A stretch of DNA of 64,000 nucleotides, from assembly GCF_023055435.1 (NCBI RefSeq), contig NW_025963879.1, positions 14,818,001-14,882,000 on the forward strand, read 5' to 3'. Position 1 is the first letter of the stretch. Each line of letters opens with the position of its first letter. Below the pieces are notes generated by a model. It saw only the letters and a program-made list of their open reading frames with translations. It searched no databases and was not told the DNA's origin. The translations under genes were made by a program, and so were the position numbers. Positions 1 to 64,000 of the stretch are shown in pieces. Source of the DNA: Haliotis rufescens. Its lineage: Eukaryota.

Positions 1-1250
1 CACATGTTGCTACAAGTGCATGGATCTACGAATACATGTCAATATTTAACACGTCCATCAAATATATATAGATCTATTTCACATTTCCGTTGAACCAGTA
101 AGTGCGGGTTTGTATGGTGTTATGTATGAACATAAACATTGAAGGGGAACAACATAACGAAAGTACACGTCACAGTTACAGGTTTTCTACCCCTAGATGC
201 GAATTTCAACCGGTATTATGAGTCAAACACATGCCCACACACATACAGCTTGAAACACCGCTAATGAATTGTAGATGAATTCTGTGTCAGATTGTGTTTT
301 GTCTATTAAGGAGAGAATGGATATGACACCTACCTGTGGAATCTTGTCAATGTTGAGCAAAGGGACGTAATTTCGCAACATATCGCTACTAATATTATCT
401 CCCTTGAAATAACGAAACATTTTCAAACATACACATTACACAGCTCTATCCCCGCCCGAAAGGTTCTATTTTCAAGATTGGAACGAAGTGATACTTAATA
501 TTGGTTACAAGCACTGACGTAGTAACCAATAAAAAAACGACTCCTAAAACTTGAACGACTCCCTCGACGACAAATATAATGACCATTACGCCGACTCCGG
601 GTACTTCTTTCCTTCATAGAAGATGATCAAATCCGGGGTAGGATCAGCATTGAATATACCTTTTAGTATTTGCCGCAATTAGAAGGAGGTATAATGACAT
701 TTTACAAAGATGGCAGAGAATTGATGCTTGTTTCAATTTTAAACGGTAATCATTCTTTGGAATTCCAATATTTACATAATGTAAATCAATAGGCCATCCC
801 ACAGTTGATTTATTGCATTTGGTGTCCAAAGTCATACCGACGTCCCAATGTAGGCGAGCTGTGTTGAGCGCACGGAAATTGTAGAGTGGTGATTTAGGGG
901 CCGCACTACAGCCCCGATGCTGTCATGTTTGATTGTACAATGAGGGGGCACGGGTGGCCCAGTCGTTCGAGGCGCCGCGATTCGCTGTGCAGAGTTGCGT
1001 CCCTTGGGCACGCCAGAAACCTAATATTGTGGGTTCGAATCCCGGTTCGCCCGGATTATGTTTCTAGGTTTGTCAGCACCATACCCGTGCTCGTGGGTTT
1101 CACCGAAGTGGTAAACGTCTGAGACCTGCATCACTTCGGGCTTTCCTCCAACTTTAAACTGACACGCCGTGATATAACTGGAATACTGTTAAAAGCGGCG
1201 TTAAACCCAACTCACTCACTCATTGTACAATGAGTTGTCTGTTTATATGC
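1..1250. repeat. Segmental duplicate of the TRIM 5' flank (pairs with ~12817-14065; more distant copies at 16010-16620 and 28420-29800)
   Basis: Near-identical text including the same SINE A insertion. Confidence 0.92.
945..1221 (+). mobile_element. SINE family A (tRNA-Leu-like head), full length
   Basis: A box TGGCCCAGTCG, B box GGTTCGAATCC, (ACTC)n tail, TSD ATTGTACAATGAG. Confidence 0.9.
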
Positions 1251-1670
1251 TACAGCATGCGGCCCGAAGCGCCACACAATGCAGTTCTGTTCTGATCATA
1301 TGCGTGTGTTCGCAGCTACTCTAGTGCACCATAACACTGATGTGCCTTCATTAATATACAAACATGGTCGCATTGACACTCTTGGCTTCGGTATACAGTT
1401 CTTAATAATGTTGGATGTTTGGACATAGCGTATCGACCAGTAGAATATTGAAGGGGCAAAGTGAAATTACTTTCGAAGGGAGAAATCATGTGCAATGCAA
1501 CAAACCCAAATTAAGAAACCTGTTCATTTCAAAGAGCGTTCATTTCACAATTGTTAATTAGTTTCTTAGTGCTCCTGTTTCACCTGTGCATCCACAGTCA
1601 CGAAATGTCCTGCTGACGGAAATCTCCCAGTTTGGTCATATAGCTGCCCAGAGGCCCTTTTCAGACCTTA

Positions 1671-1795
1671 GGGGCGGTCGGGTAGCCTAGTGGTTAGAGG
1701 GTTCGCTCGTCACGCCGAAGACCCGGGTCCGAAGCCGTTTTCTGGTGTCCCCCGCCGTGATATTGCTGGAATATTGCTAAAAAGCCACACCCACT
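1671..1795 (+). mobile_element. SINE family B (tRNA-Asp-like head), internally deleted
   Basis: gggtagcctagtggtta..cGTCacgccgaagacccggg; TSD ttttcagacctt. Confidence 0.85.
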
Positions 1796-2140
1796 CTTTT
1801 CAGACCTTGAGGGAGATGGTGTCGAGAAAGGTCAGGATGTCAATACTCAAACCTATGTCAAAATATGTGTTTGATTAATTCTGTTTACTATATCACTTAT
1901 TATATCATTATCATTCTCAAGAGAGGTGATATCATGTAAAACCACTGGTCAAAGTTCAAGGCCACTATCGTTATTAAACTTTCTGGTTTGGCAACACAGT
2001 CACTGTGGGTCTGTGTACATAAAACCTGGTTATGCAAATTGAGGTAATACATTCAGGGAATTGTTGTTGGCTTGGGTTCGTATGAAGGTTCGACAGAAAT
2101 GAATATCAAAGGCTGTCATTTGCGTCACAGTACAGTCGCC

Positions 2141-2292
2141 GGGGGGCGGTCGGGTAGCCTAGTGGTTAAAGCGTTCGCTCGTCACGCCGAAGACCCGGGT
2201 TCGATTCCCTACATGGGTACAACGTGTGCAGCCCATTTCTGGTGTACCCCGCCGTGATATTGCTAAAAACGGCGTAAAGCCATACTCACTCA
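2141..2292 (+). mobile_element. SINE family B
   Basis: A box TAGCCTAGTGG, GTC anticodon loop, B box GGTTCGATTCC, shared tail. Confidence 0.88.
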
Positions 2293-5200
2293 GTGTTCAT
2301 TGCTTCCCACAGTGTAGGTAGCATATATGAGTATGTAGTAAGGATACGCCCAAAATAAAAATGGCGTGGGAAAGACAAGGCTATACCTTACCCGGGATCA
2401 GTTACACTTCTCCGAGATCTTATTGTGAAACGTCCGTGGTTGAGTCACATCCGGGATTCGAACCCACACTGCCAGAGTGAGGCACCTAATCGCCAGCACA
2501 CAAACGCTTCCAGTTCTCCTGTTCGTCCACAGTTATGAAATGTCCCGAGGACGTAAATCTCTCAGTTCTTGTGGATACCTAGCCATGTAGATGCCCAAAG
2601 GCTTGCTCCTTCAAAATTTGAGGAGGTCTGTGTTAAGTATTGTCAGAATGTAAATTGCGACCTAAAGAAAACCCAAATAATAATGCATTATATCAAAGTG
2701 CACCTATAGATAAATAATTTAACAACATTAACATAGTAATTCGTGATCAAAGGGAGACTACTCTTGTATTGCAAGAGCGCATCATGTCAATAATTGCTTG
2801 GACGGCACTCTTTTCCGTTGAAACAGCCACCCAAGACGCAGTAGCTTATAAGTTCCCGCCCTCCCTTCCACGATTTTTAACCATTACTTAAATTGCTATG
2901 TCAGCATACCTTGGGGTGTTTTTGTCAATCCAGCAGATTTCTTTGGTTTGTCTTTTTCTTCTACTTGCAGGGATGGTGTATATTGATGCGGGTCTCCTCA
3001 TTTGATGCCCTATATATATGTGGGAGTTTGGCCGAGTGGAATAGTCGGCGATGATGGTGCCCCTCGCTATTATTCCTCTCATGCCATTGGTCTGGTAGGC
3101 TGGACGCTTGGCAGCTATCGGTCTGCTAACCACCAGGAGGTTATTTGTAGGCTTGAGGTGGCCATTGGGTGCCTCCCCGGCTGAGCGGTGTACTTCATTT
3201 GCCGTGAGGGTTCGGGTCCAAATAATCATATTTTGTATTCACAACCAGCAATAAACTGTGCCCAGATGTCTTCCACCAATTCAATTGTTTGTATTTATTT
3301 CATCCATGTAGGCTTTCTTGGGTTGGTTAAACTTTTTTTATATGTTGGTAACAATAAATACAAATAATGCTAACATGCTGACGTCACACACTACAGATAG
3401 CCTTAACAAAAGATGTTCGTTCAAGACATCATCACAGATGAAATTAATTGAACATTGGCGAAGCATCAAGAAAAATAAATATATTGTTGACCAGGCCTCA
3501 GGTTAATTTGTACTGTTACAAATACATACACAGTTAAGACTCGATATCAGAAAGCATTGCTTAACTATATTTCAGGATAAGAAATGTACAAGTATTTTCA
3601 CACATCCCGTAAAGATGTTGATTCGATAAATGTTGTTTAAGTTATTTAAATGACACTTGCTCCTTATGTGTAACCAATGTGAATGAGATTTAATACATGG
3701 AATGCAAGCCTGAAATGTCACACAAGATGCATAAAGGAACTGAAAATAAATTGAAACAAAATTCGGAACACATTCTCTCAATTTTACTTGTTGTTTCTTA
3801 TTATTCTGTGTTAAGAGAAGTTGGTGTACTTTGTCACTGAATTCGGATGTGCATCATAGGTAAAACATGTGAGCAAATATATAAACATGACCCCAAAGAA
3901 AAATAAATATACTAATGTAATATATGATGGTAATTTAAATATATTTGAATAAAGAATCTGTACCATGTTTAGACGTTAATATATATGCCCACATTTACAT
4001 GCAAATTGTTGTTTTCTAGTTGTCTTACGCGGGTGTATAATAGGATCGTCTCCGAAATTGGAAACTGTCTGTGCAGCAATAGCTATAAAGGCGTTTGCGC
4101 TCCTGTCATGGTCACCTCTTTTACATACGCGACGTGTCTGGGCCATGATGCATGTACGCTATATAACAAAATAACGTATGAAAAATTTATTTGCATAAAT
4201 TATATCTTCATAACTAAGGCAGTGTAATTTGTTGTTAATCAATGCATAATTGCATTACATTGTTTCTGTTAAGATTCAGTAGAAGCTCAAAGCATTCTCG
4301 GTGTTTTGACAATGGTTGCTTGTCAGAAATGTAGTACTATCTAATGTAAGCAGTGGTGTGAGAGTAGTGTAATCTAGGATGTTCCATTTCAGCCGGACTG
4401 GTCCAGCACTGTGTAAAAGTTCTGGAAGCTAGTTAGACCATATAATGAGTCAGCAGGTGCCTCTCTGTCTTCACATTACATCTCACATGACATCAAGACC
4501 CGCGGATGTGTGAAGATCGTTGTTTTCACTCTGTAAACCCAGCCTAGGCCTACTTAAGAAGTTTGACCACCGTTGCTGCTAGGTGAATATTATTGTCTCT
4601 GTCATTATTGCTATAACCACTACTACTTTAGTTGTTATTGCCATTGTACTTGTACTGCAATTGAATTTTGTACTGCCCTTCTAACGTATACTGCTATGGT
4701 AATTGCTGGGATGAAAGTTGTATTGATTTGTAAACCTAGTTTATTTTTTAATTTACAGCCTTTAATTGTATACCATTTGTCGTTTGTTGGTTTCACAATT
4801 CATTAGCGTACAGAGTTCAGGGTTAACTAACTGTTTCAATTTAGAAATCGACACGTAACAACTGTATGGTTGTGGTCACTTATGGGTGTGTCAGTGGAAT
4901 AAGGTGCTGCAATTCGGATGCACTAGTAGTGGAGAGATCTGTTGTACATGGGTTTGAATCTAGATAATATAATGATTATCTAGATAATAATGCTTGACGT
5001 ATCAGCACTGATAAAATATGTTGACAAAGTTCTTGATTAAAGATTTAAAAACTGAACTAAAGAACATTCTAAATGTCTAGTGTATGGCCCGAGGTTGTAT
5101 GGTAGTACTTCCCAAGTGCTATGCAACGTCTCTTCCGTTCAAATGTTTATTCCATTGATGTGAGAGATAGACAATGATTTTGATGGAATCAACTGCCTAA

Positions 5201-6040
5201 CTGTCGTTCGTAATATCCCGTGTTAACCTTTTCGAGGTTTCGTGATTAGAAAACTCATTCCGACTGTCACTTTCCTGATCTGGAAAGCTACGCTCTGATT
5301 GGTCGGATGAAAGGTCGTTCTGACGTGACCTCTAATGGGATGCCCTCAGATCTTTGTTTAGCTTTAGCGAGAACTAAGATCTGATTTTAATGAGTTTGAC
5401 CTCACTCACTCCTCACGTGTTGAATACAGACAATTTTCTGGTATTTCACATTACACGGTGACATCAATATCCTTAATGGAAATGGCATCGGAGGTACATT
5501 AACTGTTGCATATCAGTGCGCATTCCTGAACAAATTCAAAATCTCAAACAAACACGGACAGGATTTACATAAATTCTGTTTTATTGTTTTGTGTTATTGC
5601 AGTTTGTCTGGGTAACAAGTTTATATGATATGTGCATATAAAGATTATATCAGAAGTAAATGTAATCAGAAGTGTGGACCTAAAATCTATCATGTAAAAG
5701 TATTTACATGTAAAAGCGTTAATGTGTAACAATGCAGTGACCGACATCTCAGCTATATCAGGGCAGCCTGTAAATTATCATGTCTGGGCCAGGTAAACCA
5801 CACCTGTTTGAATGTCACTTGTCAATGAAGTCCAGTGACATCTTCTTCTCTCAATAAGTGATATTTTATGGCCGCATAGCACAACTTAAGCAAGGTAAAT
5901 CACGCCTGTTTGAATGTCACTTGCCAATATTATTTGGCCGCAAAGCACAGTTTCAGCCAAATAAACCCCGGATATACTTTTTTCTTGTTTGATCTTCAAC
6001 GTGGAATATCCTTCTACTGTAATTCTACCGTTTCCCACAG

Positions 6041-6976
6041 TTATTGGGTCACAAAGGTTAAAACCTTAATACCATCTAACAAAACATACACACGACCATT
6101 CCCATCTTCACAAATCCCGCGTGGATACTTTAAATCAGTCGGAATGGTTCCAACAACCTCTCCTGACTCCGTCAGATGGATGACGCTGTGCAGATGGTAA
6201 TCTGTAACCAGGATGTCACCTGTGCTGAGACTTGTCATACGAAGTGTAAACGTCGCTGGAATCTCAAGGTCTGTGGGTCGGTAGTTGAAGACCACATCTC
6301 CCTTGGGGGTCAGACACACGAAACACCTGGTTTTCTCGTCAGACACCAGGATGTTTCCTGACGTCGTGGTAGAGAGGAAACTGGGATACTCTACGATGGT
6401 TATCTGTTCAATTAACCGCTGTTTTTCTACTGTCATACCATGGTTATCACGTGGACGACAGTTCAGGATATCAAGACAGGTGACTTGGATTTCATCATAG
6501 AGATCAGACTTATAACTTTGCGGTTAACTCAATAGTTTCTGATCTGGAGGTTTTAAGTAGGCTTTTGTGGTGAAACTTACTGCAAGTGTCGATGGTGTCA
6601 GGGATGTAATGCCAATGTATTCATTGCTGGTGTTGATGGTTGTCAGCAGCTGCAATTCCAGGTCCGGATTGACGCCTACTATTGAAATCTTTTTCCTATT
6701 AAGCAAAGTGACAGCCACCTGATTGTTTTGCAACTTAGTCAGATCAAGCGGATTGCTTTCCAGACTGAGCCTACTGTGGCGTGAGGCACCGTGCTTTTTG
6801 TAGAAGGACTTCACGCACATGTTAGTCAGGTCTATGACTATAATTATATCTGTACCGTCCACCGCCATCACTGTCATGCCAACGGGCTGTGCTATCTCTC
6901 CATCTCCCGCTACTCTGGTGGATGTGATGTCTAACGTAGGAGTAGCCTTCAGGGATAGTTTCATTGAGGTCGCCAT
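6041..6976 (-). pseudogene. NHL-propeller-only TRIM paralog with one in-frame TAA (6524-6526)
   Basis: ctttcag|ATG GCG ACC TCA (MATS) is joined directly to LKATPTLDITSTRVAGD, homologous to LEATPALRDTISTRVAGD of the intact TRIM. ORFs 6524-7087 and 6041-6436 are in the same frame. C-terminus GIKVLTFVTQ vs GIKVFTFVTK. Confidence 0.82.
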
Positions 6977-7493
6977 CTGAAAGATTGAAGTAAGTTGATT
7001 TTCGTAGTTTCTCATTTGTAGTTTAAATATTCCACAAAAAACAACAACATTTGTTCTGAATTTACGTTTGAATAACACCCAAGGCAACAGTAACGTACAT
7101 CTTAACCCCCAAAATAGGCACGTCTTATTTTATTATTTAACAGTTCGACTGCTTTTTCATTACCAATGTTACGCTTGCGAGTACCGCTTGACAATCACAA
7201 AGATGCAGGGTTGCGAGAATCGGAGGTGTGTGTGTGGTCTGTTTCTGTGACAAAAACGTAGACTGATGTCCTGCATTGGTTACAACCGCATGTGCACAAG
7301 CGAGTAAGCTGATTTTCCTCATTTCCATGAGGAAAGTTGACTTGCGAAGCATGTTCACCTTCCTGGTTTAGCTACACAGTTCACGATTCATCCACCTGTC
7401 ACCGAGTCTCATGATAACCCAAATGAGACCATCAACTACACAAATCACATGTTACAAGTCCATGGATCTACTAATATATGTTAATATTGGGGA

Positions 7494-7507
7494 GCGCCAC
7501 CTAGCGG
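7494..7507 (-). promoter_or_regulatory. CTCF-like motif at the LINE 5' end
   Basis: CCGCTAGGTGGCGC on the minus strand fits the bilaterian CTCF core consensus. Confidence 0.45.
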
Positions 7508-7624
7508 TGTGTAGTGCAGCAGCAGAGAAATTTCGCTCTGAGAAAAAAATGAAATAACGTCAAAACCAATCTACCACCGAAGGTAACATTTTGAGAAGTT
7601 CCTCATATCAACAACGTCTAGAAG

Positions 7625-8539
7625 ATGAGCTGTGAACATGCAGATTATACAGCCAGAATCGGCTGTTTTCACTCAATCTTTATCAACTTCATGTTCAAAA
7701 GAGCTAGACGAGCAGCCATGAGGCCGCACGTGCTGCGCGTGCCGAAGAACACCAGGTTACTTCTGCGTCTCTGTTTGTTTGTGTCTGTGTTGACGTTGAC
7801 ACTTAGCAACGATGCCAAAACCCGCCAACTGACGATTGAGGCTTCTGCTTCTGAAGTCCTAAAAGAACTGAAAGAAATGCGCAAGGAAATAAATGGGAAC
7901 TTTGATAAACTTAATCGAAAAATTGAATCTGTTGAAAGGGATATGCAATTGATGATGGAGGAAAACAAAGAACTGAAAGACACTGTGAATAATCTATCAA
8001 ATAAAGTGGAATATCTGGAGGGACTTAGCAAGAGAGATAATCTGATATTATATAATATTGAAGAATCTACTGGCGAAACCACAAGCGAAATCGAAAATAA
8101 ACTTAAAGAAGTTATCACCAAAATGGAACTGAGACCCACAGACTTTGTATATGATGACATCAGACGACTTCCTACCAAATCACTGGGACCCAGACCTGTA
8201 CTCGTGACTATTAGAAATTCGCTTGACAGAAAATCGATATTGAAAGGATCAAGCAAACTGAAAGGATCGAAGTTTGGTGTCTCTCAGGATTTTCCAGAAA
8301 AAGTACGACAAACCCGACGTAAGTTGAAAACGTTTCTAGATAAGGCAAGAGATGAAATGAAGTATGCAGTACTGAGATATGATAAGATTCAAATTGATAA
8401 CAAACTGTACAGATTTGATCACATAAATGAAAATCTAATACACATAAAGACATTCTCACCAGTCACTAGGAGTGGTATAAACAACGCAGCAGCAGTGACG
8501 GAATCAGCGGAAGCAACAGATACAAATGATGATGATTAG
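7625..8539 (+). CDS. LINE ORF1 protein (hydrophobic N-terminus, coiled coil, L1-type RRM/CTD)
   Basis: Open 304-aa ORF with a heptad region followed by SKRDNLILYNIEE..RPVLV..SQDFP..R..RRKL, as in L1/TD1-type ORF1. Confidence 0.85.
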   Translation: MSCEHADYTARIGCFHSIFINFMFKRARRAAMRPHVLRVPKNTRLLLRLCLFVSVLTLTLSNDAKTRQLTIEASASEVLKELKEMRKEINGNFDKLNRKIESVERDMQLMMEENKELKDTVNNLSNKVEYLEGLSKRDNLILYNIEESTGETTSEIENKLKEVITKMELRPTDFVYDDIRRLPTKSLGPRPVLVTIRNSLDRKSILKGSSKLKGSKFGVSQDFPEKVRQTRRKLKTFLDKARDEMKYAVLRYDKIQIDNKLYRFDHINENLIHIKTFSPVTRSGINNAAAVTESAEATDTNDDD

Positions 8540-11498
8540 GGGTGTGGCCAACGTCCATTATGCACAGATATCAGCCTAAAACTGTCAGTGTGGAACTGTG
8601 AAGGTTTCAAGAGATTACTACAAAAGAGTCTTTCTTTAGATTTTATCAATAAACATCACATAGCATGTTTCGTGGAATCCTGGTTGAATAAAGAAGATAA
8701 AGTAGACATTAATGGATATAATACATACAGCAAAACCAGAACTAAAGCAAGTGGTGCTATCAGAAACTCAGGCGGGATACTCACATGCGTGAATCAAGAC
8801 ATTTCAACTTACGTCTGTGAATTACTAAAACAGATAATGTCCAGTGGATAAAACTTCAGTTAAACATTACTGTGGTGATAGGCACTGTGTATTACTCTCC
8901 AGAAGGATCAACCAGCTCACACTCAAAGGAACAATTGTTTGATATTCTAGAAGAGGATATTGATACGTTTCGAAGTTCTTTTCCTAATTGTGAATTCATT
9001 CTACATGGTGACTTTAACGCCAGAACTGGGAATTTAGCAGACTATTTAGAAAATGATGATACCACCTATTTGCCAATTGACGAAAATATAAACTATATAA
9101 TGGATGAACCCGCCCCAAGAATATCTCAAGAAAACAATGTAAACAAAAGGGGAAAGTCATTGTTAGACTTTTGCAAGAAAAATGAACTCCGTATCTGCAA
9201 TGGTCGTTTGTTTCAAGATAAAGACATTGGGAAAATAACTTGTGTTGTGAATGAGGGCCAAAGCGTTGTAGATTATGTTTTGTGCTCAAATAACATATTT
9301 CACCAGTTTACCAGTTTCGATATTTGTAACGAAGTTGAATCCACACACTTTCCTATCACATACTTGTCTTGTTCAAGGGATATAGATCACCTAAGTTGAC
9401 CAATGATACATTATCTAAAAAGTCAAGATATGTCTGGAACGAGAACAAAATGGTAAAATACACTGAAAATTGGAATTTAATATCGGAACATTCTATCCTA
9501 GAAATAACAACAAAAGCAGCATGTGGGCGTGTCGAGGAAGTGGCTGAAAAATTCCACGACTTGCTACTGTCATGTTCAAAGGACTTCAAGAAATCGTCAG
9601 TATCCACAGTCAACAAGGGACATAACTGGTGGGATGCGGAATGCTACCAAGCCAGGTGTGACGCACGCCGTAAACTTCGTGCATTTCATGCAACTAACTG
9701 TAGACGCGACCGCCTCAACTATATCGAAGCATGGAAATCATACAAACATTTGTGTCACCTGAAATGTTCACGTGCTCTCAATATGAAAAAGGAAAAACTT
9801 CAGGAGAGCCTTCTTAATAGGGACAACAAACTATTCTGGTCAATTCTAAAGGGAAAACGACAATTCACAAATCCAGTTATCACACCTGCTGAGTGGATAA
9901 GACATTTTGAAAGCCACTTTAATAGTATAAGCACTTCACCCGATGAACAATCCTTTATTGAAAGCATAATGGACTTTATTGACTCAATCACCGATGATTT
10001 GATAGATACAACTGTAAATACGAATGATTTAGATAGAGATATTAGTTATGATGAAATTACTGCTGCTATTTCAGGTATGAAAAAGGGCAAAGCTCCAGGA
10101 TATAGTGGTATACCAATTGACTTTTTCAAAAATGCTCCATTTGCTTGCGTTAACCTATTACTGACTTTATACAATGCAGTATTGAGAACTGGCATCTATC
10201 CAAAACAGTGGTCACTTGGTGCAATACTTCCAATTCATAAAAAAGGAAATGTAAACAATCCTAAAAATTATCGCCCCATAACTTTACTGGAAGTTTCCGG
10301 TTTGCAGATGACATGGCACTCTTCGATAGAACAGTAAAGGGTCTACAAAAAAGACTTGACAAATTATCTGTTTATTGTTAATAATGGAGCCTCTGTGTTA
10401 ATGTTGAGAAAACAAAAGTAGTTGTTTTTAGAAAAGGTGGTAGACTTAGGAACTATGAAAAGTTTTATCTTGACAATAGACCGTTAGAAATAGTTCCTTC
10501 CTATAAATATTTAGGTGTTCAGTTCTCTAGCAGTGGTTCCTGGTATAAAACACAGAAAACTCTGTCTTTTCAAATGTCCAAGGTTTTGAATACAATGCGC
10601 TCCCAATGTAATAATTTTAGAAATTTATCATTGCCGGTATTGCTGTATATTTTTGATGTTAAATTGTTTCCAGTGTTGACTTATGGATCTGAAATTTGGG
10701 GTTTTCATCCATCGCCAGACGCAACCCGTGTTTACGATACTTACTTTAAGCAATTACTCTGTCTTGGTAGAAGCACACCAAATGTTGTTGCTAGAGGTGA
10801 AGTTGGATATTGTTCATTAAAAGCTAAGATGTACATCAAAATAATTAAGTATTGGCTGAGATTAATTTATCAACAAGATAATGTGATTCTACAGCAGGCA
10901 TATTCTTTTCAATATAGGTTAGCTGAATTAGACAAGAGTTGTTGGGCATATAATGTTAAAATGCTTTTATTTAAGTACGGTTTTGGATTTGTTTGGAAAA
11001 ACCAAAATGTTAATTGTATCACTTCCTTTTTGTCAGAGTTTGAAGAGCGTTGTAAAGAGATTGATTACCAAATGTGGTTTGAGGATTTGTCAAAATATTC
11101 TAAATTGAAAATGTACCAGTCTGTTAAGACTGTCTTTAAATTTGAAGAATACCTATCACTTGTCATTGTACATCCTTATAGAAATGCTCTGATTAAATTT
11201 AGATGTTCAAACCATAAACTTATGATTGAATACGGACGTACACTTGGTATAAGTGCGAATGAAAGATTCTGTCCATTGTGTATCGTACCTTGTGTCGAAA
11301 CTGAATACCATTTTTTGTATGATATGCCCATTCTATAATGATATAAGAAGTCTATTACCAAAATACTATGTACAAAACCCAACTCTTTTTAAATTCCAAC
11401 AACTACTGTCATCACAAAATGCCTACACTGTAAATGTCTTAGCGAAATATATTTTCCTGTCAATGAAAAAAAGATGTAAACAACTCAATATTAATTAA
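8540..11498 (+). pseudogene. LINE ORF2 (APE endonuclease + reverse transcriptase), disrupted
   Basis: Split over ORFs 8588-8851, 8872-9399, 9369-10337, 10574-11338 and 11253-11498; jumps from NYRPITLLEVS to FADDM at ~10300. Confidence 0.88.
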
Positions 11499-11630
11499 TT
11501 GTCACTTTGATTGACCAATGTATAATATTGTATGGCGCTCAATTGAATTGAAAAAATCAATGAAATATGTATTGTATAATGGGCCGGTGGCCCCTTTACT
11601 GCAATAAACTCTCTCTCATATGTTAATATT

Positions 11631-14600
11631 TAACATGCATAACATATATATTTGTTTCACAATTCCGTTGTACCAGTTAATGTAGGTTTGTATGGTGGTT
11701 GTATCTACATAAATATGAAGGGGTACAACGTAACGAAAGTACATGACACAGATACAGGTTTTCTACCCCTAGTTGCGAAGTTCAACCGCTTATTATGAGT
11801 CAAATACATGCCTACATGCCCACATGCATACAACTTAAAACTCTGCTAATGAACTGTAGATGAATACTGTGTCAGACTGTGTTTTGTTAATAGAGGCGAG
11901 AGCGGTCATAACACCTACCTGTACAATCGTGTTCGGTTGAGCAAAGGGACGTTATCTCGCGACAAACCGCTACTAATATTAGCTCCCTTGCCATAGCGGT
12001 TTTATTTCACCTGCTGTTCGTCCTAGAAGTGCTTGTCCCTTCCCTGATATTGGCTGATATGGATGATGATGTTATTTTTATTCAGTTTAATTGGCTATAT
12101 TCACAAAAAACAACTTTATCAATAACGGTTGAATTAACATTTCGGAGTATTACTTTTTTACATTGAAAGTTGAGAGGATTGCACATCTCCACAACGAAAT
12201 ACTAATTTAAACAGTTAAGCAGACGAAAGGTGAGGAAGGGCATGCTTCAGTTGTAACTACATTTATATCTGTAACTATGCATTTTTACAGTTCAACATCA
12301 GCTCTGTATAAAACAGCTTTATGAATATCATAACTTGAATTTTGTTGTTGTTTATTTGTAGCTTTATTATTCCACAATATACACTTGTTCTCAGTCTACG
12401 TTTGAAGATCACCTGCGACATAATGGCAACAGTAACGCACACCATAACCTCAAAATAGGCGCATCGTATATCATTATTTAACAGTTTGTCTGCTTTTTCA
12501 TAACCAATGTTACGCTTGCGAGGACGGCCCAACAATCATACACATAGGGGGTTGCGAGAGTCGAGTGGTGAAGGGGGTGGGTTGTTGTGGTGGTGGGGGT
12601 ACGTGTGGGAGTGGTCAGTTTCAGTGATATAGGCGTAGACTGGTTCCCTGCCCTGGTTACAACCCCATGCGTGTAAGCGAGTAGGCTGACATTGCTCATT
12701 TCCATAACAAAAGTAGACTGACTCATCATATCCAACTTCCTGGTTTAGCTACACAGTTCAATGTATAACTTCGGCCATCGGGACTCGTGACAGCCCCAAT
12801 AATACCATAAACAACACATATCACATGGACAAGTGCATGAATATACGAATACATGTCAATATTTAACACGTCCATCAAATATATATAGATCTATTTCACA
12901 TTTCCGTTGAACCAGTAAGTGCGGGTTTGTATGGTGTTATGTATGAACATAAACATTGAAGGGGAACAACATAACGAAAGTACACGTCACAGTTACAGGT
13001 TTTCTACCCCTAGATGCGAATCTCAACTGGTATTATGAGTCAAACACATGCTCACACACATACAGCTTGAAACACCGCTAATGAATTGTAGATGAATTCT
13101 GTGTCAGACTGTGGTTTGTCTATTAAGGAGAGAATGGATATGACACCTACCTGTGGAATCTTGTCAATGTTGAGCAAAGGGACGTAATGTCGAAACAAAT
13201 CGCTACTAATATTATCTCCCTTGAAATAACGAAACATTTTCAAACATACACATTACACAGCTCTATCCCCGCCCGAAAGGTACTATTTTCAAGATTGGAA
13301 CGAAGTGATACTTAATATTGGTTACAAGCACTGACGTAGTAACCAATAAAAAAACGACTCCTCAAACTTGAACGACTCCCTCGACGACAATTATAATGAC
13401 CATTTCGCCGACTCCGGGTACTTCATTTCCTTCATAGAAGATGATCAAATCCGGGGTAGGATCAGCATTGAATATACCTTTTAGTATTTGCCGCAATCAG
13501 AAGAAGGTATAATGACATTTTACAAAGATGGCAGAGAATTGATCTTGTTTCAATTTTAAACAGTAATCATTCTTTGGAATTCCAATATTTACATAATGTA
13601 AATCAATAGGCCACCCCTCAGTTGATTTATTGCATTTGGTGTCCAAAGTCATACCGACGTCCCAATGTAGGCGAGCTGTGTTGAGCGCACGGAAATTGTA
13701 GAGTAGTGAATAGGGCCCGCACTACAGCCCCGATGCTGTCATGTTTGATTGTACAATGAGGGGGCACGGGTGGCCCATTCGTCCAAGGCGCCGCTATTCG
13801 CTGTGCAGAGTTGCGTCTCTTGGGCACGCCAGAAACCTATGATTGTGGGTTCGAATCCCTGCTCGCCACGATCATGTTTCTAGGTTTGTCAGCACCATAC
13901 TCGTGCTCGTGGGTTTCATCGAAGTGGTAAACGTGGTGACCTGCATCACTTCGGGCTTTCCTCCCACATTAAGCTGACACGCCGTGATTTAACTGGAATA
14001 CTGTTTAAAGCGGCGTTAAACCCGACTCACTCACTCATTGTAAAATGAGTTGTCTGTTTATATGCTGGTATCTTCGGTTTAAGGTGTTTAATATTGAAAC
14101 TAGTATTTATTTACAGAAACCAAACATGAGTTTTATTGAGATAATCGTTTTTTTAAATTAAATTAAATTAAAAATAAATCTACATAGCTGGTATTTCTTT
14201 TAGATGTCCATCCCCACTTTTTGGAAGTAATTTATATATCATTACGATAACTGGCGTTGTTTTTTAGACAAAGGTAATGACGAGGGACGATAAAACATGC
14301 TAAGAGCATTTATTCAAACCATTTTCAGCGGAAGAAGCTGTGAGGGGAAGACGCCCTAAGATAGAAGTGGGTAAAAAGTTCACATTTCTGTCTAGGGATA
14401 TTTTGGCAACTACAGTTCATCCAAAACTAAAAAGACAAACAAAATTAAAAGTGTATACAGAACAGAAGTACTACAAAAAGACCATACAAATTGAAATTGT
14501 CAACCCAAAGACAATCTACATTTAAGGTACGGTTTGTGATACGATATATTGTAAAGAGGACCAAGCGTGAGACAGAAAGACATAATCATGATCAGATGGG

Positions 14601-16620
14601 ACGAAAGCACGTGTAAGGCATCATGGAGAAGGTGACTTTTGTACATCTTTTTGATGTTTTTAATAATGTTTTATTTTTAATGTAGAAAAGGGTGAGACAT
14701 TAATAATTCTCTTTCTCCCCTGCAGAAAATAAGAAGACAATTAATCAGCCCCTCAAAGTTATGTCGCCGAAGTTTGTCATGTGGAGCAGTTTCAATGTGA
14801 CAGGAGAAAACAGTATTTATTCACATCATAACTTGAATTTGGTTGTTTTTCATTTGTAGTTTAAATATTCCACAATACACATTTATTCTGAATTAACCTT
14901 TGAATAACAACCACAACATTAAGGCAAAAGTAATCGAGTAAGCTGATTTTTCCTAGACTGACGAAGCATGTTCACCTTCCTGGTTTAGCTACACAGTTCA
15001 CGGATCTACTAATATATGCTAATTTTTAACATGCATAACATGTATATTTGTTTCACAATTCCGTTGAACCAGTTAATGTAGGTTTGTGTGGTGATTGTAT
15101 CTACATAAATATGAAGGGGTACAACGTAACGAAAGTACACGACACAGATACAGGTTTTCTACCCCTAGTTGCGAAGTTCTTCCGCTTGTTATGAGTCAAA
15201 TACATGCCCACATGCATACAACTTAAAACTCTGCTGATATGGATGATGATGTTATTTTTATTCAGTTTAATTGGCTATATTCACAACTTAAAAACAACTT
15301 TATCAATAACGGTTGAATTAACATTTCGAAGTATTACTTTTTTACATTGAAGGTTGAAAGGATTGCACATCTCCACAACGAAATACTAATTTAAACAGTT
15401 AAGTAGGTGATATTTTCAAGATGAGGAAGGGCATGCTTCAGTTGTTACTACATTTATATCTGTAACTATGCATTTTTACAGTTCAACATCAGCTCTGTAT
15501 AAAACAGCTTTATGAATATCATAACTTGAATTTTGTTGTTGTTTATTTGTAGCTTTAATATTCCACAATATACACTTGTTCTCAGTCTACGTTTGAAGAT
15601 CACCTGCGATATAATGGCAACAGTAACGCACACCATAACCTCAAAATAGGCGCATCGTATATCATTATTTAACAGTTTGTCTGCTTTTTTCATCACCAAT
15701 GTTACGCTTGTGAGGACGGCACAACAACCATACAGATAGGGGGTTGCGAGAGCCGAGGGGTGAAGGGGGTGGGTGGTTGTGGTGGTGGGGGTACGTGTGG
15801 GTGTGGTCAGTTTAGTGATATAGGCGTAGACTGGTTCCCTGCCCTGGTTACAACCCCATGCGTGTAAGCGAGTAGGCTGACATTGCTCATTTCCATAACA
15901 AAAGTAGACTGACTCATCATATCCAACTTCCTGGTTTAGCTACACAGTTCAATGTATAACCTCGGCCATCGGGACTCGTGACAGCCCCAATAATACCATA
16001 AACAACACATATCACATGTTGCTACAAGTGCATGGATCTACGAATACATGTCAATATTTTTAACACGTCTGTCAAATATATATATTTCACATTTCCGTTG
16101 AACCAGTAAATTCAGGTTTGTATGGTGTTATGTAAGTACACAAATATGAAGGGGTAACAACATGACGAAAGTACACGTCACAGTTACAGGTTCTCTACCC
16201 CTAGATGCGAATTTCAACTGGTATTCTGAGTCAAATACATGTCCACATGCATACAACGTAAAACTCGAAATGTACAGGAATAGTGTGTGAGACTGTGTTT
16301 TGTTAATTGAGGGGAGAGTGGTCATAACACCTACCTGTGCAATCGTGTTCGGTTGAGTAAAGGGACGTAATGTCGCGACAAACCGCTACTAATATTATCT
16401 CCCTTGAAATAACGAAAACTCGGTTTCCAATCCCCAGTTGTTCACCTCAGAAGTGTTTGTCCCTTCCCTTACATTTGTTGATATTCCAGTTTAATTGCGT
16501 TTAGGAACAGCTTATATCAACGGCTATATCAATGCATGTTGTATTGGTATTTCAAAATATTACGGAGGTTTTACATTGACGGTTGATATGATTTCATATC
16601 TCCATAACGAAATACTAATT
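11631..16620. repeat. Array of duplicated TRIM/NHL 5' flank modules
   Basis: 11631-12830 matches 15020-16030; 12320-12850, 14820-15010 and 15510-16050 match 6990-7488; 12817-14065 matches 1-1250. Confidence 0.9.
13761..14037 (+). mobile_element. SINE family A, copy at the same site in the segmental duplicate
   Basis: Same insertion site and TSD as 945-1221. Confidence 0.9.
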
Positions 16621-16694
16621 CTGATGAAGGACCCCCAAGATGGGGACGGACATGCTGATGTTGTAATTACTTTTTTTTATCAATTTGATTGACA

Positions 16695-16800
16695 CTCATG
16701 ATGTCAATCACTGGTTTGTCTGGTCCAGACTAGTTCATTTACCGACCGCAGTCATATAGCTAGAATATTGCTGAGTGCGGCGTTAACCAATATACAACAG
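16695..16800 (+). mobile_element. Retroposon family D, 3' fragment
   Basis: catgatgtcaatcactgg..gtctggtccagact..gaatattgctgagtgcggcgttaa. Confidence 0.75.
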
Positions 16801-17080
16801 ACAACGATAGTGTAGGGCCGCCGTAGTACAGCTAGAATATTGCTGAGGATGTCGATAGTGTAGTTTTCTGTTCAGTTGTAGCTTTGATTTTGTTGGGTTT
16901 CCGTTGTTTTCATGTGTGAGGAACATAAAGAAGACCTTGATATCTTCCAGACTTCACCATCTCAAGATGTAGATAGACGATCAACACAGTCATGCCAGCG
17001 GTGTCTTGTGGTTGGATTGTCCATACTGATGATGATTCTGTTGTCAGGGTTGACGGCCACCACAACTGTACTTATCACCA

Positions 17081-17295
17081 NNNNNNNNNNNNNNNNNNNN
17101 NNNNNNNNNNNNNNNNNNNNNNNNNNNNNNNNNNNNNNNNNNNNNNNNNNNNNNNNNNNNNNNNNNNNNNNNNNNNNNNNNNNNNNNNNNNNNNNNNNNN
17201 NNNNNNNNNNNNNNNNNNNNNNNNNNNNNNNNNNNNNNNNNNNNNNNNNNNNNNNNNNNNNNNNNNNNNNNNNNNNNNNNNNNNNNNNNNNNNNN
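17081..17295. other. Assembly gap (other gaps at 32847-32992 and 37830-38028)
   Basis: Runs of N. Confidence 0.99.
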
Positions 17296-19149
17296 GCATT
17301 ATCAGGCAGCCTAACATCAGGTTGTATAGGGACCAACGTGATCAAGGGATCGTGGAATTTAGGAAAGAAAATATTTAATTGTTGGCAATGAAAGATCAGT
17401 TTTCACTAGGTCTAGGTCAAGCAAACCTTGTGACAATTTTTGCACCCATTGACAAGTAGTCTTGCTTATATATGAGATCTGCCTTCTCTAGAGGTTTGCG
17501 TGCAGACAGTGGACAATGTACATGACAAGTATGCATATCAATTATATGAATCTCCAGTCAACTGAACATATGTATAAAGAAATGAATACAATTTTGTTTG
17601 CATATTTGCATTAATAACCATTAACGTAATGTGAATGTATTTACGTTCTAAGTGCCTTTTTTGCTATATATTGTAGGTTGTTCCACATCCAGCAAGTGCC
17701 ATTCCTGTAGGTCCAGAAATGCCAGGTGTCCAGTGAACGGCACCATGGCTGAAAATGACCCCCCATTGAGTCATGTCCTATCCATTAGGTACCGCCTGCT
17801 ACTCCGGTGTCAGATACGACGACGGTTGGTAAACGTTAACACCTTGGAAGCCGAGTCGAGTTATTTTTCTGACGCATATTTCATAAGTTCTGAAAATTGA
17901 ACGTTGTGCAAGAATTGCGGCACTGGGTCTACCTCTGACTACAAAGATACACAGAGACGTAGAATATGTAAATTAATCTTAAAATTTAAAGTGGTTTGAA
18001 AAACAGACACTGCTAAGTGTTGTCCGAGATTTTGTTATGCGAGAAAAAAAGCAAAGACGATTTGTCATTTGATTCTAAAATGTATGAGGAATGCAGGGAT
18101 GTATGTATCGTAGTGTGTGTGTTCTCGTAGGTGTAAAATATATGTGGTTTAATAGGCGTCTCATAACCGGTATGCGTGACACGTGATTTTGTTCTAAAAC
18201 ATTCAAAAGGATTCAAGTGCTATTGGCGATGTTTCAGAGTGATCATTGGTAGTGATCTGAAAAAAACGAGATACCATTGATAACTAATATGCTTATTTTT
18301 GTACATTCTCCGAGAAAATATCCAATATTTAGATGTCTAAACATTCCCGAATTAACGCTGTGAATAGTGGTTTAGTAATATGTCAAAAATGGCGAGATTT
18401 ACGATGAACCTAATTTTCGTTTTCAGTAATTTTTCTTTGCCTAAAATGACAGCGGATGATACCACTGAACAGAATGTTTGCCTCGTAATGCAAAACTGTG
18501 ATGTGATTATGGGTGTGCGTGATGCATTTCCAATATTATTTGACTTTAAAGTGAGGGTTGAAGAGGAGGGAGATATCTGTCCCGGTGGCATCATGCGGGT
18601 TAAGACAGATAGTGAGTGTGAGTGAGGGAGTTGAGTTTAATGCCGCTGTGAACAGTATTTCAGTTTTATCACAGCGAGTCAGCTAAGTGTGGAGTATGAC
18701 TCACTGCACGTGATGCAGGACTCAGATATTTACCTATGCTGGATGGCAAACCAAGGATCATAATCAGGATATGTATTCGAAAGGTAGGTTGTTGTTAGGT
18801 ATCAGCAGATCCTGGTACTTCAACCTAACTCTGCGCATCTGATTATAGCATATTTTCTTTTATATAAGAATATATTATTGTGGCAAAGTTTGCTGTTACA
18901 TACTGTGGGCTACTACTAAAGACTTATTATACACTAACGTCAGGAATATCCAGTAATCAACACCATCTTATGTAAATATTGATGCAAGTTGACTTCGCCT
19001 CAAAAGAGGACATCCAGGTCTCAAGTGTAAACCACATGTTCGGAGCTGGAATATTGCTGAGTGCGGCATCAAACAACAAACAAACATATTTGGGGAGTTT
19101 GGTTCCTGGGAGTTTTGTCCTCGGTCCTGCCCAACACTGAAGGACATGT

Positions 19150-19430
19150 AACACATGTGGTGTTTTTTAGGTCAAGTGACTTCGTTCGAACTGTGTCTCT
19201 GTTTACCAAGCAGTGAATGGGTACCCGGTAAGATGAGATGGCAACGTGGCTGTTAACCGTCCAACCCCCCTATTTACAGGCAACTTGGGTCTTATACCCC
19301 CCAGGGAGCTGAGAATGATTGTTGTGTGCACACTGATCCATTGACCGGGAGTAGTCTTCTTCTTCTTATAAAACAATTTGAGCGCCACGATGATTGTACG
19401 TCGAGGTATGGGACTATAGGAGTACTATAT
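19150..19430 (+). mobile_element. Old CORE-type SINE remnant
   Basis: gtctctgtttaccaagcagtgaatgggtacccgg resembles the invertebrate CORE domain; degenerate L2-like 3' end. Confidence 0.45.
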
Positions 19431-19793
19431 TCGTACATGTAATTGAAGCTTCCCTACCTCCTCATTTGTGCTTTAGGTTGTCCGGAGAAGCCACAGAACA
19501 TGACAAAAAAATACACTTTGTTGATCAGTGACACGTATGTTGTTACAGCAATGTGTATTTGCTGTTTGGGGAGGAATAATACACGTAGAAGGTATTAGTG
19601 TTTCCGTAATCACCAAAGCATTGCTGAACATCAGAAAATTATGCATTACAATTGAAGGACGTTTACTCATATTTTTATCTGTCACTGCATGATGTGCTTG
19701 TATGAAATGATGTCTGGTAGATGTTCTTCTATTCGAAGTTGAAAAATAATTTACGGACAAGATTTGCCCCTCATTTATTGTGATGTGAAAGGA

Positions 19794-20031
19794 GTGAGTG
19801 AGTGAGTTGGGTTTAACAGAGCCGCTTTTAACAGCATTCCAGTTATATCACGGCGTGTCAGATGAATGTGGGAGGAAAGCCTTAACTGATGCAGGTCTCA
19901 GACGTTTACCACTACGGTGAAACCCACGAGCAGGGGTATGGTGCTGACAAACCTAGAAACATAATCGGGGCGAACCGGGTTTCGAACCCACAATCATAGG
20001 TTTCTGTCGTGCCCAAGGGACGCAATGCTGC
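19794..20031 (-). mobile_element. SINE family A, 5'-truncated
   Basis: Reverse complement of family A; TSD TGATGTGAAAGGA. Confidence 0.88.
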
Positions 20032-21021
20032 TGATGTGAAAGGAAACGATAACATGTACCAATCGAATTATGAGAATTATTGATATTTTACCATGTTAGC
20101 ATTAACATTGTATTTTCCCCGACCACTTTTCATGATTTATGTCTATGAATAACATATATCTGTGTTCACATTCAAACAAACTGTCAAACAGTCAGAACAC
20201 TGGTATTACATCGCGCCGCTATGCTGGTAATAAAACATCAGATAGCGAACTTGGTGTTATATTGACCTACCAGCATTGCCATTGTATTATACCAGAATGA
20301 CCAATTTATCTTTAGATAATGACATTCAATTCATACTACACTCACAACGAGAATAATTATTTTACATCAACCTATCCAGTATTATAAAGTAAAATATTAA
20401 AGACACATGTAGTCACACATTTGCATTATTTTTCTGGTTACATAGTTCGTTTAATATTCTGATCTAAGTTCATACACTCATGTCCTATGTGTCTACCAAT
20501 GGAAAGCTGGTATGTTTTCTTCGTGTGTTTGAAGTTTTTCATATTAACTATGATTTATTTTCTTTCAATTACTTACACATAACATGCGATTGTGTCAGTG
20601 TTTATGTTTAGTCACCCTGGTGTTTTATGAGGAATGGTATGTTTTGTGCAGTAAAGTATTAATAAAATAGGTGGTGTCTGTAATAAAATTTGTTTTTAAT
20701 ATTTTAATTCAAACATTATTTTTTTCATTCTTTGTTGTATATGCAAGTATATGGGTGTCTTTGAATCACTTCATTGAAGGTTGTTCCTTGGGATGGTATT
20801 GTGATTCCAATATGTCCACTTTATCATGTGCTATTACGACTGTATCGTCACTATATGGCTGATGTTGCCGATGTGACGTAAAGCATTAACTCACTCACTC
20901 ACTATTACGACTGTATCTAATTGAAGAACCCCTTATGTAAAAAGTAGTGCAATAAACGTCTCGAATAGTCTATTTCTCTTTTATACTGGGGTATGATCAG
21001 GGTAAGATCAGTGTTGTTGTG

Positions 21022-21260
21022 TGAATGTCACGTTACACCACCTATGGTTGTCAGTTCAGTCATTTAGGGTCGCGACAAAGTGTCTTTATAAACAGTTTAG
21101 GTGTAACCCTTTCTTATTTAGGTAATTGTGCATAGTATATAGGTACTATCTGCACTATAGGGTTTGTCAACAAGAACTTGTAAAGTAATTTATGCCATTA
21201 AAGATCGAGGCTATATATCTCAAGCCTACTCATTTCTACACGAGACTACCCACGTTTTCA
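21022..21260. mobile_element. Possible solo LTR
   Basis: TG..CA ends, near-TSD ttgtg/ctgtg, ATTAAA followed by a pyrimidine-rich U5-like stretch. Confidence 0.35.
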
Positions 21261-21714
21261 CTGTGTAATTAACACCAACAAGGCGTGATTACACAAAGGT
21301 GTTCTACCAGTGAACATGAAGATAACGTAAATGGCACTGATGTTATTTCTGAAATCAGTCATTGTTCACGGACCTGTGTTAGTAAAATAGTTAAATACCT
21401 GATTATACAATTTAGTCTTTAGTCACTGGACATGAATTGAATGTTTTTTGCTTCTGAATAATATAACTGTTTTACAGTGCCAGACAAACATGGTACACTA
21501 ATAAAAAAATAAATAACGTTTCTTGGTACTCATTTCTAACATTCCCCATGTATATTTTAATAATGACAAGGAGTATTGTGGATATCAACTTCTTTATCAT
21601 AAATACGCAAAGTTTCAGGGCGACTTCTTGCGCTTCACAATCAAATGACAGGGTAGGGGAAAACGACACAAATACATACAATTAAAGCTATTTGTGATAA
21701 GATTAAAGTTGCGA

Positions 21715-23860
21715 TACAGACAGACAATTTTTCAATAAAAGGCCACTGGCCCAAAATACATACATATGCAGGAATACATAAAGCCTGCGAAAAATGACAT
21801 ATTTACAAACTGGGAAAATTTACATTATTTACATTTTTTATTTATTTTTTTATATTTTTTAAATACTTATTCGTAGTGGATTATTTGCTATTTACCCTAA
21901 GTTGATAGCTTTGGTAAGAAAAATACATATTTTATATAAGGTATCATATGCATCTGAGGAAATAATAGAGATAAAGTTATGCTGAAGGTTAGAGGTAATA
22001 TATTATCTAAAAGTGCATTACGAAGGGAGCTGTAGGATTCACAAATAAATAATACATGATATTCATTTTCAATAAAGTACTTATATTTAGATAGAAAGAG
22101 AGAGCAGAGTCTTTCTTCATATGGTGTGGCATGGTATCTTCTAGTGTTTACTGCTATTGGAAAGTTACTGCATCTGAAGCGTGATAAAATCCTTTTTAAG
22201 TGAGATGGAAGTGGTGAATGTAGAGATATTCAACATTTAGTAGCGCTTTAAAATGTTGATAGGAATAAGAGTCAGATAAACTGTTCACATTTACGCCCCA
22301 GGTTTGCTGCAAGTTGTCAAATAGTCTCTGTTTAAACATGGAAATAAAAACATTTTTATCCCCAACTTCTTGTGCTATCCATGCATATCCAAATCCAAAT
22401 CTGAATAAAATATTTTTAATGTGTGTGGCCCAGGTGGTGCGACCTGAATCATCCAGAACAGCTACCTTCTGGATATGGTAGTCTCTCAGGGCTCAGTTGT
22501 ATCAGCCTGCACCAGTACTTCACAGCTATTGTCATATATGTAAGCTGTAAAGGAGCTCTACCACACTCACCAAGCACCATCACATTACATGTATTTTTTG
22601 ACACTTTAAGAACAGATTTGCACACCTTAACTTGAATATCCTCAATGATTTTGCTGTAATTAACACCCCAGATTTCAGAGCCATAGCACAGGATAGGAGT
22701 TACAATACTATAAATAATTTTGAATAAATCTTTGCATGGAATATCACCAAGTTTCTTCTGATATCTATTTATGGCAAACACAGATTTGGAACTCTGGGCA
22801 GCTAAACATGTTTGAGCCTGGGTCAAGACAATTTTTGGGTGAACAAAATTCCTAAATATCTGTAAAAAACATCAATGCTTTCACCATTATATGACCACTT
22901 TTCATAACTTCTTAGGGGACCACCATTTCTAAATACCATTACTTTTATCTTCTTCAGATTGACTTTCATACCAGTTTGTAAACGGAATAAGTGTAGAGCA
23001 TCAATTTTCTTTTGTAGTTGAACTGCTGAATATGATACAGATGAAACATCATCTGCAAACATTATGGCAGAAACATTTTTAAAATCATGTGATATAAAAC
23101 CTTCTCCGCAGTCTTCAAGTTGAATAAAAAGCTGATTTATGAATATTATATATGTTGTGGACTCAAAATACAGCCCTGCCGGGTGCCAATATTAAATTCA
23201 AAATTATCAGTTAGTCCAGTTGAAGCCCTTACACAAGCACACAGACTTGAATACATTGATGAAATTATGTTGAACAGTTTACCCTTGATCCCAACATCAT
23301 GTAGGCTTTTCAGTAGATTATCATGTCTTATAGTGTCAAATACCTTTGAAAAGTCAACAAAGAGGCAGTAAAATCTCCCCTTTCTTCTCCCTGCATATTT
23401 TGTAGTCATTGCCTGCAGACTAAAAATGTTGTCAATAGTTGAATAATTGGACCTGCACGAGAGTTGCCTCCCTTTCAGTATACGTTTCCCTTCTTCCGGG
23501 TCCAAACAAATCCACCCATGTGCGATTGTTTCTTGGCAATCTTGTGTCATATTGTTGATCATGGGTAATGTTCTTTATTGATTTCGTGTTTCTGTCATAG
23601 ATGAACACCTCACCTTGGACTATCAACTTGTTGAGTCGCATTTTAGGTTGTTTTCCAGCTTCTTGAGCTTGGGCGAACCAGGGTGAGAGGGCTCGTCGAT
23701 CCTCGCGCACTGACTGTGGAAAATCCTCCTTCACTCGTGTCCTAGATCCCCGCTCCAGTGATTCCCGAGCTTGTTTGAATATCAAGCCCTTATCCTTGGT
23801 TAGGGGAAACCTGGCAATAATGAATGAGCTTTGTCTAGTCGTTCGTGTGCCCATATTTTA
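21715..23860 (-). mobile_element. Degenerate RTE-X-like LINE (ORF1 C-terminus fused to the middle of RT)
   Basis: ORF1-like RVKEDFPQSVREDRR..MRLNKLIV. RT motifs YSTIDNIFSL, FVDFSKVFD, GTRQGCILSP, FADD and LCYGSEIWG. 3' end gggccagtggcc..(tgtc)n at ~21715-21752. Confidence 0.85.
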
Positions 23861-24654
23861 CATGCAAACATTTGGATTTTTCAGTTGTCCGAAGGGTGTG
23901 TTCGTGTAACAGTATATCACCTCTGTGATATACACGACATGTCTGGGTCATGGTGCATGGAAACTACACGAGAAATATACGTATGAAACATTTAACTTAC
24001 ATATCTATAAAATTCAAGGGAAAATGATTATTTAAGTCGACAATTTTATCTGATATACATTGCGAACATTTTTGCAACTTAAAGTATCACCTAGAAAACT
24101 ATCTTGGCCACTGATCATTGTTGGGTCAGTGGGCTTAGGTGTTATAATAAGAGTTGCATAGTAGTGCAGAGATCTGATGTTCCTGGTTTTAAATCCGTGT
24201 TTCGTCTACATAATGACCCTTGGTCTATCAGCACTATACCTATTCTCAAGGGTTTAACAAAATGGTAAACATCTAGCTATAGATCCTGCGTCCCTAGCCG
24301 TAATATAACCGAAAACATGTTCCAAAAGAAAAGAACACAACTCACTTACTCATCAAATGTTGAAAACAGAAAAGTCTCCTCATACACCCATTAGGAATTT
24401 TCTTAAATACTGGTACATTAAGATTCCAATAAGGCGTCAACATCTTCAAAGGAACAAATTCCATACGCCACTTCTTGTTGGGACCCCTGCTCTTCACAGC
24501 TTGACAGTTCTTTCTGAGAACACATGACGGAGTGACATATCGGATAGCACCCTCAGTCTTTCTTCGGAAATGATTATTCATTTCCTAAACATTTGTATAC
24601 AGCTGTGACCTCTTCAACGAGGAATATACTGTACTTCTACCGTTTTCTACACAG

Positions 24655-27600
24655 TTATTTGGTCACAAAGGTGAAGACCTTAATACCCCTGGATAATACA
24701 TATACTTTACCACGCCCATCTTTACAAATCCCCTGTGGATGCTTTAAATCAGTCAGTATGTTTCCAACAAACTGTCCTGACTCTGTCAGATGGATGACTC
24801 TGTGTAGATGGTGATCTGAAACCAGGATGTCACCTGTGCTGGTACTTGTGATACCACGTGGAGACTTCAGTGCTGTGTCTCCTGTAGGTCTGTAGGTGAA
24901 CACCACATCTCCCTCGGGGGTCAGACACACGACACACTTGGTTGCACAGTCAGACACTAGGATGTTTCCTGTCCTCGTGGTACAAAGGTAGTTGGGATGC
25001 TGTAGTATGTTTTTACCATTATGAAGTGGACCGATTGACCTCAGGGCGTTTCCTGTCATATCCAGGATGTCAACACAGGGAGGAGACTGGGAACTTGCTG
25101 CTAGTGTCGATGATGTCAGAGATGTGATACCCACGTACGTTTTGCTGGTTGTGATGGTTGACAGCAGTTCCAGGTCCGGGTTGACTCCTACTATTATAAT
25201 ACGGTTTATATGTGGCATTGCGACAGCCACCTGATTGTGTGTCAACCTTGTCAGACCCCACGGATGATTGTTTAGTTTAAGTCTACTGTGACAAGGTTGA
25301 TTGTTCCTGGTGTAGAAGGACTTCACACATTTATTCTCCCTGTCTGTTATTACAACTGTATCTGTTCCATTCACAACCATCACTTTCACATCATAAGAGT
25401 CTTTTGTTTTCACGTCACCCGCTACTCTGGTGCTGATGGTGTCACGTAACGCAGGCGTAGCCTCCAAGTCCAGCACATCCTCATATAAAACGTCAATCTC
25501 CCCCAACTGTAGATTGTCTATTGCTCGACTTAGTACGCTGCTGTTCTGTCTAAATGAGATCATTTCTATCCTTATCTTCTCCTTCAGGTCTGCGTCTCCG
25601 ACAGCCTCCACATCACCTGCTTCACACCCCTGATACATCTCATATACATCCATGTCATACTCAGATTGGAGAGCCCGGTCCATCAGCTCAGTCTGTTGTT
25701 GGTACATCTGTACTGACATCTCACCTAACTTTATATCTGCTTTTAGTTGCCCAATGTGTTTGTCTGACATCTCTTTCAGCTCAGCCAGGAGTTTCCTTTC
25801 CTGGAGTTTAATCTTGGCGATTAATGTTTTGCCTGCTGACTGAACGTCGGATTCCAATTGTTTATGTCGAGCTGTTTCTTCATTTACTTTTGATTGCTGT
25901 TTTTCAACATGTGTTTTCGCTTCATCTTGTTTCAGTGATAACTCTCCCCTGGCCTTCGCTATGACACTTTTCATCGTCTGTATCTCCGACTCTATGGTGA
26001 CGACCTGGTCACACTTCCTGTGGTAGATAGTGCAGCATGTGTGGCAAACTGCTTTCTTGCAATCTTTACATAGAAACTTTGTATGTTCGTTCTTGTGTTC
26101 TTTACACATGACCTTTCCCTTTCTCTCAACCTTCACCTCTCTAAAAAGATCAGTGACGTCGTGATGACGTGTTGCTGGGATACGGTTGTGCACTCTTGCA
26201 CATTTCTGGCAGAAGGCGTCATCACAGACTGAGCACCAAACATCAGCTGGAGTTGTCTCCCCGTCGTCTTTACAGTAACTGCAGGACACTCTATCTGAAA
26301 ACCATATATCTCGTATTATAACTTTTGTTTGAAAAAGCTTTACTTGAGTGCTCCTGGCTGAATGAACTGGCGTTTACATAAACTGTAAACACATGTGAAA
26401 TAGGAAACCGTTGATATCATCAAGGATTGAACAACAAACTCCTTTATATGCGTATTTATAATTAGAAAGAACGAAAAAACAGTATATGCAGCATTGACTC
26501 AAACAGGAGAAGCTCCTGGGTCCAAATGCGCGCTCTTTTTTCACATCACGAACACTCGAGACAAAAAAGCCATTTGATAAAGTGGATTCATTATCATTAG
26601 CATCAACTGAGAATACTATATTGTAAAACCAAGTATAAACTGCAACGCATTGATAAGGGACATTTCACATCAGAAAGCCTAATTGTGTAGGTTTGATACT
26701 TTTAGTTTTGCTAAATATATAAACTATTCGGCATTCGACAGGCAGACTGATGTTCGTAATTTTGTCAGAAACATTCTGATGGGCTGTCTTTGAATGACAT
26801 GATGCCACCTTCTGTCTATTTTCATTGCTGTAGTTCAAGGTAACGTTCTTTCTTGTCACAGACATAAAAGCGGCAAAACCTTTCCATAGTACAATTTCCG
26901 AATCCGACTGAATCATAAGCCTGTATTTATGAATCAGTATCAGATAGGGATGATACCAGGTAACAATAACAATTTGCATACTATTGACAATAAACGCTGT
27001 TGGTTATTTGCGAGAGAGGAAATACTCTTAAACGCCCAGAAGTATGAAAACTCATTATGTTTTACCTCAATGTAATTATATGACTGATTACTACTTCATG
27101 TATTATGTATAAAAAAAGTAACATGTGAAGAAACATGCATCGGCGAAGGATTTAGACCCGTCGACCCGCTTTATCTCCCATCATCACTTTATCACACTTC
27201 ATCACCTATCATCACTTTATCACACTTCATCACTTTATCACACTTCATCTACATCATCACTTTGTCACGCTTTATCTCCCATCATCATTTTATCACAATC
27301 CACCTCCTTTCTATCACTCTATCACGCTCCATCTTCTATCATGACTTTATCACACTTCATCATCCATCATCACTTTGTCACATTTCACATCCCATCATCA
27401 CTTTATCACACTCCACTTCTTCTCATCACCTTGTCACGTTTTATCTTCAATCATCACCTTGTCACACTTCACAATCCATCATCACTTTATCACGCTTCAT
27501 CTCCTATCACCATATTGTCATGCTTTATCTTCTATCATCATTTTGTGACACTTCACCTTCTATCATCATGTTATCACACTCCACCTCCTATCACCACTTT

Positions 27601-27898
27601 GTATACCTTTAGATCCTGGACCAAACGAGTCCAAGAGTCCCTGGATGACAAAGCTAGGCTTGACGTCATCCGCCCACTCCTCCACTGGTCTCTCAGGGTC
27701 AGTCACTTTCGTCATCTTGCTGCAGAATGGACACAGGAGAGACTTGGCACTGATGACTTCTGGTCTGGTTTTGGTATAGTTGACGACACATTTCCGACAG
27801 AAGGTGTGATTGCAGTCAAGTGTACAAGGATTGTCAAACACCTCGGTACATATGACACAGGAGAGAAAATGCTTTCTCAGCGTCTGGGAAGTAGCCAT
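24655..27898 (-). CDS. TRIM E3 ubiquitin ligase (RING, B-box1, B-box2, coiled coil, NHL-like beta-propeller; TRIM2/3/56/71-like), ~643 aa. Coding exons 27898-27607 and 26294-24655
   Basis: Exon 1 follows a tttcag acceptor, starts MATSQ, encodes a C3HC4 RING (CVIC..CNHTFCRKC..CPFC) and ends AAAG|gtatac (phase 1). Exon 2 starts ttttcag|AT AGA GTG in frame with ORF 24655-26289, which carries B-box1 (CSYC..CSVC..CQKC..H..HH), B-box2 (CKEH..CKDC..CHTC..H), a helical region and NHL-type blades (P.GI...S.GDILVSD). Confidence 0.93.
27167..27600. repeat. Degenerate low-complexity tandem repeat (catcatcactttatcacactt-like) in the TRIM intron
   Basis: Repeated atcactttatcacac motifs right next to the exon 1 donor. 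Confidence 0.85.
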
Positions 27899-28759
27899 CT
27901 GAAACACTGAAAAGGAGATACGTTCAAAACATCATTTCAAAAACATACACGAACGCACACACTCCTGTATTTGTTATCTCAAAGTGAGGTAAGTAAGATT
28001 TTACCCAATAAAGTGACAGCTGTGCAATTCAACAAATGATATTGAATTATTAAATGAAATAGATAAAACTTCACATACTCTGCGATAGATCCTAAATGCC
28101 AGAGAATAAACAGTCTCGATTATCTGCCGATACAGATTCCATGGGGCATAAAAGGCAAAATAGCGGTTGCCGTTATATGACTGAGTCACTGAAAATCAGT
28201 GTTGCCAAGGGTAAGCATGCCTTACTGGTAGCACTCGCCACTCACACAATTTGCATGAAAAGGTGAGCATTTGTTTGTTGCCTGACGCCACACAGAAGTC
28301 CTCCATTACGGAAATCAACTCTGTTGGTTCATAGTTACAGAGACTCCAGCCTTGTTGAAATAATCAGCTGAGTATCATATGAGCCACGTGCGTTTCCAGG
28401 GCGAATATGGGATTTGCAAGTACAATCGTGTTACAGTTAAGCAAAGGGACGTAATGTCGCGACAAAGCACTACTAATATTACCTCCTTTGAAATAACGAA
28501 AAATCGGTTTCCAATCCCATGTTGTTCGTCTCAGAAGTGTTTGTCCCTTCCCTTACATTTGCTAATATTCCAGTTTAATTGCGTTTAGGAACAGCTTATA
28601 TCAACGGCTATATCCATGTATGATGTATTGGTATTTTAAAAATATTACGAGGTTTTACATTGACCACTTCCAAGATCCAACTCTCTTGCAGGTGCCTCTA
28701 CTCCAAGTTAGCTCCAGCTAATACAACTTCCACAACTTCCGCAACTTCAATATAAGACC

Positions 28760-29100
28760 AAGTCGCAGAATAACTTTTGCACTTTTATTTTTCAATATAA
28801 TCTCCATTCACCTCAATGCACTTATTCCATTTGTCCTTCAAGCTTTTAATACCACTTTTATAGAAATCCGCAGATTGGCCCTCTAACCACGCCTCTGTGG
28901 CAGCCTTTATGTCCTCTTCATCTTCGAAGCGTTTTCCACGTAGGGCAGATTTCATTTACCTGAACAGGAAATAGTCCCTGGGGGCAAAGTCTGGACTGTA
29001 CAGTTAAATCACCCACACTACAGCCCAGATTTAGCCCCCAGTGACTATTTCCTGTTCCGGTAAATGAAATCTGCCCTACGTGGAAGACGCTTCCAGGATG
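28760..29100. mobile_element. Mariner transposase C-terminal remnant arranged as an inverted duplication
   Basis: Minus strand reads YSPDFAPRDYFLFR*MKSALRGKRFEDEEDIK..KW.KCIEVNGDYIEK*; plus strand reads HPHYSPDLAPSDYFLFR*MKSALRGRRFQD. Confidence 0.88.
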
Positions 29101-30052
29101 TTCCTGCCTTTTCTTTGTCCGAGCCTTTGTTACAGTTATTATGTTATACAGGAAACGTATCGAATATTATATCTTGTGATCTGGAGTAGGATCAGCATTT
29201 GGTATTATAACACTTTTAGTATTACCCGGGCAGTGCCTAGTAGCGATGCATGCGCGGGGACATTGTGGACATTAGACAAAGGTATAATTTAATTTTAGAA
29301 ATATTGCAGAGAACTGATGCTTGTAATCAATCTTTTGAATTCCAGTGTACATATAAAGTACATCAAATAACAGGCCATAGGCTATCTGCTCCGTTGAATT
29401 ATTGCCTTTGGTGTCCAAATCCATATCGACTTCACACTGCGGGTGAGCATTGTTGAGTGTTGAGTGTCATGTTGATTGGAAATATAGTTTGTATTTAACT
29501 GCTGCTGAAAGCGGTCTGAAGCGCAGGATCATAGGCCTGTGTGTACAGCAAATTTAGGGCACCATATCACTGATATGGCTTCGTTATAAAAACACTTTCG
29601 CTTTGACACCTTTCGCTTAGGTATACAGTTCTTAATGAGATTTGATGTTTGGATTAAGTTGATTAATCAGTACATTATTGATGGGGTTAGGTGAACAGAA
29701 GCAGACAGAAATAATGTGCAAAGAGACAGAACCCATTGAGGGAACTGTTATATTTCTATGTTGGTTAAACAGTTATAAGCGCACGTGTTTCACCTGAAAT
29801 GTCTTGTGGAGGGAAATCTCTCAGTCAATACTAGGCCATGCAGCTGCCCAGAGGACTGTTATTCAAACCTACTCGGTGTGGAGTAGGGGCAGAATGGCAA
29901 AAGCCGAACCTATGGGTTTAGTTGAATCCGTTTTCTATACAATTAGCATTCTCGCGAGGGACGAATTCATGTATTACCACTGGTCATAGTTCAAGGCTAC
30001 TGGTAGTGGCACAAGGTCAGAAACCTCTCCCGCCCAAGTGACATTGTCATAC

Positions 30053-30368
30053 GGCCTCAGACCACAGTTATCCCCCGTTTTACCATGAACCGGAAGCAAC
30101 ATAGGAAAACTACCCTGTTTTAATGGGCTGTTCATCCTGATTACATCTTCCCATGGTTTGACCCTAAGGTGAAGGCCGCTCTGTGTGTGTTTCGTCTCGA
30201 AACATCCGGTGAGCATTGTATACAGTGGTTACTACGAAATCCAGCTGGTGGATCCAGGCCGATACTTTGCGGACAAATGGGAATGCAACAGGAGAACAGC
30301 CTACGGCCGATATAAATTATGGTGGGCTGTAGATAGCAAAGAGGAAGAAAATATTGTGGTCTGAGGCC
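30053..30368. mobile_element. Putative MITE with 14-bp TIRs
   Basis: GGCCTCAGACCACA / TGTGGTCTGAGGCC perfect inverted pair; no clear TSD. Confidence 0.5.
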
Positions 30369-31306
30369 AGAAGAGATCTTGACACCATTGACAACACAAA
30401 CTGAAACAGTTAATCAACGTTTTGAAACTGGCTGTTCTCTAGAACAAAAGACACAGTATTCCTAAATCCTAAGAACAGGTGTACGTTGTAATTTGTTCGA
30501 TTTTTATTGCAATAAATATCATTCCATCACATGAGGAATCTGTCTCTTGTTTTGTTCTATCAAATACGTTATATATGTTCTCCTATTAACATTATTTCTC
30601 TTTCGCGTATGAAAATATTGTCAACGAAATAGATTGGTTAAATGTTTCAAAGCAGTCATTTTTCAAAAGGCGACGAGTGACTAGAGAAATTATACACGTC
30701 TCCAGTGAAGCTTCATCTCATGCAGTAGGCTAACACTATTTAACTTCCTGGTTTGGCAACACTCAGTGCTAGGCTGTATTCACATAAACTGATTACACAA
30801 AATGAGGTAATACATTCAGGTAATTATCGTTGGTATGGGTTCGTTGGGGGTTTAATACAAATGATTATAAAAGGCCATCATAGTGTCGCACGTACACCAA
30901 CAGGTCGCCGGTCACATGGGCTTCTACCCTGAGGTCTTCAGCGACCTATGCTTGTCGTAAGAGGAGACTAACGGGATCGGGGTGTCATACTCGCTGAGAT
31001 CTTGTTTAAAAAATGAAGTGAGTTATGTATAATATAAAATTAAAATACATATAAATTCATCATTGATAATAGGTATTTCTAGTGAACCGGTAACATACAT
31101 GGATGTTCATGGTGATGCTAGCACTAAGGGAGGGTAAACTACCTACTCTGTATAACGAAAGTACACGTTACAGACATGATGTTTCTCTCTTCTCTGGTAT
31201 TCCAAGCATCACATGTTCGCATTCATACCTGTTACCCCACTTTAATTTATAGATGACTACTATGTCAGATACGTTTTTTAGTTTTTTAGTGTTAGAATCG
31301 CCATAA

Positions 31307-31581
31307 ACCTACCTGTGCACTTGTTCTGTCCGTCACAGGCAGTGTCTGACTGAACTGCAAATCATTTCAAATATTAGATAAGATAGGGGCAATCTCGAGA
31401 GCTTTATGACGTCATACAGAGTTATTCCGAAAGCGGTCTGAAGCGCAGGATCATTAACCTACCTGTGCACTGGTTCTGTCCGTCACAGGCAGTGCCTGAC
31501 TCAACTGCAAACCACTTCAAATATTAGATAAGATCGGAGCAATCTCGATAGTTTCATGACGCCATGCAGAGTTATTCTGAA
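31307..31581. repeat. Direct tandem duplication, ~150-bp period
   Basis: acctacctgtgcact..cagagttattc at 31307 and 31457. Confidence 0.85.
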
Positions 31582-32059
31582 TCCAGTCTAGGCAACGGTT
31601 TTATGTGTATCAAAATGACAAAGACGGAGACGACACAAACATTGGCTAAGTTTTGATGCCTAAAATTGGAAATTTAAACCATATATTTTCAAAATGATAC
31701 CCTGTTTGTTTACAACAAAACCCCGTTGTTTGGGACGATACCGATTTACAAATCCTAGTTGTGTATTTATGCCTTTAGCTACATATAAACGTTCAAAATA
31801 GTTATCTGGAAAGGACTTTGCCGAGATCCGGACTAGTTTCACAACATGTATACTGAAAAAGTACTGCGCGAGCCGAACATTGACAAGTTTAAATATGAGT
31901 ATTATTCCCTTTTGGCAAAATCTTTCTTGAGTAATCTGTGTTTGCCTAGTTAAGAAAAACATTGATTATACAAATCGAATTATTTTTTGACAGGTATTCA
32001 TGAATCTGAATAAAACATTTAAATTGACGATTGCCAAAACATCCTTTAAACCGAGTTCG

Positions 32060-32557
32060 TTTACTTGTTCTTTTTATTGATGCCTACAAGGTACATGCAC
32101 ATAATGTGAATGACAAAATTCAGGAAAAACATGGCAAATATGCGGACCTCGCTTTCGGGATGTCACGCTTGCATCCCAAGTACCAAGTTGTCCGTCTACC
32201 CATTGTTCTCGGTGTCTTGGTAGCTCCCAATCTGTTGACTGACATTGGGAGAGTACGCTGGTTTGCTACAAGGAATACAGCCCTTCTGACAATCTGGGTA
32301 ATGCAGAAGGCTTCAGTGTTGGGGAGATTTCACATTCTCGGAAAGGTTCTGGGTGTGTTTGACTAGGCAGCGCTTCCTGGGAGAAGTCCCATTCGCTGTC
32401 TGGGCTGCGTGTAGAGGGGGCAATGGCCCTGAGCTGATGATGAGCCTAAGCAGCCTGACTGTGCCAGGATCACCCAACACCCTCTTTGCTTCATTTTTTT
32501 ACTTAAATATGTACATGATAATAATAATAATAATAATAATAATTATTATAATAATAA
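32060..32557 (+). mobile_element. 5'-truncated R4/Dong-clade (restriction-like endonuclease) non-LTR retrotransposon ending in (TAA)n
   Basis: ID..N..K..EK..KY.DL...V.RLPIVLG...MQKASVLG..HIL.KVL is the REL-domain C-terminus; a 3' UTR and (ATA)n run follow at 32518-32557. Confidence 0.75.
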
Positions 32558-33129
32558 GGGTAACCGGATATTTCTAGGTGTATTAAGAATTAACAAATGA
32601 AAATAATTTAAAAAACTTAAAAACTTCGAAGTTTAAGCCTGGAGTGAACGTATATCACCACAAGGGAAGTAAACGACGTATAACTTCGTGCCACGTGGAT
32701 GTGATACTGTATAGAACAGAGTACGATATGGTTATGACATACACTTGGTCACAGGCTATCACATTTTATGTCAGTAACACTAAGATAACACAGTTCATCT
32801 GATACAAACCGACACATGATCTCAGATATCAGACTGTCCTACAACTNNNNNNNNNNNNNNNNNNNNNNNNNNNNNNNNNNNNNNNNNNNNNNNNNNNNNN
32901 NNNNNNNNNNNNNNNNNNNNNNNNNNNNNNNNNNNNNNNNNNNNNNNNNNNNNNNNNNNNNNNNNNNNNNNNNNNNNNNNNNNNNNNNNNNNAATATTTT
33001 TCCACAATTATTATCAACCCTTAGACCAGTTCCGTACATGTCTATAACGTCATCGCTGAGATTTGAGTTTCTATTGGTTAAGCCAACAAGCTTAACTCGT
33101 TCCTCCTAATGTCCTTAAAACTATCATTT

Positions 33130-33565
33130 CGTTAAGATTGTCTGATAAAGCAACTCAAAAATGGAATGCAGGGGTTACACATTCTTCTAAAGGTGTCACA
33201 TATCGCATATTTAAAACTGAACTCGTCCTTGAAAAGTATTTATTAGTTATCCCTTTCTCGTTGGCTGTAAAATCCCGTCTGTTTAGAACCTCATGCCACC
33301 ATTTACCTATTGAACTAGGTGGGTGGCACAAAATCCCTGCCAATGAACGAACGTGTAACCCCAAATATGTTTGAATTTAAAGAACTTTTTAATTGTAAAA
33401 AAATGAATGTTATTAAAAAACTGTACATTCTGTAATGTAATTATGAAAATTGTAAAATCTTCCATGTAAACCATCCCACCACCTTATGTATTTACTGTTG
33501 GTAAATTTGTACCTCATATGCCGAGGATTCCGGCCTGAGCGTAAATAAAGTTCTGTTCTGTTCTC
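33130..33565 (+). mobile_element. 3' fragment of an RTE-X-like LINE
   Basis: Q.W..SSKGVTYRIFK..LEKYL..FRTSCHHLPIELGGW..ERTC, followed by AATAAA(GTTCT)n tail. Confidence 0.75.
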
Positions 33566-35195
33566 ATTACCTGCCGAAAGATGAAAATAATGTAATAGAT
33601 CACAAAAAAATCAGTGATGACGAAAAGGGTTAGCATGCCCTGTCCTGTAATACCCACCACTCACACAATTTGCATAAGAGAGTGTTTGTGTGTTTCCTGG
33701 TGCAAGGAAATGTCTTAATTATACATGCAGATTTTTTTTAACATTTTTCTTTTTGCATACAGCTTTGTATTGTTCGTACGGTATTCCAATGCTCAGAACT
33801 TACATAATTAACTGACTTCGGACAGCTATACCGCAACTCCTCGTACCTCGTAGGTTATTCTCTTACTGTTGATAACATTCCACCAACACGCTACTGCTTA
33901 AACTTGCTTGGTGAATAGAGGACAAGTACAATGCATGGTGATAACGCGTTAAGGTAGCGGTGACCATTGACGGGGTGTAGACGTATATCGGCCGATACAT
34001 ATCTAGGTTACCATCCTGTCAGTGGGTACTGCATCTCTCTATTTTGAAAATGAGTATTATGCTCATCCAATATGCTGACCAGATGGGAATAATTCTATTT
34101 GAATGTTAGTTCAGTTATGTATACTTAAGGGAAGTTATTGGGAGATGCTCAAAGGCTGCAAGACCTACAGTAACACCTGACCTAAAAAGTCATATGATGG
34201 ATTAATTTTGCACACAACGCCAGCGATAAACGCCGCTTTTAGATTGAATTGCGGCGCCTTAGACGACTGGGCCATCTGTGACCCCGTCATTGTAATAACT
34301 ACCACTACGACATGTTAACTGTATACGTCCTTCAAAACAAGAACTTAAAGGAAGACAACCACTGTGTTGTTAAATACAATAATGCCACCCTCGGTTTGGG
34401 TATTTAACACTCCTTGGAATGAGCGCTAGACTGCTTTCTTAAATAGGAGAAGCCACCATAAATACCCTCAGACGTTTACGACTTTGGTAAAGCTCACAGA
34501 CACGGATATAGATGTCACAGGCCCAAGGGTTATTTTCGGGTCGAATCTCGTATGCGAACCAATGATCAATAGTTAAATGCAATTAAATATTGTTGAGAAA
34601 TCAGTGTGCATAACATACTCAATACCATCGATAAATGCAAATTATAAATCATGAAACTTGGTGAGTATAGTCTTTATTTCGGTACCAGCCGCCAGGTGAG
34701 AAGGATCTAATCTACCGTACGTTAAAGATAACTTTGTACGTCTAAATGGCAGTATAAATTCAACATTGAAGGTTTTTGATTTAAGTTATTGTGAACGCTG
34801 GCTTTTGTGGGGCAACATTCGTCACCAAAAAACCCAACAACATTAAAAAGCTTGAATAAAGTTAATTTGTCCTCAGGTTTGAACCCCAAAATTCTTTATT
34901 AAAAAAAATGTTTAAAAGAGAAAAAAACAACTCTTCAGCTCCTTTCACTGAAAAAAAATCAAGCAGTGACAAAACAATCTAAACATCGACACCCTACTGC
35001 AATGATCGGTCCCTATCCAGTATTCGTGCATTATATGTAAATTGCCGATTTCAGCATGGTCATGCTCTCCATAGGATATACATGTAAATGAAATTCTATA
35101 TCCCGCTATTGTTATTACAATCATTTACCTGAGCTTTGAACGCCTGTCACATGTATTGGTGTATTGTTACATTTCACCTGACAGTGCACGTCAAG

Positions 35196-35225
35196 TGATA
35201 AGGCGTGTCAGTCCCTGTCTTATCA
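35196..35225. promoter_or_regulatory. Inverted GATA pair just upstream of the CPA(+) ATG
   Basis: TGATAA (35196-35201) and TTATCA (35220-35225); E-box CACCTG at ~35175. Confidence 0.45.
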
Positions 35226-35259
35226 TTAACTACGAAACGCTGTAGTGAGGCAAGGAGGT

Positions 35260-38200
35260 ATGCTGCGTCTTATTCTTTTAGTGTGTTGTGTCGGCACTTT
35301 GTATGCTGAAAAAGTACGTTATGACGGGTAAGAAATATTACATTATTCTCATTCTAACATTGAATAATACATGTTCAATGAATGGCTAGGAAAATATTTC
35401 ATTTCATGTTGTACTTTTCAATGTACGCAGATAATATCATATTCGTGAAACAAAATAAAGTTTTATATGTTTCCGTTATTACTGCCCTCATCTGGAAGGT
35501 ATGATAACAGCTGTTGCTCATGCCAATAACTGTTGGTTGTGGGTGGGTGGGGGTGGTGGGGCGGGACGGGGGGTGGGGTGGGGATGTGGGGGATGACACG
35601 GGTGGAGTTGGTGATCGGGGTGGGTGTGGAGAATCGTCAAAGCATTTTACTGGTAATTAAGGCGTGCCAGAAACCAAGGATCGTCGGTTTACTCTGATTA
35701 TGTTTCTAGATGTGTCAGCACTGAAGGGTTTCATTCAAGAGGTGCACTACTATAAGACCTGCCTCACCTCACTTCGGACTTTCCTTTCACATCAAGCTGA
35801 GGCGCCATGTTAAAACTGAAACACTTTTGAGAGCGACGTTTAACCAAACTCCTTTACTCACTCACTCGCTAGTGACTGTAATGATCTGTTGTTTATTTAT
35901 CAATACAGGCACAAAATTATTCGTGTGACACCCAGCTCTGAAGCGGAGTTTTATCAACTCGATGAATTTCAACAATACTTGGCCAAGGAAAGGGTGAGTT
36001 GAAATTTAATATGATCTGTTTATTTGTAAGAAAGAGAAACTAACAAGGGAAGCCAACAGATGATTGGCGCTGATAGGTGATTAGCAATAGACAATGGAAA
36101 CCAACACTTTACAGTACTTAGCGCTGATGGTATGGAAGCCAGTACTTAAGTTATCATAGATAAGTAATAGGTAATGGACACTGGGCAAACGGGAGGCCGG
36201 GGGTAATTGGCACCGACAGGGGAGAGAATGGACATAGCAATGGGCAAATGGAAGCCAGCTACGTAATTAGCATATATTCTCTTCCTTATGTGTATCATTT
36301 CTAAATGCCTTTCAAAGACCTGTTTATTTGTGTTACATTGCATTGTGTCAAACACAATTGTTGTGTACAATGTCGATTGTATGCAATATACCATTGCTAC
36401 AGTTGCAACATATCTGATGTGACGTAAAGAACCTTGACTTATTACATGTATGTACTGCCTCCTTAGCGTAGAAAATACATAAGTGTCTGAAAACTTCAAA
36501 GTAATTCAAAACATTACGTTAGTTATTAGTGTAATGTTCATCAAATAAAACATGGTTTTAGTTTCAACAAAAACAGTAAACGCACTATCTTGTATGGATT
36601 GAATGGTCCCAACACGCTATCACTGTATATAGGACGACAACGTAGGGCACCAGTATTGCTGGGTGCGTTGGGAAACGAACATATTTCCTTTTCCTAGAAC
36701 ACCTGGTGTTATCAATGATTTTCAGTGATCCTTTATGTACAATGGAATCGACGAAAAGTGTTTTATATGTCTGTTGTCAGTGACATTAAAGAAATAACTG
36801 GACAAATTGTTATTATTTTACTAATTGGTATGAGTTCAAGACAACAATTATACCAACCATATTCGGGTTTTATATCTCAATATAAGAAGAAAATAAAAAA
36901 AGTATGAAATCAATATTACTTAAAAAATAATAAGCGCTTTCAATAAAAGCGCTTTCATACTGCTCCAGATTTAATTATCACAATATTTGGGTTTTGCATT
37001 TGATATTAAATTCAGCCATAATTAAGTATGAGGTACCAAAATTATATCAGTCTTCTTGCATACCAACAACTTTCTTTATAATTATTAAGGTTGACATATG
37101 GCACAAGAGCTCCGGACCCAATTCACACCTCGACTTCCGGCTTGGACCGGATATGGGTTACATATTGGGCCACCTGCGACTGACGTCACGTGTTCTCATT
37201 CCGAATGTACAGGCCTACATTGACTACGAACTGAAAACCAACATCATGTCCAAACAGCATGTTGGAGCTGGGTTTGACTACGGCATGTATCATGATCTCG
37301 ACGAGGTATGTTGTCAAAATAAAGAAAACAGGATCATCTGTTCTTTGGGCATGCCAGAAACCTATGATTGTGGGTTCGAATCCCGGTTCGCCCCGATTAT
37401 GTTTCTAGGTTTGTCAGCACCATACCCGTGCTCGTGAGTTTTACTAAAGTGGTAAACGTCTTAGACCTGCATCACTTCGGGCTTTCCTCCCACATTATGC
37501 TGACACGCCGTGATACTGGAATACTGTAGCGGAATTAAACCAAACTCACTTACTTACTCATCTGTCCATTACCTCGGTTAACTTGCTCCTTTGTTCAGAA
37601 CCCAATGGACTGCCTCCGTGGCCTAGTGGTAGAGCGGTTGGTCCGGGGTTCGATCCCCGGCCGCGTCATACCAAAAGACGTTAAAATATGGTATTTGTTG
37701 TTACCCTGTCTGGCGCTCGGCATTAAAGTGCGAAAAGGACTGGTCGACTCGGCGTGAGTCAACTGTGTCTGAGTGGTGTATTCATGTTAAACTTCGGCAT
37801 GGTATCTCAGTGAGCTATAAATCGGCATCNNNNNNNNNNNNNNNNNNNNNNNNNNNNNNNNNNNNNNNNNNNNNNNNNNNNNNNNNNNNNNNNNNNNNNN
37901 NNNNNNNNNNNNNNNNNNNNNNNNNNNNNNNNNNNNNNNNNNNNNNNNNNNNNNNNNNNNNNNNNNNNNNNNNNNNNNNNNNNNNNNNNNNNNNNNNNNN
38001 NNNNNNNNNNNNNNNNNNNNNNNNNNNNTAATCTTGGACGCTACGTTAAACCCAATTTCACCTCAACCCAGAACCCAATGGAATTCTACAAGGGATATTT
38101 TCATTTCATTTCGATTTCGCTGTTTCGAACTTAAGGTAAATGTAGTTTGGCATCTTCATGTGTGCGTATGCCTGTGTGCGTGTGCGTGTGCGTGTGCGTG

Positions 38201-41200
38201 TGCGTTTGCGGGTGTATATACGCTCGCATCCTACTGGATCCGATAGTGTTGTTAACCTAAGTTCGGGAGCGTAACTTTCATCCATATGAATAATTATATA
38301 ATGCATAATAATGTTAACGAGGGGTTCAATGAGCCCAAGTGTTTGCCTTGCATAAACTTCTATTCTGTTCAGTTCTGTTCTGTTCTGTTCTATAAAGTAT
38401 TTTATGTAATTTCATTTATTTGAGTTCATTTATTAAAAAACAATTTTGTGTTATTATTAAGGGAGTATTAAGTATTACGTCCATCAACATTTTCTTGTCT
38501 TAATACAAGACACATCTACGTGCTGTGGACTAAATGAGTGAATTATTGCTGATTTGTTATACAACTACATAAACATGACATTGTACTAAGAACCTTAAGC
38601 CGTACAACAAATTGAACGCATGAGAGAAAATGAAAGTGAGAAAGAATAGAACCACAGCAGAAGTAAGAAGAATTTCATATGTTATATGTCACTTATCTTT
38701 TTTCAGATTATGGACTGGATGAAGGACATCGTTTCTCAGTATTCTGAAATAGCTCAGCTGTTCCCTATCACTGAGTCATTTGAAGGCCGCCAGCTGAATG
38801 GAATCAAGGTGATACCTGACGGGACACACACAGCGCTGACGTATTTCTCATTATACTGGGACCGCCTCCGTGGTCTAATGGTAGAGCGTCCGCCCGGAGA
38901 GCGGAAGGTCCGGGGTTCGATCCCCAGCCGCGTCATACCAAAAGACGTTAAAAGATGGTACTTGTAGTTACCCTGTCTGGCGCTCGGCATTAAGGGGCTA
39001 AAACAAGGACTGGTCGGCTCGGAGTCAGTATACTTTGTCTGAGTGGGGTATTCATGTTAAACTGCGGCATGGTATCTCAGTGTGCTAGCACTATAAATCG
39101 GCATCAGTCCGGACTAGTACAAGCAGCCACACACCCATACACGTGCATGCACGTCGCTATATAAGTGCAATAATCTTGGACGCGACGTTAAACCCCATAT
39201 CACCTCACCTCACCTCTCATTATACTGCTTGATAGGGATAGCGGCAAAAGAAAATACTTTTGAAAGAACACGTTCCATTAAACATGCGTTCTTAACCTAC
39301 ACCCCTACATCACATCTAAATATAGTACGGGATAACACAATACATTTTAGTGAGTGGGTATGATTTTATGTCGCAATCAGCAATATTCCAGCAATTTAAC
39401 GGCAAGGTACCCCAGAATTGAGCTCCGCACATTGGACCTATATGGGGAACCGAACCCGGGCCTTGGGCGTGACGAGAGAATGTTTTAACCACTAGACTAT
39501 CCCACTGCCCCTTTGGGGGATTAATTGTTTGAATGGTTCATATGCATACTCTTTACAATGTGATTTATTGTGAAATGACAATTTGCGATGTTCTGCTGAA
39601 CTAGGGTTATATAATCTATTATTACGAAACTCAATTATAGGAGCCACTGTGTTTTCGCACAATAATTGAGTTCTAAAAATATAATAAGTTGTCGTCTAAA
39701 GAAGGGAATTCCAATGCTCTGAAATTAGGTCACGTGTCACATAAAGTCTTCATTCCTTTGGGTATCGCTCGATTGCGTCCTTAGTTTGACATACTGTTTG
39801 ATACTGTTTGATCAACAAATGTTTAGATTTCAGTGGACCCTCGTCCAGGAAAACCAGGAATATGGCTGGAGGGCGGTATCCATGCCAGAGAGTGGATCTC
39901 ACCTGCCACAGTAATTTACATGACAGGACAGGTACGTATACGCACAATCTGATGTATTTTACACACATGTAATACCAGAATATCTGGGAATGTCAGATGT
40001 TTATAAACAGGTAACATTGGAAGCTACTGTTTGACCATACCTAGGCATGTAATTTAAGCATTGAGGTACATATTCGTTGTGCCCCGTATTAAGGTTGAAA
40101 CGCATCCGGCTACTCGTCTACGTGTTATTAATCTACTAGTAACACGGTAAAACGTTAACATCGTCGAGGTAAACCGTTACTCTTGTTAAGGTATAACGTT
40201 ACACTCGTACAAGTAAAACGTTATTCTCGTCCAGGTAAACGTTACTCTTGTTAAGGTATAACGTTACACTCGTACAAGTAAAACGTTACTCTCGTCCAGG
40301 TAAACGTTACTCTCGTCCAGGTAAACGTTACTCTCGTCCAGGTAAAACGTTACTTTCGTCCAGGTCAAACGTTACTCTCGTCCAGGTAAACGTTACTCTC
40401 GTCCAGGTAAAAAAAGTTACTTTCGTCCAGGTCAAACGTTACTTTCGTCCAGGTAAAAAGTTACTCTTGTTGAGGTATACTCTATCTACTCGGTGTAGAT
40501 TCTAATACCGTCATCAACTGCTAATTGCAATATACATCTACATCCTCACTACACCTGATGTAAGGTAATGTAATGTAATGTTATGTAATGTAATGTAATC
40601 TAATATGGTGTAATGCAATGACAAGAAATGTACAGTAATGGAGAGCTCACGTCTGTGTCAATCTTGCAACAGTTTCTGGAGCAAAATGGGAAAGACCCGA
40701 ATGTGACGGCAGCTCTCAAAGCCTTTGACGTTTACATCGTCCCCGTTTTCAACATCGACGGCTATGAATACACCCGGAAAACAGTAAGTTACGTATACAC
40801 GTTCCACCGAGGCGATACTGCTACTAAAGCATTTGTGATAACGAGAAGAATATCCTAACAATTTTGACCCATTGTCAAAACTTACACAACTATTAAGTTC
40901 TAAACATGATAAAATTTACATGTTTGTTAACAATATTTATTTGAAGAGACAACATGATTTAAACGCACTGTTAAGAAACACCAACAGAATGACCATTCAA
41001 GACGGGCTCGCCTTGTAGGACATGTCACCTGTTTCACGAACATCCGTTGTCGTCACCAAATCATTAAATTATAAATTAGATATTTTCTTTGGATTTTGTT
41101 TATTATTCTATGGCTACCTATAACACGCTGGCATTATTTGATGAAACAAAAAACACAACTTTTTAGGACCGTATGTGGAGGAAGACGAGGAGCAAGCGTG

Positions 41201-44200
41201 ACGGTCAGAGATGTGTGGGTGTGGACCCCAACAGAAACTGGGACTTTCACTGGTGCGGTAGGTTCTGTGTTATACACTGACGCTGGTTCGTGTGTGTCGA
41301 TAGATGACTACAAGCAGCCAAGGGAAGACTGTACAGAAGAGAATACATGAATTCCGTATTGATTATTTAAGACCGATATTCTTACTTGGTTAAATGTAGG
41401 CAGCAATAATGGCCTTATATTGATTGTCTTTTTATTCTATTGATATGGAACAAATTGGAAATTTACTATGGTAATTATGTCAATACATGTATAAGTGACC
41501 CACCAGAAGAAAGGGGACATTATTGGTGAAAAATCACATTACCACTTATCATTGTATTTTAAAAGGAAAGTATCTTAGGAACACAAAAATACAATTCACA
41601 AGTTTCAGAGATATATGGCATCAACTTTTGGACTCATTTTCTGCAAAGTCCCATTTTCAGACTTATTACTGTTTAGGTAATAATTGCAGTTTTTAGATAT
41701 AATGTCTGATTAATTGAACGTAGACATGAATGCTGCAATGTTTTGAAATAATGTTTTTATTACATTACGAACAAACGAGAGAAAAATAACTATTTTTGTA
41801 CATTTTTTACGGAAGTAAGTTGACGTCAAACGTCTTTCTTTATAACGTCACAGCAGAATTGTTTCGAAGCAGTCATAAGGTCCCTTTTCTCTTTGTGGTC
41901 ACATATTTTTATAACGGATAATCCAGTCATCTAAGGCGCCGTAAAGCAGAAACGTGTCCCTCAAGCGTTCCAGAAACCCATGATCGTGGTTTCTTACCCT
42001 ACAGGGAGCCTGATTAAATGTATGGGTTTGTTAACAACATACCCGTGCTCTTTGGTGTTAACAGGTTGTACACATCGAAGCATCACTTCGAGCTTTCCTC
42101 CCTTTAATCTGACACGCCGTGGTAAAACTGAAATGCTGTTCCAAGCGGCTTCACACCAAACTCATCCACTTACTCATTTATCTCATCATCTTTCAGCCCT
42201 GCCAGGTGCGAGCACGGACCCCTGCTCCGAGTCCTACTGTGGACCATCAGCGTTCTCTGAGAAGGTGGTCAGCGGTGTCGCCGACTACATACAGAACAAA
42301 ACCATCAACGTCGTTGGTTTCATTGACTTCCACAGCTACTCTCAGTTATGGATGACTCCATGGGGATATACCAAGGCATTGCCTAAAGATGCTGATGCTC
42401 AGGTGCGCCACTGTCTATATTGCTATGCTTTGTACGTTTTATATAGGTTATAAGGTGAATGCGGCATCAAGTATCCCACCGTGCCCATCCAAAAGGCAAA
42501 TAAGATTGGCTAATATGACAATTATCTGGTGTAGGATGCATATCACTACATGATACAATATATCCGTCAGTTCTAAGCGTGTTCGTTATAAACGTAGGGG
42601 GAAAGGGTGGCCCAGTCGTCTAAGGCGCCGCGATTCGCTGTGCAGAGTTGCGTCCCCTGGGCATGCCAGAAACCTATGATTGTGGGTTCGAATCCCGGTT
42701 CGGCCTGATTATGTTTCTAGGTTTGTCAGCAAACGTCTGTGACCTGCATCACTTCGGGCTTTCCTCCAACATTCAGCTGACACGCCGTGATATAACTGGA
42801 ATACTGTTAAAAGCGGCGCTAAACCCAACTCACACTCTGCCAACTTAATTTTCCTGAGTTTTCTTGACTTACAGTATAGACATCTAGAATATGTTAAACT
42901 CGTTCCTCACTCACACACACTCTCACTCACACTAATGCGAATTTTACTTAGGCTTCAAAATGGGTTTTCGGATATCAGAACTCGAACAAGTGGACGTTTT
43001 GCGAAATGTGACAATTGTATGGAGGCTCAAGAGTACACATCACAGATACAGACCCAATCCTGTTAATCTAATTACTGTCCATAAATAGTTTGTTTGACTA
43101 TATTAATGAGAATGCACAAAAGGCATATACTTTAGTACAAATACAGAAACTGATGGAATACCACTCATATTCTCGCTGTTTCGAACCATTAAAGGAAATG
43201 CAATGACATTTGTCAAAAAGTAATGAATGAATGCTGTTCAATAATAGTAAGAATAACCAGGCTGTTCGCCTATTGCTGATGCTGTATACATGTAGTGGGT
43301 GTAATTTCGTTTGTCTGCCATTCCGTTGCCGGTTCGACAGTTGGATGCAACTGATTCATATTTTTTATGTAACCATGTGCTGTCCGTGTGCGTGTATTGA
43401 CAAACTGCCATGCCTTGCCTATGATGATGAACTAACTGACATTAAATTATCTTGAATGACCACGGAAGATTCGTCGTCTTCTTTTCAACATTCAAGTTTT
43501 GCAGCACACATGCAAACAGTATTCATACCACAGCGAACACTTTATAACAGTAACTGCAACTTTATCAAAGAGGAATTACCATTTAGTTGTTATTATATTA
43601 ATGTATTAATAATTGTAGATTTTTTTATTTCTCCTTAGGTGCTATGATTTAAGTCATTGTTATGGTAGATATGTATTCTACCATAAGTCATCCGTAACCT
43701 TAGTAACCACCATTGAATGATATGAGATCATAGTAAATCTGACTTTGGCATCTTTTCACTCCAGGACGTGACGTCGGCTGCTGCAGTGGGTGCCATTGAG
43801 TCGGTCCATGGTACCAAATACAAATACGGTTCTATTGCCAACATAATATGTACGTACATTAACATCTATTAACGTACGAGTGGATATACCGTATTCGACG
43901 TAACAAGCGCCCACGGCGATATTTGCTGATATATTGGCTTGTGAACAATCCCAATTAGCACCCCTTCCGATTGATCAATGTACACAAGACCTATATATTC
44001 GCGTATAATACGCACTCGTGTGTTATATGCACCCTTAATTATGGGCAATTATATTCTGGAAAAATATATCAGTCGTATATAAACATTTCAGGCTGTCAGC
44101 GTAAACCAGGAAATTTTATCTTTCAACATCTTTCTAATAAGAGACCCCTTTTTCTAATTTTGATGGGGCGGTCGGGTAGCCTAATGGTTAAAGCGTTCGC

Positions 44201-44826
44201 TCTTCACGCCGAAGACCCGGGTTCGATTCCCGACATGGGTACAATGTGTGAAGCCCCGCCGTGATATTGCTGGAATATTGCTAAAAGCGGCGTAAAACCA
44301 TACTCACTCACTCATTCTAATTTTGATCGCGCCCTGGGCGCTTATATCGTCGAATACGGTATATGCGTTATTTTAACTATTTTATAAAGGATTCTTAATA
44401 TGTTAAGGTGAATTTGAGTTATATGATTATCATTATTCATTATATCTGACCTGTGTATTATTGATACGTCCCATGACAAGGTAATTACTTTCGGTGGGAT
44501 TCATGGACTCAATATAGGTCTCTACCATTCATGGCCGCCATAAGAGGCGACGAGATTCAAGATCGAGTTATTACAATACGTGATATTTATCAATATATAG
44601 TTTGTTGAAATGATCACACGATTTCTCCCTTTTGCCAGATGTGGCTACCGGAAGTAGTGCTGACTGGACATACGGCGGGGCCAACATTGAGTACTCTGTC
44701 GGAGTTGAACTGCGTGACACAGGAAAATATGGATTTCTGCTTCCGCCAGACCAAATAGTTCCCTCAGGACAGGAGACACTGGCGGGCGTGCTGGCGTTTA
44801 TGAGTAGCATTAATATGTCAAAATAA
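35260..44826 (+). CDS. Zinc carboxypeptidase A/B-like preproenzyme (M14A), 418 aa. Exons 35260-35327, 35909-35993, 37090-37305, 38707-38808, 39827-39931, 40673-40783, 41167-41257, 42197-42402, 43765-43849, 44639-44826
   Basis: Signal peptide [16 protein letters not shown], then a pro-domain. Motifs GIHAREW (H69/E72), MWRKTR (R127), DPNRNW (N144/R145), DFHSYSQ (H196), [11 protein letters not shown] (Y248) and VELRD (E270). All introns are GT-AG and exon lengths sum to 1257 nt in frame. Confidence 0.95.
35655..35868 (+). mobile_element. SINE family A, degenerate
   Basis: gcgtgccagaaacc..tatgtttctag..gtcagcac..ctttcc..aagctga..(ACTC)n. Confidence 0.7.
36035..36275 (-). mobile_element. Penelope pLTR/3' UTR fragment in CPA(+) intron 2
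   Basis: Reverse complement aligns by eye with 63352-63535 (agctggctt..tttgcccattg..tccattacctat..gataacttaagt.ctggc..actgtaaagtgtt..ttcccttgttagtttc). Confidence 0.75.
37345..37560 (+). mobile_element. SINE family A, 5'-truncated
   Basis: Near identity to the family A body and tail. Confidence 0.88.
37607..38070 (+). mobile_element. SINE family C spanning an assembly gap
   Basis: Family C head before the Ns and tail after; flanking repeat cagaacccaatgga. Confidence 0.8.
38859..39214 (+). mobile_element. SINE family C (tRNA head, Meta/Deu-like central body), full length
   Basis: A/B boxes; gtcataccaaaagacgttaaaa..ggactggtcggctcggagtcag..tcagtgtgctagcactataaa; (CACCT)n tail; TSD TCTCATTATACTG. 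Confidence 0.88.
39349..39511 (-). mobile_element. SINE family B, degenerate
   Basis: Reverse complement of family B. Confidence 0.75.
40150..40480. repeat. Minisatellite, ~21-22-bp unit (gtaaacgttactctcgtccag)
   Basis: Visible tandem units in CPA(+) intron 5. Confidence 0.9.
41492..41905. mobile_element. TIR MITE family E (ends TATGTGACC-like)
   Basis: Ends gtgacccaccagaagaaaggggac / gtcccttttctctttgtggtcacata; related copies at 47172-47592 and 57400-57570. Confidence 0.75.
41920..42176 (+). mobile_element. SINE family A, degenerate
   Basis: cagtcatctaaggcgccg..ccagaaacc..catacccgtgctc..ctgacacgccgtg. Confidence 0.72.
42598..42836 (+). mobile_element. SINE family A with internal deletion
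   Basis: Family A head and tail; the accatacc..gtggt segment is missing. Confidence 0.88.
43889..44359. mobile_element. Tc1/mariner-pogo type MITE
   Basis: TIRs CCGTATTCGACG..AAGCGCCCA / TGGGCGCTT..CGTCGAATACGG flanked by TA. Confidence 0.85.
44165..44314 (+). mobile_element. SINE family B nested in a Tc1/pogo MITE
   Basis: TSD TTCTAATTTTGAT at 44152-44164 and 44315-44327. Confidence 0.9.
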
Positions 44827-44934
44827 ATTGAGTTCCTTGTTATGTTGAGACGATCGCTTGTTGTCTTTGATTTGTAGCAGGATACCACACAATAAATCAT
44901 AGTCGGAAGTGTATTATGCAAACACAACATTTAG

Positions 44935-45135
44935 GTGAGGTGCAATAGGTATATGAGTGGCGATTTGTACTAGTCCGGACGTTTGCCCACTTACAGAGCT
45001 AGTTAGAGACAGTATACTGAATCCCGGCCGCCCAAGACCATATTAAGCATATTTTGGTATGACGCGACCAGGGGATCGAACTACTGACCGTCCGCTCTCC
45101 TGGCAGACGCTCTTTCACTTGACCACGGGGCGGTC
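44935..45135 (-). mobile_element. SINE family C, deleted and degenerate
   Basis: tactagtccggac..ttttggtatgacgcg..gggatcgaac..accacggggcggtc. Confidence 0.7.
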
Positions 45136-45739
45136 TTTAGATTGAGAAATATATTAGATAATTGTGATATATAATTTTGCTATCACGTCGGGATATTAAT
45201 TTAGCAGACAGTGATTCAGAATGATACATGAATTACACGATAACATTACTAACATTATATCTGTCTATTGTTGAAGACTATATATCTCAGTGGCTCGTAT
45301 ACGATGATATAATAATTGTACTCCGACTGTCTTGAACAATCATGCCCAGGATTTATTTATCGGAACAATATATACATATTTGAACAGGACGCGACTGAAT
45401 GGATTCTTTTGCATATACCAGTTCTAAATCTACCATGTCAAATTGAACACACGGCTTTGTTTTAATCTTTCATTTCAACTCAAACACTTCTACCATTATT
45501 GTATCACTATATCCATTTAAAGTTCCCATCGTCGTTGTCTCGCAGCTCCTAGGTTAAATTTGCAATGTAAAGCAGTATTTGAGAACTCGCATACTTAACT
45601 GTTCTGGCAACGGTGAAACAGGTCTTCTCATTGCTAAAGGTGATCTGGGCCAATGCTAGTAGGAATCCATATTTGAAATAGTTTCATGCACGTGCCTGTC
45701 ACATGACACTAAATAACGCAACCAGGCGCCAGTTTGAAC

Positions 45740-45958
45740 AGCATTCCAGTTATATCACGGCGAGTCAGCTTGATGTGGGAGGAACGCCCAAAGTGATGCA
45801 GGTCTCATCTTTGGTTAAAGCCACGAGGGTACGGGTATGCTGTTGAGAAACCTAGAAGCATCTTCGGGGTGAACCGGGATTCGATTTTTGTTTCTGGCGT
45901 GCCCAAGGGACGCAACTCTGCACAGCAAACTCAGACGACTGGGTCCCCCTGACACCCA
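45740..45958 (-). mobile_element. SINE family A
   Basis: Reverse complement of the family A head and body. Confidence 0.8.
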
Positions 45959-45965
45959 TTGTTAA

Positions 45966-46323
45966 TGAGGTGAGGTTAAAGGGGTTTAACGTCGCGTCCA
46001 AGATTATTGCACTTATATAGCGAAGTTCATGCACAAGTGTATGGCGTGTGTGTGGCTTCTTGGACTAGTCCGGACTGATGCCGAAAGTATAATGCTAGCC
46101 CACTGAGATTTCAGCCGCAGTTTAACATGAAAAACCAACTCAGACACAGTTTTCTGACTCCGAGCCGACCAGTCCTTGTTTTTGCCCTTTATGCTGAGCG
46201 CACCAGACAGGGTAACAACAAGTACTATCCTTTCAACGTCTTTTGACATAACGCGGCCGGGGATCAACCCCGGACCTTCCGCTCTCCGGGCGGACACTCT
46301 ACCATTAGACCACGGAGGAGGTC
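45966..46323 (-). mobile_element. SINE family C, full length
   Basis: Reverse complement of 38859-39214. Confidence 0.88.
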
Positions 46324-46721
46324 ATTTGCTGATGAACCGTATTGTTAACCTGTTTCTGCCTGGTTTTGCTTGAATTCAAAGTGTATACTTATTTTCGGTT
46401 AAACATTCAATAACACATAACTGTAATATCAACTTAATGGGGTCCTGATATGTTGCTGCCTGGGGTATTTATGTAGATAAAGTAATATACCGTGTGATCA
46501 GATCTTTGAAGGACAAGAGCAATTGCAATTGGTGAGGCAACAATTAATCTCAAATATTCATTGCCCTTATACCAACAGTGAACAGCGATGGTCATGTGGC
46601 TACTGAAGATATAATGTGCTACTTTATACCAGTGGAGGATTCTAATTTTATGCGTTGGATTTCGCAAATAATTAATGCTACACATTTCGTAGTTTTACTA
46701 TTGGGTCATTTGTTTTTCACA

Positions 46722-49700
46722 TCAGTTGTCAAGCACATATTTAGCATAGGCGAGGAACCCTTCCAGCGTCTCCTCCCCACACGGGATGATCTGGTCAGCT
46801 GGCAGGAGGAAACCAAACTGGCCCTTGTCCCTCAGCTCGGGGGTGGCAGCGTACTTGATGCCCATGCTGCCATACGCCCAGTCCACGGCGTTGCCGTTGG
46901 CGATATCTGGAACCCGTTATATTAGTAAATAGGATGTTACAACACTAAAATATGTTTATCAGTCTGTGTCCATTACAGATGTTTGTTTGTATACCGTGTG
47001 CATTACAAAGCAGTTTACAAATACAGTTTGGTCTTTGACTATCTACATGTTTATAAAGAGCGACTGTTGTACAGCTACATTGTCGGGCAGATGCTTGTTA
47101 TGGATAAAACGACTTTTATTTGGAAATGTTGTAACATATTCAAGGGTGGAATGACTTTATTCCATAATACCATATGTGAGCCACAAAGAGAAAGGGGGTC
47201 TTATGGGCGCAAGGATACAATTGTGCTGTGACGTCATAAATAGGGACGTTTGACGTCAACTTACTTCTGTAAAAAGTGGCCATTTGTGCGGACTGTACAA
47301 AAATATCTTATTTTGCTCTCGTTTTTTCGTAATGTAATAAAAACACTCTTTCAAAACATTTCAGCATACGTCTCTTTTCTTTAAAACTGCAATCATTACA
47401 TAAACAGCTATAAGTCTGAAAATGTTGCTTTGCAGAAAATAAGTCTAAATGTTTGATGTATATCTGTAATAAATATGAATTGAAATTAATGATTTTTTTA
47501 TGGTCCTAAGATACTGTAATTTTATTATATAATTAGAAGTCAAAATGTGATGGTTCACCCATAAGGTCCCTTATCCTATGGTTGGTCACATGTATTATTA
47601 CAAACAATGTACAGAATATTCCACATTCGAATCCAAAGGAATCCAAAATAACCTTAACTTAGTTCCAAACAATCCAACGCAGCCTGTTGTTGTTCAACTT
47701 GATCCACAGACTAAATCGATTTTGCATAATCTTTTGAAGAAGTCACTCAACGCTTTGAGATTTAGGAAATGGCATTCATTCCAGGACCTGAAGATCCGGA
47801 GTAGAATAGGTCTTCGCAACCCATGCTTGCAATACAAGGCGGCTATGCTTGTCGTAAGAGGCGACTAACGGGATCGGGTGGTCAGGCTCGCTGACTTGGT
47901 TGATGCATGTCATCGTATTCCGATTGCGTAGATCGATGATCCTGATGTCAATCACTGGAATGTCTCGTACAGACTCGATTATTTACAGACCGCGGTCATA
48001 TAGCCGGAATATTGCTGAGTGCAGCGTTAAACAACAAACAAACAAACAAAACTATTCATTCCAGGCGTGGAAATAGAGCCTTTTCGTCAAGTGAAAGTTA
48101 AGTCTCCCACACTATTTCAATGATACATTTGGAGAATTTTGAAATTTTACCTTTTCTAAACATATTGCACGGCGCTTCAGCAGGACGTTTTCATGATACA
48201 CTTATAAGAATAACACAAGAGCAGAAGGCTTGATAATACGTTCCCCAGTGAAGAGACCGGGACTGAACAGGTCCAAAGCAACCTTGGCTTGTGCAAGACG
48301 ACCTACTGGATCGTGTGGTCAGCCACGGTGACTTGGTTGATTGCATGTCATCGTACCCGACTGTACTGGGTGGATGTGTCTCAGTTCGGCGTTAAACAAT
48401 ACACACAAATAGCATGTCATTTCTACTTACACAAAACGCTGGCAATGGCTCCATGTTCATAGGTGGTTCCATGCACAGCCTTGATGGCAGCCGTGGCAGC
48501 AGCGGAAGACGCGTCCTGAAAATTGCCAGGACACAGAACATGCATTTTCCTAAGTTGATATTCTGTATGTATTGTATCTATGTCCATCTTGCTTATATAT
48601 TGCCCTTGGATGTTTGTCCACGATGTTAGCAAATTAGATATGAATTATGTTATGCAATGCCGTTCCGAAAAGATGGTTATGTAGGTACTGCAAGATATTC
48701 GTGATTTCGTTTATAGTTTTAAAGGTTTTAATTCGTTTTTCGGAGACTCCAATAAACAGAGGGAACACAGTAGCGCAATACTAGATCCAATAGTTTTCAA
48801 GAATATCAATATTACTGATACCCTTTCCTACACGATACTGGATCCATAATGGATCGGGAAAATCAGGATTACTGGTATCCTTCCCAATACAATACTGGAT
48901 CCGGAAATGATAGGGAAACAAAGTTTACAATTAGCCTTCCCTGCACAATACTGGTCAATAAATGATCGGGAAAATCACGTTTACTAGTAGCCTTCACGAC
49001 TTAATACAGGACCATAAAGAATGGGGAAAATCACGTTTACTAGTAGCCTACACTACACAATACAGGATCATAAAGGATCGGGAAAATCAAGTTTACCAGT
49101 AGCCTACACTACACAATACAGGACCATAAAGGATCGGGAAAATCAAGTTTACTAGTAGCCTACACTGCACAATACATGACCATAAAGGATCGGGAAAATA
49201 AAGTTTCCCTAGTAGCCTACACTACACAATACAGGACCATAAAGGATGGAAAAATCACGTTTACTAGTAGCCTACACTACACAATACATGACCATAAAGG
49301 ATCGGGAAAATAAAGTTTCCCTAGTAGCCTACACTACACAATACAGGACCATAAAGGATGGAAAAATCACGTTTACTAGTAGCCTACACTACACAATACA
49401 TGACCATAAAGGATCGGGAAAATCACGTTTACTAGTAGCCTACACTACACAATACAGGACCATAAAGGATAGGGAAAATCAAGTTTACCTAGTAGCCTAC
49501 ACTACACAATACAGGACCATAAAGGATAGGGAAAATCAAGTTTACCAGTAGCCTACACTGCACAATGCAGGACCATAAAGGATCGGGAAAATCACGTTTA
49601 CTAGTAGCCTACACTACACAATACATGACCATAAAGGATGGGGAAAATCAAGTTTACTAATAGCCTACACTGCACAATACAGGACCATAAAGGATGGGGA

Positions 49701-52700
49701 AATTCAAGTTTACTAGTAGCCTACACTACACAATACAGGACCATAAAGGATAGGGAAAATCAAGTTTACCAGTAGCCTACACTGCACAATACAGGACCAT
49801 AAAGGATCGGGAAAATCACGTTTACTAGTAGCCTACACTACACAATACATGACCATAAAGGATGGGGAAAATCACGTTTACTAATAGCCTACACTGCACA
49901 ATACATGACCATAAAGGATGGGGAAAATCAAGTTTACTAGTAGCCTACACTGCACAATACAGGACCATAAAGAATGGGGAAAATCAAGTTTACTAGTAGC
50001 CTACACTACACAATACATGACCATAAAGGATGGGGAAAATCAAGTTTACCTAGTAGCCTACACTACACAATACAGGATCATAAAGGATGGGGGAAATCAC
50101 GTTTACTAGTAGCCTACACTACACAATACATGACCATAAAGGATGGGGAAAATCACGTTTACTAATAGCCTACACTACACAATACATGACCATAAAGAAT
50201 GGGGAAAATCAAGTTTACTAGTAGCCTACACTGCACAATACAGGACCACAAAGGATCGGGAAAATCAAGTTTACCAGTAGCCTACACTGCACAATACAGG
50301 ACCATAAAGGATCGGGAAAATCAAGTTTACTAGTAGCCTACACTGCACAATACAGGACCATAAAGGATGGGGAAAATCAAGTTTACTAGTAGCCTACACT
50401 GCACAATACAGGACCATAAAGGATGGGGAAAATCAAGTTTACTAGTAGCCTACACTGCACAATACAGGACCATAAAGGATGGGGAAAATCAAATTTACAA
50501 GTTACCTTTCCTGTACAATACTGGTCCATAAAGTATTGGAAAAATCAGGTTTACTAGTAGCCTCTGCATGACAATACTGGCTTAAAAATGGATTGGGACA
50601 TTATGGCTTATCTTAGTACGCTTCCCGTGTGAGTCAGTGAACTTAAACAGAGTAACGACGTGTATCTACGTATACCTGGGCGTCGAAGTCATTGGGGGTA
50701 TCAGTTGTGTATCCCCATGCTGTCATCCAAACTTCAGAATAACTGTGGAAGTCGATGAATCCCTTGAAGGTCACTCCGCTGTCCTTGATGAAGTCGGTGA
50801 CGCCCTTAATGACGGGTTCAGAGAACGCACTTGGGCCACGGTACGTCTCGGAGCAAGGATCTCCGCTTGATCCACTAGACTCTGTAATGAGAGTGAGTGA
50901 TTTGGTTTTCACTCCCCTTTGAATAGTATTCAGGTTATATTACAGAGTGTCAGCTTAATGTGGGAGAAAGTGCTAGAGTGACTCGTATTTCATGCTTAAG
51001 GATCAAAGATCATATTTAGGACGAAATTAGGATTGGGGCGACGATCTGAAGTGAGAGATGACGTGAGACGTTGTTAAGGCGTCTTTAAAAAGAAGATATT
51101 GATGATCATCGACGATCCACACATCCACTTGTAGAAGAAATGTCCATATTAATGCCAAAAATGCATTGACGTTGTTTTTATAATTGCACGTATCTCATGC
51201 AGCTGATGTGAAAAGGTTCAAAACTATTTTCATAGTCAAACGAGTCCATTCCACCACTTCAACTATGATATGCAAATGTGTTTATGTATCATTATCATTT
51301 AGTGATTATACCAGGTGTTCGCGAAAACGTGAGGGTAACCTGTCCCAAATGGTCGTCACAAATAAACACAGTTAAATGCAGTAACAAAGTGTTATAGGGG
51401 CCACGGGTGGCCCAGTCGTCTAAGGGGCCGCGATTCGCTGTGCACAGTTGCGTCCCCTGGGCACGCCAGAGACCTATGATTGTGGGTTCGAATCCCGGTT
51501 CGCCCCGATTATGTTTCTAGATTTGTCAGCACCATACCCGTGCTCGTGGGTTTCACCGAAGTGGTAAACATCTGAGACCTCAATCACTTCAAGCTTTCCT
51601 CCCACATTAAGCTGACACGCCGCGATATAACTTGAATAATGTTAAAAGCGGCGTTAAACCCAACTCACTCACTCACTTACAAAATGTTATAACCACAGGT
51701 TCAAAATATAAAAAAGACATGACAGTGCCGCATTAAAACTACTGGCTGGGTTTCTGAGCTGCGCAAATATACAAAGTAGTAATCATGTGATCAAGTAGTA
51801 CCAGCATGTTACCAGATGATAACTCTGTGATATGGTGCTTATATGTGATGGCGATGTCACATTTATGCATTATGAGTAGTACCTACCTCCCCACTGAAAC
51901 CCATAGTTCCTGTTTGGGTCGACTCCTTTACAAAGACCATGCTGTGTTCGCGTCTTCCTCCAGAGACGATCCTGCAAATTATCGTAACATGTTTATATGT
52001 GAGACACACGTCCATAAGTTTCTTTTTCTTGCAAATATACTGGAAAGTAAACAATTTGCCACATGAATTTCCGTTTCGTTCATAAATATGAAAAAAAAGA
52101 ACTATCTTTGTCATAAGGTGCTTCGAAGTTTGAAAGTAAACATTTTTTCATGCCTCCGTTCTCATCGAACTTTAATTTGGACCAATTCATATATTGACGC
52201 CTCGTCGTCATTTAAGTATTTCACCTCTATGTCTCAACCTATAGCCTTATATAATTTGAACGTCTAAATCCAGTGTTTAACAGTACTCAATGCATTCCCG
52301 TGTTATGAGATATTGATAACGAAGGTATGCCTTTAAGAACATATTCTGTCACATGGATATGAAAGTTTGGTCGTTTAATCACAAATGTGGAATAAGGTTA
52401 ACATGTTGCAACAAGTAAGGGTTATTATTTGAAGGATATTGTCAATACAATGCTTATTAAAGAAATCTCACGCCTGTCCAAGTGTAGGCATATCCATCGG
52501 CGTTGAGGACGGGGACAACGTAGATGTCAAATCCTTCCAGAATCTCTTTCACCTCTGGCCGTGTCGGGTACTGCTGCAGTAGCTGGTGAATCAATGCTGC
52601 ACCATATATATACCAATATATATCGTATTCTGTTTTATAATTTGTTCATTTTTTTCTGAATAATTACATGGTATTGCATTAATATTGCATCAATATATTC

Positions 52701-55700
52701 AAAGAAATAATTGAGTGAGTGAGTATGGTTTAACGCCTCTTGTAGCAATATTCCAGCAATATCACGACGGGGGACACCAGAAATTGGCTTCACACATTGT
52801 ATCCATGTCGGGAATCGAACCCGGGTCTTAGGCGTGACGAGCGAACGCTTTAACCACAAGCCTACCCGACCGCCCCTCAAAGAAATAAAGCTTGATCTCT
52901 ATTCTCTATTACAATTAATGGCTTAAGAATACTTTGTTATTATAAAATTATAAATACTTATACAATTTAGTGAGCTCCTTCCGTGTAAACTGGAGTGTTA
53001 ATGGATAGCAGCCTCCGCATTACAATACTGGCTCCAAAATGGCTCTATTATGGCTTATCTTATACGCTTCCCGTGTGAGGTGAAAATGATTCGTTTTGAC
53101 ACAATAATAATAAAGTTTAAAGTATTGTTATGTTTCGATAAACAGTCAAGAGGAACATTTTCTTTGGATCTTGTTACCAGGCTTTGCATTTTCTGCGATA
53201 TCGAAGTTTCCATGTCTCACCTGATGGAGCTCACTTTATTGCATTCCCTAAATGTATGCTTCATTAGAACAGTAGCTACATCTTGTAGTGTAGCATCCAA
53301 TTTTATTAAGAAGTTTTTTGGGCAAAATATGATGTAAATGTTGATACTAGAACCATTGTAGATTAGTTACGTTCGAGAAACTATACGGAATAGAATTGAC
53401 ACTCTTCCTGTCTTGTTCTCCAATATCGTATTCGTTACTGTTGAACAAAGTGTTTATTCAAATATTTTATCAACGGCACTGATAAATGTGTATCGGCAGC
53501 CGTGAGTACATCTCATACAGTAATGTATTTTTTATACACGTGTTAAGGTTTACCATTATTTTCAATGGTGCACTGTTTTACAGTTATTAGGGGTGGTAGG
53601 GTAGCCTGGTGGTCACGCCGATGGCCGGAGTCCGATTCCCCGCATGAGTACAATGTGTGAAGCCCATATTGGTGGCAAATTGTAAAAGGCGGCGTAAAAC
53701 CATACTCACTCACTCACTCATTTACAGTTATAAACTGACGGACAAAAGAAACCTTACAAGTGTTTAAATGTGGCTAAAATGAAACAAACAAGAAATGTTT
53801 ATTCGATGGTGACATATTTCATACGAATATCATAAATGCGATATCACATGCATCATATCAATGGTGACGTACACATAACGTCTCAAGGAACACGAGGAAC
53901 AAAATCACAGCAATGAGCAGAGTGAAGTGTGAAGTTTTGCCTGACACACACACACAAGCACGCACGCACGCACACACGCACGCACGCACGCACGCACGCA
54001 CGATTGTATGAGTGCAATAATCTATGACGCGACGTTAGACCCCATTTCACCTCACCCCCACTCACATTAAGCTAATGCGCCGTGACAAACATGTAGGTGA
54101 AAAACTGTAAGAATATCTTGCGACGATTAGATCCTCCGTGTGCTCTACCTACCTGTGCTGTGATGTAGATAACAGTGGCAGGAGAGATCCACTCCCGGGC
54201 GTGTATACCTCCCTGATACCACAGACTTGGCTTGGTTGCATTGCTCACCGATATCTGAAGACATCAAGCATAATGTCCCTATGTGCCTTTCTGAATATTA
54301 TCGCACATTTTCGTAACAATTACATAATGGATCACATAAAATGTCATATTACCCAACTAATATGTGACACGACATTTTAACTTGCAATGGATATTTCTGA
54401 TTCTATCATTCAAATGTATGTACATTCCATTCTTTGTTTAAAAGTTTTAATTCACAAATGACGACAAAACTACTGTAACAACAAACGTGTCCATGTACTT
54501 GTATAATACACAACTGTATAGACATGTATGTAACACTAGTCTATACCTCAACAGTGCATGTATGCTACACGCAATCTGTGCAACTGTCCATTGTGCATAG
54601 GTCAGGCCGTTTGCCCAATGTACGCAATGTGCAAACAATTATCTGTTCATTTTATGCAATGGGCAGGAAATTGTGAAAGAAAAAGAATTCTCCATATATT
54701 TGACAATATGGGAAACCAGCTTGCTCATTTTACGCAATGTGCAGGAAATTGTTCTGCCCAAAGCACGCAATTGAAATAAGTATTGTTATACATGATTTGT
54801 TTTTAATAAAGTAAACGCTATTATTAAGTGAATAAACTGTAATAAATAACAAACAAACAAACAAACAAATTTGTGATCTTTAGAAACTTTATTTTTACAT
54901 AATAACACTTTGTCCGTTTGACTTCTGTGAATAAGATTTTAAAACTCATACACGTCACTGTCCATTGCACAGATTGGGTGTAAAATATACATTGTACTGT
55001 AGGCCCACGGGCTCCTAAGTATGGAAATGAAACAACTGAATTGAAGAAGATAAATGATATCATATCATGTCTACCAGAAGTCTACTATCATGATGAACAA
55101 TTACCTTTAGACCGCGGACGTTTCTGCCCTCGTATGTTTGGGACGCCGTAATCACACTGACCAAGTCGGGATATTCAGCTGCTATGTCGGTAATCCACTG
55201 GTTGACCTGGTGGCGGAGGGACATAAAACTGTAATAATGGTTGACTCATATCAATAAAATACATTACTAAGTAAACAAATTGCAAGTGATTTCGTAGCAC
55301 TTGAGTAGGTAACCAAGCAATTTTTTGCCTTAATGTTTCCATAAACCGAAATAAAATAGTCCACACCAACTACCGGTCTGTTGTTTCCTGATTGGCTAAA
55401 AAGAATGGGTGGGAGGTGAGGTTGCATTATTGCGCTGAAGGATGTCACTGATTTCGTACTGTTGTCTACATTTGTTGCGTTTGCATGATAAAATAAGCAG
55501 TCTGTGAAGTTATTTTGGTTGGCGAATTTATTCATAACAATTGACTTTAACATGTTTTGTGCTTATGTATATATTGAAATCAATTCTTTACATAAAACTG
55601 TTCACTTCCATCTCAGACCCGTGAAGATTCCGGGGTAGAATAGGTCTTCAGCAACCCATACTTACCGTAAAAGGCGTCTATGCTTGTCGTAAAAGGCGAC

Positions 55701-56809
55701 TAACGGGATCGGGTGGTCAGGCTTACTGACTTGGTTGATACAGGTCATCGATCCCAAATTGCGTGGATCGATGCTCATGATGTCAAGCAGTGGATTGTCT
55801 GGTTCAGACTCGATTATTTTACAGACCGCCGTCATATAGCTGGAATATTGCTGTGTGCGGCGTTAAGCAACCAGCAAACAAAACAAAACAAAAAACTTCC
55901 ATCTTAATTTCGTGTTCAATGAATGTATGACATACTAACCCCAACAATCACCAATCATGGTTCGTGAAATACCGCACTATAGTTAGAGGCATATACATGT
56001 ACGTCCACAGAAAAAGGACAAAATGTCAAGAGGTTTCTAAACATATTTTGAGGCCAACACCTTTGCATGAATGAGTGAGTAATATGGTAAGTGGTAATAT
56101 TCCAGCACAATGACGGTGGGGATTCACACATTGACTCGTTACAGGAGTCTTTATCTTCGGCCATAGAAAGGAACCATTACCTCGTCAAAGTCATGGTATT
56201 TTCCATAATCGAAATCAATTGCGCTGGTAGACTTGTTGTTTGATTGTCGTTGTTTCTGCGCGGCGACCTCGACATCTTTCACCATCACTTCGTATTGCAG
56301 ACCGTAAAAGTGCAACCACATGGTCATGGTGTTAAAGTCTTCTGGGGTGACCCGGAAGTCAAAGGGACTACCTACACCATTGCTGCTCCGCCAGATGTCT
56401 GCCTGTGGGTGTGCAGTAGAAGTTCATGTGTTGGGGATGTTGACATCAATATTCCGAACATCGTCACTTTTCTTTTATATACCATATAAGAATACAATTC
56501 ATTTTATATTTGGGAGTGCGACTGGTTGCTTTCATATATATATCATAGTAATGTTCTAACTCTCAGGCGCAATATAGCAAAAAATAAATAAGTGGAGTAA
56601 AATTGAACACATATTTAATTGGCTAGCGCTTTTAACACGTACCATGTACGAGTATCACCAGGCCATAACTGATTAACTGATGTGGTAAATCAGTTATTGC
56701 CTGTTGATATATACCAATGATATGTTTTATCGAATCATCAGGGAGAATGAAGTTGCACTGATTATGACGTTATGCGACAGTTACACAGGTTATGACGTCA
56801 GAGGAGGTA

Positions 56810-56896
<87 letters not shown>

Positions 56897-59800
56897 ATCC
56901 CTTTTCAGCAAAACACAACGCTGAATACCTCCTCCGACGTCATAACCTGTGTTTGGGATAACACTCTCTTGGTAAAGTAAAGATTCTAGGCGAGCCTACT
57001 TCTAGGCGTGTAGGTGCCTCACTCGGGGAGTGTGGGTCTGAATCCCGGATGGGACGAACATCACAAAGGGTTTTAAATATAATGCAAATAAACTTACATA
57101 CATTTATAGGATTTATAGGATTATCGATGAATACTTTAGCTCTGATTGATTTTAACTATTTTAACTATTAATGATTCACTTGTTAGAATCACCTGATAGT
57201 ATAATGTGCTTTCTTTAATGGGATGTAATTCTTAAATGTATTGAAAGTTAAATTATTGTGTATATACATGATCCTTTTCTCCAAAAGCCTCCAACTTCTG
57301 AACTCTTCTATATTCAGCCAATGTTTTGGGAACAACTCTCAGCACCCGGTGTCTAAAAGGAAATATTGTCACTTATGATTATAGTGCTTTTAAACAGAAT
57401 ATGTGGCCAACCATGAGATAAGGGACCCTGTGGGTGAAAAATCACATTTTGACCTTTCATAATATTTTGAAACTACAGCATCTTCGGAACACAAAAATAC
57501 AATTTACAATTGAATCAGAACACTCATAAGGTCCCCTTTCTCTTGGAGCACACATACCAGGTCACATATATTGAGGTCATAACAAATCATGGTTATCTTG
57601 AAGAAAGTTACCATGTTAATCTGCTAGTACTTCCAGCAAAGAGGCGCGGTGGCCCAGTCGTCAATGGAACCGCATTTCGCTTTGTAGACTTGTAGACCCT
57701 TAGGCGTGCCAGGAACCAATGGTCGTGGGTTCCAATCCAAGATTCGCCCTGACTATGTGTCTAGGTTTCTGATTATGTTCCTAGATTTGTCAGCACCACG
57801 CCCGAGCTCATGGGTTTCACCAAAGCGGTAAACATCTGTGACCAGTATCACTTTCTTTCTTACCTCCAACACCAAGCTGACACGCCGTGATATAATTGAA
57901 ACGCTGTGAAAAGCGGCGTTAAACCAAACTTACTCACGCCCAGGCAGAACGTAATTCACATCCTAACATAAACTAATATACAAATATATTAACATGAAAT
58001 ACCGTGCACAAGTAAGCAATAATAAATTGTGTCTGCGTCAGCTGTACATGACGCCAACATTTGATGTCAGTATGGGTGAGTGCGCTGAAAGGATCACCAT
58101 TGTCACTGCAATTCTACTATTTAAAACCTTGAATCAGCTCCTTTTTGATCAGATCCTACTCGTAGAAACAGTGCGAGCAGACTGGGAGCAGCGTATGAGG
58201 ACCTTCATTCACAGAGCATTATGAGGCCACTTTTCCAAAAACTTGGTTTCCTTATTTTTAAATAATATTGAAATAAATATGAAAATACAATTTAATTGTT
58301 TCTTTTGAGTGATCGCATGATCTCCATCGTGTGAAGCTCACGAGAAAGTATTTTTGAATCAGGCAAAGCCAAGTGGTTACTTTCCTTGCCATGATAATCA
58401 TGACATCTTGCATTTCTGAAGTTAGTTAACAAACCCCTTGGTAAATACATAAGGTAAATATAGTAAATTAAGAAAAAGTTAAGGTAATAAATTAAGAAAA
58501 ACGACTGTTCTGAAATTGTTTTCTATTCCCCATTTGTGGAGCAATTAAAAAGAACGTTTTGTGATACAATGATGGATCAAGGTATTCGGAAACATGACAC
58601 GTCTTGCTCTTCCAGTAGCACCCATCTTGCATGAGGGTTGATGTAAAACAAGAAAGGAACCTATGAATAAATTTATCTGTTCAGTGAAACGAAATTGGAT
58701 TGAACAATCACGTAACAACTGTTTTTCATTAACAGAGTAGAACGAAGTCGGATTGAATTTCCCATCTGTGCTCTAAGTTCTCATATATAATTCGCGCAAT
58801 GATTGTTAATTAGAAACCACATGCTGCTGAAATAGCACCGGTAATTGGAAAAGTGTGGTATGTTGCTAGTTCGCTTAGTCTGCGCAGAAAGGTAACACGC
58901 CGATCCAAACACAAACTTCGCATTCTGAACAACCGTACACATCTCATACACAATCTAATGGATACGAAACATATAACGTCAACACGGGAGAACAATCAGT
59001 CTCGATTATCTGCCAAAAGAAATATCTTTCTCCCTAAAAGAACAGACACAAGTGAAAAAGATTTCGAAGTTACGTTTCGAATCATGCCAACCAAGAATGG
59101 TTCACTCGAGTCTAATCGGCTTATGCCGTTGCCTACATACTTCTTCGGACAGCATTAAATAATAACAAATACCACATATTGCCACTGCAGTCTGTGAATC
59201 GCTATGTTCTGCCACTTGTACATGTAGTTCCTGTATGACCAACTTATTGTATACTTGGAAAAGTAAGCATGAAAAAAGCAACACAATCATTTACATCGGG
59301 GAAACAGGTTTGGTTGTCATGTGACTTTTCGCGATCATCCTGTCCTCACTATGTGATAGGGATCTATAAACACATGCTCATGATGTAGCCAGAATCCTAC
59401 AATCGTTTCTTATGTTGGTGGAAAAGGGTTTGTTGCATTCATAGTATTGAACCATTACCAATGTAGATTTCCCCTAATGCAGATCGAGGTAATGTGTTGG
59501 ACGCGGGGAGTGAGACTGGTTGTCAGTGAGTACGACAATTCGAAATCCTGGGCCCCGTTCCACAAAACTATCTTAGCGCTAAGGTGATCGTAACTCCCAT
59601 ACTTTAACACCGGCTTACGATGGTCGTAGCGCTAAGGTGATCGTAACTCCCATACTTTAACACCGGCTTACGATGGTCGTAGCGCTAAGGTGATCGTAAC
59701 TCCCATACTTTAACACCGGCTTACGATGGTCGTAGCGCTAAGGTGATCGTAACTCCCATACTTTAACACCGGCTTACGATGGTCGTAGCGCTAAGATCGC

Positions 59801-60571
59801 TTTGTGGAACGGGGCCCTGCCCTGTAGAAACTGCTCCACAAAACGTGGTTAAAATAGTAAATAAATGATGATATAGTAAATAAATAGATGATGTTTTGTG
59901 CAGTCTGAGCTGTGATGCAGAACAGTCATGAAGGGAAAAAAATGCGTATTCACCAATCAGCAGGTCAGGACAAAAAGACACTAGATCAGGAACAAGGACG
60001 ATAAGTTATTTATCTTCTGAAAGGGATCTTATCTGGACAATGTACGATAAACTCTTCTACTTCATGATAAATACTTCCTTAACGACCCCTTATGCCGAGC
60101 ACCAGACAGGGTAACAAGTACATGTCAATCTTTTAACGTCTTTTGGTAAGTCGCGGCCGGTGATCGAACCCTGGACCTTCCCCTCTTCGAACGCTCTACC
60201 ACTGGACCACGGAGGCGGTTCTTAATGTCGGGACTACTGTCATTGATCGCGAAGATCAGTAAGAAAATATGTTAAAAATGAAATAGTTGTTTGTATTTCC
60301 ATGTCAAATGCATGTATATCTCGTCGTGTGACCAGCTAAGGTGATACTTTCATGCCGCAGATAAAGAGACAAAAACATGGTATTTGAAGTATGGACAAAA
60401 GAAAAAGTGCCCAATGCAACAATGAAAAACAGACTGAACATTTGTTTACTGAAAATAAATGCAACGAATATGATTGGACTGGTGTGCAGGGAGGACTCAC
60501 CCATCGTATCTGACCACTGCGTGGACACATGTCCAGCCAGCAAGAAGCAGCAAGACGCCTGACCTGAACAT
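46722..60571 (-). CDS. Second zinc carboxypeptidase A/B-like preproenzyme (M14A), 417 aa. Exons 60571-60501, 57352-57268, 56402-56181, 55206-55105, 54254-54153, 52582-52472, 51971-51887, 50881-50676, 48515-48431, 46906-46722
   Basis: Signal peptide MFRSGVLLLLAGWTCVHA. Motifs GIHAREW, LWRKTR, DPNRNY, DFHSYSE, LYIANGNAVDW and TPELRD. GT-AG introns have the same phases as the + strand paralog; 1254 nt in frame. Confidence 0.95.
47172..47592. mobile_element. TIR MITE family E, inverted relative to 41492-41905
   Basis: atatgtgagccacaaagagaaaggg..aaggtcccttatcctatggttggtcacat; the internal sequence is the reverse complement of the 41.5-kb copy. Confidence 0.75.
47786..48053 (+). mobile_element. 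Non-tRNA retroposon family D (RTE 5'UTR-like head, shared SINE tail)
   Basis: tatgcttgtcgtaagaggcgactaacgggatc head; gctggaatattgctgagtgcggcgttaaac(AAAC)n tail; TSD ATTCATTCCAGG. Confidence 0.85.
48960..50500. repeat. Minisatellite, ~56-bp unit, about 27 copies, in CPA(-) intron 8
   Basis: Unit ggaaaatcaagtttactagtagcctacactacacaatacaggaccataaaggatcg; degenerate edges extend to ~48780 and ~50640. Confidence 0.95.
51397..51678 (+). mobile_element. SINE family A, full length
   Basis: A/B boxes and tail; TSD acaaa(g/a)tgttata. Confidence 0.9.
52712..52877 (-). mobile_element. SINE family B, full length
   Basis: TSD TCAAAGAAATAA. Confidence 0.9.
53589..53720 (+). mobile_element. SINE family B, degenerate
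   Basis: Family B head and tail; TSD tttacagttat. Confidence 0.78.
53944..54002. repeat. (CA)n/(GCAC)n microsatellite
   Basis: Read directly from the sequence. Confidence 0.9.
55614..55894 (+). mobile_element. Retroposon family D
   Basis: Near identity to 47786-48053; TSD ACTTCCATCT. Confidence 0.85.
56813..56896. repeat. (TA)n(TG)n microsatellite
   Basis: Read directly from the sequence. Confidence 0.95.
57400..57570. mobile_element. TIR MITE family E, internally deleted
   Basis: tatgtggccaaccatgagataagggac..aaggtcccctttctcttggagcacacata. Confidence 0.68.
57645..57937 (+). mobile_element. SINE family A, diverged
   Basis: ggtggcccagtcgtc..gtgggttccaatcc..ctgacacgccgtgatata..gcggcgttaaacc. 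Confidence 0.8.
59550..59817. mobile_element. MITE with perfect 17-bp TIRs enclosing four identical 53-bp units
   Basis: GGGCCCCGTTCCACAAA (59550-59566) / TTTGTGGAACGGGGCCC (59801-59817); units start at 59575, 59628, 59681 and 59734. Confidence 0.88.
60085..60220 (-). mobile_element. SINE family C, 5' half
   Basis: gccgagcaccagacagggtaac..ttttaacgtcttttggt..accacggaggcgg. Confidence 0.78.
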
Positions 60572-60641
60572 CGTGAATGGCGGTGTGGGGACGTCGTTAG
60601 CCTGACAATGCCAACCAGATGTCTCTTCACAAGCTGGGGAG

Positions 60642-60659
60642 ATAGATAGCGCTATCTAT
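60642..60659. promoter_or_regulatory. Perfect 18-bp palindrome with two GATA sites upstream of the CPA(-) ATG
   Basis: ATAGATAGCGCTATCTAT, ~70 bp 5' of the ATG at 60571. Confidence 0.45.
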
Positions 60660-60999
60660 GACTTTGCATTTCGTTCAAAACATAGGATCACAAACACACC
60701 ATATTGTTCCTTCCATTTGCCAATGATGATTTGCAAGACTGCTTCGGTAAAAACATATTGATCCGACGTATTATGAAATAAACTTTTTCGTCACATTAAT
60801 GTAATTTACGTTACGTTTTTTGAAACGGACTTTTTGGTGGTTCAAACATATTGGTACAATTGAATTCATAAGATTCGTGATTTTAAGATGTACAATTTCA
60901 ATGTTGGAATGAAACATGTTCAATGCTGTGCTCGTTCCGGGTATCAAAATATTTCAGCAGCTATTCAAAATACCTTTACAAAAAAACATTAGGAACTTA

Positions 61000-61441
61000 T
61001 GATCTCATCATAATGAACGAATGGTAAAGAATCGTTAAACACTATGAATACAATAAGGTCATTGAATGATGAAGAATCATTACACATTATGAATACAGTA
61101 AGGTCATTGAATGATGAAGAATCGTTACACATTATGAATACAGTAAGGTCGTTGAATGATGAAGAATCATTACACATTATGAATACAGTAAGGTCATTGA
61201 ATGATGAAGAATCGTTAAACATTATGAATACAGTAAGGTCATTGAATGATGAAGAATCGTTAAACATTATGAATACAGTAAGGTCATTGAATGATGAAGA
61301 ATCGTTACACATTATGAATACAGTAAGGTCATTGAATGATGAAGAATCGTTAAACATTGTGAGTACAGTAAGGTCATTGAATGATGAAGAATCGTTAAAC
61401 ATTATGAATACAGTAAGGTTATTGAATGATGAAGAATCGTT
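61000..61441. repeat. Minisatellite, 45-bp unit, about 9 copies, upstream of CPA(-)
   Basis: Unit attatgaatacagtaaggtcattgaatgatgaagaatcgttaaac. Confidence 0.95.
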
Positions 61442-62378
61442 GGTGAGTCCATTGTACGATTCTGACTACATCATTGGCATGTGGATCATGATCAAATACT
61501 GATAAGACCAGGTGTTCGCGAAAAAGTCCATGCATCCTGCCTCACCGGTAAAACCCGTCATAAACACATGCAAAGACAAGGCAATTTCTCACCTAAAACA
61601 AACACTGGAAACTATGGCACAAGTCAAAATAGGGAATTGCATCATTCCTGTCACAAAAGGGTCACATTTCGGAAAAACGCGCTTAACCTTTTTCCAGTTG
61701 GTACATTCCAGAGTTTGGAGAGACGATGAGTAAAAAGGAAACTTGCTGATAACATTTGTCTGTCACAATGTCTATAAAACATCATGTGTTCTTAGATTTG
61801 TGGGATGTTTTCGATGCGCAGAAATGTTAACATTGAAACCCCCGACTATAGCAGTCGGTTCCGAATGAAGTTTCCCGGTATTAAATATGCAAAAACACAC
61901 GCAAATCTGAAAACACATAATGTTTATCTCTTACCTCGTTTACCAGTGAATAGAACATAGCATAAACAAAGAATATAAACAACATATTCTGCCGGGAAAC
62001 CACAAAATGGATTAAACCAAAACATTTCAAACGTTATGTAACGTTACTTGTCTGAAAACATTCGCCGAAACACTGCAAACTTAAGGTTCAAAACACAACT
62101 ATGATACCGCTATCAAACACATCACCCTCGAATAACCATTTCTACTGTTTAATTTTTTGGCCACCATTAAACATAGATGTATGCTTTCTTTTACAATTTT
62201 CGAGACCACCTGGTATCATCACTATTTTATCATGATTTATAAACACATGCCCATGATGTGTCGGAATCGTACAGTCGACGATTATAAATATGGAAAGGGT
62301 TTTGTCGGTTTTTTTCATGTATGCAGAGGGTGTACCAGGGCGTCCGGGGATTTCGGGGAGTCCGGGGAAGGAACTATG

Positions 62379-62622
62379 CCCTTGAAGATCCGGACTAGAA
62401 TTGGTCTTTAGCAACCCATGCTTGTCGTAAGAGGCAATTAACGGGATCGGGTGGTCAGGCCCGCTGACTTGGTTGATGCATGTCATAAAATCCCAATTGA
62501 GTGGATCAATTCGCATGATGTCAATCACTGGATTGTCTGGTCCAGACGCGATAAGTTACAGAGCGCCGTCATAATGCTGGAATATTGCTGAGTGCGGCGT
62601 TAAAAGACAAACAAAATAAAAG
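62379..62622 (+). mobile_element. Retroposon family D
   Basis: Same head, body and tail. Confidence 0.82.
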
Positions 62623-62859
62623 CCCAAATACCCAGTATTCCATGCTTAGGAACTGACGGAAATCATGCCGTATGACACGGCTGTGTGTGCCATCGTTCAC
62701 TGACGGCGGGGAACGTTGCTCCTACAACCAGTTTGCCTAGTCCAGATTCGTTTATTTGTGAATTTGGCACGTCGGGTGAGGGTGGCGATGCTGTCTTGTT
62801 TTATCTGGGGATGGTGGCAGGAGCTATAGTGCATGCACTGGTCTGTGTGTGTAGGCTTC

Positions 62860-63700
62860 CTAGACCCCAAACCAGCCCCATCGCCCATCAGATTCACCCT
62901 ACCCTACCAAGGCCCTGTCACTCATCAGATTTCCCGCCTCATCAAAAACAAACCCAATATAGATGTCACCTTCTCTAGCGGCAAGTCCATCAAGACCCAT
63001 CTACAAGCCAATAGCAGAGGCACAAGCAGCGTAAGTCCCAATCCCCGAGGATGTATATACCAGATCCCCTGCAACTGTGGCCACCAGTACATTGGAGAAA
63101 CCCTCAGACCCCTCAAAGAACATCAGGCCTCTGTTAACAAACTCGACCTGAAATCCGCTATTTCCGAACACATCCTGAAGAACCAAAACCATAACATCAT
63201 GTGGGAAGCCACCAAAGTCCTGTCTACCACCACCAACAACTGGCGACAAAGAAACCTACAAGAAGTCATTGACATCAGGAGACACCAGCCAGCCATGAAC
63301 CGTGACCAGGGAATCTATCTGCCTTGTGCTTGGGACTTATTGCTTTGTCGGTGCTAAGTATCTAGCTGGCTTACATTTGCCCATTGCCCGTTTGCCCGTT
63401 TGCCCGTTTGCCCGTTGTCCATTACCTATAACCTATCAATGATAACTTAAGTGCTGGCCTCTCTACTGTCAGCGCTATTTACTGTAAAGTGTTAGCTTCC
63501 ATTGTTTACATTGTGTGCTTCCCTTGTTAGTTTCCACCTTTTGTCCTCTTATTAATTTTGTTGTCCTAACATGTACATATATATGCTGTCTGACACATGG
63601 CACTCGTTCACCTGATGAAGGAGTAAGCATGTACTCAGAAACGTTGTGTTCCTCATATCAAAGAAGTTGACATCCATAAATTCTCTTCCTTGTCATTAAA
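62860..63700 (+). mobile_element. Penelope-like element 3' part: GIY-YIG endonuclease plus pseudo-LTR with a hammerhead-like motif
   Basis: TLPYQG..GCIYQIPCNCGHQYIGETLRPL.EH..SAISEH..H...W..E..I..MNRDQG..LP..W; CTGATGA..GAAAC core at 63612-63642. Confidence 0.9.
63600..63655 (+). ncRNA. Minimal type I hammerhead ribozyme-like motif of the Penelope pLTR
   Basis: CUGAUGA (63612-63618), stem II GAGUA/UACUC with an AGCAUG loop, GAAA (63638-63641) and palindromic AACGUU; the closing pair of stem II is mismatched. Confidence 0.6.
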
Positions 63701-64000
63701 ATATACCCTGAGAGCAGAGTCCACTGTACGATTCCGACTATACCATAAGCATGACTGTGTTTATGAATCATCAAAAAGATAATAAACCCGACATTATCTC
63801 TCTATATAAAGGATAGGACATGCGCAGATATTCAATAATATTGCATTCCACTGTGCAATAATACTAAAATTAACATAGTCAGAAATAGTAATATCCGCTT
63901 GTCATTTCTCTCTATCGACACAATATCAATGACAAACAATGGACAACCATACTGTTAAATACTATTAATGTCGGAGCTGATGCATTCTATCGTCAACAGA

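Follow-up and report, generated by a model that had tools for sequence, protein, structure and literature searches.

In a LINE of the Haliotis rufescens genome, ORF1 and ORF2 lie in one reading frame, parted by a single stop codon and with no AUG ahead of ORF2. This in-frame single-stop junction is a real, clade-wide feature, and the bases beyond the stop are complementary to the element's own 3'-terminal hairpin, the two sites changing together between clades. The reading we favour, and hold to be probable rather than assured, is that ORF2 is produced as an ORF1-ORF2 fusion through programmed readthrough, probably stimulated by a predicted duplex between the junction and the 3' end. That readthrough yields such a fusion, be it with the help of the duplex or from local context alone, appears likely from the sequences compared, and the duplex is the new and directly testable part of the proposal.

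The in-frame junction in the window and among related elements

The window, a 64,000-nucleotide stretch of contig NW_025963879.1, holds on its forward strand a LINE copy (7489..11617), recognised by blastn to nine other genomic copies and likely of the RTE-X/Proto2 group. It is flanked by a 13-bp target-site duplication (identical 13-mers at 7476..7488 and 11618..11630, forward strand), and undeleted copies of the family measure about 4.65 kb. ORF1 (7625..8539, forward strand; a 305-codon open frame) comprises an N-terminal leader, a coiled coil, an L1-ORF1p-type RRM and a C-terminal domain, and a profile of 16 ORF1s matches human L1 ORF1p (E=2.5e-14). ORF2 (8540..11498, forward strand), which lacks an AUG and is broken in this copy, encodes an APE endonuclease with a WNCEG motif at 8591-8605, a reverse transcriptase and a C-terminal Cys/His region; its Pfam matches are Exo_endo_phos_2 in the window copy and RVT_1 in sister copies. 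The element closes with AATAAA and a (CT)n tail (11603..11617, forward strand). With an endonuclease and a reverse transcriptase, an RNA-binding-type ORF1p, a target-site duplication, a repeat tail, 5'-truncated copies and no LTRs, it is an APE-type non-LTR retrotransposon. The window copy itself is dead: ORF2 contains frameshifts, ~480 nt are deleted at 10300, and a 2A-like motif has been deleted from ORF1. Just upstream of the LINE, a broken NHL-type piece (6041-7129, reverse strand) resembles a B-box/NHL (TRIM-NHL-like) gene located elsewhere in the window (24655-26373, reverse strand).

ORF1 ends with the TAG at 8537-8539, from which the frame continues as GGG TGT GGC CAA into W-N-C-E-G without an ATG, as the sequence-only reading had described. 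Stop and following codons form the context UAG GGG UGU (8537..8545, forward strand), which is of type III, a class made up of UAG followed by GGV, GUA or GAU. The same reading had treated the in-frame TAG-G and the absent AUG as potential properties of the family, while allowing that the family consensus might have an AUG or a different frame. Comparison of the ten genomic copies, which are 94-100% identical, confirmed the former: TAG GGG is present in 10/10, and no in-frame ATG precedes the endonuclease motif. The ATGs near the junction are all out of frame (offsets -11, -8 and -5), and the family copies contain no AUG of the SART1 type, overlapping or adjoining the ORF1 stop in the ORF2 frame. 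In the copy whose ORF2 stays open longest, a Met first occurs at ORF2 residue 191, beyond the endonuclease N19, E-S-W and GDFNAR motifs. A copy-specific mutation as the cause of the junction stop is ruled out by these ten copies and by the wider survey that follows.

Protein searches of the genome, with follow-up, gave 259 loci, 250 of which had an endonuclease start and were grouped into 51 families; the loci were picked as endonuclease relatives, partly by their long open frames, and are not a random sample of LINEs. The C-terminal domain of ORF1, found in 42 families by a profile seeded from in-frame ORF1s, locates the end of ORF1 without recourse to the junction itself. At least one copy with a single in-frame stop and an open spacer occurs in 35 of these 42 families (74/123 when counted per copy), and five of the seven failing families still show the stop and the motif by eye, in frame-shifted copies. 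The spacers are open and in frame over 15-724 codons, a state expected in about four families when spacers are shuffled. In the 35 families the stop is TAG (30), TAA (3) or TGA (2), with UAG-G in 26 and a different context in nine; 133 of 139 copies retain the stop and none has TGG in its place. Seven families have an in-frame Met ahead of the endonuclease Asn, and in two of these it lies 9 and 16 residues ahead, where it could act as a start codon; a Met within the spacer is seen in six family representatives and in most copies of family 4. A reverse transcriptase tree joins 45 families in a single clade, divided into three subgroups and set against two conventional LINEs; in two outgroup families ORF1 occupies a different frame, and one of these has a Kozak ATG.

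Two sets of loci have features of their own. The very young L066 family has many near-identical copies across the genome, with 1173-codon ORF2 frames and the in-frame stop in all, and is good material for expression and footprint studies. Loci L174-L187 (families 29, 33 and 34) carry acidic low-complexity spacers of 200-700 codons, open in frame before the endonuclease, which in families 33 and 34 begin at the ORF1 stop.

The junction is also found in other organisms. A protein-anchored scan of metagenome contigs recovered 79 loci, 21 of them with an endonuclease start; a single in-frame stop is present in all five that have an ORF1-domain match (L260, L261, L276, L286 and L308) and, by eye, in L262, while six more distant loci have an AUG ahead of the endonuclease. 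In a bivalve LINE library compared over about the first 400 letters of each entry, three entries, read by eye, lack an ATG and have TAG-GA in the endonuclease frame; two of them are labelled RTE-X, and in two the end of ORF1 is visible (PMC10294476). Since these entries share the in-frame TAG-GA, and library entries labelled RTE-X look similar by eye in their ORF1 start and 2A motif, the window family likely belongs to RTE-X, a group whose confusion with Proto2 is noted in the library paper (PMC10294476). The nearest named protein is from Lottia gigantea. A Lottia gene model joining ORF1 to the endonuclease lacks the first endonuclease strand and is probably a prediction artefact, and a search for natural fused forms of ORF1 and ORF2 returned one longer ORF1 relative, with no ORF2 part.

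The 2A-like motif, DVESNPGP, lies near the ORF1 N-terminus in intact copies of the window family and is deleted near 7813 in the window copy, which keeps a remnant near 7800-7820. A putative 2A of the form D(V/I)xxNPGP, following a hydrophobic ORF1 leader, was identified in 24 of the 51 families (L011 and 23 others), almost all of the W type described below. A 715-aa protein (P0001) combines DVESNPGP and an ORF1-like domain with a long disordered tail, and is possibly a domesticated ORF1.

Complementarity between the junction and the 3' end

Conservation after the stop is limited to positions +4..+20. The larger (W) group of families reads GGYC-N1-2-SSYC from +10, and the corresponding GGYC..SSYC element of the window spans +10 to +28 (8546..8564, forward strand). 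The codon at +10..12 is GGC in 20, GGT in 3 and GAC in 2 of 25 families, whereas GGC makes up 38 of the 282 Gly codons of the endonuclease; this excess means that the constraint acts on RNA, and a peptide-level constraint (G-x-G-Q-G-P) was rejected for the same reason. Folding of the downstream sequence, proposed earlier with a gammaretroviral signal in mind, disclosed no excess of local structure: values after the stop were not above those of shuffled sequences in 33 families (mean z about +0.2 to +0.5, pseudoknots being outside the program), and a large stem-loop 3' of the stop with a PRTE bulge, as in tombusviruses, is not predicted here.

Bases +4 to +30 of the junction and the 3'-terminal hairpin of the same element, 3-3.5 kb further on, are complementary. 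In the 25 W-group families the 3' end reads TGTA-N-GGGCC-N3-GGCC, followed by AATAAA and a microsatellite. In the window the 3'-terminal element (11573..11594, forward strand), with the hairpin GGGCC-N3-GGCCC at 11581-11593, is the predicted junction partner: 8553-8564 would pair with 11573-11584 as a 12-bp helix, and the extended duplex has a predicted energy of -31 kcal/mol, the corresponding values of the two local folds being -14.4 and -4.3. The duplex core keeps a fixed position at +10 to +19 from the stop. Between clades, junction and hairpin change together; families 13, 33 and 34, which belong to a second group, combine the hairpin CCACC-N3-GGTGG with the junction GGTGG-ACA, and family 37 contains a compensatory pair.

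The predicted junction partner is located about 60 nt upstream of the terminal hairpin in L178 (family 31) and, by eye, on both hairpin flanks in L062 (family 12); the geometry of a switch between the two structures may thus vary among families. Sister family 5 (L203, L362-L368) has a 50-nt 3' tail near-identical to that of the window family, with an ORF2 only about 45-50% identical, and the 17 stretches fetched for its junction were all 5'-truncated. A SINE with a shared tail was considered and discarded, the extra tail matches being this sister LINE family and seven loci having no tRNA genes.

Junctions are predicted to pair better with their own 3' ends than with those of other families, the mean duplex energy being -20.9 kcal/mol for own pairs vs -18.0 for swapped ones over 34 families (p=5e-5). 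Own pairs also beat swapped pairs in the W group alone (25 families, p=1e-4; reverse-complement control, p=0.53), and in the L group alone the values were p=0.27 with a 45-nt 3' window and a borderline p=0.04 with a 110-nt one. Permutation within clades gave p=0.035 (45-nt window) and 0.004 (110-nt), and sister swaps favoured own pairs in 11/16 (sign p=0.11) and 12/16 cases (p=0.04): with relatedness controlled, the signal shrinks yet remains, and is modest. Segments up- and downstream of the junction showed no own-pair effect. The junction motif as a mere copy of the 3' hairpin was rejected on an identity control that was null within clades and in the W group, with p=0.018 over all 34 families in the 45-nt window; GGCC is palindromic, and complementarity is therefore partly also identity.

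When the whole element was scanned for the site that pairs best with the junction, the 3' end came first in 12 of 25 families and ranked high in most of the rest; a good duplex is absent from families 26 and 36 and from contig L276. Among the held-out metagenome contigs, the own 3' end ranked first in L261 (of 787 windows) and L286 (of 805 windows), and not in L276. When the sequence was folded from +4 to the end, the terminal hairpin was opened into the duplex in 8/9 elements; with the junction removed, the hairpin re-formed in 6/7 finished runs, so that duplex and terminal hairpin behave in these predictions as two exclusive states. The full-length minimum-energy fold, obtained for one element, has no duplex and keeps the local hairpin.

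Probable readthrough and its alternatives

The shared frame, the one stop, the UAG-G bias and the lack of a start codon point to readthrough into an ORF1-ORF2 fusion. The sequence-only reading had suggested readthrough of the gammaretroviral kind; the in-frame UAG-G and missing AUG that it described recur throughout the family, among related families (35 of 42) and beyond this genome in other organisms. In pseudoknot-free folds, the local structure typical of those viruses is not predicted. UAG GGV, to which the window's UAG GGG conforms, is the Beier-Grimm type III context and is weak without downstream structure (PMC13517186), and UAGGGGUGU is quoted as the retroviral context (PMC3234231). 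UAA is poorly read through (PMC13517186), and its use by three families here speaks against readthrough. Because type III contexts are weak without structure, and because the duplex is the only conserved candidate and would lie beyond the ribosome, it is the duplex that may act as the stimulator.

On this model translation would usually terminate with the release of ORF1p, and a minority of ribosomes, stimulated by the duplex just beyond the terminating ribosome, would insert a near-cognate residue at the stop and continue into ORF2. The RNA would switch between a duplex state, from which ORF2p is made, and a free-hairpin state available for ORF2p binding and reverse transcription, the passage of the ribosome freeing the hairpin; the enzyme would be made only from RNAs with an intact 3' end. 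By analogy with stringent LINEs, whose ORF2 proteins bind a 3' stem-loop (PMC4176376), the hairpin would be the stem-loop recognised by ORF2p. No protease domain was found in the element proteins, and the fusion would therefore stay joined. Since what is conserved 3' of the stop is a duplex predicted to reach the far end of the RNA, a reporter containing the junction only could be prone to false negatives. The wider proposition, a clade-wide and virus-like recoding in which 2A StopGo in ORF1 is followed by readthrough switched on by ORF2p's 3' hairpin, seems to us evenly poised between right and wrong.

Covariation shows pairing, not the purpose of pairing, and the duplex might serve NMD escape, cis preference or the masking of the hairpin until ORF2p is made, with readthrough arising from local context alone. 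About 3.5 kb lie downstream of the ORF1 stop, and such a long stretch is a typical NMD trigger; some families, moreover, start with CAA or CAG after the stop, as in leaky type I contexts. This account is rather improbable given that the distance of the duplex core from the stop is constant, at +10 to +19, where readthrough stimulators are located, and that type III contexts are weak without downstream structure (PMC13517186), local structure not being predicted.

Alternatively, ribosomes might terminate and then re-initiate without an AUG immediately beyond the stop, held or positioned there by the duplex. This would have LINE precedents in SART1, which requires a downstream structure, and in L1, which re-initiates (PMC5972666, PMC3708506), and would avoid an unprocessed fusion. 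Re-initiation needs no common frame, yet ORF1 and ORF2 share one in 35/42 families, and the strong UAG-G bias suits readthrough rather than re-initiation. Directly after the stop most families have GGG, GGA, CAA or GAC, only 5 of 35 carry a near-cognate start among their first six codons, and no stop-start overlap is conserved across the 35, all of which makes re-initiation improbable.

TAG-G could serve as a 3' splice site, and UAG is among the triplets that ADAR prefers. Nevertheless, removal of the stop in RNA (by splicing with a TAG acceptor or by A-to-I editing to UGG, both unlikely) or expression of ORF2 from an internal promoter, such as Tca2 has at its junction (PMC2194720), is very improbable: TAA and TGA families exist, TGG occurs in 0/139 copies and the junction is skipped in 0/10 family copies, though RNAs of that kind would be expected to re-enter the genome as copies, contigs of three presumed-RNA runs, which drop rare forms, span the junction with no joint and no listed stop change, and a subgenomic RNA would offer no usable ORF2 AUG. 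No data set registered as RNA was listed as containing the element, and two small-RNA runs contributed 0 and 21 reads, none at the junction and too few to bear on editing or footprints.

Readthrough stimulated by the duplex would, if true, let one RNA switch check that the RNA is full-length, give ORF2p its cis preference and pass the RNA on from translation to retrotransposition. How ORF2 is translated, its initiation being called an open question in PMC3894237, and how ORF2p comes to prefer its own full-length RNA are long-standing questions, and one short, mutable duplex would answer both; compensatory variants already exist in nature across dozens of families. Gene predictors mis-annotate such ORF2s from a downstream Met or join them to ORF1. 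Full-text searches of the literature, with Repbase descriptions outside their reach, found no report of junction:3'-end pairing in a LINE, and the in-frame stop may already be recorded in Repbase Reports, Kojima 2005 or Alisch 2006.

Relation to known systems

Gammaretroviral gag-pol resembles the LINE junction in its type III UAG-G and in having a structural gene in frame with a reverse transcriptase gene; it differs in its local H-type pseudoknot from +12 (8-nt spacer) and its fusion-cutting protease (PMC13517186), neither of which was found here, the folds being free of pseudoknots. The Group 3 non-LTR elements of Paramecium likewise hold ORF1 and ORF2 in one frame, with readthrough suggested from consensus sequences, but constitute a ciliate clade for which the available text describes no stimulatory signal, long-range pairing or test (PMC5405496).

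Among LINEs, SART1 and mammalian L1 share a bicistronic RNA with low ORF2 output, and SART1 has a structure downstream of the junction (PMC5972666, PMC3708506, PMC3894237). Unlike the family described here, they use an overlapping UAAUG, or a two-stop spacer and an AUG, and make separate proteins (PMC5972666, PMC3708506, PMC3894237, PMC2241872), as rat L1 does from its two ORFs (PMC2241872). The 2A motifs of non-LTR elements are likewise situated near an N-terminus; those published belong nearly always to single-ORF elements, within ORF2, and the available text names no RTE clade among them, whereas here the motif is in ORF1, before the putative readthrough junction (PMC3708506, PMC3894237). 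Zebrafish ZfL2 has a conserved terminal stem-loop ahead of a short-repeat tail, as do the elements studied here; binding by ORF2p was shown there and is conjectural for the present hairpin, which has a second predicted partner (PMC4176376).

In tombusviruses, too, a UAG-G precedes the polymerase, and its readthrough involves a pairing that spans about 3.5 kb and has a replication element at the 3' terminus as its distant partner, much as is predicted for the LINE; in CIRV, production of p95 requires this pairing (PMC3234231). The structures involved are mutually exclusive and have been proposed to cull truncated RNAs and to coordinate translation with replication (PMC3234231). The tombusvirus is a plant RNA virus whose PRTE is a bulge in a large local stem-loop (PMC3234231), whereas in the LINE the post-stop bases are themselves the predicted partner of the terminal hairpin, whose 5' flank is paired as well as its two arms. 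If the proposed mechanism is true, 3'-end-controlled readthrough would extend from plant viruses to animal genomes.
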